Source: an uncultured Bacteroidales bacterium
GTDB taxonomy: Bacteria > Bacteroidota > Bacteroidia > Bacteroidales > UBA932
Reading direction: 5' to 3'
NCBI GenBank assembly: GCA_949286415.1
Contig: CASEBV010000016.1
Coordinates: 12,967 to 76,966 of the forward strand
Length of the DNA stretch: 64,000 nucleotides
Below, piece by piece: positions 1-64,000 of this stretch. Within the stretch, counting starts at the first letter, position 1; the number at the start of each line of letters is the position of its first letter. The translations under genes were made by a program, and so were the position numbers. Below the pieces are notes generated by a model. It was not told the DNA's origin, searched no databases, and worked only from the letters and a program-made list of their open reading frames with translations.

Positions 1-359
1 TATTCAATAAGGTATGGTGGGCAGTATGCCCGTTGTCCAACAAATTCATTCATGATGCAGAGCCTCCGGTGCGACTTATGCGCAGGCATGGTCTTAAGCT
101 GACGGTGGGAACAGATTCTTTGTCCAGCAATGATACCCTTGACATGGTGGCGGAGCTCCATTGCCTGCAGACATCTTTCCCTGACATACCTTTGGGCGAG
201 ATGCTCGGATGGGCGTGCCGCAACGGGGCGGAATTTCTCTCCAAAGACGATGTCCTCGGGACGATAGAGGCAGGGAAAAAGCCGGGTATCGTACTGGTGG
301 ACAACCTTGACGGAGACGGAAAGCTTACATCCGGCAGCACTTCCGTGCGGCTGATATGA
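1..359 (+). CDS. amidohydrolase-family protein, C-terminal fragment (5' end lies upstream of the window)
   Basis: The frame is open from nt 3 to the stop at 357-359, so the TTG at 33 in the ORF track is internal. The sequence GTDSLSSNDTLDM...GTIEAGKKPGIVLVD resembles the C-terminal end of metal-dependent amidohydrolases/chlorohydrolases. Confidence 0.55.
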   Translation, partial: FNKVWWAVCPLSNKFIHDAEPPVRLMRRHGLKLTVGTDSLSSNDTLDMVAELHCLQTSFPDIPLGEMLGWACRNGAEFLSKDDVLGTIEAGKKPGIVLVDNLDGDGKLTSGSTSVRLI

Positions 360-375
360 TTTTGGCATGGAGCCG

Positions 376-425
376 ATATTTGTGACAGGAAGTCTATATT
401 TGTGACAGGGATTCTATTTTTGGGA
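376..425 (+). repeat. 20-bp tandem direct repeat (two perfect 14-nt cores ATATTTGTGACAGG at 376-389 and 396-409, plus a degenerate third unit from 416)
   Basis: Read directly from the sequence: gATATTTGTGACAGGaagtctATATTTGTGACAGGgattctATTTTTGGGA, ending 3 nt before the ATG at 428. Confidence 0.85.
395..422 (+). promoter_or_regulatory. two candidate Bacteroides-type -7 boxes (TATATTTG 395-402, TATTTTTG 415-422) upstream of the radical SAM gene
   Basis: Both match TAnnTTTG and sit inside the tandem repeat. The second box ends only 5 nt before the ATG at 428. Confidence 0.4.
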
Positions 426-427
426 AT

Positions 428-1189
428 ATGCTTCATTTTGACCAGATAGCTTTCGGACCCATACACAGCAGGCGCCTCGGGGCTTCGCTCGGTGTGAATA
501 TTCTGCCGGCCGAGGGTAAACTGTGCAATTTTGACTGCATATATTGCGAATGCGGATGGAACCGCGACGGGGCATCGGGAAAGAAGATATTTCCGACAGT
601 GCATGATGTCCGGAAAGCATTGGAAGTGAAGCTGAAACAGTGTCAGCAAGAACATCTGCGCATAGATTCCATAACATTTTCCGGCAACGGGGAGCCTACT
701 CTGAATCCTGACTTTCCGGCGATAACCGATGTTACCCTGGAACTCAGGGACAGATTTTTCCCCCACGCCAAGGTTTCAGTCCTGTCCAATGCCACCACCC
801 TTGGCCGTAAGGGTGTGCTTGAAGCCTTGAAGCGGGTTGACAATCCGATAATGAAGATTGATGCAGGGGATGATGACGGGGTACGGCTGGTCAACAGGCC
901 TTCCTCCGGTTATTCGCTTGAGGAGACCGTATCCCTGCTGGAGCAGTTCGGAGGGAATTTCATTCTCCAGACAATGTTTCTCGGAGGACCTGACTTCATT
1001 ACTTCCTCTCCCGGCAATCTTGGCCGTTGGATGGACATTGTCAGGAGACTGCATCCAAGGGAAATTATGGTTTATACGATTGACAGGGAGACTCCGATGA
1101 AGGGTCTCAGGAAGTTCTCGGCAGAACAGATGGAGGCCTTGACCCGTCCTTTGGCGGATGAGGGATTCCATATACAGATCAGGGGATAA
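428..1189 (+). CDS. radical SAM protein
   Basis: 253-aa ORF with the canonical CxxxCxxC cluster (CNFDCIYC) near the N-terminus. The stop overlaps the dtd start (TAATG). Confidence 0.8.
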   Translation: MLHFDQIAFGPIHSRRLGASLGVNILPAEGKLCNFDCIYCECGWNRDGASGKKIFPTVHDVRKALEVKLKQCQQEHLRIDSITFSGNGEPTLNPDFPAITDVTLELRDRFFPHAKVSVLSNATTLGRKGVLEALKRVDNPIMKIDAGDDDGVRLVNRPSSGYSLEETVSLLEQFGGNFILQTMFLGGPDFITSSPGNLGRWMDIVRRLHPREIMVYTIDRETPMKGLRKFSAEQMEALTRPLADEGFHIQIRG

Positions 1190-1647
1190 TGAGAGTTGTG
1201 GTTCAAAGAGTGTCGGAGGCATCCGTAGGGGTGCAGGAGCAGGGCTACAGGGCATCGGTCGGTCCGGGGCTGCTGGTTCTTGCTGCTTTTGTTGATGAAG
1301 ATGATGAGCCGGACTTGTCGTGGATTGTCCGTAAGATTGTATCCCTGAGGATTTTTGACGATGAGTCAGGGGTAATGAACCTTTCGGTGGCTGATGTCGG
1401 CGGGGAAGTGATGGCAATAAGCCAGTTCACTTTATATGCCATGACTGCAAGGGGCAACCGCCCTTCCTATATAAGGGCTGCAAAACCTGAGACGGCCGAG
1501 CCTCTTTATGAGAAGTTCTGCAGAATGCTGTCTGAAAGCCTTGGCCGTCCTGTCCGGACTGGTATTTTCGGGGCGGACATGAAAGTACGCCTTCTGAATG
1601 ACGGGCCGGTGACAATAATAATGGATTCTAAGAATAAAGATATATGA
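1189..1647 (+). CDS. dtd: D-aminoacyl-tRNA deacylase
   Basis: 152 aa. MRVVVQRVSEASV...SQFTLYA...GNRPSY...FGADMKVRLLNDGPVT is typical Dtd sequence and length. Confidence 0.92.
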   Translation: MRVVVQRVSEASVGVQEQGYRASVGPGLLVLAAFVDEDDEPDLSWIVRKIVSLRIFDDESGVMNLSVADVGGEVMAISQFTLYAMTARGNRPSYIRAAKPETAEPLYEKFCRMLSESLGRPVRTGIFGADMKVRLLNDGPVTIIMDSKNKDI

Positions 1648-2537
1648 ATGAATTGCTGAACAAATACGGATATGTCCCTGATAAGGTGAAGATAGACCGT
1701 GCGCTTGAAATCATTGCGTCCAATCTTGAGACTGTAGCCTCTGATACCGTGCTCAAAGAGTGCTTTTCAATGATGGACCTTACTTCATTGAAGACAGATG
1801 ACACGAAAGAATCTGTGGCAAGACTTGTGGAAAAGGTGAATGATTTCAGAACGGACTATCCGGACTGGCCATTGCCGGCATCTGTCTGTGTATATCCCAA
1901 TTTTGCTTCTACGGTCCGTGAGACAAGGGCATCGGATGATGTCCATGTCACTGTGGTCGCAGGATGTTTCCCTTCGTCGCAGAGTTTTCTTGAAGTTAAG
2001 CTCAAGGAATGCGAACTGGCAGTGAAATACGGGGCGGATGAAGTGGATATTGTCTTGGCTCTCAATTCTTTCCTTGCCTCAGACGAGGATTCTGCCGCTG
2101 AAGAAATCAGACAGATAAGGCGCTGCATCGATGACACCGCTGCATCTCAGGGCCGGAAAGTGATTCTGAAGGTGATACTTGAGACCGGCCTGATTCTGAA
2201 TCTTGAAAGAATTGCGGAGGCTTCATTTCTTGCCATGGAAGCCGGCGCGGATTTCATAAAGACATCCACAGGCAAGGTGAGTGTAAATGCCACTCCGGCC
2301 GCAGCATATGTGATGTGTGAATGCATTTCCAGATATTATGCTGCAACAGGAAGAAAAGTGGGCTTCAAGCCGGCAGGCGGCATATCATCGGCAATGGATG
2401 CCGTATCCTATTATTCAATAGTTTCCGCCGTACTCGGAAAGGGCTGGCTGACCAAAGATTTTTTCCGTCTCGGGGTAAGCCGTCTTGCGAACAATATTCT
2501 TTCGGAAGTCAGAAATATGACGGTGTCATATTTTTGA
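1644..2537 (+). CDS. deoC: deoxyribose-phosphate aldolase (long form)
   Basis: 297 aa. Contains DeoC-like motifs (VCVYP, ADEVDIVL, FIKTSTGK with the Schiff-base Lys). The ATGA overlap with dtd suggests translational coupling. Confidence 0.88.
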   Translation: MNELLNKYGYVPDKVKIDRALEIIASNLETVASDTVLKECFSMMDLTSLKTDDTKESVARLVEKVNDFRTDYPDWPLPASVCVYPNFASTVRETRASDDVHVTVVAGCFPSSQSFLEVKLKECELAVKYGADEVDIVLALNSFLASDEDSAAEEIRQIRRCIDDTAASQGRKVILKVILETGLILNLERIAEASFLAMEAGADFIKTSTGKVSVNATPAAAYVMCECISRYYAATGRKVGFKPAGGISSAMDAVSYYSIVSAVLGKGWLTKDFFRLGVSRLANNILSEVRNMTVSYF

Positions 2538-2606
2538 TAATACGCAATGGGTTCATAATAAGTCCATTGTGGCCGCATTTCTGTTTTTTGACAAGGCTGC
2601 GGCCTT

Positions 2607-2649
2607 AAAAATCGCCCTCCGGATATGCTGGAAGGGCGATTTTTGTTTT
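2607..2649 (+). terminator. rho-independent terminator after deoC
   Basis: Perfect 11-bp stem AAAATCGCCCT (2607-2617) / AGGGCGATTTT (2633-2643), followed by a T-rich tail TTTTGTTTT. Confidence 0.75.
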
Positions 2650-2685
2650 AATCGTTTCTTTTTCATGAACACGGATAGTACGGGA

Positions 2686-2693
2686 TATTTTTG
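2686..2693 (+). promoter_or_regulatory. candidate -7 box TATTTTTG for the lipoprotein/pilus-like locus
   Basis: Matches TAnnTTTG, 25 nt upstream of the ATG at 2718. Confidence 0.45.
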
Positions 2694-2717
2694 CATCTGA
2701 ATTTAATAACAGATGCC

Positions 2718-4292
2718 ATGAAAAGATATCTTGTATTGCCGATGCTGCTCATGACTGTTCTGTCATGCAGCAAAGACGGGACTGCCGGTCCCGATGCGGG
2801 AAAGGTTCCGCATGATGACTATTTTCTTGCCCATGACATGATTGTTCTCGGGGAAAAGCTTCAGAATCCCTACAAGACGGAAAATGTCAGAAGGGCCTAT
2901 GCTTCATTGTATCCGACGCGTTCCGGATCCGATATAAGTACAAACAATCTCTATGTGAGATTTTTGCCGGAGGATTCATCAGAATATGGCATTCTCGAGG
3001 ATCTTGGCCTTGAACTCTTTGATCATCCGGTTGATTATGCCATCATCACGGACGGCGACTATTACCACGACCCGACCATAGATGAGGAGTCATTCACATG
3101 GCAATATGCCGTGGTCCCGGAAGACTTTGAGTTTCCGGATGTAAGATATGAGATTCTGGACGAATGCTTCATCGCGGACTCGGATATCACGACACGGTCC
3201 GGCGAAACCATTGACTGGGATGCCCTTGAAGCGGAAGCATACCGGATGACGGGAAATGCGGACAGGCTCCTGCCTGAAACAAAGGCCAGGAAGGCCAAGC
3301 CGTCAGGACGCATAACGATAACAGACCCCCATGCCAACGGCGGAAAGCCATTCGGTGTATCCGGGGTAAGGGTGCGCTGCAATACTTTTGTCAAGATTGC
3401 CACGGCCTACACGGACAGGGACGGATATTATCAGATGTCAAAAAATTTTTCGGCCAAGGTGAATTACCGCCTCGTATTTAAAAATGAAAAAGGTTTTGCC
3501 ATCGGTTTCAATAAAGTTATAGTACCGGCATCCACATCTGCCCTGGGCAAGGCCGAACCGCAGGGACTTTCCGTCACCGTATCGACAGCCTCGGACAGGA
3601 AACTGTTCAACAGAAGTGTCGTGAACAACGCCGCCTATGATTATATCACCCGATGTGCGGATAATGACATGGGCATAGCTCCGCCTCCGTCTGACTTGAG
3701 GATATGGCTGTTCTCTGACCTGACAGCGAGCAGTGCCGTGATGATTCATCATGGAGCCGTAGTGGAAGGACATCTGCTGTCAGGCTTTCTCGGAGTCTTT
3801 TCAGGCATCATATCATATTTTGCCCCGGACATTACCATAGGTACGGACGGAAATCCGGAATACAGGGACCTGTATAGCACGACATGCCATGAGCTGGCTC
3901 ATGCCAGTCATTTTTCAAAGGCGGGGAAAACATTCTGGAACAATTACATCCTCTTTGTCCTGTCTTCATGGATATCGTCAGGAGGCACAACATACGGGGA
4001 TGGCACCGAACCTCTTGCGGGATATTGCGAAGTCGGCGAAATGTGGGCCTATTATCTTGAGAGCAAGATGTATAAGGAGCGTTATGGAGGGCAGACTCCT
4101 TCTTTCGGAACATCATTCTGGTTCCGCCCGCAGATATTCCGGTATCTTGACGACAGGGGCATTTCAAGGGCTGATATTTTCCAGGCTCTGGAAGCTGATG
4201 TCACTGACATCGCGATTCTTGAAGAAAGGCTCAGGGAAGTCTGTCCCGGAAAAGAGTCTGTGATAGAGCAGGCATTCAACAGATACGATTAA
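2718..4292 (+). CDS. lipoprotein with a CarboxypepD_reg-like beta-sandwich segment and a C-terminal HExxH (putative zinc metallopeptidase) region
   Basis: ATG at 2718 (the TTG at 2691 in the track is probably not the start). The signal peptide ends in the lipobox LSC (MKRYLVLPMLLMTVLSCSKDG). GRITITD...GVSGVRVRC...AYTDRDGYYQM resembles carboxypeptidase-regulatory-like domains. HELAH lies at nt 3888-3902, with a downstream acidic EVGEMWAYY. Confidence 0.6.
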   Translation: MKRYLVLPMLLMTVLSCSKDGTAGPDAGKVPHDDYFLAHDMIVLGEKLQNPYKTENVRRAYASLYPTRSGSDISTNNLYVRFLPEDSSEYGILEDLGLELFDHPVDYAIITDGDYYHDPTIDEESFTWQYAVVPEDFEFPDVRYEILDECFIADSDITTRSGETIDWDALEAEAYRMTGNADRLLPETKARKAKPSGRITITDPHANGGKPFGVSGVRVRCNTFVKIATAYTDRDGYYQMSKNFSAKVNYRLVFKNEKGFAIGFNKVIVPASTSALGKAEPQGLSVTVSTASDRKLFNRSVVNNAAYDYITRCADNDMGIAPPPSDLRIWLFSDLTASSAVMIHHGAVVEGHLLSGFLGVFSGIISYFAPDITIGTDGNPEYRDLYSTTCHELAHASHFSKAGKTFWNNYILFVLSSWISSGGTTYGDGTEPLAGYCEVGEMWAYYLESKMYKERYGGQTPSFGTSFWFRPQIFRYLDDRGISRADIFQALEADVTDIAILEERLREVCPGKESVIEQAFNRYD

Positions 4293-4314
4293 TCAACTCA
4301 AAACAGCAATAATC

Positions 4315-4875
4315 ATGAGGATACTGAAATATTGTCTTGTACTTGCCTGTATGGCAGTTATGTCCGCCACCGGGGCAGAGGCCAGAAGATTTGCAGTGTC
4401 AACCAATCTTGCAGGCTATGCCAATCTCGGGACTCTGAATGCCGAGCTTGCATATTCTTTCGCGAGAAGGTGGACGGTAAATGCCGGAGTGAAATACAAT
4501 CCGTGGACATTCAGGGCTTCCGGGCGCCAGTTCCAGAACAGGCAGCAGTCGTATTCGGCGGGAGCAAGGTTCTGGCCCTGGCATGTCTATTCCGGGTGGT
4601 GGATTGCGGGCAAACTTCAGTATCAGGAATACAATACAGGAGGCATAATATCCCGCAGGACAGAAGAGGGAGACAGAGCGGGGGCAGGATTGACTGCGGG
4701 ATATACTTATATGCTGCATCCGAATCTGAACATTGAATTCGGAATAGGCCTGTGGGCCGGGGTGAAATGGTATGTTGAATATGCCTGTCCCGCGTGCGGC
4801 CTGACCCTGTCGTCAGGGAGGAAGGGATTCATTCTTCCGAATGATCTGCTGATATCCATTTCGTATGTTTTCTGA
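4315..4875 (+). CDS. DUF3575-family small outer-membrane beta-barrel protein
   Basis: 186 aa with a signal peptide. STNLAGYANLGTLNAELAY...YNPWTF...GAGLTAGYTYML...YACPACG...ISISYVF matches my recollection of the DUF3575 signature found at the head of Bacteroidia fimbria-like loci. Confidence 0.75.
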   Translation: MRILKYCLVLACMAVMSATGAEARRFAVSTNLAGYANLGTLNAELAYSFARRWTVNAGVKYNPWTFRASGRQFQNRQQSYSAGARFWPWHVYSGWWIAGKLQYQEYNTGGIISRRTEEGDRAGAGLTAGYTYMLHPNLNIEFGIGLWAGVKWYVEYACPACGLTLSSGRKGFILPNDLLISISYVF

Positions 4876-4889
4876 ACAGTTCTGGCATT

Positions 4890-6845
4890 ATGGACAAGAA
4901 ACGATATGTCAGCGGAAATTTCGCCTCGGGTATTTCCGCCTGTATGGTGGCAGCGGTTGCGTCGCTTCTTCTGCCGGCGTCGTGCGGCGTGGGAAGCAAG
5001 GTCTCCGATATTCTGGACAGGGATGTCCATGTCGGGATGTCTATTCCATGGGAAGAGGACAGGCTGGCTGCAGATGACGGATGGGAAGACGGGTGCGGCG
5101 TAGTGCGGGATACAACTGACAAAGACCGGGATGGCGGAGGCGATCCGCTGATAATGAATGCTGTGCGTGAAACTTCTACCGGAGACATGGTCGCGACTGA
5201 TGTGATTTCAGCTTCGCGGGTTGTCGCAAGATTCCGGAATGTGGCGGAACGCGGCGGGGCGGTGTCTCTTGAATTTGACATTACCGTTCCTCCGGACATG
5301 ATAGACTCAAGGTGGAAACTGAAATTCCTCCCGAAGATGGATGCCATGGGCCGAAAATCATCGCTGGAGCCGTTGTATATCACCGGCGAGCGGTATCGTG
5401 CGGCTCAGCTGCGCGGGTATGAGAGGTATCAGGCATTTCTTGCATCAATCATCACTGACAGTTCAGTCTTCGTGAGGACCGACCAGCTTGAGAAATTTCT
5501 GATGCGGTATTATCCGGGGATATATGCCATGAAGACAGATTCGTCATTTGTGTCTGATCCGGAGGCTGAAAACCTGTTCGGCGTAAGTCAGCGCGAGGCT
5601 CTTGAGCATTACACCAGACATGCACTCGTGCAAAGGAATGAAAATAGAAAAAAGTCAAGGGAAACTATGTTCCGGAAATATGTGAAGGATCCCATTGTTT
5701 CCGAAGGGCTGAGGCTGGATACGGTGCTGGCAGGAGCTGACGGGGCACTGTGCTACAGATATGTGCAGAATGTGCGCAGCTTTCCGGGACTGAGGAAAAT
5801 TACTGTATCTCTTGACGGGGAAGTGTATGCGGACGGCAAGAGGCTGCTTGCCCTGCATCATCCCGACTCTCTTGTCTTCTATGTCAGCAGCCTGTCTTCC
5901 CTTGTGGATGATACGCCGAAATATCAGACGGTAGTCCGGTACCGCAGAATCTATGACAACACCAGTGCTTTCATCGACTTCAGCCAGGGCTCGGCCGAAA
6001 TTGATACTCTCCTTGAAGGCAATGTCTCGGAATTGAGCCGTATCAGAAAGTGTATTGAAGACATATCCTCAAAGGCTGAATATGTACTGGATTCAATGAC
6101 TGTGACCGCATCATGTTCTCCCGAAGGAGATTACGGATTCAATTCCCGGCTTGCCGGAGCCAGGGCCTTGTCTGTCCTTGATTTTGTCAGGTCAGAATTT
6201 CCGGACAGTCTTCATCCGAGGCTGAGGACGGCATCAGTCCCTGAAAATTGGGACAGGATGAAGCTGCTGGTCCGGAACGACAGCACCCTGTCTCCTGTCA
6301 TCAGGGACAAGATTATGTCAGTCTCTCCCGCTTGCGACAAAGACTCGGCGGAAACGGCGCTTTCGTCATTGCCCGGGTATATTTATCTGAGGGAGAAAAT
6401 CTATCCCAGGCTGAGGAGTGTGAAGTTTGAGTTCTGGCTTCACCGTCCTGACATGGCGAAAGATACTGTGCATACCGCTGAACTGGATACGGCATATATG
6501 TCCGGCGTTGAGGCAATACGGAATCTGGACTACAGGAAGGCTGTCTCGCTTCTTCGGCAATATTCGGATTACAACAGCGCCCTGGCTTGCCTTTCAGCCG
6601 GATATGAAGAAACTGCACTTGAGATACTTGCGGGCATACGTCAGAAATCCGCCAAGGCCAATTATCTGGCGGCACTCGTGATGGCAAGGCTTGACATGAA
6701 GGCCGAAGCCATGGAGTATTACAGCAGGAGCGTAATTCAGGATCCCTCGATGAGATTCAGGGCGAATCTTGATCCGGAACTTTCCCCTCTGTTGAGAAAA
6801 TCGAATGATGAAGAAACATATATTACCGATAAATTATCAGTTACA
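4890..6845 (+). CDS. DUF3868-like / OmpA_C-like lipoprotein with a TPR-like C-terminus; no stop codon of its own (reads in frame into the next gene)
   Basis: Lipobox LPASC near the N-terminus. An OmpA_C-like segment is present (SCSPEGDYGFNSRLAGARALSVLDFV), and the tail is TPR-like (YRKAVSLLRQY...AMEYYSRSVIQDP). The ORF track shows one 975-aa ORF spanning 4890-7817. Confidence 0.55.
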
Positions 6846-7817
6846 ATGAAAAAGACATTTATTACAGGTGCAGCCGCAGTCTTCTTTTTGGCGGCATGTA
6901 CACAAGAGCCCCGGCCGATGTGTCAGGAGTCTCTGGAAAAAGTTGAATTGAGTGTGACGGTTCCTGTCTCCTCCATGACAAAAGTGACGGATATAGGGAA
7001 TGAGAATGCCGTCAACAGGGTGCAGGTCTTTGTATTCAGGGAAGACGGGAGCATTGACGCCTGGAGCATTGCCGAGTCTGACAGTCTTGTCATTGACTGT
7101 ACTGCCGGGGACAGGGAAGTCGTGGCTGTCGTGAATGCGCCGAGGATAGTGAATATATTCAATATTGATGCGCTTAAGGAAGAAGTTTCGGACCTGCAGG
7201 ACAATTCTGTCGGCTCGCTTGTGATGTCAGGGAGCAAAAAAGTGACATTGTCGGCATCGGCAAGTATTACCGTGCCGGTCAGACGACTCGTGGCAAGGGT
7301 TTCCATTGAGCGGATTGTGACTGACTTTGCTCTGGAGCAGTATCGCAATTCTGAATTCATTATCAAAGGAATCTATCTGACCAATGTCGCCGGGGATGTC
7401 CATTATATCGGCGATGAGGCTCCTTCCTATTGGCACAATTCACAAGGGAAAGACCTGCTTGAACAGGAACTCATTGAAACAGGCGAAATGTCCGAACCGG
7501 TGGTCTCCGGCATCCCGTATGATACTCCGCATTATTTCTACTGCTGCCCGAATCCATATCTTGCGGATTCTTACGCGGAGGAATGGAGCCCACGCCATAC
7601 CAGACTTGTCGTCGAGGCCAGTCTCTCCGGAAGAATATGCTATTATACCATGACAATGCCAGTGATAGAATCCAACCATCTGTATACAGTCACGGAACTC
7701 CGGATTACAAGGCCCGGGTCTTCGGATCCGGAACAGGAAATGCTGCCTGGAGACGCATCATTTACAATTGAGGTGGAAGACTGGGAAGAAGGCTATACCG
7801 GTCAGTTTGAAATTTAA
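6846..7817 (+). CDS. fimbrillin (FimA/Mfa-like, type V pilin fold) lipoprotein
   Basis: An internal ATG at 6846 opens a complete lipoprotein signal peptide (MKKTFITGAAAVFFLAACTQ). It carries pilin-like motifs: NRVQVFVF, VRRLVARVSIE, HLYTVTEL, VEDWEEG. Length is 323 aa. Confidence 0.6.
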   Translation: MKKTFITGAAAVFFLAACTQEPRPMCQESLEKVELSVTVPVSSMTKVTDIGNENAVNRVQVFVFREDGSIDAWSIAESDSLVIDCTAGDREVVAVVNAPRIVNIFNIDALKEEVSDLQDNSVGSLVMSGSKKVTLSASASITVPVRRLVARVSIERIVTDFALEQYRNSEFIIKGIYLTNVAGDVHYIGDEAPSYWHNSQGKDLLEQELIETGEMSEPVVSGIPYDTPHYFYCCPNPYLADSYAEEWSPRHTRLVVEASLSGRICYYTMTMPVIESNHLYTVTELRITRPGSSDPEQEMLPGDASFTIEVEDWEEGYTGQFEI

Positions 7818-7833
7818 ATAAAATATGGCTGAA

Positions 7834-8625
7834 ATGAAAAGAAAGATATCGCCCGCAGTGTTATTGTTGTGTATGGTCTTCATGATGCCCGCAGGGTGTT
7901 CGGTGAAGGAGAACAGAGGGGATTGCCCGTGCTGCATAATGTTTGACTTCAGTGGGGTGGATACGGATGTCATTGATTCAGTGTATCTGAGCGTGACATC
8001 GGCGGACGGCTTTCTTTTCTCTGATAATGTGCTGCAAGAATCTTTTGCCGACGATTATTGTGTCAGAGTGCCACGCGGGGAAGTTAATGTCAATGTCAAC
8101 AACGGTACGGAAGGGCTTTATGTGGATGGGCGCGGGCTGGCGATTCCATACGGAAGCCAGTGTCCTCCTGTCTATATGTACAGCATAAGACTGGATGCAG
8201 ATCGGGAGTCTTGTGAATGCATGCCTTTCCCGGCCAAGAATTATTGCGGCATTATTCTGCATCTGGTGTGTGAAGAAGATCCGGATCTGCCTTTTTCTCT
8301 GCGGATAACAGGCAATGTGTGCGGGTATGATGTCATAGGCCGGCCGCTCGACGGGGATTTTTCATATATCCCGGAACTGGCTCCGGACGGTGTCTGCTCG
8401 GCCCGCATCCCGCGCCAGAAAGACAATTCCCTGTCTTTGGAAATAGTTGAGGACGGCATGGTGCTCAGAAGGTTTGCTCTGGGTAACATAATGGCTGAAA
8501 GCGGATATGACTGGTCAGCCGAAAGCCTCGGTGACATGGAGCTGACGGTGAATTATTCCAAGACTGATGTGACATTCATTGTGGATGACTGGGAAAAGGA
8601 ATTCGTGTTTGACATCACTATCTGA
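7834..8625 (+). CDS. lipoprotein, possibly a FimB/Mfa2-like pilus anchor/terminator subunit
   Basis: Signal peptide plus lipobox (MKRKISPAVLLLCMVFMMPAGCS) and a Cys-rich start to the mature protein (GDCPCCIMFDF). It sits directly after the pilin-like gene. The family call rests mainly on context. Confidence 0.4.
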   Translation: MKRKISPAVLLLCMVFMMPAGCSVKENRGDCPCCIMFDFSGVDTDVIDSVYLSVTSADGFLFSDNVLQESFADDYCVRVPRGEVNVNVNNGTEGLYVDGRGLAIPYGSQCPPVYMYSIRLDADRESCECMPFPAKNYCGIILHLVCEEDPDLPFSLRITGNVCGYDVIGRPLDGDFSYIPELAPDGVCSARIPRQKDNSLSLEIVEDGMVLRRFALGNIMAESGYDWSAESLGDMELTVNYSKTDVTFIVDDWEKEFVFDITI

Positions 8626-8699
8626 CATTCGCAATTGACAAAAATTGAAGATATTTTAAAGATGTTTTCAAAAAATAGTATGAATTAAAAAATCTTTTG

Positions 8700-8707
8700 T
8701 ATCTTTG
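8700..8707 (+). promoter_or_regulatory. candidate -7 box TATCTTTG for tRNA-Leu
   Basis: Matches TAnnTTTG. It ends 14 nt before the first nucleotide of the tRNA. Confidence 0.55.
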
Positions 8708-8721
8708 CAGCCACTTTTGAG

Positions 8722-8805
8722 GCGCGGGTGGCGAAATTGGTAGACGCGCTACTCTCAGGAGGTAGTGCCAGAAATGGCGTGTCAGTTCGACTCTGATCCC
8801 GCGCA
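8722..8805 (+). tRNA. tRNA-Leu (anticodon CAG)
   Basis: Hand-folded cloverleaf. Acceptor stem GCGCGGG/CCCGCGC with discriminator A. Anticodon stem CTACT/GGTAG with loop CT-CAG-GA. Long variable arm (class II). T-loop TTCGACT. No encoded CCA. Confidence 0.9.
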
Positions 8806-8826
8806 CTCCGGTAGGCGGTCCGCTTC

Positions 8827-8843
8827 AAGGCGGTCCGCCTTTT
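8827..8843 (+). terminator. small hairpin plus T-run downstream of tRNA-Leu
   Basis: AAGGCG-GTC-CGCCTT followed by TTT. It is preceded by a near-identical imperfect copy 15 nt upstream. Confidence 0.35.
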
Positions 8844-8876
8844 CTGCATCAACGGTAAAAGTAATTGACAGCCGAT

Positions 8877-9803
8877 ATGAAGATAGTATTCCTGGATGCC
8901 GCCACTATGGGCGATGTCTCATTTGCGGCAATAGAAAAGTTCGGAGAACTCGTGCTTTACCGGACTTCGTCTCCGGAGGAGGCGCTGGAAAGGGTGGGGG
9001 ACTGCGATGTCCTCATCATAAACAAAGTCAGAGTCACCCCTGAGCTCATGGATGCGGCGCCGCGTCTCAGGCTTATATGCGAGGCCGCGACCGGCGTCAA
9101 CAACATAGACCTCGCCTATGCGGAGAAGAAGGGTATTCCGGTGAGGAATGTCGCCGGCTATTCCACTGACTCAGTCGTGCAGAACACTTTCATGCACATA
9201 TTGACTCTTGTCGGCAGGGCCAGGCATTTTGATTCCTATGTGAAGGACGGACGGTATTCCGCAGGAGGAATTTTCACGGATGCCTCGGTGCCTTATCTTG
9301 AACTTGCAGGCAAGACCATGGGAATCATAGGGATGGGGACCATCGGCAGCCGCGTGGCCAAGGTCGCTGAGGCCTTCGGGATGAAGATCTGCTATTTCTC
9401 CACTTCCGGGACTTCCCACTGCCGCGAATATCCGAGTCTGCCGCTGGATGAACTTCTGGCAAAGTCGGATATCGTGTCAATACACGCACCGTACAATGAG
9501 AGGACAGCAGGGCTGATAGGAGCGGAGGAGCTTGCAAAGATGAAGTCCACCGCCGTCATCATCAATATGGGCCGCGGAGGCATTGTGGATGAGAAGTCTC
9601 TCGCCCGGGCTGTGGATGCCGGCATTATAGCCGGAGCGGGACTGGATGTGTTTACAACCGAGCCCCTTCCGGCAGACAGTCCTCTTCTGCGCATGAAGCA
9701 TCCTGAGAGGATGAGTCTTGCCCCTCATGTCGGCTGGGCTTCCGTTGAGGCCCGGCAGAGGCTTGCGGACATGATAGCCGGCAACATCAGCGCCTTTGCC
9801 TGA
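8877..9803 (+). CDS. D-isomer-specific 2-hydroxyacid dehydrogenase (glycerate dehydrogenase-like)
   Basis: ATG at 8877 (MKIVFLDA). NAD-binding GxGxxG motif (GIIGMGTIGSRVA) and the typical C-terminal HVGWAS motif. Confidence 0.85.
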   Translation: MKIVFLDAATMGDVSFAAIEKFGELVLYRTSSPEEALERVGDCDVLIINKVRVTPELMDAAPRLRLICEAATGVNNIDLAYAEKKGIPVRNVAGYSTDSVVQNTFMHILTLVGRARHFDSYVKDGRYSAGGIFTDASVPYLELAGKTMGIIGMGTIGSRVAKVAEAFGMKICYFSTSGTSHCREYPSLPLDELLAKSDIVSIHAPYNERTAGLIGAEELAKMKSTAVIINMGRGGIVDEKSLARAVDAGIIAGAGLDVFTTEPLPADSPLLRMKHPERMSLAPHVGWASVEARQRLADMIAGNISAFA

Positions 9804-9831
9804 CCGGCTCCTTTGCCGGAAATATCCGGTG

Positions 9832-10332
9832 TCAGTGCCAGTCCTTGTATTCGAGATAGCCTGCGGCATTGTCGTGGGCCATCTTTGTTATTTTCTCTGA
9901 CCCGTCCTTGACCTTTTTGGCAGGAACCCCGGCGTAGATACCCGGCTCCAGCACGCTGCCGGCAAGGATGACGGCCCCTGCCGCTATGACGGTCCCGTCG
10001 GGGACTACGGCGTTGTCCATGACTACCGCGCCCATTCCGACCAGGACATCATTGCCTATCCTGGCCCCGTGAACGACTGCATTGTGTCCGACTGAGACAT
10101 ATTCGCCGAGGACTGTCTCCGAGACCCCGAGGGTGCCGTGGAGGACTGCCCCGTCCTGCACATTGCTGTTGTCGCCGATGCGGATTGCCCCGACGTCTCC
10201 GCGCAGGACGGCACCATACCAGATGCTGCAGTTCCTGCCGACTGTAACATCTCCTGTAAGCGTCGCATTTTCTGCAACAAAAGTCCCCTCGCCGACGGAA
10301 GGGACTTTGCCGTTGTTTTCCTTGAGAATCAT
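9832..10332 (-). CDS. gamma-carbonic anhydrase-family (hexapeptide repeat) protein
   Basis: 166 aa. Left-handed beta-helix repeats with the typical CSIWYGAVLRGD...IRIGDNSNVQDG.VLH motif. Confidence 0.85.
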   Translation of the reverse strand: MILKENNGKVPSVGEGTFVAENATLTGDVTVGRNCSIWYGAVLRGDVGAIRIGDNSNVQDGAVLHGTLGVSETVLGEYVSVGHNAVVHGARIGNDVLVGMGAVVMDNAVVPDGTVIAAGAVILAGSVLEPGIYAGVPAKKVKDGSEKITKMAHDNAAGYLEYKDWH

Positions 10333-10362
10333 ATTTTTTGAATAAGAGTCGGATTCTGCCTG

Positions 10363-11985
10363 TCATTCCCATTCGATGGTGGCAGGCGGCTTGGAACTTA
10401 TGTCGTAGACAACCCTGTTGACCCCGCGCACCTTGTTGATGATGTCGTTGCTCGTCTTGGCAAGGAAGTCATACGGAAGATGCACCCAGTCTGCTGTCAT
10501 GCCGTCGGTTGAGATTACCGCACGGAGGGCAATGGTGTTCTCGTATGTTCTTTCGTCACCCATCACTCCTACGCTGCGGACAGGAAGCAGTATGGCTCCT
10601 GCCTGCCAGATGGCGTCGTAGAGACTGTATGCCGTCATTGTCGGGTCTGAGGCGGAGCGGACTTCGGTCGCTCCCGGGCCTGCGAGGGCCTCTGCGGCAG
10701 CCTTGTTGCCTTCCAGCGAATATTCCTTGAGTCCTCTGATGAATATGTCGTCGGCTTCGCGCAGAATCCTGAGCTTCTCTTCAGTCACATCCCCCAGTAT
10801 CCTGATTCCGAGTGACGGGCCGGGGAACGGGTGCCTGTTGATGAGTTCGTCCTTGATGCCGAGGGCCCGACCCACGCGGCGCACTTCATCCTTGAAAAGG
10901 GAGCGGAGCGGCTCCACAATCTTCAGGTTCATCTTCTCCGGCAGTCCTCCCACATTGTGGTGCGACTTGATGGTGGATGACGGCCCGTTGACCGACGCCG
11001 ACTCAATCACATCCGGATATATGGTGCCCTGGGCAAGCCATCTGGCATTCTCAATGCTCCGGGCGTATTTGTCGAAAGTCTCTATGAAGAGCCTTCCGAT
11101 GATTTTTCTCTTCTGCTCAGGCTCGGTGACTCCGGCAAGGGCCGCGATGAATTCCTTTGAGGCATCGGCGCCGATTACATTCAGGCCCATGTCCTGATAT
11201 GAGGCGAGGACATCCTCAAATTCATTCTTTCGCAGCAGCCCGTTGTTCACGAAGATGCAGGTGAGGTTGCTGCCGATTGCCCTGTGGAGCAGGACCGAAG
11301 CCACGGTGGAGTCGACGCCCCCGCTCAGTCCCAGGATGACTTTGTCATCGCCGAGCCTGCTGCGGAGCTCCGAGACGGTGGTGTCTATGAACGATGCCGG
11401 GGTCCAGTCTCCCTTGCATCCGCAGATGTCGTATGCGAAGTTGGCAAGAATCCTGCTCCCTTCCCTGGTGTGATAGACTTCCGGATGGAACTGTACGGCG
11501 TATGTGTCTTCTCCCTTGATGTGGTATGCTGCATTGACTACATCGGATGTGGACGCGATGACTTCTCCTCCCTCTGGAAGTCTGGAGATTGTGTCCCCGT
11601 GCGACATCCATACCTGCGAATGTGCTGCCACTCCCTTCAGGAGCGGGGTGCCGGACATTGTCACCTCAAGCATTGCCCTTCCGTATTCGCGTGCAATGGA
11701 AGGATTCACGTCTCCGCCGAACTTGTAGGCGAGGTATTGGGCTCCATAGCAGATTCCCAGGAGAGGCAGTTTCCCCTTTATGGCGGAAAGGTCGGCCTGC
11801 GGGGCCTTCTCGTCCCTCACTGAGAACGGGCTTCCTGAGAGAATCACTCCCTTCACTTCTTCTCCGAGAGCCGGAATCTTGTTGTAGGGGTAGATTTCAC
11901 AATAGACATTCAGTTCCCTGAGTCTGCGCCCGATGAGCTGGGTGACCTGGGAGCCGAAGTCCAGGATGATTATTTTTTCTGTCAT
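10363..11985 (-). CDS. guaA: GMP synthase (glutamine-hydrolysing)
   Basis: Starts at the ATG at 11985 ([13 protein letters not shown]). GATase domain (GICYGAQ), ATP-PPase SGGVDS motif, and the characteristic C-terminus KPPATIEWE. Confidence 0.95.
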
Positions 11986-12018
11986 ATCCGTGATTGTAGA
12001 AGTTTCTGGTTGTCCGCG

Positions 12019-12026
12019 CAAAAATA
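12019..12026 (-). promoter_or_regulatory. candidate -7 box (TATTTTTG on the minus strand) for guaA
   Basis: The plus strand reads CAAAAATA, the reverse complement of TAnnTTTG. It lies 33 nt upstream of the guaA ATG. Confidence 0.45.
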
Positions 12027-12059
12027 ATATAAAAACTTCATAAAGACGGGAGAATTGTA

Positions 12060-12067
12060 TATTTTTG
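12060..12067 (+). promoter_or_regulatory. candidate -7 box TATTTTTG for typA
   Basis: Matches TAnnTTTG, 32 nt upstream of the ATG at 12100. Confidence 0.45.
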
Positions 12068-12099
12068 CAGCGCATTTTCAGAGAAATATAGTGTTGGTT

Positions 12100-13905
<1,806 letters not shown>

Positions 13906-13923
13906 TATTCAAAAACTTTTTTA

Positions 13924-13931
13924 TACCTTTG
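13924..13931 (+). promoter_or_regulatory. candidate -7 box TACCTTTG for the yceD-like/rpmF/tRNA-Arg unit
   Basis: Matches TAnnTTTG, about 50 nt upstream of the first ATG. Confidence 0.45.
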
Positions 13932-13977
13932 CAGGCTCAAATCTGTTTACGGGTTACGGATTTTGCAGGTTGAGGTC

Positions 13978-14577
13978 ATGATTATGGACAGCCAGGAATT
14001 TTTGATACCTTTAAATGGATTGACATCCGGCAGGAAATGCTTCTGCTGGAATGTCGGCAAGAAGTTCTTTGAAGATTTCGGCAATGCGGAGATACTTGAT
14101 GCCTCTCTGGATGTTGAGGCCCAGGCTGAGAAGTGCGGACGTGAGATATTGGTCGACGGTGTCGTTTCCGGTTCTGTGACTGTCAGGTGTGACAGATGCA
14201 TGGAGGATCTGGAACTGCCTGTCAGGACAAGAATAAGTCTTGAGGTCAGATACGGAAGCCGTCCCGCGCAGGGGCAGGCTGACGGGGACAGGGCCGATGA
14301 GGATGAGGAAGGAAGTGTCCCGGACCGCGAGATAATTTTTCTCCGGAGCGATGAGAAGGACCTTGACATGAGGCAGATAATATATGACTATGTATGTCTG
14401 TCTCTCCCGATGCAGAGATTCCATGAGGAGGACAGATGCAATCCTTCCGTAATGGAGGTGCTTTCATCCGGCATTGAGGTCAAAGGCTCACCGGTGAATG
14501 GCGGCGATGCTGCGGCGGAGAATCCTTTCAGCGCACTGCAGGATATTTTCAAAGATAAAGAAGATAATAATAATTAA
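13978..14577 (+). CDS. DUF177 (YceD-like) protein
   Basis: Conserved position immediately upstream of rpmF. Contains the Cys pairs typical of DUF177 (CDRC...C.E.C). The start is ambiguous (ATG at 13978 or 13984; the track's TTG at 13963 is unlikely). Confidence 0.75.
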   Translation: MIMDSQEFLIPLNGLTSGRKCFCWNVGKKFFEDFGNAEILDASLDVEAQAEKCGREILVDGVVSGSVTVRCDRCMEDLELPVRTRISLEVRYGSRPAQGQADGDRADEDEEGSVPDREIIFLRSDEKDLDMRQIIYDYVCLSLPMQRFHEEDRCNPSVMEVLSSGIEVKGSPVNGGDAAAENPFSALQDIFKDKEDNNN

Positions 14578-14589
14578 AATTATAGAACA

Positions 14590-14772
14590 ATGGCACATCC
14601 GAAACACAGAGTCTCAAAGCAGAGAAGAGACAAGAGAAGAACTCATGACAAGGCTGTGGTTCCTACATTGGCAACATGCTCAAATTGCGGTGCTACCGTA
14701 ATGTATCATAGGGTATGTCCTGAATGCGGATACTACAGAGGCCGTCAGATTATCCAGAAGAGCGCCGAGTAG
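14590..14772 (+). CDS. rpmF: 50S ribosomal protein L32
   Basis: 60 aa. MAHPKHRVSKQRRDKRRTH...C.NCG....H..C..CGYY. Confidence 0.95.
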   Translation: MAHPKHRVSKQRRDKRRTHDKAVVPTLATCSNCGATVMYHRVCPECGYYRGRQIIQKSAE

Positions 14773-14788
14773 GCTCTGCTTCTGAACT

Positions 14789-14860
14789 GGCCCCGTAGTT
14801 CAACGGATAGAATGGAAGTTTCCTAAACTTTAGATAGCAGTTCGATTCTGCTCGGGGCTA
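14789..14860 (+). tRNA. tRNA-Arg (anticodon CCT)
   Basis: Hand-folded. Acceptor stem GGCCCCG/CGGGGCT (terminal G-U pair) with discriminator A. Anticodon stem GAAGT/ACTTT with loop TT-CCT-AA. T-loop TTCGATT. Starts 16 nt after the rpmF stop. Confidence 0.88.
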
Positions 14861-14876
14861 CAAATATGGCAAGCGG

Positions 14877-14914
14877 AAGAGTCTCAGGGATTGAAGTCCC
14901 GGGACTCTTTTTTG
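14877..14914 (+). terminator. rho-independent terminator after tRNA-Arg
   Basis: Stem AAGAGTC...GACTCTT with an inner GGGA/TCCC pairing, followed by TTTTTT. Confidence 0.7.
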
Positions 14915-14977
14915 TCATTATGGCTTCCGGAATGTTTACTTTTCTTTGACATTCTTTCATTTAAGTTTTAAATGAAT

Positions 14978-14985
14978 TAAATTTG
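14978..14985 (+). promoter_or_regulatory. candidate -7 box TAAATTTG for ridA
   Basis: Matches TAnnTTTG, 22 nt upstream of the ATG at 15008. Confidence 0.45.
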
Positions 14986-15007
14986 CATGATATAAATCAA
15001 GACAGAC

Positions 15008-15382
15008 ATGAAAAAAGTGATAGCAACACCGGATGCACCCAAGGCTGTGGGTCCGTATTCTCAGGCAATAGAAGTAAACGGAACGCTTTACATTTCAGGC
15101 CAGATTCCGGTCAATCCGGCTGACGGAACTGTCCCGGAGACCATTGAGGCCCAGTCCCGCCAGGCTTTGAAGAATGTCGGGGCTATACTTGCTGCCGCAG
15201 GCCTTTCGTATTCAGATGTGGTGAAGACAACGGTCCTTCTTGATGACATTGCCGATTTCTCTGCAATGAATGCTGTATATGCCGAATTTTTTACTGGCGA
15301 CAAGCCGGCTCGGGCATGCTTCCAGGTAGCTGCTCTCCCGATGGGAGTGAAAGTTGAAATCGAAGCCATAGCCGTCAGATAG
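15008..15382 (+). CDS. ridA: RidA/YjgF-family reactive intermediate deaminase
   Basis: 124 aa. APKAVGPYSQAI..NG.LYISGQIP...R.C.QVA.LP....VEIE are typical RidA motifs. Confidence 0.9.
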   Translation: MKKVIATPDAPKAVGPYSQAIEVNGTLYISGQIPVNPADGTVPETIEAQSRQALKNVGAILAAAGLSYSDVVKTTVLLDDIADFSAMNAVYAEFFTGDKPARACFQVAALPMGVKVEIEAIAVR

Positions 15383-15393
15383 CTGTTTCGGGC

Positions 15394-17661
15394 ATGAGCA
15401 GAAAGGCTATACTTGTTTGTGCGGCGGCCGCTGCTGCTCTCTTGGCGGTAGTTGCTGTTGCGGTGGCTGTGCTGTATTCCGGAACCGGCAGCGGGGAAGA
15501 GACTCTTGACGATTCGAGGTATGAGCTTCTTGCCGCAGTTCCGACGGATGCCGTGGCGGTCATGAGATTTGAAAGTGTCGGTGACATGATATCTTTGCTC
15601 GCTGACAATTCTTCTGTGCTTAATCAGTTCACCGGCTCATACGGGCAGTCTTCTTTTGTGAAGTTCCTTTCATCCCTGCATGATATGTCCGGGCACGGAG
15701 CCCTGCCGCTCAAATCATCTCCGGCTGTCATTTCTTTCCATTATAACGGAGAACTTGTGCCTCTTCTGGTCGTTGATGCGGGCCGTGCTTCAGCTGAGGT
15801 TTCCGAAGATGCTTCGTTGCTGATGTCTGCCGCGGACTCTGCCGGAATTTATTCCGTGTATTCGGATTGTTCGGGAATTTTGTCTCCGGGAGACGGCCTG
15901 TACAGGAAAAGTATTGTTGCGGCATCTCCGTCAGAGGCTCTGGTCGCATCTTCGTCCCGTCATCTTTCACGAAGATTGTCTGTGGCAGACGCAAAAGGCT
16001 TTGTGGAGACGGCTTCTGAAGCAGACGGCAGTAATCTTCTTCTGATTTCATGTGGGGAGGCGGAAAAGCTTGCTGAAGAAATCTTTTCTCCAAGATATAG
16101 AAAATATGCAGATTTCCTGTCCGATATGACCGAGTGGCTGGCCTTTTCAATATATTCGGCGGACGAGGGGCATCTTTATCTCAGCGGGAAGCAAAGAATC
16201 AATGACAACGGTGAGGACTTCATGTCCGTACTTGCGGACATGCCTGGGGCGGCGTCTTCAGTTTCCTCCATTGCTCCGTCATATTCTGTCTTTGTGGCCT
16301 CTCTCCCTCTCGGTGACTCTATGGCATATCTTTCTTCATACGGCAGATTCCGCGACTTTCATTCCGGAAGTGCCGCTTCTGCCGCTGCGGAACTTGAAAA
16401 AATGTCAGGCATCAGTCCTGAAGACTGGTGCAGGACCCTTGATATAGAAGAGGTCGCTTCCGTGTCATTTTTTGTGGGGAAGGACCTTGAAGATGTCGTG
16501 CTTCTGAAAGTCGGCAACCCTGATGTGCCGGTGATTTTCAAAGGTACGGAGGTGACATCACTTAAGGATTATGTCCCGCAAGTGCACGAATATGCGTATC
16601 CCGGTTTTGCCGCTTCTCTTTTCGGCTCGCTTTTCAGCCCTGATGATGAAAGTGCCTTCACATATATTGACGGCTGGATAGTATCCGGAAGCCGTACCGC
16701 TGTGCAGGAATATGCTTCCGGCAGGGCTCTTGAGAATACGCTCAAGAGGTATATGGAGGATGCCGGCCTGCCTGACAGACTGTCTTCCAGGAAGCGTTGT
16801 CTTGTTGCATATTTCTCGGCTGCAGAAAGCCCGGGGCTTATCGGGGATATGTTTTCTCCTGCTGTCGCATCGGCTTTCGAGGCTGCCGCAGAAGGTGTTT
16901 CATATATGCCGCTCACATTTTCCGTGGGCACCTCCCGCTCTTCTCTTGACTTGTATGCCGAGCTGGACCGTGTCGTGGTGACGAAGAGCAAAGCTCCGGA
17001 ATTTGAGCGTGATACTCTGATAGAAGTGCCTAAAGGTCCGTTCCGGGTGAAAAATTCCGGTACCGGACGCATGAATCTGTTTTACCAGCAGGACAATATG
17101 TATCTGTGCCTTCAGGAAGAGGATGGCCGGGGACTGTGGGGAGCTCCTTTTTCTTCCCCAATCTGCGGAAGGGCAGGCACAATCGATTATTTTGCCAACG
17201 GCAAGCTTCAGATTTTGTTCGCTTCCGGTTCAAAGCTCTATCTCATTGACAGGCTCGGAAGATTTGTCAATCCTTTTCCTGTCGACCTCGGCAAGAAAAT
17301 AACTCTCGGTCCGGACATTTATGATTTCAACGGGACCAGAAAATACAATGTGATGGTCCTGCATGATGACAACACCATTGACATGTATAATCTGCAGGGA
17401 AAGAAGCCTGCGGCATGGAAGGGAATCACTGCAGACGAGACTATAAAGGGACTTCCGGAACCGGTGAAAGTGTCCGGAAAGACATATTGGGTCGTAAGGA
17501 CATCCATCAGGACACTGATATTCCCGTTCTACGGAGGAGACCCGGTTACCGCCGGGTCGGGCGACAAGATGATCCGTTATGACAGTAAGGTTGTCCCGTC
17601 CGGAGCCAATTCCGTGACTGTCGTTTGCTATGACGGCAGGGAGCGGACTTTGGAACTGTAG
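15394..17661 (+). CDS. hypothetical N-terminally membrane-anchored protein (755 aa), unknown function
   Basis: Long ORF with a single Ala/Val-rich N-terminal TM segment (AILVCAAAAAALLAVVAVAVAVL). The C-terminal third looks like repeated beta-strand blades. I recognise no catalytic motif. Confidence 0.6.
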   Translation: MSRKAILVCAAAAAALLAVVAVAVAVLYSGTGSGEETLDDSRYELLAAVPTDAVAVMRFESVGDMISLLADNSSVLNQFTGSYGQSSFVKFLSSLHDMSGHGALPLKSSPAVISFHYNGELVPLLVVDAGRASAEVSEDASLLMSAADSAGIYSVYSDCSGILSPGDGLYRKSIVAASPSEALVASSSRHLSRRLSVADAKGFVETASEADGSNLLLISCGEAEKLAEEIFSPRYRKYADFLSDMTEWLAFSIYSADEGHLYLSGKQRINDNGEDFMSVLADMPGAASSVSSIAPSYSVFVASLPLGDSMAYLSSYGRFRDFHSGSAASAAAELEKMSGISPEDWCRTLDIEEVASVSFFVGKDLEDVVLLKVGNPDVPVIFKGTEVTSLKDYVPQVHEYAYPGFAASLFGSLFSPDDESAFTYIDGWIVSGSRTAVQEYASGRALENTLKRYMEDAGLPDRLSSRKRCLVAYFSAAESPGLIGDMFSPAVASAFEAAAEGVSYMPLTFSVGTSRSSLDLYAELDRVVVTKSKAPEFERDTLIEVPKGPFRVKNSGTGRMNLFYQQDNMYLCLQEEDGRGLWGAPFSSPICGRAGTIDYFANGKLQILFASGSKLYLIDRLGRFVNPFPVDLGKKITLGPDIYDFNGTRKYNVMVLHDDNTIDMYNLQGKKPAAWKGITADETIKGLPEPVKVSGKTYWVVRTSIRTLIFPFYGGDPVTAGSGDKMIRYDSKVVPSGANSVTVVCYDGRERTLEL

Positions 17662-17758
17662 GTGGTGATTCGGGACTATGGCGGAGCAGACCTCGGAGCC
17701 GGAATGTGCAATGAGTGACAATGCAGGAATTAAAAGGACATTACCAAGAAAAAATCAT

Positions 17759-19417
17759 ATGGAATTTCAATCAGTCAATAAACTTTACGAAGAAAGTTTC
17801 AAAAAGAATTGGGACAGGCCTGCCTTGTCGAATTATCAGGGAGTTACTCTTCCATACAGGGATGTGGCCAGAAGAATAGCCAAGATGCACATAATGTATG
17901 AGGAGTGCGGACTGGTAAAAGGCGACAAGGTGGCGATATGCTCACGCAACCAGGCCAACTGGGGAGTCGCTTTCCTGTCGGTGCTGACATACGGAGCCGT
18001 CCCTGTGCCGATACTCCATGAGTTCAAGCCGGGGAATATCCATCATCTGGTCAATCATTCTGAGGCAAAGATTCTGTTTGTGGATGATGTCGTGTGGGAG
18101 GGTCTTACGGAAACTGAGATGCCGACACTCCAGGCTGTGGTGCAGATAAACAATTTCCATTTTCTGTATGCAAGAACCGGCAGGATAATGGATGTCAGGC
18201 AGCATCTCAATGAGCTTTTCGGCAAGAAATATCCGATGAATTTCACTCCCGAGTGCATCAGCTATTATGAGGACAAGCCGGATGAACTGGCTCTTATCAA
18301 CTATACTTCCGGAACTTCTGGCTTTTCCAAGGGCGTGATGATTCCTTACAGGGCAGTGTTCTCCAATATATTCTTTGCAAAGAAAGTGCTCCCGATGCTC
18401 AACGAGAATTCCAATGTCGTGGCCATGCTGCCTTCGGCGCACATGTACGGAATGATGTTCGAGGTGCTGTTTGAACTTGCCATAGGATGCCATGTGCATT
18501 TCCTTACAAGGGTTCCGAGCCCGAAAATCATTATGCAGGCGCTCTCAGAAGTGAAGCCTGACATTGTGATTGCAGTGCCGCTGATCATTGAAAAAGTCTA
18601 CAAGAGCAAGCTGAAGCCTATCCTGGAGAAGAACGGCATTAAGGTACTCTTGCATCTTCCTGTCCTTGACCATATGGTCATGAAGAAAATCTGTAATGAG
18701 CTTGTGACGGCTTTCGGCGGCAGGTTTGAAGAAATAATCATCGGAGGTGCCGCATTCAACAGGGAAGTCGAGGCTTTCTTCAAGAAAATCGGATTTCCGT
18801 TTACCGTAGGCTACGGCATGACGGAATGTGCCCCTATTATAACTTACGATGACTGGAAGACAGCAAGGCTGTATTCCTGCGGAAAGGCCGCGCCTAATAT
18901 GGAAATCCGCATTGACTCCGAAGACCCTGAAAATATTCCGGGGGAAGTGCTTGTCAGGGGAATGAATGTCTTTCTCGGATATTTCAAGAATCCTGAGGCC
19001 ACGGAGGCTGTATTTACAAAGGACGGCTGGTTCCGGACAGGAGACATGGGCGTGATGGACAAAGACGGGTATCTCTATCTTAAGGGACGCTCCAAGTGCA
19101 TGATTCTCGGGCCTTCAGGACAAAATATCTACCCGGAGGAGATAGAATCTGTGCTTAACAATATGCCGTATGTCGTGGATTCTCTCGTGATTGAGGATGA
19201 CGGTGCGCTTACGGCCCTGATTTATCCGGACTTCCATCAGGCAGAGCTTGACGGGCTTTCCGGCGATATGCTCAAGGCTCACCTTGACGACTCACTCGTG
19301 CATGCCAATCAGGAACTCCCTAACTATGCCCGAATCAAGAAGATAGAGATAATGCCGGAGGACTTTGAACGTACTCCTAAACGCAGCATCAAGAGGTATC
19401 TTTATCAGAGGAACTAA
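17759..19417 (+). CDS. AMP-binding enzyme (long-chain fatty acid-CoA ligase-like)
   Basis: AMP-binding motifs YTSGTSGFSKGVM, GYGMTE and TGD..V.D.DGYL.L.GR. The start is uncertain (ATG at 17678, 17708 or 17759); 17759 gives the usual length of about 553 aa. Confidence 0.85.
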   Translation: MEFQSVNKLYEESFKKNWDRPALSNYQGVTLPYRDVARRIAKMHIMYEECGLVKGDKVAICSRNQANWGVAFLSVLTYGAVPVPILHEFKPGNIHHLVNHSEAKILFVDDVVWEGLTETEMPTLQAVVQINNFHFLYARTGRIMDVRQHLNELFGKKYPMNFTPECISYYEDKPDELALINYTSGTSGFSKGVMIPYRAVFSNIFFAKKVLPMLNENSNVVAMLPSAHMYGMMFEVLFELAIGCHVHFLTRVPSPKIIMQALSEVKPDIVIAVPLIIEKVYKSKLKPILEKNGIKVLLHLPVLDHMVMKKICNELVTAFGGRFEEIIIGGAAFNREVEAFFKKIGFPFTVGYGMTECAPIITYDDWKTARLYSCGKAAPNMEIRIDSEDPENIPGEVLVRGMNVFLGYFKNPEATEAVFTKDGWFRTGDMGVMDKDGYLYLKGRSKCMILGPSGQNIYPEEIESVLNNMPYVVDSLVIEDDGALTALIYPDFHQAELDGLSGDMLKAHLDDSLVHANQELPNYARIKKIEIMPEDFERTPKRSIKRYLYQRN

Positions 19418-19821
19418 TGGAAAAATTTGACCAGAGTTATCTTGAGATGGCCACAATCTGGGCCAGAAATTCCTATTGCAAGCGTCGGCAGGTAGGTGCC
19501 CTGCTTGTCAAGGACAGGATGATAATATCTGACGGCTATAACGGGACCCCGTCCGGCTTTGAGAACATATGTGAAGACGAAAACGGGGTGACTAAGCCGT
19601 ATGTTCTCCATGCGGAGGCAAATGCCATCACCAAGGTCGCCAAGTCCGGGAACAACAGTCTTGGTGCCACATTGTATGTGACAGCCGCTCCATGCCTTGA
19701 ATGTTCGAAACTCATTATCCAGGCCGGCATACGCAGGGTAGTGTACCGCGATGAATACAGGCTTACGGACGGAGTGGATCTGCTCAGGGCGGCGGGAATT
19801 GAAGTTGAGAAAGTAGATTAG
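19417..19821 (+). CDS. deoxycytidylate (dCMP) deaminase
   Basis: 134 aa with the zinc motifs HAEANAI and PCLECSKLI. TAATG overlap with the upstream gene. Confidence 0.9.
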   Translation: MEKFDQSYLEMATIWARNSYCKRRQVGALLVKDRMIISDGYNGTPSGFENICEDENGVTKPYVLHAEANAITKVAKSGNNSLGATLYVTAAPCLECSKLIIQAGIRRVVYRDEYRLTDGVDLLRAAGIEVEKVD

Positions 19822-19826
19822 CCGAA

Positions 19827-21437
19827 ATGAAAAAGGAAGGTCTTGCAGTCGCCATGTTCGGCGTCGTAATCGGCATTCTTGCCACAATGTTGGTTTATAA
19901 CCTCATAGGTGACAGAAATGTAAGGTTTGACGGGGATTACAACAAGTGGAGGAAGCTGAATCTTATTTTGGAGCAGGTTCAGGAGAATTATGTCGATACC
20001 ATTGACATGAAAAATATGACCGACGCTGCCGTCGTGGCTGCATTGGCTGAGCTTGACCCTCATTCAGTCTATCTCCCTCCGGTTGATCTGGAGGCTTCAG
20101 AAACGGCTCTTGCCGGGAATTTTGACGGAATCGGCATTCAGTTCAATGTGCCGAATGATACTGCGATTGTCCTGAGTGTCATTCAGGGAGGCCCTTCCGA
20201 GAAGGCGGGACTTATGCAGGGTGACAGGATTATCAAAGTGGATGAGCGCGTGATTGCCGGAAGCCGAACTCCGCAGGATACTATGGTAAGTCTGATGAAG
20301 GGACCCTCTGGCACGAAAGTGAAGATTACCGTCAGCAGGGACGGCAATCTCATTCCTTTTGAGATAACGCGGGGAAAGATTCCGGTGCATTGCGTGGATG
20401 CCTCTTTCATGATAGATGATACTACCGGATATATCAAGCTTTCCAAGTTTACACGTACTACCTACGCCGAATTTGCAGAAGCATCGGCCAAATTGCTGTC
20501 CCAAGGTATGACCAGGCTTATCTTTGATTTGCGCGGCAATACCGGCGGCTATTTTGATCAGGCATATCTTCTGTGCAATGAGTTTCTCCCGCAGGGGGCT
20601 CCGGTAGTCTATATGGAAGGTCAGCACCGGCCGAGGCGGGATTTCAATGCTGACGGCAACGGGAAATTGCAGGATATCTCCCTGTCTGTCCTGACGGATG
20701 AGTCCACTGCTTCGTCCAGCGAAATATTTTCCGGGGCAATGCAGGACAATGACAGGGGAGTTATAGTCGGCCGCCGGACATACGGGAAGGGACTCGTGCA
20801 GGAACCTATCAATTTTACTGACGGCTCCGGCCTCAGGCTGACGGTCTCAAGATTCTATACTCCGTCCGGACGTTGCATTCAGAAGCCGTATACCGACGGG
20901 TACGACTATGCATACGATATTTACGAGAGATATGTTCACGGGGAATTTACTGACGCTGACAGCATGAAAGTCGACAGAAGTGTGGAGTATCATACGCTCG
21001 GAGGCCGGACGGTCTATGGCGGCGGCGGGATAATTCCGGATCTGTTTGTGCCGATGGACACGACAAGGGCCACCGACTTTTTCATCAGCTGCAACCGCAA
21101 GGCTACGCAAATGCGTTTTGCCTCCTCAGTCTTTGACAAGTATAAGGCAGAACTGTCTGTCATTGACGATTTCAGCCGTCTGCAGTCATATCTCGATGCT
21201 CTCGGTCTTGAAAGAATGTTTCTGGATTATGCTGCGAAAACGGATGGCCTGAGGCCTGTGTCCGGGGAATGGGATCTTACAAAAGACTATATGCTTCCGC
21301 AGATATATGCTCTCGTCGGGCGGTATTCCAAACTTGACGATGAGGCATTTTACAGGCTGTATCTTCCTGTCGACGAGACGATAAAGGCTGCATACCATGG
21401 TCCGGTGAATGTGTGGGACCTTTCTACTGGGGAATGA
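19827..21437 (+). CDS. S41-family C-terminal processing peptidase
   Basis: PDZ segment (GIGIQF...GGPSEKAGL..GD.I..V). S41 catalytic region (DLRGNTGGY, SASSSEIFSGA.QD, GKG). Confidence 0.9.
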   Translation: MKKEGLAVAMFGVVIGILATMLVYNLIGDRNVRFDGDYNKWRKLNLILEQVQENYVDTIDMKNMTDAAVVAALAELDPHSVYLPPVDLEASETALAGNFDGIGIQFNVPNDTAIVLSVIQGGPSEKAGLMQGDRIIKVDERVIAGSRTPQDTMVSLMKGPSGTKVKITVSRDGNLIPFEITRGKIPVHCVDASFMIDDTTGYIKLSKFTRTTYAEFAEASAKLLSQGMTRLIFDLRGNTGGYFDQAYLLCNEFLPQGAPVVYMEGQHRPRRDFNADGNGKLQDISLSVLTDESTASSSEIFSGAMQDNDRGVIVGRRTYGKGLVQEPINFTDGSGLRLTVSRFYTPSGRCIQKPYTDGYDYAYDIYERYVHGEFTDADSMKVDRSVEYHTLGGRTVYGGGGIIPDLFVPMDTTRATDFFISCNRKATQMRFASSVFDKYKAELSVIDDFSRLQSYLDALGLERMFLDYAAKTDGLRPVSGEWDLTKDYMLPQIYALVGRYSKLDDEAFYRLYLPVDETIKAAYHGPVNVWDLSTGE

Positions 21438-22194
21438 ATCTGTAGACTATTTCACCTTTCTGCCGGAGCGGCGCAGTTGAGGATGAGGAAAATCTTGACA
21501 GCCTTGCTGCACGCAAGGCAAATTCCCGCAGACATCTGTCATCGGATGATACATCGTCATGGATTCTCGCATTTACGACATTGCCGGAATTGTCGACGGA
21601 AATGATTACTGTGACATCGCCTCCGCCGATGCATCTGTATGCTGGAATGCTTAGCCTGCTTGCCTTGCGCCCGTCAAGGCTGTAGGATATTACTGAGGGA
21701 CCTCTGTATCCGTTGTCTCCGGTGTCAATGTTGTCTGAGGGGTTGTTTCCGAGGTCCACGGCTTCGTTTTCCATATCCTCTTCAGCCGCAGATATCGTCC
21801 CGTTTCTGAGCTCATTTCTGAGTCTCTCTGCATCTGCATACAGTTCTTCGGCATCAGTATTCCTGTCGTCTCTCAATGTTGATGCATCGACGGCTATATT
21901 TCTTATTTCAGATTCAGCCGGGGCAGGGGCGAGGTCTGCGTCTCCGTAGATGAGTTCGTCCAGTCTTCTGCTGATTTCTTCTTTAAAAGCCGCTTCCTCG
22001 GCAAGCCGTTCCTCTTCTTCCTGTCTGCTGAAATCAAAGAGATATGATGATTCGGATGTCAGGGCAGATGTCAGACCACCAGCAAGCAGAACAATAATCA
22101 CCGCCAGATGGAAAATGACGGTGACATATAAGCCGGCTTTGTCTTCAGTGCTGAACTTTTTCCGGATTGCTTCTATGTACTCTTTGACTTTCAA
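21424..22194 (-). CDS. TonB C-terminal-domain-like membrane protein
   Basis: N-terminal TM segment (LYVTVIFHLAVIIVLLAGGL), a charged Glu/Arg-rich linker, and a C-terminal TonB_C-like segment (GGGDVTVIISVDNSGNVVNARI...GEIVYRF). The only in-frame start is a TTG overlapping the udk stop. Confidence 0.5.
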   Translation of the reverse strand: MKVKEYIEAIRKKFSTEDKAGLYVTVIFHLAVIIVLLAGGLTSALTSESSYLFDFSRQEEEERLAEEAAFKEEISRRLDELIYGDADLAPAPAESEIRNIAVDASTLRDDRNTDAEELYADAERLRNELRNGTISAAEEDMENEAVDLGNNPSDNIDTGDNGYRGPSVISYSLDGRKASRLSIPAYRCIGGGDVTVIISVDNSGNVVNARIHDDVSSDDRCLREFALRAARLSRFSSSSTAPLRQKGEIVYRFIPQ

Positions 22195-22811
22195 GCGTTC
22201 TTTTTGTGCAGAGCCTTCTCAATGGTTGCGGCTATGATTTCTATTGCGACCTTGTTGTGCCCTCCCTGCGGTATGATTATGTCCGCATAGCGCTTGCTCG
22301 GCTCGATGAACTGCAGATACATCGGCTTGACTACCTTGCTGTATCTGGACATCACGGCCTCCATATCCCTTCCTCTCTCTTCAATGTCCCGTACCATGAT
22401 GCGCATGAGTCTGTCATCGTCATCTGCGTCCACGAATATCTTGATGTCCATCTGTTCCCGGAGTTCTGCACAGGTGAAGATCAGGATTCCTTCAATGATT
22501 ATCACTTCTGCGGGAGTGACTGTGACGGTCTCTGTCTTTGACCTTGAACATGTCAGGTAGGAATATACCGGCTGTTCTATTGTCTTGCCCTCCTTCAGCT
22601 GAGCCAACTGGTCAACAAGAAGCTGAAAGTCAATGGATGACGGATGATCAAAATTGACTTTCTGCCTTTCTTCAAGCGGCAGGTGGCTGGAATCCTTATA
22701 GTAGGAGTCCTGCGGCAGCACGACAACTTTTTCATTCAGTTGTTCTGTAAGGGCTCTGACGACAGTCGTCTTTCCCGACCCTGAGCCTCCGGCTATTCCT
22801 ATGACAAGCAT
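22191..22811 (-). CDS. udk: uridine kinase
   Basis: 206 aa with a P-loop (IGIAGGSGSGKTT) and overall Udk-like sequence. Confidence 0.92.
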   Translation of the reverse strand: MLVIGIAGGSGSGKTTVVRALTEQLNEKVVVLPQDSYYKDSSHLPLEERQKVNFDHPSSIDFQLLVDQLAQLKEGKTIEQPVYSYLTCSRSKTETVTVTPAEVIIIEGILIFTCAELREQMDIKIFVDADDDDRLMRIMVRDIEERGRDMEAVMSRYSKVVKPMYLQFIEPSKRYADIIIPQGGHNKVAIEIIAATIEKALHKKNA

Positions 22812-22830
22812 TGCGTCGGATTTTAGTCAA

Positions 22831-24225
22831 TCAATATTCAGCATTTTTCGGTGTCCTCGGGAACGGAATGACATCGCGGATGTTAGCCATACCCGTCACG
22901 AAGAGCAGAAGCCTTTCAAACCCGAGACCGAATCCGCTGTGTGGGGCAGAACCGAATCTTCTTGTGTCCAGATACCATTCGAGGGTATCACGTTTCATCC
23001 CGAGTTCGTTTATGCGGGCCTCGAGTTTCTCAAGTGAAGATTCTCTTTCTGACCCTCCTATGATTTCTCCGATTTTCGGGAAAAGGACATCCATTCCCCT
23101 GACTGTCTTGCCGTCGTCATTCTGCTTCATGTAGAAGGCCTTGATTTCTTTCGGATAGTCAGTCATTATTACAGGCTTGCCGAAATGTTTCTCTACAAGG
23201 TATCTCTCATGTTCGCTCTGAAGATCCACGCCCCAGCTTACCGGGAATTCAAATTTCTCTCCCGATTCCTCAAGGATTCGGATCCCTTCGGTATAAGTAA
23301 GTCTTACAAATTCTGTGTTGACAACACTTTCAAGTCTGGAGATGAGTTCCTTGTCAAACATGTCGTTGAGGAACTTGAGGTCTTCCCCGCAGTTTTCAAG
23401 GGCATATCTTACGAGATATTTTATGAAATCTTCGGCAAGTTCCATATTGTCCTCAATCTCATAGAATGCCATTTCCGGCTCAATCATCCAGAATTCGGCA
23501 AGATGTCTCGGCGTATTCGAATTTTCTGCCCTGAATGTAGGCCCGAAAGTATATATTTCTCCGAGCGCCATTGCCCCGAGCTCTCCTTCAAGCTGTCCGC
23601 TCACCGTGAGGCTTGTCTGCTTCCCGAAGAAATCCTGGCTGTAGTCAATATTGCCTTCCGGTGTGTGCGGAACATTGTTGAGGTCAAGAGTGGTAACCTG
23701 GAACATCTCACCCGCTCCTTCACAGTCAGACCCTGTGATGAGAGGTGTGTGCAGATATACGAATCCTTTGTCATTGAAATATTTGTGTATGGCAAACGCC
23801 ATTGCGTGACGGATTCTGAGCACTGCGCCGAATGTATTGGTCCTCGGCCTGAGATGTGCGATTGTTCTGAGAAATTCAAGTGTGTGGCCCTTTTTCTGGA
23901 GAGGATATGACGCAGGGTCTGCTTCTCCATAAACTGATATCTCCTTGGCCTGTATCTCCACTTTTTGTCCGCTTCCCAATGACTCGGTGAGGATTCCGGA
24001 GACACATATGCATGCCCCGGTAGTTATTTTTTTCAGCACATTCTCGTCAAATGATGCCGTGTCCACTACTATCTGTATGCTGTTTATTGTCGAACCGTCG
24101 TTGAGGGCGATGAAGGATACATTCTTGTTCCCTCTCTTTGTCCTTACCCAGCCTTTCGCAAGCACTTCCTGTCCGGGAGCGCTCTTAAGCAGGTCCTTTA
24201 CTTTCATTCTTTTGACTTTTTCCAT
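22831..24225 (-). CDS. asnS: asparagine-tRNA ligase
   Basis: 464 aa. Class II aaRS motifs, an OB-fold N-terminus, and the AsnRS-type C-terminus [27 protein letters not shown]. Confidence 0.93.
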
Positions 24226-24249
24226 TCCCGTTTTCTTTTGGTCAGTGTA

Positions 24250-25485
24250 TTATTCGTGTATAGTTGAGACTTTGCCGAGAATCCGTCCCATGATTTCCGT
24301 ATTGTCCATTCTTCCGGCAAATCTTTCTGCTCCGCAGCCGATTGCATATATCGGAACCGGAGCTCCGGTATGGTTTGAACTTGTCCATCCGATACCGTAT
24401 CCGTTAAGTTTCCTGTTTTCCTCCTGTGATGACGGTTCTCCTCCTTCTTCCCAGGCTTCATCCAGAACTTTCCAGTCGATTGACAGAGACCCGTTGCAGC
24501 CGAGTGTTATTCCTCCGGTCTCATGGTCAGCTGTCACGAGGATCAGTGTCTCTTCCTTATGTGCGAGATAGAATTCGTATGCTGTCTGTACTGCTTCGTT
24601 GAATCTCAGGACCGCGTCCACCATAGGCATCGTCATGTTGGCATGTGCCGCCCAGTCTATTTCCCCTCCTTCGCACATTATGAAGAAAGGCTCTTTGTCG
24701 GTGATGAAGTCAAGTCCCATCTGAAGCATTTGCGCAAGTCTGGAGTCATTCTCTTTGTCATCGTCCACCTCATAGTTCCCGGCTTCAGCATCTTTCCCGC
24801 TCGGCTGGATGAAAACTATATGGTCAGTCAAGTCCATTTCAGCCCTGAAGGCAGTTTCTCCGAAACAGACCGTATATCCGTTTTCTTCCAGTACTTCCGG
24901 AGTCGGCCTGCTTTTCCCGTTCTTCCCATTGAACTGGAGAAAGCCAGAGCCTCCGAAGAAGTCAAAGCCGCTTTCCGGGATTTCCATGCTGATGCTGTAA
25001 TAGTCTTCCCTGTCTGTGTTGTGTCCATAGAATGCGGCAGGTGTCGCATGATTGACCGGCACAGATGACATTATGCCGATTTTGTATCCATTGTCTTTGA
25101 GTTCGTATGCTATGCTCTTGAGTTCGTTGCCCTGCGGATCTACTCCAAGATAGCCGTTGTTTGTCTTTGCCCCGCATGAGATTGCTGTGCCGGCTGCCGA
25201 CGAGCATGTTATCTGGTGGTCTGCAGAATAGGTAGTACATGTCCCGAGTACCGGAAATTCGCTGAAACAGAGCTGTTCTCCGCCCAATTTCCCTTCTTTG
25301 TATGAAAGATATGACTCTGCCACAGCAGCGTGGCCTGCCCCCATGCCGTCTCCTATGAACAGGAATATGTATTTCGGAGTGTCTGATGTTTCTCCGTTGC
25401 CTGAAATTGACCCGCAGCAGGAAGTCATTGCAATCATGCAGATTGCTGATGCTGCAAGAAATGTTTTGAATGATGCTTTTCTCAT
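24250..25485 (-). CDS. alkaline phosphatase (PhoA family), lipoprotein
   Basis: Lipobox (MTSCC). Motifs FIGDGMG and the HTG/metal-ligand motifs (DHETGG, SNHTG). Confidence 0.85.
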   Translation of the reverse strand: MRKASFKTFLAASAICMIAMTSCCGSISGNGETSDTPKYIFLFIGDGMGAGHAAVAESYLSYKEGKLGGEQLCFSEFPVLGTCTTYSADHQITCSSAAGTAISCGAKTNNGYLGVDPQGNELKSIAYELKDNGYKIGIMSSVPVNHATPAAFYGHNTDREDYYSISMEIPESGFDFFGGSGFLQFNGKNGKSRPTPEVLEENGYTVCFGETAFRAEMDLTDHIVFIQPSGKDAEAGNYEVDDDKENDSRLAQMLQMGLDFITDKEPFFIMCEGGEIDWAAHANMTMPMVDAVLRFNEAVQTAYEFYLAHKEETLILVTADHETGGITLGCNGSLSIDWKVLDEAWEEGGEPSSQEENRKLNGYGIGWTSSNHTGAPVPIYAIGCGAERFAGRMDNTEIMGRILGKVSTIHE

Positions 25486-25514
25486 CTTACCAATGAATTT
25501 TCCGGCACAAATTT

Positions 25515-25548
25515 AAAAAAAAGCAGTCGGTTTCCCAACTGCTTTTTT
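25515..25548 (-). terminator. bidirectional-looking rho-independent terminator at the end of the exb operon
   Basis: Stem AGCAGT/ACTGCT flanked by an A-run and a T-run. On the minus strand the hairpin is followed by TTTTTTTT. Confidence 0.7.
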
Positions 25549-25570
25549 ATTGTTTCTGATGCCTGAGGGC

Positions 25571-26041
25571 TTAGTCCTGTGACGGCTTCCTTGCTGCATA
25601 CATGATTTTCAGGGCTGAACATCTTCTCAGTTCCTGTTTGATGTCCGTGATGATACCCATTCTCACGTTTTCGTCAGCTTTGATTGAAACTGTCATGAAC
25701 TGCCTGTCTGCCTCGCTCTTGGATTCCCTTTCAGTTGCAATGAAATCCCTGATGTCATCCACTGTCCTGAATGAATCGTTGAGCTGGATACGGGCATCGT
25801 TACCATATTGAGCCTGCAGATTTCTTGTCGGCGGACCTACATTGATGTAAGCCGCGAGGTCTTTTCTTTCAAGTTTGGCAGACTGCGATGCTTCCGGGAG
25901 ACGTACCATGACTTTGTTCTCGGTTTCACGCAGCTGTGTCGTAACCATGAAGAAAAACAGCAGCATGAAGACGATATCGGACATTGATGCCGTAGTCAGT
26001 CCTGGCACTTCTCTTTTTCCGCTTCTTCCGAATTTTGCCAT
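25571..26041 (-). CDS. exbD: biopolymer transport protein ExbD/TolR
   Basis: 156 aa. N-terminal TM segment (SDIVFMLLFFFMV) with the ExbD fold pattern. Confidence 0.85.
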   Translation of the reverse strand: MAKFGRSGKREVPGLTTASMSDIVFMLLFFFMVTTQLRETENKVMVRLPEASQSAKLERKDLAAYINVGPPTRNLQAQYGNDARIQLNDSFRTVDDIRDFIATERESKSEADRQFMTVSIKADENVRMGIITDIKQELRRCSALKIMYAARKPSQD

Positions 26042-26053
26042 TTTTTACCTCCT

Positions 26054-26629
26054 TTAGTTTTTGCTTACATCCTTAGGCTCGGCCTCAGAAATGTTCTGCG
26101 GTATAGCCTCTCTTACAATTTTCTGCTTATCCTCGTCAAGGCTGAGGTACGGCTTTCCGTAGTGAGCTCTTGAGAAATCGTCACGGAGTTCGTCAATGGC
26201 CTTCACAATCTCGTTCTGAACCGCAATGTACATCTGGTAGCTTGTACCACGGTCATTCTGGAGAGAGATGACACCCTTTGACACTTCATATTCACCGAAC
26301 CCTTCAATGTTCTTCATTTCCTTTTCAGGAAGCTTCGGGTCATTGTTGGCGTTGACAAGGTATTCCTTTACTTTGTATTTCAATAGGCTAACATCAATAG
26401 GCTCATTCCCAGCCATAAGTCTGTCTGCAGAATTGACCTTTACCACAAGGATGTTCCTTCGGTTGATCTTCTGGTTCTGGACTTCCTGGTTCTCATCTGG
26501 CATAGGCGGCAGACGACGCTGCAACCCCGAATTCTGCTCCATGTTTGATGTCATGAGAAAGAATGACAGCAGCAGGAACGCGATATCGGCCGTTGAACTC
26601 GAATTTATTTCTGGTAATTTCTTTGCCAT
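26054..26629 (-). CDS. exbD: biopolymer transport protein ExbD/TolR (second paralog)
   Basis: 191 aa. STADIAFLLLSFFLMTS TM segment with an ExbD-like periplasmic domain. Confidence 0.8.
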   Translation of the reverse strand: MAKKLPEINSSSTADIAFLLLSFFLMTSNMEQNSGLQRRLPPMPDENQEVQNQKINRRNILVVKVNSADRLMAGNEPIDVSLLKYKVKEYLVNANNDPKLPEKEMKNIEGFGEYEVSKGVISLQNDRGTSYQMYIAVQNEIVKAIDELRDDFSRAHYGKPYLSLDEDKQKIVREAIPQNISEAEPKDVSKN

Positions 26630-26641
26630 ATTGATATTGTG

Positions 26642-27070
26642 TTATTTTCTGCCACGGATTGCTGTAAAACAAGCTCCGAAGATGATGGCGAGGATTGCTC
26701 CGCCACATGCTATGTAAGCAAGATTCAGTATCGTGTCAGTCATTTTAAGTGTGCCTGCATCCGGCTGTGTGCCTATATAACCGACAAGCTCGTCACCGCT
26801 TGCAAGTGCGTAGGCAACACCTACCACTACTGCACAGCCTACAAGTGCAAGAAGCATCTTGACAAGGCTCTTGGGATTGTTGATGACGGCGATGACCAAT
26901 CCCATGAGAACTGCAATTGCAATTCCTGCGATTACCATCACATATCCCCATCTGAGCAGGGCATCTACTGAAGCGTCATTGAAGTCCGCTACAAATCCCC
27001 ACACTCCGACGGCAACGCCGATTACCATCAATACCCAAAGTACTATTTTTACTATTTTAGAGTATCCCAT
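26642..27070 (-). CDS. small integral membrane protein (four predicted TM helices) embedded in the exb operon
   Basis: 142 aa, almost entirely hydrophobic helices. Lies between exbB and exbD with gaps of 9-12 nt. Confidence 0.6.
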   Translation of the reverse strand: MGYSKIVKIVLWVLMVIGVAVGVWGFVADFNDASVDALLRWGYVMVIAGIAIAVLMGLVIAVINNPKSLVKMLLALVGCAVVVGVAYALASGDELVGYIGTQPDAGTLKMTDTILNLAYIACGGAILAIIFGACFTAIRGRK

Positions 27071-27079
27071 TTTATATGA

Positions 27080-27883
27080 CTATTTTTTCGCCTGATATTT
27101 TGTCAGCATATCTACAAGTGAGATTGAAGTGTCCTCCATTTCGATGGAGATGGCGTCAATCCTTGAAATGATGTAGTTGTAGAAAATCTGAAGGATGATG
27201 GCCACGATAAGACCGCCGACTGTGGTGATCAAGGCAACCTTCATACCTCCTGCGACAACGTTAGGGGAAATATCACCGGCAACCTGGATTGCATCGAATG
27301 CCTGAACCATTCCGACAACCGTTCCGAGGAATCCGAGTGAAGGACCTACTGAAATGAAGAGGCCGATCCAAGAAAGTCCGTTCTCCATGAGGCTCATCTG
27401 AACTGATCCGTATGATACGATAGTCTTTTCAACAACCTCGATGCCCTGGTCAGCACGGAGAAGACCCTGATAGAAAATGCTTGCGATAGGACCGCGGGTG
27501 TTGCGGCAAACTTCCTTTGCTGCTTCTACGCCACCGTTCTTGAGGGCTTCCTCAATCTTCTCAAGGAGTTTCTTTGTGTTGGTCTTTGAAAGGCTGAGGT
27601 AGATGATTCTCTCAATGCAGACAGCGAGACCGAGAATAAGACACAGAACAATCAGGGACATGAAGCCTGGACCTCCGTCGATGAACTGGGTCTTGAGCTG
27701 CTGGTGGAGAGGAACATCCTGTGATGTTGCTGCAACGAGGTCAGCCAGAGAACCGGCTTCGGCAGGAGCAGCTGCCTCAGCAGCAGTTGTGTCTTCGGCA
27801 GCAGTCTGATCCTGCGCTGCTGCGTATTGTGCAGTAAAGGCCATTACGCCGATGACTGCCAAAAACATGAAAATTTTTTTCAT
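27080..27883 (-). CDS. exbB: MotA/TolQ/ExbB proton-channel protein
   Basis: 267 aa. Signal/Ala-rich N-terminus followed by the conserved GLFISVGPSLGFLGTVVGMVQAF region. Confidence 0.9.
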   Translation of the reverse strand: MKKIFMFLAVIGVMAFTAQYAAAQDQTAAEDTTAAEAAAPAEAGSLADLVAATSQDVPLHQQLKTQFIDGGPGFMSLIVLCLILGLAVCIERIIYLSLSKTNTKKLLEKIEEALKNGGVEAAKEVCRNTRGPIASIFYQGLLRADQGIEVVEKTIVSYGSVQMSLMENGLSWIGLFISVGPSLGFLGTVVGMVQAFDAIQVAGDISPNVVAGGMKVALITTVGGLIVAIILQIFYNYIISRIDAISIEMEDTSISLVDMLTKYQAKK

Positions 27884-28006
27884 AATTGTTTTTGTGTGTT
27901 TAATTAATAATGTATTAAATCGTTATAATCATCAAAGAACTGAATTCCAATACGGATTAATTCTAAAACCGGTGCAATTTAGCAATTAATTTTCATTTGA
28001 CAATAA

Positions 28007-29071
28007 TTATTTTGATATTTCTCCCCTAAGGTTTTCTTCAAGCAATTCTCGCACTTCCCGATTTTCCTTATATTTCCCCATGAGATGGAAGAGTTTTGCA
28101 AGTGCGCTTTCTGTCGTGCAGTCATATCCGCACACAACTCCGGCTTCTTTCAGGATTTTGCCGTTGGCATAAATGTCCATGTTCACGGAGCCGGCAAGGC
28201 ATTGGGTCACATTGAGCAGGATCTTGTCCATCGCCGCCGCTTCTTTTATCAGGCTGATGAACCACGGCCGGGAAGGCGCGTTGCCCGACCCGAATGTCTC
28301 TATTATTACGGCTCTTGTTTCCTTGCCGCACAAAATGTCTCTGACCACCTGCGGCGTGATTCCCGGGTGCAGTTTCAGAATCGAGACTCTGGTATCCAGG
28401 GAGGTATGGAATACCGGCTGTCTGTTCCAGTCGTCCGGTCTTCTGATGAGTCCGTCGTTGTATCTGATATAGATTCCCGCTTCTGCAAGAGGCGGCAGAT
28501 TCTCGGAGCGGAATGCCCTGAAATTGTCTGCGTTGATCTTTGAAGTCCTGTTCCCCCTCATCAGCATGTTGTCGAAGCATACGCACACTTCAGGTACCCT
28601 GGCGTGTCCCGACGGGTCTTTTGCGGCAGCTATCTCTACGGATGAAATCAGATTCTCCTTGCCGTCTGTCCTCGGGACTCCGATCGGAAGCTGGCTGCCT
28701 GTGAAGATTACCGGCTTGGTCAGGCCTTCAATCATGAAACTCAGTGCGGATGCGGAATACGACATTGTGTCTGTGCCGTGAAGAATGATGAATCCGTCAT
28801 AACTGTCATAGTTTTCCCTGATCATTGACGCCAGTTCCTGCCAGCAGGCCGGCTCGATGTCCGACGAATCTATTATTGGGTCAAATGAGACCGAGTCTAT
28901 GCGGTAGGCGAATTTGTGAAGCTCCGGCACTTCTTCCAGAATCTGTTCGAAATTGAATGGCTTCAGAGTCAGGTCGGAAGGATCCTGCTTCATGCCGATG
29001 GTCCCTCCGGTATATATCATCAGCAGGGATGCCTTCCTGTCTGACGGGTAATGTCTGCTGTCGATGATCAT
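28007..29071 (-). CDS. ansA: L-asparaginase, type I
   Basis: 354 aa with the motifs IYTGGTIGM and HGTDTM. Confidence 0.9.
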   Translation of the reverse strand: MIIDSRHYPSDRKASLLMIYTGGTIGMKQDPSDLTLKPFNFEQILEEVPELHKFAYRIDSVSFDPIIDSSDIEPACWQELASMIRENYDSYDGFIILHGTDTMSYSASALSFMIEGLTKPVIFTGSQLPIGVPRTDGKENLISSVEIAAAKDPSGHARVPEVCVCFDNMLMRGNRTSKINADNFRAFRSENLPPLAEAGIYIRYNDGLIRRPDDWNRQPVFHTSLDTRVSILKLHPGITPQVVRDILCGKETRAVIIETFGSGNAPSRPWFISLIKEAAAMDKILLNVTQCLAGSVNMDIYANGKILKEAGVVCGYDCTTESALAKLFHLMGKYKENREVRELLEENLRGEISK

Positions 29072-29089
29072 TGATTGGATTTTGTTTAT

Positions 29090-29875
29090 TTAGGCTGATT
29101 CGAATCCGAACAGGGTGACGGCATTGGCTGTGGTAACTGCCGCAACTTCTTCCGTGTCCATTCCTTTTTGGGCAGCGACTTTTGCTGCGATGTACGGTAT
29201 GTAGCTGCTTTCATTCCGAGAGCCTCTCTTCGGCACAGGCGTCAGGTATGGAGAGTCTGTCTCAAGCAGAATCCTGTCTGACGGGATTGATTTGACTGTT
29301 TCGGCTATTGAGGCATTCTTGTATGTCACTGTTCCCCCGATGCCTGCATACCAGCATCCGTATTTCTGCAGTCTGCGGAATGTCTCGATGCTGCCTCCGA
29401 AGGCGTGGAATACGCCCCGCAGGTCAAGATGCCGGCATTGCTCAAGGACTTCAAAGATGAGTTCTGTGGATTCCCTTGAGTGGATGATGACCGGAAGATT
29501 CTTTCTGTGGGCAAGCTCCAGCTGCATCTTGAAGACCTCTTTCTGCTCGGGAATATAATCCCTTGACCAGTGGCAGTCCATCCCGATTTCTCCGACTGCA
29601 TAAATCTGCCTGTCTGCCCATTCCTCCAGTTTCTCATATTCTTTCCTCCAGTGTGCATCTACGGATGTCGGGTGCAGGCCCAGGCATGGGAATACTGTGC
29701 CGGGATGCCTTTCTGAAACTTCAAACATCAGGCTTCTTGTCTTGCTGTCGATGTCAGGGAAAACGAGTCTTGTCACTCCTGCTTCCGTAGCCCGCATTAT
29801 TGCGGCATCGGTTTCGCCTTCTCCGGCAAAGGCCTCCTCGTAAAGGTGCGTATGTGTGTCTGTATATTGATTCAT
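29090..29875 (-). CDS. TatD-family metal-dependent hydrolase
   Basis: 261 aa. DTHTHL start, EIGMD, H.R., and the C-terminal LLETDSPYL motif. Confidence 0.9.
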   Translation of the reverse strand: MNQYTDTHTHLYEEAFAGEGETDAAIMRATEAGVTRLVFPDIDSKTRSLMFEVSERHPGTVFPCLGLHPTSVDAHWRKEYEKLEEWADRQIYAVGEIGMDCHWSRDYIPEQKEVFKMQLELAHRKNLPVIIHSRESTELIFEVLEQCRHLDLRGVFHAFGGSIETFRRLQKYGCWYAGIGGTVTYKNASIAETVKSIPSDRILLETDSPYLTPVPKRGSRNESSYIPYIAAKVAAQKGMDTEEVAAVTTANAVTLFGFESA

Positions 29876-29882
29876 GATGTCT

Positions 29883-31277
29883 TCAGATATTCATTCTGAT
29901 TCTTCTGCCCTGCGGATGAAGATTGTTGCATCTGTCTCCGATATTTTTGATGAATCCGAGTCTTAGTCCATTGTATGTGAGGCAGACATATCCTTTCTGG
30001 CATTCCGGGCGGATAGGGTCGCGGCGCAGGAACCTGAGAGCTGTCCCGAGGTCAACTTCCGTATTCGGCCATGCATTGTCTGCCGTCAGAAGAGACAGCG
30101 CAAGGTCGGCTGACGGTATGAAATCTCTCCCTTTCAATGCGCCTGCGCTGCATCCGTATGACAATGTCCTGATAGTCTCTGCCACTGTCCTGACATCGGC
30201 TGATATCTGTTCGGGAACTGCCTTTATTGACTTTTCATCCCCTGTCAGTCTGACGGGAGAAGAAAAGAGGTTGTCCGGCAGCATGCTCCTGAGTTTTCTG
30301 TCGGCAGAATATGCGTTTTTGGGACTGTCCGGTTTCCGTTTTCCGGGGATTTGTCCTGATTTGAGCACTGCACTGCAATATTGTCCTTCGCCCGGGACCA
30401 GTCCCGGAACGAGAAGAAATCCATACTCAGTCTCTATTATGCCAGGATAATCGTTCCCGGATCCGGGGTGACTGAATATGGGAACTGCTTCGAGGTTGTT
30501 GCATATCCATTTGATATTCAAGTCATTTTCATACCTGTTGAATGTGCATGTGGAATATATGAGAATCCCGCCTTCAGCAAGGGATTCCCATGCGTCGGCA
30601 ACGATTCTTCTCTGTCTGGCCTGGCACAGGGCGACATTGTCGACAGACCATTGGGCAGCAGCCTTGTCGTCTTTTCTGAACATGCCTTCGCCGGAACAGG
30701 GAACATCGGCGACAATAATGTCGAAATATCCCGGCAATGCCCTGAAATTCTCCGGGTCGGCTGATGTGACAATGACATTGGGGTCCCCCCATATTGCCGT
30801 GTTGTCTGCAAGCACCGATGCCCTTTGCCGGATGACTTCGTTGGCGACGAGCAGAAAATTGTCCCCGGCAGCCAACCTCAGTGAGGCTGCCAAGTCCGTG
30901 GTCTTTCCTCCCGGGGCGGCGCAAAGGTCAAGGACCCGGACGGGATGTCCGCCCTTGGATGCCTGCATCCGCTTCCCGGATACAGTTCTGAATATATGCC
31001 CGACAAACATGGCCGAAGAGTCCTGCACATAGTATCCTCCGGCATGGAAGACAGGGTCAAGGGTGAAATTCGGCCTTGTGTCCAGCATCACTCCGAATCT
31101 GTTCCATGGGACAGTCTCCCCGACAGGCCCCTCTCCGGCATGTCTCTTGAGCGGATTCATTCTGATTGAGACTGACGGGGGCATTCCGAATGCAGAAAAA
31201 GCGATACGGGCATTTTCCTGCCCGATCGCTTCTTCAAGATATTTTCCGAAAGTTTTGTCTGCTGCCGTCCCTGACAT
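29883..31277 (-). CDS. RsmB/RsmF-family rRNA cytosine-C5 methyltransferase
   Basis: SAM-binding DLCAAPGGKTT, catalytic DVPCSGEGMFRKD and YSTCT motifs, and a C-terminal PUA-like extension. Confidence 0.85.
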   Translation of the reverse strand: MSGTAADKTFGKYLEEAIGQENARIAFSAFGMPPSVSIRMNPLKRHAGEGPVGETVPWNRFGVMLDTRPNFTLDPVFHAGGYYVQDSSAMFVGHIFRTVSGKRMQASKGGHPVRVLDLCAAPGGKTTDLAASLRLAAGDNFLLVANEVIRQRASVLADNTAIWGDPNVIVTSADPENFRALPGYFDIIVADVPCSGEGMFRKDDKAAAQWSVDNVALCQARQRRIVADAWESLAEGGILIYSTCTFNRYENDLNIKWICNNLEAVPIFSHPGSGNDYPGIIETEYGFLLVPGLVPGEGQYCSAVLKSGQIPGKRKPDSPKNAYSADRKLRSMLPDNLFSSPVRLTGDEKSIKAVPEQISADVRTVAETIRTLSYGCSAGALKGRDFIPSADLALSLLTADNAWPNTEVDLGTALRFLRRDPIRPECQKGYVCLTYNGLRLGFIKNIGDRCNNLHPQGRRIRMNI

Positions 31278-31283
31278 GGTATA

Positions 31284-31757
31284 TCAGTTGAAATATCCGT
31301 TCTCTTTTGCCTTTCTCAGCATTTCGGGGTCGATTCCCTCTGGCATTCGTCCTTCTGAAACTGCAGCCATTGTGTCCACAATCTTGTCAAGTGCTTCCTG
31401 AAGCTTAGAGCCCAGAACCATCTTCATCATGAAATTCAGTTCTGCGGACATTTCAATATGGAAATCCGTCTTGTCGGGATCTCCTCCGTCCGCATCAAAG
31501 TGCATAGTGATTCCGAATGGAAAGGGAGCGCCGTCGTCTTTGAATTCTATGCCGGAATAGGGAGTGCGTCCGACGATTCTGATGCCGACATTGAATCCTT
31601 GCACGGTGGTCCTGATTGAGTCATAGTCGGCCGTGACTTCATTCTTCTTGTCTTCTGGAAGAAACTGCACGAAATTGCGCATGTCGACGAACATCATATA
31701 TAATATATATGGAGCCTTTGAGACAATTGCGTGCTTGCTCTTGATGATAGTCGGCAT
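31284..31757 (-). CDS. hypothetical protein, possibly SRPBCC/START-like
   Basis: 157 aa from the ATG at 31757 (MPTIIKSK). The start overlaps the pyrE stop (TAATG). The fold assignment is only an impression from sequence pattern. Confidence 0.5.
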   Translation of the reverse strand: MPTIIKSKHAIVSKAPYILYMMFVDMRNFVQFLPEDKKNEVTADYDSIRTTVQGFNVGIRIVGRTPYSGIEFKDDGAPFPFGITMHFDADGGDPDKTDFHIEMSAELNFMMKMVLGSKLQEALDKIVDTMAAVSEGRMPEGIDPEMLRKAKENGYFN

Positions 31758-32398
31758 TACTCTTCCTTTTTGCCCCAGGTTGAAGGAGAGAATCTCCATT
31801 CCTTGAGGAGTTCCATGTCTGAATCCTTGATGTAGCCGGTCTCTCTGGCTACTTCGATGAGAGTGTCGTAGTTTGTCAGGGTATAGAGCTCGATGTCGGC
31901 GACTTCGAAGGCTCTTCTTGCCTGATTGAAATTATAGGAGAAGATGGCTGTCATGCCAAGGACATTCACTCCTGCCTTGACAAGGGCATCGACAGCCGAC
32001 AGACTGCTTGAGCCTGTTGAAATCAAATCTTCCACAACCACAACCTTGGCGCCTTTTTCTACTGAACCTTCTATCTGTGAGCCGGTCCCGTGATCCTTTG
32101 GCTTCGGCCTGACGTATATGAACGGTTTCTTGAGAATATGGGCAATCAGCATCCCGTGCGCTATTGCTCCTGTCGCAACGCCGGCGATGACCTCTGCCTC
32201 AGGGAACTTCTCTGAAATTATCCCGGCCATCTGCCTGCATGCTTCTTCCCTCAGCTCTGGATATGAGAGAATCCTCCTGTTGTCGCAATATATGGGAGAA
32301 AGCCATCCGGATGCCCATTTGAAAGGTTCGTCCGGCCTGAGTGTCACGGCTTTGATGTCCAGAAGGGACTTCGCTACTTTTCTGTCAATGGATTCCAT
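31757..32398 (-). CDS. pyrE: orotate phosphoribosyltransferase
   Basis: PRPP-binding motif VVVVEDLISTGSSS. The start is probably the ATG at 32398 or 32407 (MESIDRK / MNCMES); the GTG at 32473 in the track gives an implausible extension. Confidence 0.9.
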   Translation of the reverse strand: MESIDRKVAKSLLDIKAVTLRPDEPFKWASGWLSPIYCDNRRILSYPELREEACRQMAGIISEKFPEAEVIAGVATGAIAHGMLIAHILKKPFIYVRPKPKDHGTGSQIEGSVEKGAKVVVVEDLISTGSSSLSAVDALVKAGVNVLGMTAIFSYNFNQARRAFEVADIELYTLTNYDTLIEVARETGYIKDSDMELLKEWRFSPSTWGKKEE

Positions 32399-32449
32399 AC
32401 AATTCATATTCTTTGTATTCAAATTAGTTTGGATTCCGATGTTTCTGCC

Positions 32450-32457
32450 TATCTTTG
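32450..32457 (+). promoter_or_regulatory. candidate -7 box TATCTTTG for the NUDIX gene
   Basis: Matches TAnnTTTG, 58 nt upstream of the ATG at 32515. Confidence 0.35.
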
Positions 32458-32489
32458 TGCTCCGTATGAACACCGGAAAACATATCGTG

Positions 32490-32497
32490 CAAATTTA
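32490..32497 (-). promoter_or_regulatory. candidate -7 box (TAAATTTG on the minus strand) for pyrE
   Basis: The plus strand reads CAAATTTA, the reverse complement of TAnnTTTG. Confidence 0.35.
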
Positions 32498-32514
32498 ATA
32501 ATTTTAACCGAGAA

Positions 32515-33129
32515 ATGCATAGGATATATTTGGAAAAAAGATGCATCATCATCTGTCCTCCGGACGAGCCCGCTCTTTCGGATCCGAATGCAGTACAGTA
32601 TAATGTCGGAGAAAATCCTGATGTTCACTCGCTTATAAATATGTTTGAGTCGTCTCCGTCTTTGGGCAGGATATATATTCCGGTCAGTCAGACCGAGGAT
32701 ACCTACAGAAAAATATGTTCGGAGTTCGTTCAGGTGAATGCCGGAGGGGGACTCGTGTCGAACAGGCGCGGGGATTATCTGCTCATCAGCCGCAACGGCC
32801 TTTGGGATCTGCCGAAAGGCCATCAGGAGGCCGGAGAGGACATCAGGACGACGGCTTTGAGGGAAGTGCAGGAGGAGACTGGCATAAATGACTTGCAGCT
32901 TAGGAACTTGATATGTGTCACCGATCATTGTTACCGGAGAAACGGGCTGTGGCATCTCAAGCATACATGGTGGTTTGACATGCTGTATGATGCGCCTCTT
33001 GACCTTACTCCGCAGCGGGAAGAGGACATATCCCGTGCCGCCTGGGTGGCAAGGTCGAGCCTGACTCCCTTTTTGCTCAATACTTACCCGTCGATAGTTG
33101 AAGTGTTCCGTGCCGCAGGTTCAATATGA
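32515..33129 (+). CDS. NUDIX hydrolase
   Basis: Nudix box GLWDLPKGHQEAGEDIRTTALREVQEETG. Confidence 0.85.
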   Translation: MHRIYLEKRCIIICPPDEPALSDPNAVQYNVGENPDVHSLINMFESSPSLGRIYIPVSQTEDTYRKICSEFVQVNAGGGLVSNRRGDYLLISRNGLWDLPKGHQEAGEDIRTTALREVQEETGINDLQLRNLICVTDHCYRRNGLWHLKHTWWFDMLYDAPLDLTPQREEDISRAAWVARSSLTPFLLNTYPSIVEVFRAAGSI

Positions 33130-33236
33130 TTCAGGATATTATTGTGGCAGGCATAAAAAATATCCATGAAGTGAAACAAATTTGCGTAGAAATCGTATAA
33201 TGAATTGCATGTGTAATCTACAGGTTATATTGAATC

Positions 33237-34286
33237 ATGAAACTTTCACAATTCCAGTTCAACCTTACCAAAGACAAGATAGCATCGGAGCCGCCGAGGT
33301 GGCGGGATGAATGCAAATTGATGGTTCTCAATAGAAATACAGGAGAAATCGAGCATAAGCTTTTCAAGAATATCATAGATTATTTCGGCAAAGGCGACAC
33401 TTTTGTCCTGAATGATACCAAAGTGTTCCCTGCACGGCTGTATGGCAACAAAGAAAAGACCGGGGCTGACATAGAGGTCTTTCTGCTGAGGGAACTCAAT
33501 AGGGAACAGAGGCTATGGGATGTCATAGTGGATCCTGCAAGAAAAATCAGAATCGGCAACAAACTGTACTTTGGTGAAGATGAAAGTCTTGTGGCAGAAG
33601 TGATTGACAATACGACTTCCCGCGGAAGGACACTCAGATTCCTTTATGACGGGAGCTATGAAGACTTCAAGGACACGCTGTTCAGTCTCGGAGAGACTCC
33701 GGTGCCCAAATGGGTGAAGGAGAAGGTCACTCCGGAAGATGCGGAGAATTTTCAGACAATCTTTGCGGCGCATGAGGGTGCCGTGTCCGCTCCTGCAGCC
33801 GGGCTGCATTTCAGCCGGGAATTGTTCAACAGGATGATTCTTAAGGATATAAACAAAGTGTTCATCACGCTTCACATGGGCATAGGACATTTCCGTTCTG
33901 TAGATGTGGAGGATTTGTCCAAGCACAAGATGGATTCCGAGCGGCTGATAATCCCGCAGGAAGCGGCAGATGCCATCAACAGGACAAAGCGCGGAAAGCA
34001 CCGTGTCCTGGCAGTCGGGGTCACGGTAATGCGTGGGCTTGAAACTTATGTGACAACGGACGATGAAGTGAATGCCTATGACGGCTGGACCAACAAATTC
34101 ATTTTTCCTCCCTACAGGTTTGCCGTCCCTGATGCAATAGTGTCAAATTTCCATCTCCCGTGCTCTACCATGCTCATGTCTGTGGCTGCTTTCGGGGGGT
34201 ATGAGAATGTGATGAAGGCATATGATGCCGCCTTGGCCGAGGATTATAAATTCGGTCCGTACGGAGATGCGCTTCTTATAATTTGA
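33237..34286 (+). CDS. queA: S-adenosylmethionine:tRNA ribosyltransferase-isomerase
   Basis: 349 aa. Typical QueA N-terminus (F.F.L....IA..P...RD..KLMV) and conserved HAGIG-like HMGIGHF. Confidence 0.92.
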
Positions 34287-34319
34287 TAAAAAAAAGAAAA
34301 AACATAAAAAAAGAGAAAA

Positions 34320-34356
34320 ATATGGGCTTCCGGACTCGGAAGTCCATATTTTTATT
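34320..34356 (+). terminator. rho-independent terminator after queA
   Basis: 13-bp stem ATATGGGCTTCCG / CGGAAGTCCATAT (one G-U pair), loop GACT, followed by TTTTTATT. Confidence 0.8.
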
Positions 34357-34379
34357 CAGGCTTGCGCTTTTCTTTTTAG

Positions 34380-34387
34380 TATTTTTG
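34380..34387 (+). promoter_or_regulatory. candidate -7 box TATTTTTG for dprA
   Basis: Matches TAnnTTTG, 43 nt upstream of the ATG at 34430. Confidence 0.4.
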
Positions 34388-34429
34388 TGACGGCATTTCC
34401 CGGCATTTCCGGAATATTTGCCTGACAGT

Positions 34430-35587
34430 ATGAGCGGAGAGGAAGAAGAGAGAGTGAGCTGTTGTGCTCTGAATAAAATTTTCGGATACGAGCCGGGGAT
34501 ATCTCATGCCATCATCGAGACCATGGGCAGTGCGTCTGCAGTGTTCGGACTTGATGCTGACGGGCTTGAGAGTGTGTTCGGCCCATATTCAAAATACAGG
34601 AATCATATATCTGCTGCAGCTCTTGACTCTGCTGCAGAAGATTTGGCCCGGCTGTCTGCGTGCGGCTGCGGATTTGTAGGGTGTACGGACAGCAATTATC
34701 CGGCTCTCCTGAAAGAGTGCCCGGATGCGCCTGCCGGACTATATTTCAGGACATCCCTGGCTCTTGATCATGTATTTTCCGGCAGGGACATGATTTCAGT
34801 TGTCGGGACAAGGGACATGTCGCCTTATGGAAGGGAGTGGACTGAGAAGCTTGTTTCAGCAATGTCCGCTACAAAGTCCCGCCCTGCAGTTGTGAGCGGG
34901 CTCGCGTACGGCATCGATGTCACTGCGCACTGCGCGGCTCTGGATTCAGGCCTGCTGACCATTGCCGTCATGGCGACAGGCCCTGATGCCGTGTATCCGT
35001 GGAAACACAGGGCAGTCGCAGAAAGAATAGCCGCCCAAGGGGCTCTTGTTACAGATTTCCCTATGGGAACATCTCCGCTGAAAGCAAATTTCCTCCGCAG
35101 GAACAGGATTATTGCCGGACTTTCAGGCTCAACGCTTCTTGTTGAGTCGCGGCGCAGGGGCGGAGGCATGATGACTGCATCCCTCGCGTTTTCGTACGGC
35201 AGGGATGTCTATGCTTTGCCGGGGCGTGCGGATGATGTGAGGTCCCAGGGATGCAACTGGCTGCTGAGGACAGGAAAGGCAGAAGCGGTATATTCTCCTG
35301 ATGATTTTGTCGCAAGGGCGGGGCTCGGCAGGACAGGATCCCGGGAGGATCTCTCACCGGAGACTTTGGTAAGAAGCCGCTGCCTGCATAGGACTGGCGA
35401 CGACAAGATCATGGCTATGGCGTCCATACTGTCTGCCATACGGGGAAACAGAGGGATTACATTGGATGAACTTGTTGAAATGTCAGGACTTGCATGGGAC
35501 GAAGTCAGGGAATATGTGTCCCGCCTGGAATGCGAAGGCCTTGTGTCTGTCGATGTGCTTCAGCGCTGTTGCATAAAAGGGGGCTGA
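34430..35587 (+). CDS. dprA: DNA-processing protein DprA (Smf)
   Basis: The Rossmann-like DprA core (VVSGLAYGIDVTAHCAAL, TLLVES...GG) and a C-terminal winged-helix-like tail. Confidence 0.88.
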   Translation: MSGEEEERVSCCALNKIFGYEPGISHAIIETMGSASAVFGLDADGLESVFGPYSKYRNHISAAALDSAAEDLARLSACGCGFVGCTDSNYPALLKECPDAPAGLYFRTSLALDHVFSGRDMISVVGTRDMSPYGREWTEKLVSAMSATKSRPAVVSGLAYGIDVTAHCAALDSGLLTIAVMATGPDAVYPWKHRAVAERIAAQGALVTDFPMGTSPLKANFLRRNRIIAGLSGSTLLVESRRRGGGMMTASLAFSYGRDVYALPGRADDVRSQGCNWLLRTGKAEAVYSPDDFVARAGLGRTGSREDLSPETLVRSRCLHRTGDDKIMAMASILSAIRGNRGITLDELVEMSGLAWDEVREYVSRLECEGLVSVDVLQRCCIKGG

Positions 35588-35591
35588 ATGC

Positions 35592-36551
35592 TCACTTGGA
35601 ATTGAGGGACTCAAGCCTGGATGCTGCGGCCATGCTTTCATTCTCCGGACCATATTCAATGAGCATCGGCAGATATTTCTTCTCAAGTTTTGCGTTTTTC
35701 ATTTTTCTGGCTGCAATTATGCAGTTCTTGATGGCTGCATAGTCTCCCGGCTTGACTTTGAGGACTTTGTTATACCATTTTATTGCGGCTTTGGGATTGT
35801 TTTCCGCAACCAGCATATACGAACCTATGTTTGCAAGGAATATGGGGTCCTGGGGAAATATCGACAGCATTTTTTCTGAAAGTGCCCTGAATGCCGAATA
35901 AGAGTTCTCCGTGCCTGTGGCATAGAACAAGGCACAATATTGCTGCATCAATGATTTCATGAACTTCTCGTCCACAGTGTCTCCCGGATATTCCCACCTG
36001 TCCCTGTCTTTCTGCCAGATGTCGGCAATGTCCTTGAGCTGTGCGAGAGCCATGTCCGGACTTCCTTTCTCGTATGCGCAGAGTGCGTCTGTCTTGAGAA
36101 TCTGCAGGTCAAGCCTTTCGGGAGCCATAATGATGGCGGCCCCGATATTTTTCATGGCTTCCGCAAACAGCCGGTCGTTATAGAAGCATTCATTGTGATA
36201 GTATACCGGAGTCCCTGTCGAGTCCTTCAGAGACAGGATTGGCTCAGAGCCGAGATGCTTTCTGCTGCCGGTCTGGACGACCGAGTCCCTTCTTGACTTG
36301 GCGAAATAATATCTGAACCTTGCTTCAGGAATCCTTATGTCGGACGAGTCTTCCTTTTCCCATGCGTCCAGAAGTGTCTCTATGCCGATTCCGTCATAGC
36401 CGAGCTTTGATACAAGCAGGCTGTACCTTTCAGCAAATCTTTCCGTATTCCCTGAGGCTGTTCCCGGATTCTGCGGCGACTGGCCGAAGATGCTGCCGGA
36501 ACTGATGGCAATGCACAGCGTGCAGATTATGGCCGAGTGAAGTATTCTCAT
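35592..36551 (-). CDS. secreted TPR-like repeat protein
   Basis: ATG at 36551 gives a signal peptide (MRILHSAIICTLCIAISSGSIFGQ). The body is helical-repeat-like. The longer track ORF (to 36755) would run over the pepO start. Confidence 0.55.
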   Translation of the reverse strand: MRILHSAIICTLCIAISSGSIFGQSPQNPGTASGNTERFAERYSLLVSKLGYDGIGIETLLDAWEKEDSSDIRIPEARFRYYFAKSRRDSVVQTGSRKHLGSEPILSLKDSTGTPVYYHNECFYNDRLFAEAMKNIGAAIIMAPERLDLQILKTDALCAYEKGSPDMALAQLKDIADIWQKDRDRWEYPGDTVDEKFMKSLMQQYCALFYATGTENSYSAFRALSEKMLSIFPQDPIFLANIGSYMLVAENNPKAAIKWYNKVLKVKPGDYAAIKNCIIAARKMKNAKLEKKYLPMLIEYGPENESMAAASRLESLNSK

Positions 36552-36636
36552 TATTGTCTTGTCTGAAATTCTGAAGTGTGGAATGCAAATATGCGGATTT
36601 TTTTGAAAAGTTTGGCCCAATAAAGATGAAATTGTA

Positions 36637-36644
36637 TACCTTTG
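36637..36644 (+). promoter_or_regulatory. candidate -7 box TACCTTTG (with a TTTG at 36611-36614 as a possible -33 element) for the M13 peptidase gene
   Basis: Matches TAnnTTTG, 31 nt upstream of the ATG at 36676. Confidence 0.5.
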
Positions 36645-36675
36645 CAAGTCATGTATGAATTTAATGAGTTGACCA

Positions 36676-38685
36676 ATGAAGAAAATTCTGTTGATGATAG
36701 TCCCTGCCCTGGCAGTGGCCTGCAACGAAGCTCCGCAGGGTACCCCCGCAATCAATCTTGAAAATTTTGACGCATCCGTGTCTCCTGCTGAGAATTTTTA
36801 TCAGCATGTGACCGGCGGCTGGCAGAAGAACCATCCTCTGAAGCCGGAATATTCAAGATATGGATCATTCGATGTCCTGAATGAGAACAATCAGAAGCGC
36901 ATCAATGAGATGTTTCTGTCTCTCGGACAGCAGTCTGTCATGCCGGGAAGTGCCGAACAGAAAATAGTTGACCTGTACAGAATGGGGCTTGACTCCACAA
37001 GGCTGAATGCCGAGGCTTCGTCCCCGCTCCAGCCTTTCCTTGAGAAGATCAGGTCTATCAAGGACCGCCGCGCCCTGGTGGAGGCTGTGGCAGGAATGCA
37101 TTCTGCGTCTGACTATCCTTTCTTCAGTACGGGTGTGGCTCCTGACCTCATGGACAACTCCAGGCAGATAATGTATTTCTCCCAGTCGGGTCTCGGGATG
37201 GGAAACAGGGACTACTATGTGGACACTGCGAATGCAGAGCTCAAGGAAGGGTACAAGGCATTCCTTACGGGAATATTCTCCTTGTCAGGATATTCTGATC
37301 CGGAAAAGGCTGCTGCGGACGCCCTCTCCGTCGAGGATGCAATTGCTGCGGCATCATGGTCGAATGTTGAGCTCCGGGATGTCCTCAAAGGATATAACCC
37401 GACATCTTCCGCTGAGCTTGTCAAGCAGTATCCGAACCTTGATTTCTCAGTATATTTCAGGACTCTCGGCCTGAATGACCAGGACAAGCTTGTCGTGGAG
37501 CAGCCTTCATATTTTGCTGCCCTTGATTCAATTTTTGCCGGCACTGACATTGAGGTCATGAAGAACTATATGGCAGCCCAATTGATTTCAGGAGCCTGCA
37601 GTGCATTGAGTGATGACTATTATGATGCATATTTTGACTTCTTCGAGAAGCAGATGGCAGGCGTCCGGCAGCAGAAGCCTCGCTGGAAAAGGGCTATGGC
37701 CGTTCCTAACAGCCTGCTTTCGGAGGCGGTCGGAAAAATGTATGTGGCCAAGTATTTCCCTCAGGAACAGAAGGACAGGGTGCTGGCGATGGTTGAAAAT
37801 ATCCGTACCGCGCTCGGTGAGCATGTTGACTCTCTTGAATGGATGAGTGACTCCACCAAGATGAAGGCCCATGAGAAACTCAATGCCTTTGTCGTCAAGA
37901 TAGGATATCCGGACAAGTGGAAGGACTACTCCTCGCTCATCATCAATCCGTCCCTCAGCTATTATGAGAATATAAGGAATGCAGCCAAGTGGTATGTGGC
38001 AGACAATCTGTCGCATCTCGGAAAGCCTGTAGACAAGACGGAATGGCATATGAGCCCTCAGACCGTAAATGCATATTACAATCCTACTACAAACGAGATA
38101 TGTTTCCCTGCCGCCATTCTTCAGCCTCCATTCTACAATCCTGAGGCTGACGATGCAGTAAACTATGGAGGAATAGGGGTGGTGATAAGCCATGAAATGA
38201 CTCACGGCTTCGATGACCAGGGAAGGAATTTTGACAAGGACGGCAACATGGTCAACTGGTGGACAGATGCTGATGCCGAGGCGTTCAATGCGAAGGCCAG
38301 GATTCTTGTTGACCAGTTCAATGCTGTTGAGATACTTCCGGGACTTCATGCCAACGGGGCTTTATGTCTTGGAGAAAACATCGCTGACCAGGGAGGACTC
38401 CGTATTGCATACACGGCCATGCAGAATTCATTCAATGGCAAGACTCCTGAGCCTGTTGACGGCTTCTCTGCAGAACAGAGGTTCTATATCTCATATGCAA
38501 CTCTGTGGGCCCAGAACATAACTGACGAGGAGAAGGCTCGGCTCACGAGACTGGATGTGCATTCACTCGGAGAGTACAGAGTGAATGTAACCCTGCGCAA
38601 TCTTCAGACTTTCTTTGATGCTTTCGGCATAGAGGCCGGTGACGGCATGTTCCTTCCGGAAGAGGATAGGGTCATCATCTGGTAA
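36676..38685 (+). CDS. pepO: M13-family zinc metallopeptidase (PepO / endothelin-converting-enzyme-like), lipoprotein
   Basis: 669 aa. Lipobox (LAVAC), the HEMTHGFD zinc site, the downstream ENIADQGG motif, and the C-terminal W. Confidence 0.9.
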   Translation: MKKILLMIVPALAVACNEAPQGTPAINLENFDASVSPAENFYQHVTGGWQKNHPLKPEYSRYGSFDVLNENNQKRINEMFLSLGQQSVMPGSAEQKIVDLYRMGLDSTRLNAEASSPLQPFLEKIRSIKDRRALVEAVAGMHSASDYPFFSTGVAPDLMDNSRQIMYFSQSGLGMGNRDYYVDTANAELKEGYKAFLTGIFSLSGYSDPEKAAADALSVEDAIAAASWSNVELRDVLKGYNPTSSAELVKQYPNLDFSVYFRTLGLNDQDKLVVEQPSYFAALDSIFAGTDIEVMKNYMAAQLISGACSALSDDYYDAYFDFFEKQMAGVRQQKPRWKRAMAVPNSLLSEAVGKMYVAKYFPQEQKDRVLAMVENIRTALGEHVDSLEWMSDSTKMKAHEKLNAFVVKIGYPDKWKDYSSLIINPSLSYYENIRNAAKWYVADNLSHLGKPVDKTEWHMSPQTVNAYYNPTTNEICFPAAILQPPFYNPEADDAVNYGGIGVVISHEMTHGFDDQGRNFDKDGNMVNWWTDADAEAFNAKARILVDQFNAVEILPGLHANGALCLGENIADQGGLRIAYTAMQNSFNGKTPEPVDGFSAEQRFYISYATLWAQNITDEEKARLTRLDVHSLGEYRVNVTLRNLQTFFDAFGIEAGDGMFLPEEDRVIIW

Positions 38686-38699
38686 CCTTAAGCCTGCAG

Positions 38700-39866
38700 A
38701 TGGATGTATCGCTTTTTATAGCACGCAGAATAAGATTCAGGAACAGGATTGCATCAGTTGCCGCCGCAGTCAGTTTCCTGGTGATGATAATAGCTGTCGC
38801 AATTTCGTCCGGTTTCCGGCACGAAATCCGCGACAGCATTTCTTTGCTGTCCGGTGATGTGCAGCTGACATCTTCAGACATGAACTGGACCGGAGAGTCA
38901 TCTCCGATAGAAAAGCGCCCGTCGTATTTCGGCCGCCTCCAATCCATCCCCGGGGTTGAAAGTATCGTCCCGTGCGTCTACAGGGGCGGTATAGTGAAGA
39001 GTGGCGACAATATCCACGGTGTCATGTTCAAGGGGACTGAGACCGACACTTCTTTGGCCGGACTGGGCATATCCGTACCGAAGAGACTGGCGTCTCTTCT
39101 CAATTTGTCTGAAGGAGATGAACTGACGGCATATTTTGTCGGGGAAAGGGTCAAAGTCCGCAGGTTTGTAATCCGTTCTGTATATGACAGCATAATTGAT
39201 TCGGATGACAATCTCCTGATATATGCATCATTGTCAGACATGCAGCGTGTAAACGGATGGGACAGCGAGTCTGTGTCCGCGCTCGAGATTCATCTTGACA
39301 GCAGGATGACGGATGAGAAATCAATAATTGCCGCCGCCGAAGAGGCAGGGATGGCGGCCCTTGCATTTGCCGGCGAGGATGAAGCTTCTGCAGTTGCCTC
39401 GTCTTCGGTGTCCAGATATCCTCAATTGTATGACTGGTTGAATCTTATTGATTTCAATGTGTTCCTGGTGCTTGCACTCATGACGGTTGTGGCCGGTTTC
39501 AATATGATTTCGGGGCTTCTTATAATGCTTTTTGAGAATATCCCTATGATAGGAACTCTGAAATCGATGGGGATGAAAGACAGGTCAATCGCAAAAATAT
39601 TCCTTTCAGCGGCTTCTCATGCCGTGCTGAAAGGAATGGCTGTCGGAAATGCAATCGCTTTTCTGTTGTGCTGGATTCAGAGTTCGACACATTTGCTGAA
39701 ACTTGACCCTCAGAATTATTTTGTGTCATTCGTCCCGGTTCACCTTGACGCCCTGAATATTCTTGCTGCCGATGCTGCCGCATACGCGGTAATAATGCTT
39801 CTTCTGATGATTCCGTCATTCTTTATTTCCGGTGTCGACCCGGCAAAGACTGTACGCGTCGGGTAG
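38700..39866 (+). CDS. FtsX/LolC/LolE-family ABC transporter permease
   Basis: 388 aa. N-terminal TM segment, a large periplasmic loop, and three C-terminal TM segments with an FtsX-like pattern (LKSMGM.DRSI..IF). Confidence 0.8.
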   Translation: MDVSLFIARRIRFRNRIASVAAAVSFLVMIIAVAISSGFRHEIRDSISLLSGDVQLTSSDMNWTGESSPIEKRPSYFGRLQSIPGVESIVPCVYRGGIVKSGDNIHGVMFKGTETDTSLAGLGISVPKRLASLLNLSEGDELTAYFVGERVKVRRFVIRSVYDSIIDSDDNLLIYASLSDMQRVNGWDSESVSALEIHLDSRMTDEKSIIAAAEEAGMAALAFAGEDEASAVASSSVSRYPQLYDWLNLIDFNVFLVLALMTVVAGFNMISGLLIMLFENIPMIGTLKSMGMKDRSIAKIFLSAASHAVLKGMAVGNAIAFLLCWIQSSTHLLKLDPQNYFVSFVPVHLDALNILAADAAAYAVIMLLLMIPSFFISGVDPAKTVRVG

Positions 39867-39871
39867 TAGTC

Positions 39872-39902
39872 TTTAGCCCGATGATATTTTCGGACCGGGC
39901 TA
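39872..39902. terminator. hairpin between convergent genes
   Basis: TAGCCCG (39872-39878) / CGGGCTA (39896-39902) stem with a 17-nt loop. It overlaps the stop of the minus-strand gene. Confidence 0.35.
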
Positions 39903-41015
39903 TGCCGGACATATCATGCAGAAAGCCTCGTAATGGCTCAAGACACTGTCGACATAGCTGACTGTCTCTTTCCCGTTGAATTTGCCGAATTTGAGCCCGT
40001 GCGCCCTGACGGTCTCGGGATTGCTCATCTCCGGGATGGCCTTTACTATCTCGTCCCATCTGGTGTCGTCAAGGCTGAGTGCTTTGGCAAATGTCCTGCA
40101 GTCTGCAATTCTGCCTTCTCCGGCATTGTAGGCGGCGAGTACGAATTTTATCTGTTCCTCCTGGCTGATGTCAGAATTTCTGAACATTCTCTGCAACCTG
40201 GCAAGGTGCGATGTCCCTGCCATTATGTTCTGCTCAGGATCAAGGAGGTCAGACACTTCATAGTGTTCTGCCGTTGACGGCATTACCTGCATGAGACCTG
40301 CGGCCCCTCTTGATGAGAACGAATTGATTGAAAACCGCGATTCCTGGTAGATTACTGCCGCAAGCATTCTCCAGTCCCATCCCATATTTGAGGCATATTT
40401 CTTTATGAGGGCGTCGTATGGACTTATTGTGCCGGTGCGCATCCCTTTTTCTGCCTTTGTATGAGGATTGTAGTATCTGTTGAACCTTGATTCAAGCCTG
40501 TCATATTCTTCTGAACTAGAGAAATGGCTGAGCCATAGGTTGATTTCCATGATATGGGACAGTTTCCCCGATTTCAGGGCCCATACTTTCCCGTCATACT
40601 CTCTTGAAAATGATATTCCGGATATTGAGGTGTCCTTATACGGGAGTACTACCATGTCAATGCTTCCTGTCCGGAGTGAGTCAAGGTAATCTTCAGTATT
40701 TCCCCGGGCCGGGACAATTGTCATCCTGCAGTTGTCTGTTTTCGCGAATTGTCTGAGCACTTCGTAAGACATGCCTGTTTCAAGGCTCTTTGAGTACATG
40801 TCATCCTCAAGTGCTATTGCACAGCGGATGGAGTCGCCTGAAAATGTGCCGCTTGTGTCCAGGGCATCCATAACGATGGCGCGCTGCTGGAATGTGGCAA
40901 TGCAGAAGATTGCCATTGTCGCAGTGATATATTTCAATACCACATTCTTTTTTGCATCTGCGGTCTTGCTGACCTTTTCATTTCTGACCTTTTTCTTGCA
41001 ATTTAAACTAACCAT
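39900..41015 (-). CDS. MltF-like lytic transglycosylase (solute-binding-like domain plus SLT domain)
   Basis: SLT catalytic region YQESRF...SSRGAAGLMQVMPSTA and AYNAGEGR. Confidence 0.85.
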   Translation of the reverse strand: MVSLNCKKKVRNEKVSKTADAKKNVVLKYITATMAIFCIATFQQRAIVMDALDTSGTFSGDSIRCAIALEDDMYSKSLETGMSYEVLRQFAKTDNCRMTIVPARGNTEDYLDSLRTGSIDMVVLPYKDTSISGISFSREYDGKVWALKSGKLSHIMEINLWLSHFSSSEEYDRLESRFNRYYNPHTKAEKGMRTGTISPYDALIKKYASNMGWDWRMLAAVIYQESRFSINSFSSRGAAGLMQVMPSTAEHYEVSDLLDPEQNIMAGTSHLARLQRMFRNSDISQEEQIKFVLAAYNAGEGRIADCRTFAKALSLDDTRWDEIVKAIPEMSNPETVRAHGLKFGKFNGKETVSYVDSVLSHYEAFCMICPA

Positions 41016-41026
41016 AATATTTTGTT

Positions 41027-43858
41027 TTAGCGCACGGTCCGGGTCGCCGTTGACATTCCGCCGCCCCCGAATCCGCCGAATCCGCCTAAGCCGGTTCCGG
41101 CATTGGACCGCCCTCCGTCACCCGACGTTGTCGATCCCCCTACGCTTGAATTCTTCTTTGACTGTACATAGAAAGGCCAGAATATCCCGAACTTGATGGC
41201 TCTCTGGGGTCTTATGTAACCGTCTGCGCTGAAATAATCAACCGCATTGTCCGGCCATCCCATTCCGAGATTCACGGCTTTCACGAATATGCATGCCCGC
41301 TTCCACTGAATATTGACGAAAACATCAATGTATGGGCTGTTGCCGTACAGTTCGTCATTCTGGTTGTGGAAAAGACCTGTGTCCGGACTGTAGGCAGGGG
41401 CATGCCACTTTGTCGTGAAAGTTGCATTTGCACCTATCTGCATCTGCATCACTTTCTTGACTACATCAAACTGTAAATAATATCTCAAATTGAGTGCCAG
41501 CATGGGCAGAGGCAGTACATTCTGGTTGGAAGACACCTGGAAGAGTGCCATATTGTCAAAATGCAGCTTCCAAAGCCTGAAATTCTTCATTGCATGGACT
41601 GTCATCACACTCATAGGTGTGCCATTTTGTCTTGCAATGCCCATGTTGTCATAGTATATGTTGTTGCCCAGCAGCGAATAACCGAATCCGGCATTGAATT
41701 TCCATCTCGGTATGTCGATGCCGGCCTGTACTTTTGTGACAGAAATCTTTCCGAAGTCATTGTCCCACCAGTGATGGTTGGTGTGCATGTGCTCCTGGTA
41801 ATAGTCCGGCTCGCGGAGCGAGGTCTCGAAATGGGCCTTCAGTGAGAGCGGGCTGTTCCTGTCCCGCCTGAACGGATAGAAATTGACGGATGCATTCGCG
41901 CTCACGAGGAAGTCATTGATTTCCGCCCCGAGGAAGGTATATCTTCCCATTGCGTCCCAGTTCAGGTATTTCTTGTACTGGCCCTGAGCTCCGGCGTACA
42001 GGTACACTGAGTTCCTTACAATGTTTTTCCCTTTCTTCAGGAAATCGTTGGTGGCAGTGATGTCGTAATAGTTAAGCAGCTTGTCTCCGAGACCTACATC
42101 AAGCTTTGAGACTATTCCCTGGTCGGACCATGGCTGCAGCCGCAGGTAGATTCTGTTTTCAAACTTCATTACCCGCATCGAGTCTGCCGAAGAAGTCGGG
42201 TTCATGTAGAAGCGGTTGTTGTAGAAGTTCCTGCCTGTTTCGTCCGAGGCTCCTATTTCGTCAGTGTAATATTTTGTAAAAGCAGAATATTCTGAACTGT
42301 GGCCTATGAAGGCGGTAGTCAGGGAGTTGTCTATTGAATCGGATGCCGCGGCCCTTGCCTGTTCCTCGGCGGCAGCCCTGTCTGCTTCTTCTTTCAGGAG
42401 ATTGGCTATGGCCGTGCTGTCACCTGTGGCATATATGCTGTCCCTTCTTGCCTGCTGCGCCTTTCTTTCCTTTCGCTTGCCTTTGCCGATGTTATATATG
42501 AAATCAAACGGAATCCTGTACGACTGGTCAAGGAAGATGGTGTTCTTCTTGATCTTGTTTCTCGCATCAGTCAGGTGGACATTGATTTCCCTGGCATCCA
42601 CGGTCGTGTCCCTGATCCACATGTTGTCCACTATTCCTCCGTTTTCACCTCTCTCAACCTTATTGTAGATATATCCGGCATGCATCAGGTATCTTTTCCC
42701 GAGATAGTTTGTCGCAGCCACGAATGTCCTGTTGTCGGTATCCTCGTTCTGGAGCATACCGTTTGATCCGAACCTGTGGTATTCCAGGGTCAGGTTCAGC
42801 TCCGGCAGGATATTCTGGGTCGTGAGTATCTTTATGTTCGTCTCTTCCTTTTCCGAATTGGCAAACAATGTCCCCCAGTAGGCCAGTTCGGTGTATGGGG
42901 TCTTGGTGTTGAACATCGGAAGGTTTTCCGGGGAGTAGTTGTATGTCCTGTACGGTGTGTAGAATATCGCGTTCTCCTCGTCTTCCCTCCTGAAGAAATT
43001 GTAGGTCTCCGCCGGAGAGCCTATGACTCCCAGATATGTCGCATTAACATCCGTCTTCATGAACGGGTAGTCGTTGAAGTGGTAGTTGTATGAAGTGTCC
43101 TGCGGCTGCAGGTTGACATTGTTGAAATATCTGTCATGCGTCCACATTATCAGTCTCTTGTACTGCATGGAATCCGGCACGGCATAAGTCTCCAGAATCC
43201 TCGGTGTGGCCGCAATTATGCTGTCCCTGCGTGCCCTGATGCTGTCCTTGGCATTCAGTATGCTGTCGGCCCTTGCCATCAGTTTCGGAAGCTCAAGCTC
43301 AGCAAGATACTTTTTCCTCTCCTTTCTTGACAGTGAATTGAACCATGCTATGGAGTCCCTGTATGCAGTCTCCGATGAGTCCTTGAAAATGAGAGAATCC
43401 AGCCTGTGCAGCTCGAGCGAGTCCCCTGCGGCCCTGAGTGAATCACGGGTGCTGAGCCTCGTGAGCGAATCCTTGAGCTCGACATAATATCTGTATCGGA
43501 GCGGGTCCGTCTCCCTGAGCGAGTCCGGGGCAAAGATTGTGTCCCTGGCCGTCAGCTGAGGAGTCAGCTCAAGAGCCGTTGAATCAGTTGCCGTTGAATC
43601 AGTTGTGACGGAATCAGATGCGGCGGAGCCAAGGGCAATGGAATCCATTGTCGCAGAGTCAATGATGAGGGAATCTGCCCCTGTTCCTGATATACTGTCG
43701 CGAAAATGAGAATATCCGGAAGAACCGGCCGCTCTCCCGGCGTCTATCCCGAAAGACTGGACTGCAGCCATCCCCACAAGTACGGCCGGAATCCATATTT
43801 TGGATATAACGCTTCTCATAAGAACCGACAAAGGTAGATACAAATTCTTAATTTTCAA
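41027..43858 (-). CDS. very large putative outer-membrane porin-like protein
   Basis: 943 aa. It has a signal peptide, then a low-complexity DS-rich N-terminal region. The long aromatic-rich body has alternating beta-strand character, and the tail is Gly-rich (GLGGFGGFGGGG). This resembles the Bacteroidota 'putative porin' family as I recall it. Confidence 0.55.
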   Translation of the reverse strand: MKIKNLYLPLSVLMRSVISKIWIPAVLVGMAAVQSFGIDAGRAAGSSGYSHFRDSISGTGADSLIIDSATMDSIALGSAASDSVTTDSTATDSTALELTPQLTARDTIFAPDSLRETDPLRYRYYVELKDSLTRLSTRDSLRAAGDSLELHRLDSLIFKDSSETAYRDSIAWFNSLSRKERKKYLAELELPKLMARADSILNAKDSIRARRDSIIAATPRILETYAVPDSMQYKRLIMWTHDRYFNNVNLQPQDTSYNYHFNDYPFMKTDVNATYLGVIGSPAETYNFFRREDEENAIFYTPYRTYNYSPENLPMFNTKTPYTELAYWGTLFANSEKEETNIKILTTQNILPELNLTLEYHRFGSNGMLQNEDTDNRTFVAATNYLGKRYLMHAGYIYNKVERGENGGIVDNMWIRDTTVDAREINVHLTDARNKIKKNTIFLDQSYRIPFDFIYNIGKGKRKERKAQQARRDSIYATGDSTAIANLLKEEADRAAAEEQARAAASDSIDNSLTTAFIGHSSEYSAFTKYYTDEIGASDETGRNFYNNRFYMNPTSSADSMRVMKFENRIYLRLQPWSDQGIVSKLDVGLGDKLLNYYDITATNDFLKKGKNIVRNSVYLYAGAQGQYKKYLNWDAMGRYTFLGAEINDFLVSANASVNFYPFRRDRNSPLSLKAHFETSLREPDYYQEHMHTNHHWWDNDFGKISVTKVQAGIDIPRWKFNAGFGYSLLGNNIYYDNMGIARQNGTPMSVMTVHAMKNFRLWKLHFDNMALFQVSSNQNVLPLPMLALNLRYYLQFDVVKKVMQMQIGANATFTTKWHAPAYSPDTGLFHNQNDELYGNSPYIDVFVNIQWKRACIFVKAVNLGMGWPDNAVDYFSADGYIRPQRAIKFGIFWPFYVQSKKNSSVGGSTTSGDGGRSNAGTGLGGFGGFGGGGMSTATRTVR

Positions 43859-43936
43859 AACCCATGGATTTCGGGACGGAAAAGGTTAAAATGTCGGGTT
43901 CTGTCGCGGCCGGTGGATATGTGCCGAGAGTCGAAA

Positions 43937-44533
43937 TTATTTTTCCACCGAAATACCTTCCTCTGCCATTTCCTTCAGCGCTTTCTTATGGCCTTCGTCA
44001 TCGACCCAGGCGAGGGCGGGGGAGAGCAGATGCACTTTCATGCCGGTACGGAGGATGTCCTCGCAGGTGAAGCGGACGCAGTATTCGGTTGCGATGCCGC
44101 ATACATATACATCGGTAGTGTCCAGCAGGGAGAGTATTTCTCCGAGCGACTGGCCGGCGCTGTTCATGGCTTCAAAGCCTGAATACTGCTCAACTGCAGG
44201 GTCGCAGCCTTTGTAGAAAGTCAGCTCTTCTCTTGCATACGGCTTCAGACTCTCATGGATGTCACCCCCGTGAGTACCCTGTACGCAGTGGGCGGGCCAG
44301 ATGCCTCCGAATTCCTTGAATGAACTGTGGTCGGCAGGGTGATGGTCGCAGACAAAGAGAATGGGGAAAGTGTCCAGGATTTCTTCCCCGGAGTCCCCCT
44401 CCTGACTTCCCGTGAGCCTGTCAATTGCCTTGACTGCCTCATTGACTGCATTTTCTGAATTTTTGCATGCCATAGACCCGTCGATGAAGTCATAGAGCAT
44501 GTCGACGACTACCAGTGCTGAATTTTTCATCAT
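43937..44533 (-). CDS. pncA: nicotinamidase / isochorismatase-family hydrolase
   Basis: 198 aa. ALVVVDM..DF motif and a catalytic Cys context (VCGIATEYCV). ATGA overlap with pncB. Confidence 0.8.
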   Translation of the reverse strand: MMKNSALVVVDMLYDFIDGSMACKNSENAVNEAVKAIDRLTGSQEGDSGEEILDTFPILFVCDHHPADHSSFKEFGGIWPAHCVQGTHGGDIHESLKPYAREELTFYKGCDPAVEQYSGFEAMNSAGQSLGEILSLLDTTDVYVCGIATEYCVRFTCEDILRTGMKVHLLSPALAWVDDEGHKKALKEMAEEGISVEK

Positions 44534-46017
44534 TTGAGATTGAAATCGTTAATTTCTTTTGTGAGCCGGTTGATTATGTCCATCTTGAGGTCGTATAGAG
44601 AATCGGAGATGTCAACCTTGTAGTAATGAGGGTTGATGAGCCGCTTCTCGCTCGGACTGAAGTGCCTGAGTGTATTGTCATAGTAGGCTTTCTTCTCGGC
44701 GAGGGTGTGTACGGAGACACATCTTTCCCCGTTGCTGATTACCTTGTGCTGCAGCGGTTTGGAGGTGTAGTCGCCGGCTTCGAAAGTCTTGAACTTGTAT
44801 CTGTCGTTCTCGTCATAGATGGTGAATGTCTCTCCGTTTTCTATCTTTGAGGAAAGTTCGTCGCCCCTGAGGCAGGTGACGTCAGCCTTGAATACTTCCC
44901 CTTTGTCGGGGTCGTTCCTCGTGATTCTGTATGTGATCTGGAATCCCGGGTTGATGAGCTTGGCCTTGTCTTCGGAGCGCTTGAGGACCGGCTGGTCGTC
45001 TATCTGCACGAGCTTGTACACATTGCCGAAGCACGGGTTGGCCTTGCTGGTCGCAATCGCGTCACCGACCCCGTATGAGTCTATGCAGGCGCCCTGTCTC
45101 TCAAGATCTGAGATGAGGTATTCGTCAAGGGAATTGGTCGCGAAAATCCGGCAGTTGCGGAAGCCGTTTTCGTCAAGAATTTTACGGCATTCGCAGGACA
45201 GGTATGCAAGGTCTCCGCTGTCAAGGCGGATTCCGTAGCCTGCCTGGTATGAATCGTCTATGCCGTTGGCCCGGAAGGCACGCATGGCATTCAGTATGCC
45301 GCAGCGCAGCGAATCGTAAGTGTCGATGAGCATTATGAGCGGCTCTCCCTGATGTGACCTTATGTAGGAGTCGAATGCGTGGAATTCCCCTTCGACTGAG
45401 CATCCGAAGGATGTCACATAGCTGTGTGCCATGGTGCCGGTGGAGCCGTAGTCATACATTACGCCGGTGAGGATGTTGGATGTGTTGCTGCATCCCGCTA
45501 TGATGGCGGCCTTTGCCCCGTAGGTCGCCGCCCATGGCCCGTGGGCCCGTCTGGAACCGAACTCGCTGACAGGCCTGTTGGTGGCGCGGCAGACTCTCGA
45601 AGCCTTTGTGGCCACAGCCATCTGGTGGTTCATAATGCAGAGAATTGGGGTCTCAAGTACTTGGGCTTCAATCATCGGTCCTTCTACAATGATGACGGGC
45701 TGGGACGGGAACACTATCTCTCCTTCCCTCATCGCATATATGTTTCCTGTGAATTTCATTGTAGAAAGGTATTTCCTGAATTCGGCATATTCAGGGCCAG
45801 GAAGGAATTTTTCATAGAAATCCTCAGGCATTTTCCCGAGATTTCCGACCATTTCAATCACTTCGTCCACGCCGCTCACGACAGCCCAGTTGTTGTTTTC
45901 CGGAGCCTTGCGGTAGAACATGTTGAAAATTGCGGTCTTGTCCTTCATGCCGCAGTCATAGAATGACTTTCCCATCGTGTACTGGTACTTGTCCGAGCAA
46001 TAAGCCGTATTCATCAT
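44530..46017 (-). CDS. pncB: nicotinate phosphoribosyltransferase
   Basis: Start at the ATG at 46017/46014 (MMNTAYCSDKYQ). GTMAHS motif and overall NAPRTase-like sequence. Confidence 0.88.
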   Translation of the reverse strand: MMNTAYCSDKYQYTMGKSFYDCGMKDKTAIFNMFYRKAPENNNWAVVSGVDEVIEMVGNLGKMPEDFYEKFLPGPEYAEFRKYLSTMKFTGNIYAMREGEIVFPSQPVIIVEGPMIEAQVLETPILCIMNHQMAVATKASRVCRATNRPVSEFGSRRAHGPWAATYGAKAAIIAGCSNTSNILTGVMYDYGSTGTMAHSYVTSFGCSVEGEFHAFDSYIRSHQGEPLIMLIDTYDSLRCGILNAMRAFRANGIDDSYQAGYGIRLDSGDLAYLSCECRKILDENGFRNCRIFATNSLDEYLISDLERQGACIDSYGVGDAIATSKANPCFGNVYKLVQIDDQPVLKRSEDKAKLINPGFQITYRITRNDPDKGEVFKADVTCLRGDELSSKIENGETFTIYDENDRYKFKTFEAGDYTSKPLQHKVISNGERCVSVHTLAEKKAYYDNTLRHFSPSEKRLINPHYYKVDISDSLYDLKMDIINRLTKEINDFNLK

Positions 46018-46060
46018 AGGTATCCCAAGTATATTAATGGTATGACCAAGTATAATTGTG

Positions 46061-46068
46061 CAAATGTA
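46061..46068 (-). promoter_or_regulatory. candidate -7 box (TACATTTG on the minus strand) for pncB-pncA
   Basis: The plus strand reads CAAATGTA, the reverse complement of TAnnTTTG. It lies 43 nt upstream of the ATG. Confidence 0.45.
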
Positions 46069-46080
46069 CTCTTTTCTTTG

Positions 46081-46088
46081 TAATTTTG
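46081..46088 (+). promoter_or_regulatory. candidate -7 box TAATTTTG for the AmgK-like/MurU-like operon
   Basis: Matches TAnnTTTG, 40 nt upstream of the ATG at 46129. Confidence 0.45.
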
Positions 46089-46128
46089 TCATCCGGTCAT
46101 CATAATATTTGTCATTCAACAGTGTCTG

Positions 46129-47589
46129 ATGGAACTCGAGAACCTTTTTGAAAAATACACCGGCTGCAGGCCGGAAGAGACATCCCTTCTGTCGGCGTCA
46201 GGGAGCAACAGGAAATATTGGCGGCTGACAGGCGGCGGCTGTTCCCTTATTGGTGCGGAAGGCACTGATGCCCGCGAGAACAGGGCTTTTGTGGCGCTTT
46301 CGGAACATTTCCGCGGCAAAGGCGTCAATGTCCCCGAAGTCCTTGCCGTCAGTGACGACGGCATGGCTTATCTTCAGGAAGACCTCGGAAGAGAGTCTCT
46401 TTATGATGCAGTCGCATCAGGGCGGCAAACGGGGGAATATTCAGAGAAGGAGATGGCTCTTCTGACAAAGGTCATTTCTCAGTTGCCGGACATCCAGTTC
46501 CTCGGGGCAGAAGGTCTGGACTTCAATGTCTGCTGGCCGGAACCGGAGTTCGGACGAAGGCTTGTGACGGCTGACCTGAACTATTTCAAATACTGTTTCC
46601 TGAAGACGACTGGAGTCAGTTTCAATGAAGTGAGGCTTGAGGATGATTTTTCCCGCCTTGCCTCGGAACTGCTTTCTGAAAATCAGACGGCCTTCATGTA
46701 CAGGGATTTCCAGGCAAGGAATGTGATGCTTAAGGACGGAATGCCATATTTTATTGATTTCCAAGGCGGGATGCGAGGCCCTATCTATTATGACTTGGCT
46801 TCGTTCGTATGGCAGGCGAGGGCGGGCTATCCGGATGAATTTCGCCGCAGCCTCGTCGATGCCTATATGGGAGCCCTCGGGAAATATGTGCCTGTGGATG
46901 CAAAAGCTTTCAATAAAAGGCTGGGGCTGTTCGTGCTTTTCCGGACTCTGCAGGTGCTCGGGGCATACGGGTTCAGGGGAAAGTTTGAAAGAAAGCCGCA
47001 TTTTCTGGAAAGCATTCCGTATGCCATAGCCAATCTCAGGTCTGTCCTTGACTGTGTGCCTGAAGGATGCGGATATCTCCGGTCTGTACTTGAATCAGTT
47101 GCGCTGCTTCCGCAGGATGGCAGGCCTGAGGCTGCCGGTACTGCGGCACAGGAACGGCAACGGCAGCCCGTCCAGCCGTCTGAAGCCGGACTGGAGGTGC
47201 TTGTCACAAGTTTCTCTTTCAGGAAGGGATTGCCGGAAGACCCTTCAGACAATGGAGGCGGCTATGTCTTTGACTGCCGTGCGCTGCCGAATCCCGGTAA
47301 ATACGAATATTACCGCCAGTTCACCGGAATGGACCGTGAAGTGGAGGATTTCTTCATTGACAAGCCGGAGATGCCGCACTTTCTGGAATCTGTGTTCAGT
47401 CTGGCTGATGCACATGTCCGCAGGTTTCTTGACAGGGGCTTTACGCATATGATGATTTCTTTCGGATGCACTGGCGGCCAGCACCGCTCTGTATATTGTG
47501 CCGAGAGGACCGCCCGGCATCTGGCGCAGGAATTCGGCGTCAGAGTCAGGCTCGTGCACCGCGAGCAGAATGTCACGAAGATTTATTGA
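46129..47589 (+). CDS. fusion protein: AmgK-like anomeric amino-sugar kinase (APH fold) plus a RapZ C-terminal-like domain
   Basis: N-terminal half: YRDFQARNVML....YFIDFQGG (nt 46699-46770) matches the HRDxxxRN...IDFQ catalytic pattern of AmgK-type kinases. C-terminal third (about 47191-47586): VLVTSFSFRKG.P......GGYVFDCRALPNP...FGCTGGQHRSVY matches the RapZ/YvcJ C-terminal domain signature. Confidence 0.7.
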   Translation: MELENLFEKYTGCRPEETSLLSASGSNRKYWRLTGGGCSLIGAEGTDARENRAFVALSEHFRGKGVNVPEVLAVSDDGMAYLQEDLGRESLYDAVASGRQTGEYSEKEMALLTKVISQLPDIQFLGAEGLDFNVCWPEPEFGRRLVTADLNYFKYCFLKTTGVSFNEVRLEDDFSRLASELLSENQTAFMYRDFQARNVMLKDGMPYFIDFQGGMRGPIYYDLASFVWQARAGYPDEFRRSLVDAYMGALGKYVPVDAKAFNKRLGLFVLFRTLQVLGAYGFRGKFERKPHFLESIPYAIANLRSVLDCVPEGCGYLRSVLESVALLPQDGRPEAAGTAAQERQRQPVQPSEAGLEVLVTSFSFRKGLPEDPSDNGGGYVFDCRALPNPGKYEYYRQFTGMDREVEDFFIDKPEMPHFLESVFSLADAHVRRFLDRGFTHMMISFGCTGGQHRSVYCAERTARHLAQEFGVRVRLVHREQNVTKIY

Positions 47590-47597
47590 GTGGAACA

Positions 47598-48395
47598 ATG
47601 AAGGCAATGATTTTTGCAGCAGGCCTCGGAACGAGGCTCAGGCCGTTGACGGACACCCTTCCGAAGGCTCTTGTGCCTTTGTGCGGGAAGCCGCTTCTGT
47701 ATCATGTGATGCAAAAGCTCATTTCATCAGGCTTTGACGACATTGTGATAAATGTTCACCATTTCGCCGACAAGATAGAGGATTATCTGAAGTCGGAGAA
47801 TGATTTCGGTGTCAGACTGTCTGTCTCTGACGAAAGGGATTTGCTGAGGGACACCGGAGGAGGCCTCATGCATGCAAGAAGATATCTCGAGGCGCCGGAG
47901 ACGGGTTTCCTTGTGCACAATGTGGATATAATCTCCGACGCCGACCTCGGGGCCTTTGTCGCAGGCTGCAGGCCGGACGCTCTTGCTACCTTGCTCGTAA
48001 GCGACAGGAAGACATCAAGATACCTCCTGTTCAATGACGACATGCGTCTTGTCGGCTGGACCAATGTCTCCACCGGCGAAGTCCGCACTCCGTTTCCCGG
48101 GCTCGATGTCCGCTCTTGCCGGCATCTTGCTTTCTCCGGGATACATTATGTGTCATCGGACATTTTCCGGCAAATTGACAGAATGAATTCAGAGTCTGAA
48201 ACTTCCGGGAAAGGCCGGGCATTCGGGGAATGTTTCCCTATAATGGATTTTTATCTTCGTGCGGCTGCCGCCTGTCCGATTTATGGCAGAAAAATAAAAG
48301 GACTGCATATCGCCGATGTCGGCAAGGTGCAGTCCCTTCATGAAATTGAATCTGTTCTGAAGACGGGCCGGCCTGATTGTCCTGGGGCTGTATAA
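47598..48395 (+). CDS. murU: MurU-like sugar-1-phosphate nucleotidyltransferase (N-acetylmuramate alpha-1-phosphate uridylyltransferase-like)
   Basis: ATG at 47598. MKAMIFAAGLGTRLRPLTDTLPKALVP..GKPLL closely resembles the MurU N-terminus. It is adjacent to the AmgK-like gene. Confidence 0.7.
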   Translation: MKAMIFAAGLGTRLRPLTDTLPKALVPLCGKPLLYHVMQKLISSGFDDIVINVHHFADKIEDYLKSENDFGVRLSVSDERDLLRDTGGGLMHARRYLEAPETGFLVHNVDIISDADLGAFVAGCRPDALATLLVSDRKTSRYLLFNDDMRLVGWTNVSTGEVRTPFPGLDVRSCRHLAFSGIHYVSSDIFRQIDRMNSESETSGKGRAFGECFPIMDFYLRAAAACPIYGRKIKGLHIADVGKVQSLHEIESVLKTGRPDCPGAV

Positions 48396-48396
48396 A

Positions 48397-49326
48397 TTAT
48401 TGCTTCCTGTCTCCGGATGCCGCAAGGTCTTCAACGGATATGACATCGATGTTGCCTTCCGGTGATTTCATCGGGATGTTCTTCCAGACAATGTCCACGA
48501 AGAGCACTATGATTACCAGACTCGCAGCCAGCAGTGAAATGTACTGCCACCTGTCCATAATCTGGAACATGAAGTCAACATCCCTCAGGCTGTCAATCTG
48601 CCCTGCAATCACTGCAAATGTGTTGTTTACGCAGTGCATCAGCATCGTCAGCTTGAGCGACCCCGTCTTGTAGTACACATATGCGAAGAGCATTCCGAGA
48701 ACAAATGCAGGGATTCCCTGCCATGGATTCAGATGAATCAGGGCAAAGCAGAACGATGATATCACCATTGCCCATACAGGATGCATTTTCTGGAGGAGAC
48801 CTCTCAGTATCATGCCTCTGCACAGCCACTCCTCAAAGAACGGAGCCATTACTGATACGGACAGCAATGATACCCATACGGGGCCGTCAGACACCATATT
48901 CTCCATGACTTTCTCAAGGCTTTCCGGCATCTTCGGCAGCGCCGCATTGACCGGATCCATCAGGAATCCCACCGCAAGCGTGGCGACCGAGACCATTATG
49001 GCCATGAGCCATCCGCCGGCCTTCCCGAAATTGTTGCTGTCCAGCGCATATCCCGTATCGAAGAGTTCATTCCTCCGGCTCATGAACGAGGCGTAGGCCA
49101 TCGGCGGGATGAACATGACAGGATATGCAAGAAGCTGTCCGTAGGTCATGGCAGCATCATTGCCGAAAAACAACTGGAACAGCATTACGACTGCGCTTCC
49201 CATGAGAGTCCCCGCCAGAAGCAGGAGTATCAGGCCGGCAGTCCCCATTATCCCGGGAACATAGTGGGAATAACCTGAAAACAGGTCGTATGATTTCTTT
49301 CTGGTCTTCTGAAAAAATGTTGACAT
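48397..49326 (-). CDS. CPBP-family intramembrane glutamic endopeptidase (CAAX protease-like)
   Basis: Polytopic membrane protein with the EExxxR (FFEEWLCRG) and FxxxH (FALIHLN) motifs. Confidence 0.8.
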   Translation of the reverse strand: MSTFFQKTRKKSYDLFSGYSHYVPGIMGTAGLILLLLAGTLMGSAVVMLFQLFFGNDAAMTYGQLLAYPVMFIPPMAYASFMSRRNELFDTGYALDSNNFGKAGGWLMAIMVSVATLAVGFLMDPVNAALPKMPESLEKVMENMVSDGPVWVSLLSVSVMAPFFEEWLCRGMILRGLLQKMHPVWAMVISSFCFALIHLNPWQGIPAFVLGMLFAYVYYKTGSLKLTMLMHCVNNTFAVIAGQIDSLRDVDFMFQIMDRWQYISLLAASLVIIVLFVDIVWKNIPMKSPEGNIDVISVEDLAASGDRKQ

Positions 49327-49358
49327 AAAATTATGTTAATTGCCGTACTGGTTTCTCA

Positions 49359-50285
49359 TCAATACAAAGGCGAAGGATAGATGCCTTTGTCGGCAAATTC
49401 CTTGAACTTGGCGACTACTCCGGGGCGGTCTTCCTTGAAAGTAACTCCGAACCAGTGGGAAGGGGTGGACAGCAGCTCTGTCTTGGCGGAACCGTCCTTT
49501 ATCATGCAGTCGATGGCGTATGGAATATAGAATTCGGCCTTCAGTTCGTTCAGATTCTCTACGATGAAATCCTTGAATATCGCCTCGCTCTTTTCAAAAT
49601 AATCCGGGGTGAAGCCCCACATGTTCATGGAAGCCAAGGCCTTGCCGTCAAGACGGACTCTTTCTCCACCGCTGTTTTCCCCGTAAACATTCCCGTCATC
49701 GGCTTTTGCGATGTTGTGATGTTCCTCCACATGTGTCAGGAAATGACTCTCGTCTGCAGAGCATATGCCTCTTGACACTCCTCCGGATTCCGACAGGGTA
49801 TGGTCAAGTTCGAATCCTACCATACAATAGTGTCCTGATGTGTTTTCATGTGCTGTCAGCCATTTTGCGATGATGCCGAATGATTCTTTCCCATAATAAT
49901 CGTCTCCGTTGATGACGGCAAACGGCTCATTGATGACATCCTTTGCCATGAGAACGGCATGTGCTGTGCCCCATGGCTTCTGTCTTTCAGGATTGTATGC
50001 GAGTCCGTCCGGAATCTTGTCAAGTTCCTGCGTCACGAATTCAAATTTCAGCGGCGTTCCGTCAGAACAGAGCACATGACTGTATTTCTTTCCGACAAGC
50101 TCTTCAAACTGAGGCTTGAAATGCTCCCTGACGATGTATACGACTTTTCCGAATCCGGCATGTACGGCATCGTAGATTGAATAGTCAATGATTGTTTCCC
50201 CGTTCGGACCGAGTCCGTCCATCTGTTTCAGTCCTCCGTAGCGGCTGCCCATCCCGGCAGCAAGGACCAGCAATGTAGGTTTCAT
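49359..50285 (-). CDS. sugar-phosphate nucleotidyltransferase-family protein
   Basis: 308 aa. N-terminal LAAGMGSRYGG.KQ nucleotide-binding motif. Confidence 0.7.
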   Translation of the reverse strand: MKPTLLVLAAGMGSRYGGLKQMDGLGPNGETIIDYSIYDAVHAGFGKVVYIVREHFKPQFEELVGKKYSHVLCSDGTPLKFEFVTQELDKIPDGLAYNPERQKPWGTAHAVLMAKDVINEPFAVINGDDYYGKESFGIIAKWLTAHENTSGHYCMVGFELDHTLSESGGVSRGICSADESHFLTHVEEHHNIAKADDGNVYGENSGGERVRLDGKALASMNMWGFTPDYFEKSEAIFKDFIVENLNELKAEFYIPYAIDCMIKDGSAKTELLSTPSHWFGVTFKEDRPGVVAKFKEFADKGIYPSPLY

Positions 50286-50360
50286 TTTATTTTTGTTTAT
50301 TTATGATGTCTTTTGTCAGTTATGGCAATGTGGTTTTATTTAAAATCTTCCAAAATTAAT

Positions 50361-50368
50361 TATTTTTG
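50361..50368 (+). promoter_or_regulatory. candidate -7 box TATTTTTG for the FtsB-like gene
   Basis: Matches TAnnTTTG, 18 nt upstream of the ATG at 50387. Confidence 0.45.
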
Positions 50369-50386
50369 TGGAAATTTCCCTCTGAA

Positions 50387-50692
50387 ATGAATGTGTTCGG
50401 AAAAATATTCAGCGGCAGGCATGGGGGCTTTGCCAAATTTGTTGCATGGACGACAGGGATATTCATTCTTGTGATGATATTCTGGCCGGGCAACAATGTG
50501 ATCAGATGGATTGGTGCGGCTGTTGAAATAAAAAAGGAAGAAAAAGAAATACGCGAATACAAGCAGCAGATAAATGACATGAATGAGCGTATCCGCATGC
50601 TTACTTCAGACAGGGATACCCTTGAAAAATTCGCCCGGGAGCAATTCAATCTTGCCGAGCCGGGCGATGATGTCTATATCATTGAAGAATGA
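50387..50692 (+). CDS. septum formation initiator (FtsB/DivIC-like) protein
   Basis: 101 aa. One TM segment, then a coiled coil (EIKKEEKEIREYKQQINDMNERIRML) and the conserved tail LEKFAREQFNL..PGDDVY. Confidence 0.75.
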   Translation: MNVFGKIFSGRHGGFAKFVAWTTGIFILVMIFWPGNNVIRWIGAAVEIKKEEKEIREYKQQINDMNERIRMLTSDRDTLEKFAREQFNLAEPGDDVYIIEE

Positions 50693-50746
50693 TTCCGTTT
50701 TCCGGGGTCGGATCAGCCGGACCTGAGCGGGAAAATTCTTCTTCCA

Positions 50747-52087
50747 TCAGAATCCCGTGTATGTCATCGGCGTGATGGTCCTCATTTCCTCCTTGACGCT
50801 TTCATTTACATCAAGTCCCTCTATGAATGCCGCGATGGTCTCGTGGGTGATGGCTTCTCCCGTGCGGGTCAGGGCCTTGAGTGTCTCGTATGGATTCGGG
50901 TAGTTCTCTCTCCTGAGAATTGTCTGCAGGGCCTCTGCAACAACCGCCCAGTTCCTCTGCAGGTCGGCGTCTATTGCCGGTCTGTTGAGAATCAGCTTGC
51001 CGAGTCCTTTCCTGATGGAATTAAGGGCAATCATCGTGTGTGCCACAGGAACTCCCACATTCCTCAGTACCGTCGAGTCGGTAAGGTCGCGCTGCAGCCT
51101 GGATATCGGAAGCTTCATCGAGAGATGCGTGAAGACCGCATCTGCCATGCCGAGGTTGCCCTCAGCATTCTCGAAGTCTATAGGATTGACCTTATGCGGC
51201 ATCGCCGATGACCCCACCTCGTTCTTGTTGACTTTCTGGTGGAAATATTCCATCGAGATGTAGGTCCAGATGTCGCGGCAGAAATCAATGAGTATGGTGT
51301 TGATGCGGCGGATGTTGTCGAAGATGGCCGCAAGATTGTCGTAATGCTCTATCTGCGTCGTCGGGAATGACCTCTTCAGCCCGAGCGATGCCACGAACCT
51401 GTCCCCGAACGCAATCCAGTCGATGTCCGGATATGCCACCCTGTGGGCGTTCATGTTGCCTGTGGCTCCTCCGAACTTTGCAGGATAGGAGAGGGTGTCC
51501 AGCTGGCGGAGCTGCTCCTCAAGTCTCACCTGGAATACCTTGAGCTCCTTGCCGACGCGGGTAGGGGAGGCCGGCTGCCCGTGGGTCTTGGCAAGCATCG
51601 GGATGTCCTTCCATTCCTCGGCCATATCCCTTATGGTACCGAGGACTTCATTCATCAGCGGAAGATATGCCTCATGTACGGCTTCTTTCAGGGAGAGCGG
51701 GACCGATGTGTTGTTGATGTCCTGGGAAGTGAGGCCGAAATGCACGAATTCCCCCCATTTCATGATGTCCATTTCCCGGAATCTTTCCTTGATGAAATAT
51801 TCGACGGCCTTGACGTCATGGTTGGTCACTTTCTCTATGTCCTTCACCTTGGCCGCATCTTCAGGCGTCATTGTCCTGTAGATGTCCCTGAGTGCCTCGA
51901 ACTTGCTGCGGTCAAAGCCGGCAAGCTGCGGAAGCGGTATCTCGCAGAGAGCGATGAAATATTCGATTTCCACCCGCACCCTGTACCTGATCAGGGCGTA
52001 TTCGCTGAAATAGTTCCTGAGAATTTCTGTCTGCCGTGCATATCTCCCGTCAATCGGAGATACTGCCAAAAGTGAATGACTGTCCAT
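50747..52087 (-). CDS. purB: adenylosuccinate lyase
   Basis: 446 aa. Fumarate-lyase signature GSSAMPHKVNP and a typical PurB N-terminus (SPIDGRY). Confidence 0.95.
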   Translation of the reverse strand: MDSHSLLAVSPIDGRYARQTEILRNYFSEYALIRYRVRVEIEYFIALCEIPLPQLAGFDRSKFEALRDIYRTMTPEDAAKVKDIEKVTNHDVKAVEYFIKERFREMDIMKWGEFVHFGLTSQDINNTSVPLSLKEAVHEAYLPLMNEVLGTIRDMAEEWKDIPMLAKTHGQPASPTRVGKELKVFQVRLEEQLRQLDTLSYPAKFGGATGNMNAHRVAYPDIDWIAFGDRFVASLGLKRSFPTTQIEHYDNLAAIFDNIRRINTILIDFCRDIWTYISMEYFHQKVNKNEVGSSAMPHKVNPIDFENAEGNLGMADAVFTHLSMKLPISRLQRDLTDSTVLRNVGVPVAHTMIALNSIRKGLGKLILNRPAIDADLQRNWAVVAEALQTILRRENYPNPYETLKALTRTGEAITHETIAAFIEGLDVNESVKEEMRTITPMTYTGF

Positions 52088-52110
52088 TGTCCGTGTGTTT
52101 TTTCAGGAGG

Positions 52111-52118
52111 CAAAGATA
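52111..52118 (-). promoter_or_regulatory. candidate -7 box (TATCTTTG on the minus strand) for purB
   Basis: The plus strand reads CAAAGATA. It lies 23 nt upstream of the purB ATG. Confidence 0.45.
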
Positions 52119-52176
52119 GTCAAAAAATGACAGCATGATATAATGGTTTAAGATTTGGCCGAATAAATTATTTGTG

Positions 52177-52184
52177 TAATTTTG
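52177..52184 (+). promoter_or_regulatory. candidate -7 box TAATTTTG for the AAA+ ATPase gene
   Basis: Matches TAnnTTTG, 29 nt upstream of the ATG at 52214. Confidence 0.45.
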
Positions 52185-52213
52185 CAGTTGTACTTCAAAT
52201 TTGTACAGATAAT

Positions 52214-53383
52214 ATGGAAACTGCTTATATTCACAGGGAATTGTCAGGAATCATAGAAGAAGCCGCCCGATATTTTTCGGTCATCACTATTACCGGACCA
52301 CGGCAGTCGGGGAAGACGACTTTAATCCGGAATGAGTTCGGGCAACTTCCGTATTATTCATTGGAGAATCTTGATGTCAGAAGTTTTGCAGAGAATGACC
52401 CGGTGGCTTTTCTTAGCAGGCATCCCGAAGGAATGATTTTGGATGAAGTTCATAACGCCCCGAACCTGCTGTCGTATATCCAGGGAATAGTGGACGAACA
52501 TCCTGAGCGAAGGTTCATACTTTCCGGGAGTTCGCAGTTTGCCATGTTGAGGAAGGTCTCGCAGTCGCTGGCAGGACGCACCGCTGTCTTCGAACTGCTG
52601 CCGCTGTCGTATTCCGAAATCAGCGGTAAAGTTGAAGGCAAGTCTCTGGATGACCTGCTGTTCGACGGTTTCTATCCGGCAATCTATGCCGGACGCAATA
52701 TCCCGAAGTTCCTGTATCCGTCCTATTTCAAGACTTATCTCGACAAGGATGTACGTGACCTGCTTCAGGTCAAGGATATGATGCAGTTTCATACATTTGT
52801 CCGGCTATGCGCGGGACGCATAGGCTCACTGTTCAAAGCCTCGGAACTGGCCAATGAAATCGGTGTCAGTTCGCATACCATCACAGCATGGCTGTCCGTG
52901 CTGCAGGCATCCTATATCGTGACATTGCTGCCCCCATATTTCGGGAACACACGCAAGCGGCTGACAAAAACTCCCAAGCTGTACTTTACGGATACAGGGC
53001 TCGCCTGCCATCTGCTTGGCATCGAGTCATCCAGTCAGCTTGCAAGGGATAAGATGCGCGGTGCGTTGTTTGAGAATTTCATCGTCATGGAAGCGCTGAA
53101 ACGAAGATATAACCTCGGCAGAGAGGGCAATCTCTATTTCTACCGTGATTCACATCAGAACGAAGTTGACCTCATATTGAAGAGCGGAGCCGGGCTGTAC
53201 GGCATAGAAATAAAATCCGCAATGACCTATCATGCGGATTTTGAGAAGTCTTTGAAACAGATGGCCGGATGGGTCGGCGAGCCTGTCCTTGGAAAAGCCG
53301 TCGTCTATGCCGGGGCGTTAGAAAACAGCTCCGGTGAAATCAAGTTGCTGAATTACTCACACCTGGGCGACATACTGGAATGA
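52214..53383 (+). CDS. AAA+ ATPase (AAA_14-like) with a C-terminal DUF4143 / PD-(D/E)xK-like module
   Basis: ATG at 52214 (METAYIHRE). Walker A GPRQSGKTT (52295-52321) and Walker B-like MILDEV. C-terminal YRDSHQNEVDLIL...GIEIKS (about 53141-53215) looks like a restriction-endonuclease-fold motif. Confidence 0.8.
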   Translation: METAYIHRELSGIIEEAARYFSVITITGPRQSGKTTLIRNEFGQLPYYSLENLDVRSFAENDPVAFLSRHPEGMILDEVHNAPNLLSYIQGIVDEHPERRFILSGSSQFAMLRKVSQSLAGRTAVFELLPLSYSEISGKVEGKSLDDLLFDGFYPAIYAGRNIPKFLYPSYFKTYLDKDVRDLLQVKDMMQFHTFVRLCAGRIGSLFKASELANEIGVSSHTITAWLSVLQASYIVTLLPPYFGNTRKRLTKTPKLYFTDTGLACHLLGIESSSQLARDKMRGALFENFIVMEALKRRYNLGREGNLYFYRDSHQNEVDLILKSGAGLYGIEIKSAMTYHADFEKSLKQMAGWVGEPVLGKAVVYAGALENSSGEIKLLNYSHLGDILE

Positions 53384-53411
53384 CATTTTCACGGATGAGT
53401 ATTTCATTCTC

Positions 53412-54230
53412 TCACATCAGCCTCCTGTAGGCCTCTATTGTCCTTGCCGCCTCGGCGACATCATGCACGCGGAGAATATCCGCACCTCTTTCCAGAGCGG
53501 CGAAATGCAGAACCTGCGTCTGGGCGAGAGATTCTTCCGGAGTGATGCCGAACAGCCTGTATATCATGCTCTTTCTGGAGACACCGACAAGAATCCTATG
53601 CCCGAGTGTCTTGAGGGCCTCAAGTTCGCGGAGCAGCTGCCAGTTCTGCCCGATGTCTTTTGCAAAGCCGAACCCCGGGTCCAGAATCCAGTCCTTTATG
53701 CCTGCCTTCTCTGCCCTTGCCCCGAATTCACGGAAATATTGCAGCACCTCTTCCGTGACATTGCCGTATTCACAGAGGCTCTGCATGGTCTTGGGGATAC
53801 CCCTCTTGTGCATTGCGACATACTTGAGCCCGAGCCTTCCGACGGCAGGGAGCATCCCCGGGTCATCTTCGCCTGCGGAAATGTCGTTGACGATGAAAGG
53901 CCCGATGAGTCCGGCGGCCTTTTCCACAACTGATGCCCACCATGTGTCAATGGAAATCACGGCATCCGGGTACGAGTCCTTTATGGCCTTGAGTACCGGT
54001 TCAAGCCTCCTCCATTCCTCCTCTTCTCCGACAGGTTCCGAGCCCGGTCTTGTGGAACATGCCCCGATGTCGATTATGTCCGCCCCTTCCGAGAGCATCT
54101 TTCCGACCATGCCGACAGTTCTGCCTGTATCAGGCATGCCGTCCGCCCCGAGACATCTGCTCGGCGCAAAATAGGAATCGTCAGTCAGATTGACGATTCC
54201 CATTATCTGTATATTTCTTGCCTTGTCCAT
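53412..54230 (-). CDS. folP: dihydropteroate synthase
   Basis: 272 aa. GIVN.T.DSF, DIGA.STRPG and RVHDV motifs. Confidence 0.93.
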   Translation of the reverse strand: MDKARNIQIMGIVNLTDDSYFAPSRCLGADGMPDTGRTVGMVGKMLSEGADIIDIGACSTRPGSEPVGEEEEWRRLEPVLKAIKDSYPDAVISIDTWWASVVEKAAGLIGPFIVNDISAGEDDPGMLPAVGRLGLKYVAMHKRGIPKTMQSLCEYGNVTEEVLQYFREFGARAEKAGIKDWILDPGFGFAKDIGQNWQLLRELEALKTLGHRILVGVSRKSMIYRLFGITPEESLAQTQVLHFAALERGADILRVHDVAEAARTIEAYRRLM

Positions 54231-54242
54231 TTTCTTTTTTGC

Positions 54243-54527
54243 TTATTCCATATGAAGGTATTCCTTCAGAGTCCTGACATATTCATCAAGGGCATCCCGG
54301 CCTTTTCTGGTCAGGGAGCATGCCGTGCGGGGTTTCTTTCCGATGATTTCCTTCCTGACGGAAATGTATCCGGCTTCGGAAAGCTTGTCCAGCTGCACGC
54401 TGAGGTTCCCGGATGTGGCCTCCGTCTTTTCCTTCAGCCAGACAAAATCCGCTTCTTCCACTGACAGCAGCAATGAAACTATTGCCAGCCGCAGCTGTGA
54501 ATGCAGCAAAGGGTCCAGTTCTTTCAT
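54243..54527 (-). CDS. small winged-helix transcriptional regulator
   Basis: 94 aa. LHSQLRLAIVSLL....EADFVWLKEKTEATSGNLSVQLDKLSEAGYI is a wHTH pattern. ATGA overlap with the upstream membrane-protein gene. Confidence 0.7.
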   Translation of the reverse strand: MKELDPLLHSQLRLAIVSLLLSVEEADFVWLKEKTEATSGNLSVQLDKLSEAGYISVRKEIIGKKPRTACSLTRKGRDALDEYVRTLKEYLHME

Positions 54528-55132
54528 GACCTGCGTATCTTATGTCTTACAATGTGGGCCGGAAGCACCATATATATCAGGAACGAGGCCCCGAAAAGCA
54601 GGTTCCAGGAATTGTCGTAGCTTCCGCCGGCCCATCCGCATGTAATCATCCAGATGGCTGCGGCGAGTCCGGCAAGAGGTGTCCATACAAACCATTTTTC
54701 ATTGATTATCAGTCCTGTGATGGAGGTCCCGATGCCTGCATAGATTATCGACAGCGGCATCATCATCGAGAAATCAATGATTCCAGATATGCTCCCTGCA
54801 ACGATGATGATAATAAGGCTGATGCCGAACATCGACCCTATGACTTTCCATACGCTGTCCATCATCCTGTCCATGTAGGTCACCACTTCCGGTTTTTCTT
54901 TCTTGAAAAAGGACAGGATGTAAGGGATGAACATTGCAAACCATCCGAAACACCACATGCTGTCTCCGGTGAAATGAGTAAGCAGCCATACGGCAATCGA
55001 AGTGGCCGTTGCCGCATATCCGTATGCCAGAAACAAGTTGAAGTCCTCTCCGTTCATCTCGTTCCTCGTCTTTTCAATCATTTTGGAAATCAGTTCGATG
55101 CTTTCCTTTTCAGTCAGTTCATTCGTTTTCAT
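54524..55132 (-). CDS. integral membrane protein of unknown function (co-transcribed with the wHTH regulator)
   Basis: 202 aa with about 5-6 hydrophobic helices after a short amphipathic N-terminus. Confidence 0.6.
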   Translation of the reverse strand: MKTNELTEKESIELISKMIEKTRNEMNGEDFNLFLAYGYAATATSIAVWLLTHFTGDSMWCFGWFAMFIPYILSFFKKEKPEVVTYMDRMMDSVWKVIGSMFGISLIIIIVAGSISGIIDFSMMMPLSIIYAGIGTSITGLIINEKWFVWTPLAGLAAAIWMITCGWAGGSYDNSWNLLFGASFLIYMVLPAHIVRHKIRRS

Positions 55133-55169
55133 TTCTTTTCGGTTTTCATGTCGCCGGAGCGACAGTTCG

Positions 55170-55183
55170 GTTTATTTTATAAA
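55170..55183. repeat. 14-nt direct repeat copy 1 (GTTTATTTTATAAA)
   Basis: Identical 14-mer at 55250-55263, exactly 80 bp away. Contains the palindrome TTTATAAA. Confidence 0.8.
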
Positions 55184-55194
55184 CTTCAGCCGGC

Positions 55195-55227
55195 TTTAAA
55201 AAGCAGGGAGTGCGCATCTCTCCTGCT
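55195..55227 (-). terminator. rho-independent terminator downstream of the O-acetyltransferase gene
   Basis: Stem AGCAGGGAG / CTC(T)CCTGCT with a 7-nt loop. On the minus strand it is followed by TTTTTAAA. Confidence 0.6.
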
Positions 55228-55249
55228 TCTTGTTGGCAAATATAAACAA

Positions 55250-55263
55250 GTTTATTTTATAAA
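55250..55263. repeat. 14-nt direct repeat copy 2 (GTTTATTTTATAAA)
   Basis: Identical to 55170-55183. Confidence 0.8.
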
Positions 55264-55351
55264 TCAAAATATTTTGAGAATAATCGAAAAATAAGATTCT
55301 TTCTCCGCTCGTTTCACTTGGTCGGACTGACAGCTGAAGCTCCTTGATAGG

Positions 55352-55912
55352 TCATTCTCCGATCTTGCGGATCACCCGGCAGGGGTTTCCGGCGGCGACC
55401 ACACCTGAAGGGATGTCTCTGGTGACCACGCTGCCGGCTCCTATGACGCAGTTGTCGCCTATGGTCACTCCGGGGAGCACGCAGACATTGCCTCCGATCC
55501 ATACATTGCTGCCGACCTTGATGGGACGGGCGTATTCAAGCCCTTTGTTGCGCTGCTCTGCATCCAATGGGTGACCTGCCGTGTAGAATCCGCATCCGGG
55601 GGCGACGAACACATTGTCCCCGAATGTGACCCTGGCACCGTCAAGGATGACGCAGTTGAAGTTCATGAAGAAGTTTTCTCCGACTTCGATGTTGTAGCCG
55701 TAGTCGCAGAAGAACGGCGACCTTATCTCGAATTTTTCCCCTGTCCTGCCAAACAGATTCCTTATCTCCTCTTTCCTTTCCTCAGCCTTTGACGGCGGCA
55801 ATGAGTTCAGCGCAAAGCATTTTTCCGCCCCGGCCGCCATTTCGGCGAGGAGTTCCGGGTCATTGTTCGCATCGTACAGCATTCCTGCCGCAGCCTTTTC
55901 TTTTTCTGTCAT
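55352..55912 (-). CDS. maa: maltose/galactoside O-acetyltransferase-family (hexapeptide) acetyltransferase
   Basis: 186 aa. N-terminal Mac domain (MLYDANNDPEL) followed by hexapeptide repeats (IGSNVWIGGNVCVLPGVTIGDNCVIGAGSVV). Confidence 0.88.
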   Translation of the reverse strand: MTEKEKAAAGMLYDANNDPELLAEMAAGAEKCFALNSLPPSKAEERKEEIRNLFGRTGEKFEIRSPFFCDYGYNIEVGENFFMNFNCVILDGARVTFGDNVFVAPGCGFYTAGHPLDAEQRNKGLEYARPIKVGSNVWIGGNVCVLPGVTIGDNCVIGAGSVVTRDIPSGVVAAGNPCRVIRKIGE

Positions 55913-55942
55913 GGTGATGTAATTACTTTAATTGTATGCTTA

Positions 55943-55950
55943 CAAATTTA
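55943..55950 (-). promoter_or_regulatory. candidate -7 box (TAAATTTG on the minus strand) for maa
   Basis: The plus strand reads CAAATTTA. It lies 30 nt upstream of the ATG at 55912. Confidence 0.4.
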
Positions 55951-55952
55951 TT

Positions 55953-55960
55953 TATTTTTG
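55953..55960 (+). promoter_or_regulatory. candidate -7 box TATTTTTG for the beta-lactamase gene
   Basis: Matches TAnnTTTG, 16 nt upstream of the ATG at 55977. Confidence 0.4.
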
Positions 55961-55976
55961 TAAAAAAATTCAGGGA

Positions 55977-56777
55977 ATGATGAGGGTATTTTATTGTATG
56001 TCATTGATTTTTACGGTATTTGTGACTACTGCGTGCGGCCGGGCGGGAGATTTGGAACAGCGGTTGATGGAAATTGTCTCCGGAAAGGATGCCGAAGTGG
56101 GAATTGCTGTGATTTTCAACGGTAAAGACACTCTTGCCCTTAATAACTGCAATCATTACCCGATGATGAGCGTGTTCAAGTTCCACCAGGCACTGGCTGT
56201 CGCCGACCACCTCGCAAAATCAGGAAAACATCTCAGTGACAGGATACACATAGAGCCGGAAGACCTGCAAAAAGACACTTACAGTCCCCTCAGGGACAAA
56301 TTTCCTGACGGCAACTTCGACATCAGCATCGCTGAATTGCTGCAATATACCCTTCAGTTATCCGACAACAACGCCTGTGATATCCTTTTCAAATATATTG
56401 CAGGCGTGAATGAAACAGATGATTTCATCCGTTCGCTCGGACTCGAAAAGTTTTCAATTTCAGCAAATGAGGATGACATGCACAAAGACCTCAGCCGCTG
56501 CTACGACAACTGGAGTACTCCACTCGACGCAGCGCGGCTGCTTGAAATTTTCATCACGCAGGATGTTCTGCAAGAGGAATATGGCGATTTCATCAGGAAA
56601 ACCATGACTGAATGCACCACGGGGCAGGACAGGCTTGTCAAACCACTGCTCGGAACAGATGCAGCCATAGGACACAAGACAGGGACGGGAGACCGGAATG
56701 CCGAAGGCAAACTCATAGGCACCAATGACATCGGATTCATATCTCAGGCGGTATATGAATATGCCATTGCGCAATAA
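55977..56777 (+). CDS. Ambler class A beta-lactamase (Bacteroides CblA/CepA/CfxA-like), apparently truncated at the C-terminus
   Basis: Motifs present: SVFK (56169-56180), SDN (56361-56369) and KTG (56676-56684). The ORF stops 30 codons after KTG, whereas the homologs I recall continue for about 60 residues. Confidence 0.7.
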   Translation: MMRVFYCMSLIFTVFVTTACGRAGDLEQRLMEIVSGKDAEVGIAVIFNGKDTLALNNCNHYPMMSVFKFHQALAVADHLAKSGKHLSDRIHIEPEDLQKDTYSPLRDKFPDGNFDISIAELLQYTLQLSDNNACDILFKYIAGVNETDDFIRSLGLEKFSISANEDDMHKDLSRCYDNWSTPLDAARLLEIFITQDVLQEEYGDFIRKTMTECTTGQDRLVKPLLGTDAAIGHKTGTGDRNAEGKLIGTNDIGFISQAVYEYAIAQ

Positions 56778-56825
56778 ACCTGTCACTCCCGTCAGTGGAG
56801 TTCCTGCAGCAAGAGAACGGTCTGC

Positions 56826-57440
56826 CTAAGCCAGTACATATCCCTCTCCGGACTTTGTGAGAGTGCCCTGGCTGACAAGCTGGGATACGGCCCTTGAAAG
56901 AGACGGGCGGGCGACGCCGAGGATGAAGGCTGCCTCCTGGAGATTGTCCAGCGGTCCGTTGTGTTCTATGTAGCTGACAATTCTTGAAGAAAGCGTCTGG
57001 AGTGCGAATTCATTGAGGCGGCGGCTCAGGAACATGCTGTGGTCGGAGATGACCGTGAGATAGTTGTGCAGCACTGTCTTGTCTGTCTCTATGATCCTGC
57101 GGATGCTTTCCTTGCCCACAACCCAGATGCTGCAGTCCGTAGATGCGAGAATCGTGACGGGGAATATCCCTTCGCTGCTGAATATGAATGATGAGGCGAG
57201 CACATCCGGGGCAGAGAGGGTGTCGAGCGTGAATTCCTTGCCTTCTTCACTGACCATCTTCGCATATACGCTTCCGTTGCAGAGCAGGAACAGGGAACGG
57301 CAGGCGTAACCCTGCATGGCAATGATGTCTCCTTTGCCGTATGTGGAATATCTTCCGGGAGATTCTTCAAATATCTTCCTTATGGCTTCCCTGTCTCCCC
57401 CTCGGAACAGTGGCATGTCGCAGATGTCGTAATGCACCAT
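56826..57440 (-). CDS. Crp/Fnr-family transcriptional regulator
   Basis: cNMP-binding-like beta-roll followed by a C-terminal HTH (LQEAAFILGVARPSLSRAVSQL). The start is ATG 57440 (204 aa) or ATG 57512 (228 aa). Confidence 0.8.
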   Translation of the reverse strand: MVHYDICDMPLFRGGDREAIRKIFEESPGRYSTYGKGDIIAMQGYACRSLFLLCNGSVYAKMVSEEGKEFTLDTLSAPDVLASSFIFSSEGIFPVTILASTDCSIWVVGKESIRRIIETDKTVLHNYLTVISDHSMFLSRRLNEFALQTLSSRIVSYIEHNGPLDNLQEAAFILGVARPSLSRAVSQLVSQGTLTKSGEGYVLA

Positions 57441-57552
57441 GGCCTTTCGCTTTGTTCTGTCAATCCATGTGGCCGCGGAATGTGTTTCCTTGTGTTTTGC
57501 GGATTTTCGCATGCCGGTAACAAATGTTACGGATTATCTTTTCCCCGGGATA

Positions 57553-57560
57553 TACCTTTG
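57553..57560 (+). promoter_or_regulatory. candidate -7 box TACCTTTG for the pilin-fold lipoprotein array
   Basis: Matches TAnnTTTG, 68 nt upstream of the ATG at 57629. Confidence 0.45.
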
Positions 57561-57598
57561 CATCCGAAAAATCCCCCGGACGGCCGTCCGGACGGGTA

Positions 57599-57606
57599 CA
57601 AAGATA
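57599..57606 (-). promoter_or_regulatory. candidate -7 box (TATCTTTG on the minus strand) for the Crp/Fnr gene
   Basis: The plus strand reads CAAAGATA. It would give a transcript that overlaps the 5' end of the plus-strand transcript. Confidence 0.35.
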
Positions 57607-57628
57607 ACATAAAAAAGGATATCGGCAG

Positions 57629-59569
57629 ATGAAATTCAAGAATATCATGTTTATGGCGGCGGTATCGGCCGCAGTGTCCGTTTCCTGCATCAGGGAAAAT
57701 GGGGTGGTGACACTTCCCTGGCCGTTGGACGAAGGGATTTCCTTTACATTGTCACCGGAAGACTATGCAGGTGCCGGAAATTCCGGCCCTGTTCAATTGA
57801 CATCCGCAGGACCGGACGGATACGACAGGGTGGAGTTCGCGGTTATTGACATGGAAGGGAAGGCCGTGGGCGGATTGAAGGGATTTTATGACCCGCAGTC
57901 ATCGTCTGTCAATATAGAAGGACTCAGGGAAGGAAGTTACAGCCTTCTCGTTCTCGGGGTGAAGGGCGATTATGAGAGGGACGGGGTGGAATTCTTCCGG
58001 ATATCCGATGTCTCCGACACATGGATATCCTTTCCGGAGGATATGGAAAGTGCTCTTTCCGCAGAATATTTCCACTCGTCAACCCCGTTTTCGGTGAAGG
58101 CGGTGCATACTGGTGACGGGAAAGAGTTCGTGGCGGATGTCACCGGGGCGATAAGTCAGAGAAGGGTAGTGGGGAGGCTGGATTTTTCGCATGAATTTGC
58201 AAATCCTCATACTGAATCCGCCGTATTGTCCAATGTGGTGATTCTTGATTCCCCTCGGTTTTTCACCGGAATGTCTGCGGGTGGGGCATTTACCGGCACG
58301 AGCAGCGCCGGACGAATTGTCCTTGATGCAGCGGAGAAGAAGGAGTTTCTTTTCATGCCCACTGTGGAAGGAGAACGCATATCCGGTGAAAATGAAATCA
58401 TTACGAGAGATTACCGAGGGGTGCGGGTCAGACGGGTTTATTCGTTCGCCGGCGCGGGGATCGCCCCGAATCATGTCAATGGAGTGAGAATTGAAGCCGT
58501 GCATCCTGATGATGAGACGGGGACGATGTTCATAACAGAAAAGCATTACATCAAAGGCGGCCACGGTACCATTCTCAGCGACGATGAGCATCATTCCGTA
58601 TATACTGATGCGTCGCAGAGGCGTTTCAATACTTCGGAGCCGCTGCAGATTTCAGTAGAGGAGGGCAGGCTGCATGTGAGGTTTTATTCTCCGAAGCCGT
58701 TGTCCGATGTGCTTGTGAAGGCTGTCTTGCCGGGTACGGACGGAGAATATGTGGATCTGGCATGGTTTGACAGGATTCCGGCGTTCGCTGACTTTTATGA
58801 GACCCTACCCATGGCCATGCGGACAGCCTTGTACAGATCCGAGTCGGGCAGGATTGTGGAGATACCGGCAACTGATGCGCATGACATTTCCATTACCGGG
58901 TTCAAGGTGGAGTCGGATGACCCTTACTGGTCGAAGCTCCAGGATATAAGGCACGGATGGAACATAACCTTTTCCCTCTATGGGGGCGATCCTGACCGTG
59001 AAGACGGCGGTCCGGCGGGAAACTGGATGGGAATACGCCCTGTGCATTGCCGGGAGGCGGTGGCCCTTTTCCTGAATTTCACCTATATGATAGACATGCC
59101 TGAGCATGAAGAGATATTGCAAGAGAACCAGGACCGTCTGTACGGCAACGGCGGGCCTGATGACAAGGTCACTCCGGAGACGGTGCTTGCACAGATGAGA
59201 CAGGAAAGGAGCATAAATGTGGGGCTTGTCTATACCGGGAACGGTGTCCTGGGGCTCGGAGGAGGAAATGTGTTCGGGGCATATCAGGGCGGATGGTTCA
59301 ACCATTATACCTCGGAATACGCCTGCGAGGTGATGTTCCACGAGCTCGGACATGTAATGGGATACAGCCACAGCAGCGCTTTCACATACGGCCCGTGGGC
59401 ACAGGAACTTATGAACAGGTTTTATGTTTCCCACATTTCTTCAATGCCGGTGGATTCTCCGGAGTATCTGGACAGCCGCAACAGTCCGTACCTGTATGCC
59501 TCACAGCCCAAAAGCATCTCTGAGAGCCATGTCAGGATGGGACATGCAGGAATATGCGGGGCGGAATGA
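57629..59569 (+). CDS. lipoprotein: pilin-fold-like N-terminal region fused to a C-terminal metzincin-type zinc metallopeptidase domain
   Basis: Lipobox VSVSC. The motif QRRVVGRLDFS is shared with the downstream paralogs. HELGHVMGYSH (59339-59371) is a perfect HExxHxxGxxH metzincin motif. Confidence 0.65.
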   Translation: MKFKNIMFMAAVSAAVSVSCIRENGVVTLPWPLDEGISFTLSPEDYAGAGNSGPVQLTSAGPDGYDRVEFAVIDMEGKAVGGLKGFYDPQSSSVNIEGLREGSYSLLVLGVKGDYERDGVEFFRISDVSDTWISFPEDMESALSAEYFHSSTPFSVKAVHTGDGKEFVADVTGAISQRRVVGRLDFSHEFANPHTESAVLSNVVILDSPRFFTGMSAGGAFTGTSSAGRIVLDAAEKKEFLFMPTVEGERISGENEIITRDYRGVRVRRVYSFAGAGIAPNHVNGVRIEAVHPDDETGTMFITEKHYIKGGHGTILSDDEHHSVYTDASQRRFNTSEPLQISVEEGRLHVRFYSPKPLSDVLVKAVLPGTDGEYVDLAWFDRIPAFADFYETLPMAMRTALYRSESGRIVEIPATDAHDISITGFKVESDDPYWSKLQDIRHGWNITFSLYGGDPDREDGGPAGNWMGIRPVHCREAVALFLNFTYMIDMPEHEEILQENQDRLYGNGGPDDKVTPETVLAQMRQERSINVGLVYTGNGVLGLGGGNVFGAYQGGWFNHYTSEYACEVMFHELGHVMGYSHSSAFTYGPWAQELMNRFYVSHISSMPVDSPEYLDSRNSPYLYASQPKSISESHVRMGHAGICGAE

Positions 59570-59590
59570 TAAACGGTTTATTGTGAGTAT

Positions 59591-61906
59591 ATGGAAAAGA
59601 AAATTTTGAAGAATATGCTTGTGGGGCTTGTGCTGCCTGTCTTTGCGGCCATGACAGGATGTTCTGACAGGCAGCTTGCCGCTGATACAGAGGGAACATC
59701 TCCCGTGAAGTTCAGGTTCAGGACTTCTGCAATGACGGGGGATGCGTCGGAGGACAGCAGGATAAATGATGTGACAGCCTGCAGGTTCGAAGACGGGATG
59801 CTCATGGAGATTCTCCGGCTTCAGCCGCCTGATGCTTCCGGAATCTGCTCTTTTGAGACAGAGAGGATGTCCGGAATACTGCATGTGATTGCAAATGCCT
59901 CTTTCCTTGAGGCCGCCGGAGACCTTGAGCCGGGGAAAACTACTCTTGCAGACTTCCTCCGGATGGAGGCATCAGCAGATGAAATGACGGCTGACGGGCT
60001 GACTATGACAGGAAAGACCGTCCTCGGCAAGACTGCAGGGACTGTCACGGATGTACAGATGACAAGGAGCGTGGCAAGACTTGACATCTCTTCGGAAGAG
60101 AAGGATGTCTTTGTCCACAGGGTAATCGTCCACGGGCTGCACGACGGGGGGCTGGTCAATCCGCAGGATTCGGATGCATCCGGAGATGATGTACAGGTCT
60201 CCGGTGCAGGAAAGACGGCTGGAATGACCGTGCCGGCCGGCGGTACTGAGCATGTGACGGATTTTTCTGACAGTCCGCTTCACAATTCGCGCAGGACGCT
60301 TGTCTATGTTCCGGAACAGGAAGGCGTGGCCGTATCGGTTGAGGTGACTGCTGCATTCGGAGGAGCGCTTCACCGGCTGACGGCTGAGCTTCCGGCGAAA
60401 ATCCGGAGGAATACGGTCTATACTCTTTCCGTACATGGCAACGGCGCGGGCATTTCGGTCTCTGTCATTGACGGGGATTGGCAATCAGGGGATTCCTCCG
60501 ATTCGTCGCCGTCACTGAAAGGGCTTGTGGATGTGGACAATTCTGTCTTCGGTGACGGAGTGAGGGTGAATGCGACAAGGGATACTGTCTTTGTCGGCCA
60601 TCTTGAGAATGACTTTGTATTGTCCCTGCTTGCGGAGCCTTCTGCGGAGGTGACAGTGGACGGCAAGGTCCGCGGAGTGGAAATCAGCTTCATGCCTTCC
60701 GGAGGAAAGACGCTTGTCCCTGCCGCCGCCGTATCGGTGAGATCGGCTTTACGGATGCCGGGGAGAGGTGCAGAGAGGATTCATCTTGATGTGCGTGAGG
60801 GAAATGTCCATTCCGGAAGGGTGGTGCTGGTGTTCGGTGCCAATCCGGTTAAGATAGACGGTATCCTGAGATTCGATGATGAAGGCATTTGTGATTTCGG
60901 AAGATATGTGGAGGGGGAGTTGGCAGTGATTAGCCTGCCTGAGGGCAGGGAACTAAGCCTTGAATTTGCCGGAGGCGAGAATGCCTGGATGAAGGCGGAT
61001 GAGGTGTCCGGCGGCAAAGATGTACGGAATGCAGGTTCAGGGAAATCATACAGGCTCCTCGGAGGATGGAAGCCAAATGACCCGGAGGCAGACGGGAGAG
61101 TGCAGGAAGGTATTCTGGTAATTTCGGATCCGGACGGTTCGGACAGGGAGACATACGCAGTAAGAAGACTTAACTGGGGGCTTCCGGTGGTGAAGATGGG
61201 GGAGACCTGGTGGTGCAGATACAATCTCCGCGGCAATGTAAGGGATTTTGAGGACCAGATCACCAATGGCATGGATCCGGCCCCGGACGGCGGACTTTAT
61301 GAAATGCTCGCAACCCTTTCCGAAGATGAACTTCTGGAGCTGATGGGAGACCAGTACCAGGCCGGTAATCATGACGGACTGCCGCTGAGCCATGACGGGA
61401 CCGCCTTCTTTCATGAGGGCATGAAGTCCCAGGCGATGAACTTCGGACTTCTGGATCCTGCCGAAATGGCTCCTGAGGGATACAGGATACCTGATTATGA
61501 CGACTATGCGTTCTTTTCAGCAAGCGACAATTTCAATATCGGAGGCATAGGCGAGAGGCCTTTCAACAATATGTCCGGACGGAGGATCAATGTGAGGATA
61601 GCGGAAAGGGAGGTCAATTTCCTCGGACATGAGTACGGCATTCTGTCTTTCTACGACTTCGAGCATGAGGGAAACCATTGGACACTGTTCGGGCTCGGCC
61701 ACCAGTGGAACACGGATCCAGGGAAAATAGCGGTAAAGACCCTGCTGCTTGCCACATACGGGAATTCCGGCAGGACATGGGTCATGGAAGGCTATGCGTC
61801 ATCGGACCGTCCGGGACAGAACTGGATCAAGTTCGCCGAGAACAATTCGGTGAAGACGAGAATGATAAGGTGTGTAAAGACGCCGGTGGAATATATATAC
61901 GAATGA
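59591..61906 (+). CDS. lipoprotein: fimbrillin-like N-terminal module plus a C-terminal FISUMP/DUF1566-like (lectin-type) domain
   Basis: Lipobox AMTGC. Pilin-like motifs TRSVARLDIS and RRNTVYTLSV...DGDW. C-terminal features GETWWCRYNL, APEGYRIPDYDDY and RMIRCVK resemble the Fibrobacter succinogenes major paralogous domain. Confidence 0.55.
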   Translation: MEKKILKNMLVGLVLPVFAAMTGCSDRQLAADTEGTSPVKFRFRTSAMTGDASEDSRINDVTACRFEDGMLMEILRLQPPDASGICSFETERMSGILHVIANASFLEAAGDLEPGKTTLADFLRMEASADEMTADGLTMTGKTVLGKTAGTVTDVQMTRSVARLDISSEEKDVFVHRVIVHGLHDGGLVNPQDSDASGDDVQVSGAGKTAGMTVPAGGTEHVTDFSDSPLHNSRRTLVYVPEQEGVAVSVEVTAAFGGALHRLTAELPAKIRRNTVYTLSVHGNGAGISVSVIDGDWQSGDSSDSSPSLKGLVDVDNSVFGDGVRVNATRDTVFVGHLENDFVLSLLAEPSAEVTVDGKVRGVEISFMPSGGKTLVPAAAVSVRSALRMPGRGAERIHLDVREGNVHSGRVVLVFGANPVKIDGILRFDDEGICDFGRYVEGELAVISLPEGRELSLEFAGGENAWMKADEVSGGKDVRNAGSGKSYRLLGGWKPNDPEADGRVQEGILVISDPDGSDRETYAVRRLNWGLPVVKMGETWWCRYNLRGNVRDFEDQITNGMDPAPDGGLYEMLATLSEDELLELMGDQYQAGNHDGLPLSHDGTAFFHEGMKSQAMNFGLLDPAEMAPEGYRIPDYDDYAFFSASDNFNIGGIGERPFNNMSGRRINVRIAEREVNFLGHEYGILSFYDFEHEGNHWTLFGLGHQWNTDPGKIAVKTLLLATYGNSGRTWVMEGYASSDRPGQNWIKFAENNSVKTRMIRCVKTPVEYIYE

Positions 61907-61954
61907 TTTTTATGAATGAGTTACTTATGAAGACAATTAAAAAAAGGAGAAGAT

Positions 61955-62863
61955 ATGAAGACAAATGTGACAAAAACTGCGGCTATTGCCGCATCGGCAG
62001 GACTTGCGGCAATGGCACTTTCAGTTTCATGTACAAAAGACAGGGTGGCTCTTCCGGATACTGATGGCGGAGCCGCAGGGAGCGTGACGGTGAGGGCGAG
62101 TATCGCCGGATACTATGGCGAGGATCATTCCGCCGGAGCCGGGAATGCGGTCAGGGACCTGCAGGCCTGCATATTCGAGGACGGCAGGATGACCGGCATC
62201 TTTGACAACCTTTCCATGTCCGGGGGCAGCTGCGACCTTGCCATTGACGGGCATTCCGGCACATTGTATATGCTTGCCAATACTGACGGGCTCATTGATC
62301 TTGCCGCGCTCCAGTCCGGGGAAATCTCCGAAGACGAATGGCTCAGGACAACCGTTGCGATGAAAGACGGGGCACCGGCCGATTTCTTCAGCGGAAGTGT
62401 TTCTCTCGACGGGATGGACAAGTCACAGACACGGATTCCGCTTTCGCTCAGGAGAGGAATGGCCAGGTTTGACCTCAAGTTCAATACGGCCGGCAATGCT
62501 GAAGTCCACAGGGTGACTCTCCGCAATGCAGCCGAATCTGTCTTCCTTTTCCCGGTTTCAGGCCAGTATTCCCCGGAAGATGTGTCCAGAAAGGATTATT
62601 CCGCAGAATTCAGGGAGCAGCCGCTCACATCTGATACGGAAGGTGTGCTCCATGTATATGAGCAGAGCACCGGAAACCGTGTAGTGATCAGCGTGGATGC
62701 GGTGATAGACGGGAAGACCGAGGTGCTGACTAAGGAGCTGGAGGAACCCCTCAAACGCAATACAATCTATACTCTGACCTTGCGTAAGGATACCATCGAT
62801 GTGAGCCTTGAAGTGTCTTTTGATGAGTGGGAGCCGGGCAGTGACACGGAACTCATGCCTTGA
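61955..62863 (+). CDS. fimbrillin-like (type V pilin fold) lipoprotein, module only
   Basis: Lipobox LSVSC. Motifs LRRGMARFDLKF, VHRVTLRNA and KRNTIYTLTLRKD (62753-62791) ...FDEWEPG. Length is 302 aa. Confidence 0.6.
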   Translation: MKTNVTKTAAIAASAGLAAMALSVSCTKDRVALPDTDGGAAGSVTVRASIAGYYGEDHSAGAGNAVRDLQACIFEDGRMTGIFDNLSMSGGSCDLAIDGHSGTLYMLANTDGLIDLAALQSGEISEDEWLRTTVAMKDGAPADFFSGSVSLDGMDKSQTRIPLSLRRGMARFDLKFNTAGNAEVHRVTLRNAAESVFLFPVSGQYSPEDVSRKDYSAEFREQPLTSDTEGVLHVYEQSTGNRVVISVDAVIDGKTEVLTKELEEPLKRNTIYTLTLRKDTIDVSLEVSFDEWEPGSDTELMP

Positions 62864-62882
62864 ATGAAAGATGAAATGTATC

Positions 62883-64000
62883 ATGAAGAATTATCTTGAT
62901 CATATTTTGGTGTCAGCGGCATTTCTGCTGTCATCGGTTTCCTGTGACGGCATCCGGAACGGACCGGATGCCGTTCCTGCCGGAGGAGGAACTTTCATGA
63001 CGGAATTTTCCGGATATGCCGGAGAACTTCCGGCCCTCCCTTCCGAAGAACCTGTTTCAGAAATTGCCGCTTTTCATTTTGTCGGAGGCCGTCTTGCCGG
63101 CACATTCCACCCGGAGCCCGGACAGGCATTTGACCTTGCCCTTGAGAAGTTGTCCGGTACCGTGTATGTTGTGGCCGGCACTCCCGGGGCACCGGGGTAT
63201 GAGAAGCCCGGTAGCGGAGTTTCAGAATCAGAATGGCTTCTGTCAGTCGTGTCTGCTGGAGATGCCGGGACCGGGATATTCTATACCGGCAAGGCAGATC
63301 TGGACGGTGCCGTGTCCTCTGTCATACCTGTCAGGCTTGAGAGGGGAGTGGCCAGATTTGACATGGCTGTTGATGTGAAGGGGAGTGCGGAGGTGAAGGG
63401 GATTGTCTTCAGGAATGTAAGGCAGGATGCGTATCTTTTCGCCCCGTCCCTTACCGGAGGAAAGCTGAACCCGGATGATGCATCCGAGGGAAGCATAAGG
63501 GTGGACTTTGATGAGCCGCTGACCTCTTCCCGGGAAGGTATGGCGTACATCCTGCCGCAGGACAATGCTTCGCTGTCAGTGTCGGTGACGGCTGTCGTTG
63601 ACGGCACGGAACATGTGCTGGAGTCGCCGCTGCCTGAGAAGATTTCCAGGAACACCGTATATTCCCTCACCTTGAGGAAGGACAGTGTCGGAGGGAGTCT
63701 TTCCCTTTCCGTGGCCGAGTGGGGTGACGGAGGCGGGACCGGCATGTTTCCCGACAGGGACAGGCCGATTGCAGTGGATCCTGTTTCCGGGGCGTTGCCT
63801 GAGGGAGCCGTACTTTCGGATGACGGCAGGACATTGTCCCTGCCCTACGGCATGTCTGAATTCATCCTCTCGATAGACAGCGATGACGAGCTGGAAGTGC
63901 TTCCTTTTGAAGGGCATCTCCTCAGCATTGCTCCTGCCGGTGACGGCGGTACGGATGTTTCCGGTGGAGCCTCGCTGCAGACTGTCCGTCCGCGAGTCGG
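62883..64000 (+). CDS. fimbrillin-like lipoprotein with a further C-terminal extension (3' end outside the window)
   Basis: Not in the ORF track because there is no stop codon inside the window. My own translation from the ATG at 62883 is open to nt 64000. It gives MKNYLDHILVSAAFLLSSVSC..., then LERGVARFDMAV, VKGIVFRNV and SRNTVYSLTLRKD (63645-63683) ...AEWGDGG. Confidence 0.6.
   Translation, partial: MKNYLDHILVSAAFLLSSVSCDGIRNGPDAVPAGGGTFMTEFSGYAGELPALPSEEPVSEIAAFHFVGGRLAGTFHPEPGQAFDLALEKLSGTVYVVAGTPGAPGYEKPGSGVSESEWLLSVVSAGDAGTGIFYTGKADLDGAVSSVIPVRLERGVARFDMAVDVKGSAEVKGIVFRNVRQDAYLFAPSLTGGKLNPDDASEGSIRVDFDEPLTSSREGMAYILPQDNASLSVSVTAVVDGTEHVLESPLPEKISRNTVYSLTLRKDSVGGSLSLSVAEWGDGGGTGMFPDRDRPIAVDPVSGALPEGAVLSDDGRTLSLPYGMSEFILSIDSDDELEVLPFEGHLLSIAPAGDGGTDVSGGASLQTVRPRV

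Follow-up and report, generated by a model that had tools for sequence, protein, structure and literature searches.

Pilin-fold, predicted surface lipoproteins with putative metzincin and FISUMP-like heads form a conserved Bacteroidales operon beside an HcpR-like regulator

What is the role of four adjacent lipoprotein genes that appear to share a pilin-like module and differ in what follows it? The genes lie at the end of the window, the whole 64,000-nucleotide stretch of DNA from an uncultured Bacteroidales bacterium that was analyzed here. A sequence-only reading described four consecutive same-strand genes, 19–48 nt apart and each with a lipobox Cys, and the open reading frames bear out these coordinates:

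57629–59569, plus strand: g1, ORF of 646 aa, lipoprotein
59591–61906, plus strand: g2, ORF of 771 aa, lipoprotein
61955–62863, plus strand: g3, ORF of 302 aa, pilin-only lipoprotein, an optional member of the array
62883–64000, plus strand: g4, first 372 of 783 aa, lipoprotein, ending at the window edge

The gaps g1/g2, g2/g3, and g3/g4 measure 21, 48, and 19 nt, and no terminator-like site between g1 and g4 rises above background. The lipoboxes of g1 to g4 (VSVSC, AMTGC, LSVSC, and SSVSC) are as first described; their Cys is kept within each orthologue family, and acidic residues come after it in all four. Conservation was assessed on 80 loci retrieved from species-representative genomes. The order g1-g2-(g3)-g4 is intact in all 77 loci that extend to g4, and the genera concerned are Cryptobacteroides, Alistipes, Barnesiella, Mediterranea, Bacteroides, Parabacteroides, Phocaeicola, and Odoribacter. 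NCBI records name the sampled orthologues "hypothetical protein". The array can be regarded as an unannotated, widely conserved operon of Bacteroidales, here from a gut bacterium, that is predicted to encode surface lipoproteins.

The N-terminal modules of g2–g4 had been read as homologous, and their similarity is far above chance: BLASTP gave E-values of 4.7e-17 for g2/g3, 5.8e-20 for g2/g4, and 6e-50 for g3/g4, the last pair being 37% identical. BLASTP of g1 against g2–g4 returned no significant match, as would be expected if four unrelated lipoprotein genes shared only signal peptides and low-complexity motifs. However, hhalign aligned the g1-family and g2-family profiles over 269 columns (probability 86%, E 5e-6) and placed RRVVGRLDF, part of the first motif ascribed to g1 (QRRVVGRLDFS), on RSVARLDI. 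The motifs R..(A/G)R.D and RNT.Y...W are invariant or near-invariant family columns. Incidental similarity, to which we give practically no credence, is ruled out by these BLASTP and hhalign scores, by independent structural matches, and by a gene order that is constant in every retrieved locus reaching g4. On this evidence g2–g4 are clear paralogues and g1 is a remote relative. The modules for which limits were drawn are:

~57731–58564, plus strand: pilin module of g1 (AF2/Foldseek, hhalign), preceded by the signal and lipobox Cys20
~59696–60493, plus strand: pilin module of g2 (AF2 model, Foldseek)
~62991–63752, plus strand: pilin module of g4, with Ig-like and FISUMP-like domains beyond the window

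Structural comparison agrees with the proposed FimA/Mfa fold. The AF2 models of g1 and g2 have pLDDT values of 85.5 and 84.4. Foldseek placed type V pilins at the top for the g1 model, with Mfa2 5nfi (2e-6) and seven further Bacteroidales FimA-superfamily structures, and matched the g2 model to FimA 4q98 (2e-7), Mfa3 5nf4 (TM 0.55), and BDI_3522 (TM 0.58). Together with a Pfam Mfa2 match of g3 and the BLASTP and hhalign results, this supports a two-domain pilin module of type V, from the FimA/Mfa superfamily, in all four proteins. In the AF2 models, strand 1 is followed by a disordered loop (pLDDT <50 at residues 50–62 of g1 and 46–60 of g2), and this loop and the retained first strand would give the modules the look of cleavable prepilins. 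A conserved Arg/Lys that could mark prodomain cleavage was found in the strand 1–strand 2 loop of none of the four families; Arg directly precedes strand 2 in ~45% of 28 g2 orthologues inspected, and g1 of the window contains no Arg or Lys from strand 1 up to R67.

The extension of g1 includes the metzincin zinc site that had been recognized in it:

~58607–59512, plus strand: beta-sandwich and metzincin catalytic module of g1, aligned to 9tpb
59339–59371, plus strand: zinc motif HELGHVMGYSH, with H571, E572, H575, G578, and H581 invariant

Residues 327–587 of g1 align with the metzincin 9tpb (chain 61–321, E 3e-9), and none of the HExxHxxGxxH ligands varies among 45 homologues. The protein is a fusion of a pilin module and a metzincin module. 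The latter also makes up a lipoprotein on its own (74 of the top 159 clusters have 340–480 aa), and a g1-type pilin module is present in 47 of 50 clusters of 580–670 aa, the fusion form. The structures 9tpb/9tpc, for which no publication was found in the literature searched, represent a hypothetical lipoprotein of Capnocytophaga canimorsus (365 aa). This lipoprotein has the same beta-sandwich and catalytic module as g1 and shares the motifs GLGGG..FG and HE.GHV.GY.H..xTY with it, but it has a short linker where g1 has the pilin module, and its gene lies in an ECF-sigma operon with unrelated neighbors.

Type V assembly requires a surface protease that acts on the strand 1–strand 2 loop (PMC13655056). 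The g1 protein, which the shared scaffold is predicted to anchor at the surface and which is always encoded first and together with g2 and g4, might be a dedicated maturation protease that cuts the anchor-strand loop of its co-encoded pilin-fold partners and does not degrade substrates. It would then be a functional counterpart of the Rgp gingipain, which is absent from gut Bacteroidales. This purely inferential idea is improbable, as the partner loops lack a conserved cleavage motif, the operons of stand-alone homologues encode no pilin-like partners, and g1 persists in lineages in which g4 lacks the pilin module.

Lectin-like heads are predicted for g2 and g4. The extension after the pilin module of g2 had been estimated at about 330 aa, but it spans ~470 aa and three domains, the last of ~240 aa:

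~60518–61180, plus strand: two Ig-like beta-sandwich domains of g2 (AF2 model)
~61181–61903, plus strand: divergent FISUMP-like terminal domain of g2 (AF2 model, orthologue matches)

Six further assemblies that cover this locus supplied the complete g4 (783 aa). Its extension, first taken for another unknown domain, is g2-like: g4 is ~29% identical to g2 over residues 58–783, and the C-terminal domains of the two families align with 27 invariant columns. By this comparison g4 is a full-length g2 paralogue of the same predicted architecture (pilin module, two Ig-like domains, and divergent FISUMP-like domain), and the array contains two head types, not three: the metzincin, and a FISUMP-like domain common to g2 and g4. 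In nine lineages, the g4 orthologue has no pilin module and its head is joined directly to the lipobox Cys.

The FISUMP assignment (PF09603/TIGR02145) is based on subthreshold or borderline matches in orthologues. Among 24 isolated C-terminal domains of g2/g4 orthologues, 11 match PF09603 (Fib_succ_major; best E 7e-5) and four match TIGR02145, which supports, as a distant likeness, the FISUMP/lectin-type features read in g2. Within the g2 family, 11 of 50 members match NCBIfam FimD_tip_adhes and 4 of 50 match Pfam Fib_succ_major. The window's own g2 and g4 have no Pfam/NCBIfam FISUMP match at threshold, and no solved relative of the head domain is detectable by sequence. The head may be classed as a divergent FISUMP relative at best.

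The third gene corrects the earlier impression that the array has no obvious Mfa2-type anchor. Since g3 matches Pfam Mfa2 (PF08842) above threshold (1.2e-7; 32.1 bits against a gathering cut-off of 21.2) and reaches profile position 272 of 277, an Mfa2-type pilin is present in the array, and g3 is classified by its profile match as an Mfa2-family (anchor-type) pilin without a head. Its family has a conserved C-terminal tail (SFDEWEEG.DTEL.P), of which only 9 polar residues extend past the last strand. Mfa2 comes after the stalk gene and terminates the polymer, whereas g3 sits between two adhesin genes in an operon that encodes no stalk pilin. Unlike the Mfa2/FimB anchors as described (PF08842; PDB 5nfi), g3 is also optional: of the 77 loci extending to g4, 35 have it and 42 do not.

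We consider it probable, at roughly 60%, that the operon encodes a small set of cell-surface lipoproteins in which the pilin module serves as a membrane-proximal scaffold for heads. The g1 protein would display a metzincin zinc endopeptidase, and g2 and g4 would each extend a lectin-type binding domain, a divergent FISUMP relative, from two Ig-like spacers. The lipobox and the acidic residues after it suggest export through Sec, lipid attachment at the lipobox Cys, and a flip to the outer face. The proteins would act together: the lectin-like heads would capture a glycoprotein or a glycan-bearing surface of host, dietary, or microbial origin, and the metzincin would cut it. We infer this cooperation from conserved co-encoding only, and the unrelated neighbors of the stand-alone Capnocytophaga protease count against it. 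Assembly could proceed by individual lipid anchoring, with the pilin module as stalk or spacer, or by tip-like docking on g3 through strand exchange; the former is somewhat more likely.

The same proteins could instead be an accessory set of a type V pilus. In this case g1, g2, and g4 would function as tip pilins: a protease would remove their N-terminal anchor strand, and donor-strand exchange would mount them either on g3 as the anchor, yielding a stalk-less stub, or on stalk pilins from another locus, such as the FimA-type one at 4315–8625 of the window:

4315–4875, strand not given: DUF3575 gene of the FimA-type locus
6846–7817, strand not given: FimA-like gene (Pfam)

The latter gene had been noted as pilin-like; it is FimA-like, but belongs to this separate canonical locus with the DUF3575 gene. 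Tip pilins lack C-terminal donor strands, and domains past the pilin CTD are their hallmark (PMC13655056; bioRxiv 10.1101/2024.11.15.621889). The established architecture of Bacteroides tip adhesins is a pilin NTD, a linker domain, and a C-type-lectin head (bioRxiv 10.1101/2024.11.15.621889). The Bacteroides tip adhesins BfrT/BthT and BovFim1C and the P. gingivalis accessory pilins FimC-E and Mfa3-5 are, as in the array, lipoprotein precursors with an N-terminal FimA/Mfa-type module and then extra domains, and the linker and C-type-lectin-fold head of BfrT and BthT follow the same plan as g2/g4. The pilin fold of all members, the FimD tip-adhesin matches in the g2 family, the strongly conserved tail of the Mfa2-family g3, the disordered loops in the g1 and g2 models, and a stalk-type locus in the same genome also favor a pilus. 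However, known tip adhesins are encoded at the end of operons with anchor and stalk pilins and carry an Arg at which a protease can cut (R43 in BfrT), whereas no stalk pilin gene is present in any of the 80 loci. The array further differs in its optional anchor-like gene, its one protease head, and its own HcpR-type regulator. Genes called on 15–20-kb stretches of the same locus include no member of a reverse-transcriptase Pfam family.

Three observations favor lipid-anchored display, or at most a stub: the array encodes no stalk pilin, more than half of the loci lack g3, and nine lineages dispense with the pilin module of g4; the lack of a conserved loop Arg/Lys and the short polar tail of g3 also argue against polymerization. 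A pilus set is accordingly rather unlikely. The display part of the modular surface-display or pilus-tip system first envisaged thus stands, while its polymerisable scaffold is unproven, with evidence partly against it.

Expression of the operon is probably governed by the divergently encoded Crp/Fnr regulator, an identity upheld by Pfam cNMP_binding (4.5e-12) and a Crp-type HTH:

56826–57512, minus strand: HcpR-like CRP/FNR regulator, ORF of 228 aa, likely true start Met25 at nt 57440
57517–57530, no strand: predicted regulator site, conserved exact palindrome GTAACAAATGTTAC (GTAAC-N4-GTTAC)
57553–57560, plus strand: Bacteroidetes-type -7 promoter element TAnnTTTG of the g1 operon, here TACCTTTG, at fixed spacing to the palindrome

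The closest solved relative of the regulator is P. gingivalis HcpR (9day, 7.3e-21), followed by 1o5l and 5v30/6np6. The Met that matches the HcpR haem ligand Met68 is kept in 68 of 69 orthologues, and the recognition helix GV(A/T)RPSLSR contains an R-P-S-L-S-R invariant in all 69. The Glu181-to-Pro signature is counted, with the HcpR2 motif, as support for the HcpR type, and the protein is classified as HcpR-like by these sequence features. Of 75 assessable loci, at least 64 have its gene divergent beside g1. The exact palindrome occurs once in the 64-kb window; 67 of 78 loci have it upstream of g1, and the 1.44 Mb of the same loci contain only 3 further matches; regulator and palindrome are both present in 62 loci and both absent from 7. 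It is followed by TAnnTTTG, which we take to be the Bacteroides -7 consensus, after exactly 22 nt (29.5 nt from the palindrome center) in all 66 loci with both elements. The center would thus lie near -41.5, and a single operon promoter is proposed in which the box replaces the -35 region in class II CRP/FNR activator geometry, with the HcpR-like protein reading the box and apparently switching the operon on.

HcpR, of the HcpR2 branch of the CRP/FNR proteins, is a haem-based NO sensor that activates hcp, and since the regulator retains the haem-ligand Met, the inducing signal is most likely nitric oxide or nitrite, although a common motif and Met are no proof of the same effector. Regulator and operator are both absent from several loci of Bacteroides, Mediterranea, and Parabacteroides, and the NO link is therefore not universal. 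The published HcpR2 consensus is identical to the palindrome upstream of g1, and Bacteroides HcpR2 regulons as published contain hcp only (PMC1274295). As far as the likeness can be read from sequence, the regulator resembles HcpR in its Met68 equivalent, its R-P-x-x-x-R recognition helix, and its operator, and differs from it in that its predicted target is a surface-protein operon, not hcp.

Few surface-protein families of gut Bacteroidales have expanded as much as the type V pilins. To our knowledge, little has been established about their ligands, the signals that control them and, outside Porphyromonas, the protease that processes them. Four tandem lipoprotein genes at the end of the window, termed g1 to g4, carry pilin modules of this type, joined in three of them to other domains.

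Genes of the lipoprotein array
57629-59569, + strand: g1, 646 aa
59591-61906, + strand: g2, 771 aa
61955-62863, + strand: g3, 302 aa
62883 to the window end, + strand: g4, 783 aa in full on longer contigs of the same locus

The intergenic gaps are 21, 48 and 19 nt. The full g4 was obtained through a look-up of g3 in public assemblies, which led to the same locus on longer contigs. As the sequence-only reading had it, the signal peptide of each protein ends in a lipobox cysteine. This residue is invariant or nearly so across the g1 and g2 families, and a lipobox was found in 246 of 273 orthologues of the four proteins, followed in most by acidic residues. All four genes encode lipoprotein precursors, and the lipobox together with the acidic residues suggests that the products are exposed on the cell surface.

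The array was conserved when related genomes were compared. A scan of one genome per GTDB species with a g1 profile identified 155 relatives, and 80 of their loci were retrieved. In all 80, g1 is followed by g2; g4 is present in each of the 77 loci that reach far enough, and g3 in 35 of these 77. The loci belong to Cryptobacteroides, Alistipes and other Rikenellaceae, Barnesiella, Mediterranea (including the cultured M. massiliensis), Bacteroides, Parabacteroides, Phocaeicola, and Odoribacter. Complete genomes with the locus include OZ007034.1 and OZ006987.1. Records sampled for g1 and g2 orthologues in RefSeq, GenBank, and UniRef, and for the g3 orthologue in RefSeq, bear the names "hypothetical protein" or "Uncharacterized protein" (WP_072544804.1, WP_072544803.1, and WP_022019866.1, among others). 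In one UniRef entry, the g3 orthologue is named after its fimbrial-subunit N-terminal domain; neither g4 nor the window's own proteins have a recorded name.

The four proteins had been described as paralogues, which is clear for g2 to g4 in BLASTP comparisons (g2/g3, 4.7e-17; g2/g4, 5.8e-20; g3/g4, 6e-50 at 37% identity), but g1 had no significant match among these by the same method. Its kinship emerged from hhalign, in which a profile of 45 g1 homologues was aligned with one of 50 g2 homologues over 269 columns (g1 1-311, g2 1-301; probability 86%, E 5e-6). This alignment sets the RRVVGRLDF motif of g1 on RSVARLDI, the correspondence already proposed by eye. The array therefore comprises three clear paralogues plus one remote relative.

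Several methods agree with the earlier assignment of the shared module to the type V pilins (FimA/Mfa): Pfam for g3, family profiles for g2, and AlphaFold2 models searched with Foldseek for g1 and g2. The g3 protein scores 32.1 bits against Pfam Mfa2 (PF08842; gathering score 21.2, E 1.2e-7, profile positions 110-272 of 277), so that the former statement that no Mfa2-type anchor was visible no longer holds. Members of the g2 family match P_gingi_FimA, Mfa2, Mfa_like_1, and fim_Mfa1_fam, and 11 of 50 match the NCBIfam model FimD_tip_adhes (best 1.2e-11). In Foldseek searches of the PDB with the g1 model (pLDDT 85.5, pTM 0.79), 11 of the 12 best chain matches, from eight PDB entries, were FimA-superfamily structures, with 3gf8, 5nfi, 3liu, 3pay, 4qdg, 4jg5, 4h40, and 4k4k at probability 1.00 and P. 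gingivalis Mfa2 (5nfi) at 2e-6. The g2 model (pLDDT 84.4) matched FimA 4q98 (2e-7), Mfa3 5nf4 (target TM 0.55), BDI_3522 3r4r (TM 0.58), 3pay, and 3ufi; its remaining top matches were long Ig-repeat proteins, mirroring the g2 spacer domains. The TM-scores of the pilin matches, 0.37-0.58 on the target, are moderate. A pair of consecutive transthyretin-like beta-sandwich domains is present in g1 and g2 by model, in g3 by Pfam, and in g4 by its identity to g3. In several loci, the module of g4 is nearer to g3 than to the window's g4, which indicates that modules have been exchanged.

The domain that follows the pilin module, here called the head, had been thought to be of three different kinds. 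There are only two: a metzincin in g1 and a lectin-type head that occurs twice, in g2 and g4, while g3 is a headless pilin. In its modelled layout, g2 consists of a pilin module (residues ~36-301), two Ig-like beta-sandwich domains (~310-530), and an alpha/beta domain (531-771). The extension of g4, taken for another unknown kind when it was cut off by the window end, follows the g2 plan in the full protein, and the C-terminal domains of the two align at 25-30% identity with 27 invariant columns. The FISUMP-like features ascribed to g2 are less straightforward. Neither the window's g2 nor the full g4 matched the FISUMP models PF09603 and TIGR02145, but among 24 orthologue C-terminal domains, 11 match PF09603 (Fib_succ_major) with E values of 0.1 or lower (best 7e-5) and 4 match TIGR02145 (best 0.015). 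The terminal domain of g2 and g4 is therefore best described as a putative, divergent FISUMP-like domain. PDB sequence searches with g2 and with a profile of the g2/g4 head domain returned nothing meaningful.

The metzincin zinc site reported in g1 stands on both an invariant motif and homology to a solved structure. Residues 327-587 match PDB 9tpb_A (deposited as "Metallopeptidase", "metzincin") at E 3e-9 over 261 aligned residues; the protein solved there is a hypothetical lipoprotein of 365 aa from Capnocytophaga canimorsus. The zinc motif HExxHxxGxxH reads HELGHVMGYSH in g1, and H571, E572, H575, G578, and H581 are invariant in 45 homologues and also conserved in the Capnocytophaga branch. 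A joint alignment of g1 and 9tpb has the blocks R.F, FD.IPA, GLGGG..FG, and HE.GHV.GY.H in common. An invariant methionine, M595, which may form the metzincin Met-turn beneath the zinc site, lies 14 residues past the third histidine of g1; the Capnocytophaga branch has a methionine 5 residues past this histidine, where g1 has phenylalanine. No curated Pfam peptidase family was reached, the best g1 scores against Peptidase_M10 and Reprolysin being 14-16 bits against cut-offs of 22-24. The elastase FP0506 of Flavobacterium psychrophilum, which came up in the literature on this subject, is an unrelated gluzincin.

A profile search of 1.84 billion representatives yielded 391 clusters with the g1-type metzincin module. 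A stand-alone architecture of 340-480 aa accounts for 74 of 159 sequences examined, and 47 of 50 proteins of 580-670 aa with the metzincin module bear a g1-type pilin module. The module thus represents a family of a few hundred clusters for which a structure is solved and a Pfam model is absent; we found no publications on 9tpb or on the g1-type family in the literature searched. In C. canimorsus (CP029450.1, L087:5315-10078), the stand-alone metzincin belongs to an apparent operon in the order ECF sigma factor, 233-aa probable anti-sigma factor, 388-aa protein, metzincin, and 324-aa lipoprotein. None of these neighbours matched the g1-g4 profiles, and no pilin or FISUMP partner is present. 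As the neighbours of the stand-alone protease are unrelated, the pairing of protease and lectin-type head is specific to the g1-g4 type of operon.

In the established type V model, C-terminal strands are donated by anchor and stalk pilins but not by tip pilins, which may bear additional domains, and assembly needs a protease cut in the loop past the N-terminal anchor strand (PMC13655056). Tip adhesins that combine a pilin NTD with a linker domain and a C-type-lectin head, and that are cut at R43, are known from Bacteroides (bioRxiv 10.1101/2024.11.15.621889). The architecture of g1, g2, and g4 resembles that of tip pilins, g3 resembles an anchor, and the g1 and g2 models place a predicted disordered loop after the first strand, all of which would suit the assembly of g1-g4 into a stub or tip. 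We regard such an assembly as unlikely, however. Mfa2/FimB anchors are encoded downstream of a stalk pilin, whereas g3 sits between g2 and g4 and is optional, and no stalk-type pilin gene occurs in the operon in any of the 80 loci. The pilin module of g4 is dispensable in nine lineages, in which the lipobox cysteine is almost directly joined to (D/E)WG.GG, the usual end of this module. The metzincin is a plain lipoprotein elsewhere. Furthermore, no loop column past strand 1 reaches at least 80% Arg/Lys in any of the four families, for which loop alignments are unreliable, and the window's g1 has no Arg/Lys between strand 1 and R67. Conserved basic columns fall inside predicted strands (g2 R42 and R65, g3 R47, g1 R67), and an arginine just before strand 2 is present in ~45% of 28 g2 orthologues inspected. 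Taken together, the missing stalk, the optional g3, the dispensable g4 module, the lone metzincin lipoproteins, and the apparently unconserved loop residues favour g1-g4 as independently lipid-anchored proteins with the pilin module as a stalk, to which we give a probability of roughly 0.55-0.6 within the overall reading.

Control of the array can be predicted from the region between g1 and a divergent regulator gene, whose Crp/Fnr identity, proposed earlier, agrees with its Pfam domains (a cNMP-binding-type domain and a C-terminal Crp HTH).

Control region upstream of g1
56826-57512, - strand: HcpR-like CRP/FNR regulator gene
57517-57530: operator palindrome GTAACAAATGTTAC, predicted site
57553-57560: predicted -7 box TACCTTTG, 22 nt beyond the palindrome

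The consensus of the Bacteroides -7 promoter element is TAnnTTTG, which the predicted box matches. In 67 of 78 loci, g1 is preceded by an exact GTAAC-N4-GTTAC, whose spacing to the -7 box is identical in all 66 loci with both elements. Across 1.44 Mb of these loci, the motif recurs just three more times, and the window has no second copy. Box and regulator gene are found together in 62 loci and are both absent in 7; the few discordant cases are partly ORF-calling artefacts. For the HcpR2 branch of CRP/FNR regulators, the published consensus is GTAACnnnnGTTAC, a motif tied to a proline that replaces CRP Glu181 (PMC1274295). The recognition helix of the regulator is G-V-A-R-P-S-L-S-R, with R-P-S-L-S-R invariant in 69 of 69 orthologues and the proline at the place of Glu181. 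Among solved proteins, the regulator is closest to full-length P. gingivalis HcpR (9day, 7.3e-21), and the position aligned to the HcpR haem ligand Met68 is methionine in 68 of 69 orthologues. Judged by sequence, the regulator fits the HcpR2 branch in its domains, HcpR similarity, proline signature, and operator. If transcription starts a few bases past the -7 box, the palindrome centre would lie near -41.5, a class II activator position. NO or nitrite may be the inducing signal.

Loci of Mediterranea, Bacteroides, and Parabacteroides (L065, L072, L074-L077, and L080) keep g1-g2-(g3)-g4 without the HcpR-like gene and the box, so the operon must be controlled differently there. The cultured M. 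massiliensis Marseille-P2645 is a carrier of g1-g4 that has no regulator gene. In the window, the predicted -7 box and the start codon of g1 are separated by a stretch that contains a perfect 16-nt GC-rich palindrome, CCGGACGGCCGTCCGG (57576-57591); read from the minus strand, this palindrome resembles a terminator, with a hairpin ahead of a T run. It occurs only in L007 and L008, the two closest relatives, among the loci inspected and is therefore outside the conserved control region.

A further reading, for which the odds are long, would join these elements into a self-contained, stalk-less type V mini-pilus switched on by host-derived NO through the HcpR-type sensor, with g1 as its own processing protease. 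Protease- and lectin-bearing tip-like subunits would be freed from their lipid anchors and dock by strand exchange on the Mfa2-like g3 or on one another. The g1 metzincin would double as a gingipain equivalent for gut Bacteroidales, in which we know of no such processing protease. If true, inflammation sensing would be tied to mucosal adhesion and proteolysis. With g1-g4 as separately anchored lipoproteins, the reading that we prefer, lectin-type capture and proteolysis may still cooperate, as their strict co-encoding suggests.

Taken singly, the elements are already known: the pilin fold, the tip architecture of pilin plus lectin, the metzincin, and the HcpR2 box. The pilin-metzincin fusion and the fixed three-to-four-gene stalk-less unit appear to be new, as do its breadth across genera despite no annotation and the HcpR-type control of a surface-protein operon. 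A literature search, with most subscription journals outside its coverage, found no published account of a pilin-metallopeptidase fusion, the stalk-less unit, its breadth, or its HcpR-type control. In this array, the pilin module bears an enzyme as well as lectin-type heads, a combination for which the same search gave no description. The lineages provide a natural experiment, in that the head may or may not be fused to a pilin module and the array may or may not include an Mfa2-like gene. The regulatory prediction is that of an HcpR-type, probably NO-responsive activator acting on a rigidly spaced GTAAC-N4-GTTAC. If confirmed, the HcpR regulon would reach beyond hcp, and nitrosative or inflammatory signals would be linked to surface remodelling in commensals.

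On the longer contigs, g4 is followed after 90 nt by one more gene and then by opposite-strand genes.

Gene downstream of g4
L001:13370-13987 (another assembly of the same species), beyond the window end: g5, 205 aa, no signal peptide, HCSAGISRSG (CX5R) motif and weak dual-specificity-phosphatase matches

Among the 80 related loci, g5 was found only in the nearest relative (L007); it was therefore rejected as a fifth operon member and is probably outside the system. The region past the operon (L001:14116-19335 and its equivalent in L002-L006) varies among assemblies of the same species; besides an FtsK/SpoIIIE gene and a small gene that matches the tubulin family, it has many short Pfam-less ORFs. 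The locus may border on a mobile or variable island here. Terminator and sigma-70 promoter scans gave counts at background, the sigma-70 model being ill-suited to Bacteroidetes.

The window matches L007, a Candidatus Cryptobacteroides-type MAG contig (CALUPG010000001.1), at 99%. The 199 mismatches over 6.4 kb are clustered in the 300-nt bins 60929-61229 (38), 62129-62429 (24), and 63329-63629 (31), with 0-15 per bin elsewhere, which suggests a putative recombination mosaic inside g2, g3, and g4. Involvement of a DGR was considered and is probably to be rejected: no reverse-transcriptase Pfam family occurs among the genes called on 15-20-kb stretches of the locus in six assemblies.

The window also holds a separate canonical type V pilus locus (4315-8625).

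Genes of the canonical pilus locus
4315-4875: DUF3575 gene (E 7e-39)
4890-7817: 975-codon ORF, in which a ~650-aa Pfam-less protein runs in frame and stop-free into a FimA-like lipoprotein
6846 onwards: own signal peptide of the FimA-like lipoprotein (P_gingi_FimA 1.2e-8, FimD_tip_adhes 4e-14)
7825-8625: 266-aa ORF following the 975-codon ORF

The 975-codon ORF may reflect a fusion, an internal start, or a sequencing issue. Just past the regulator, a class A beta-lactamase gene (Pfam Beta-lactamase2) occupies 55932-56777. In L028 and L037, loci of two other genera, homologues that are 43-46% identical are located downstream of g4, at distances from a few hundred bases to ~1.5 kb.
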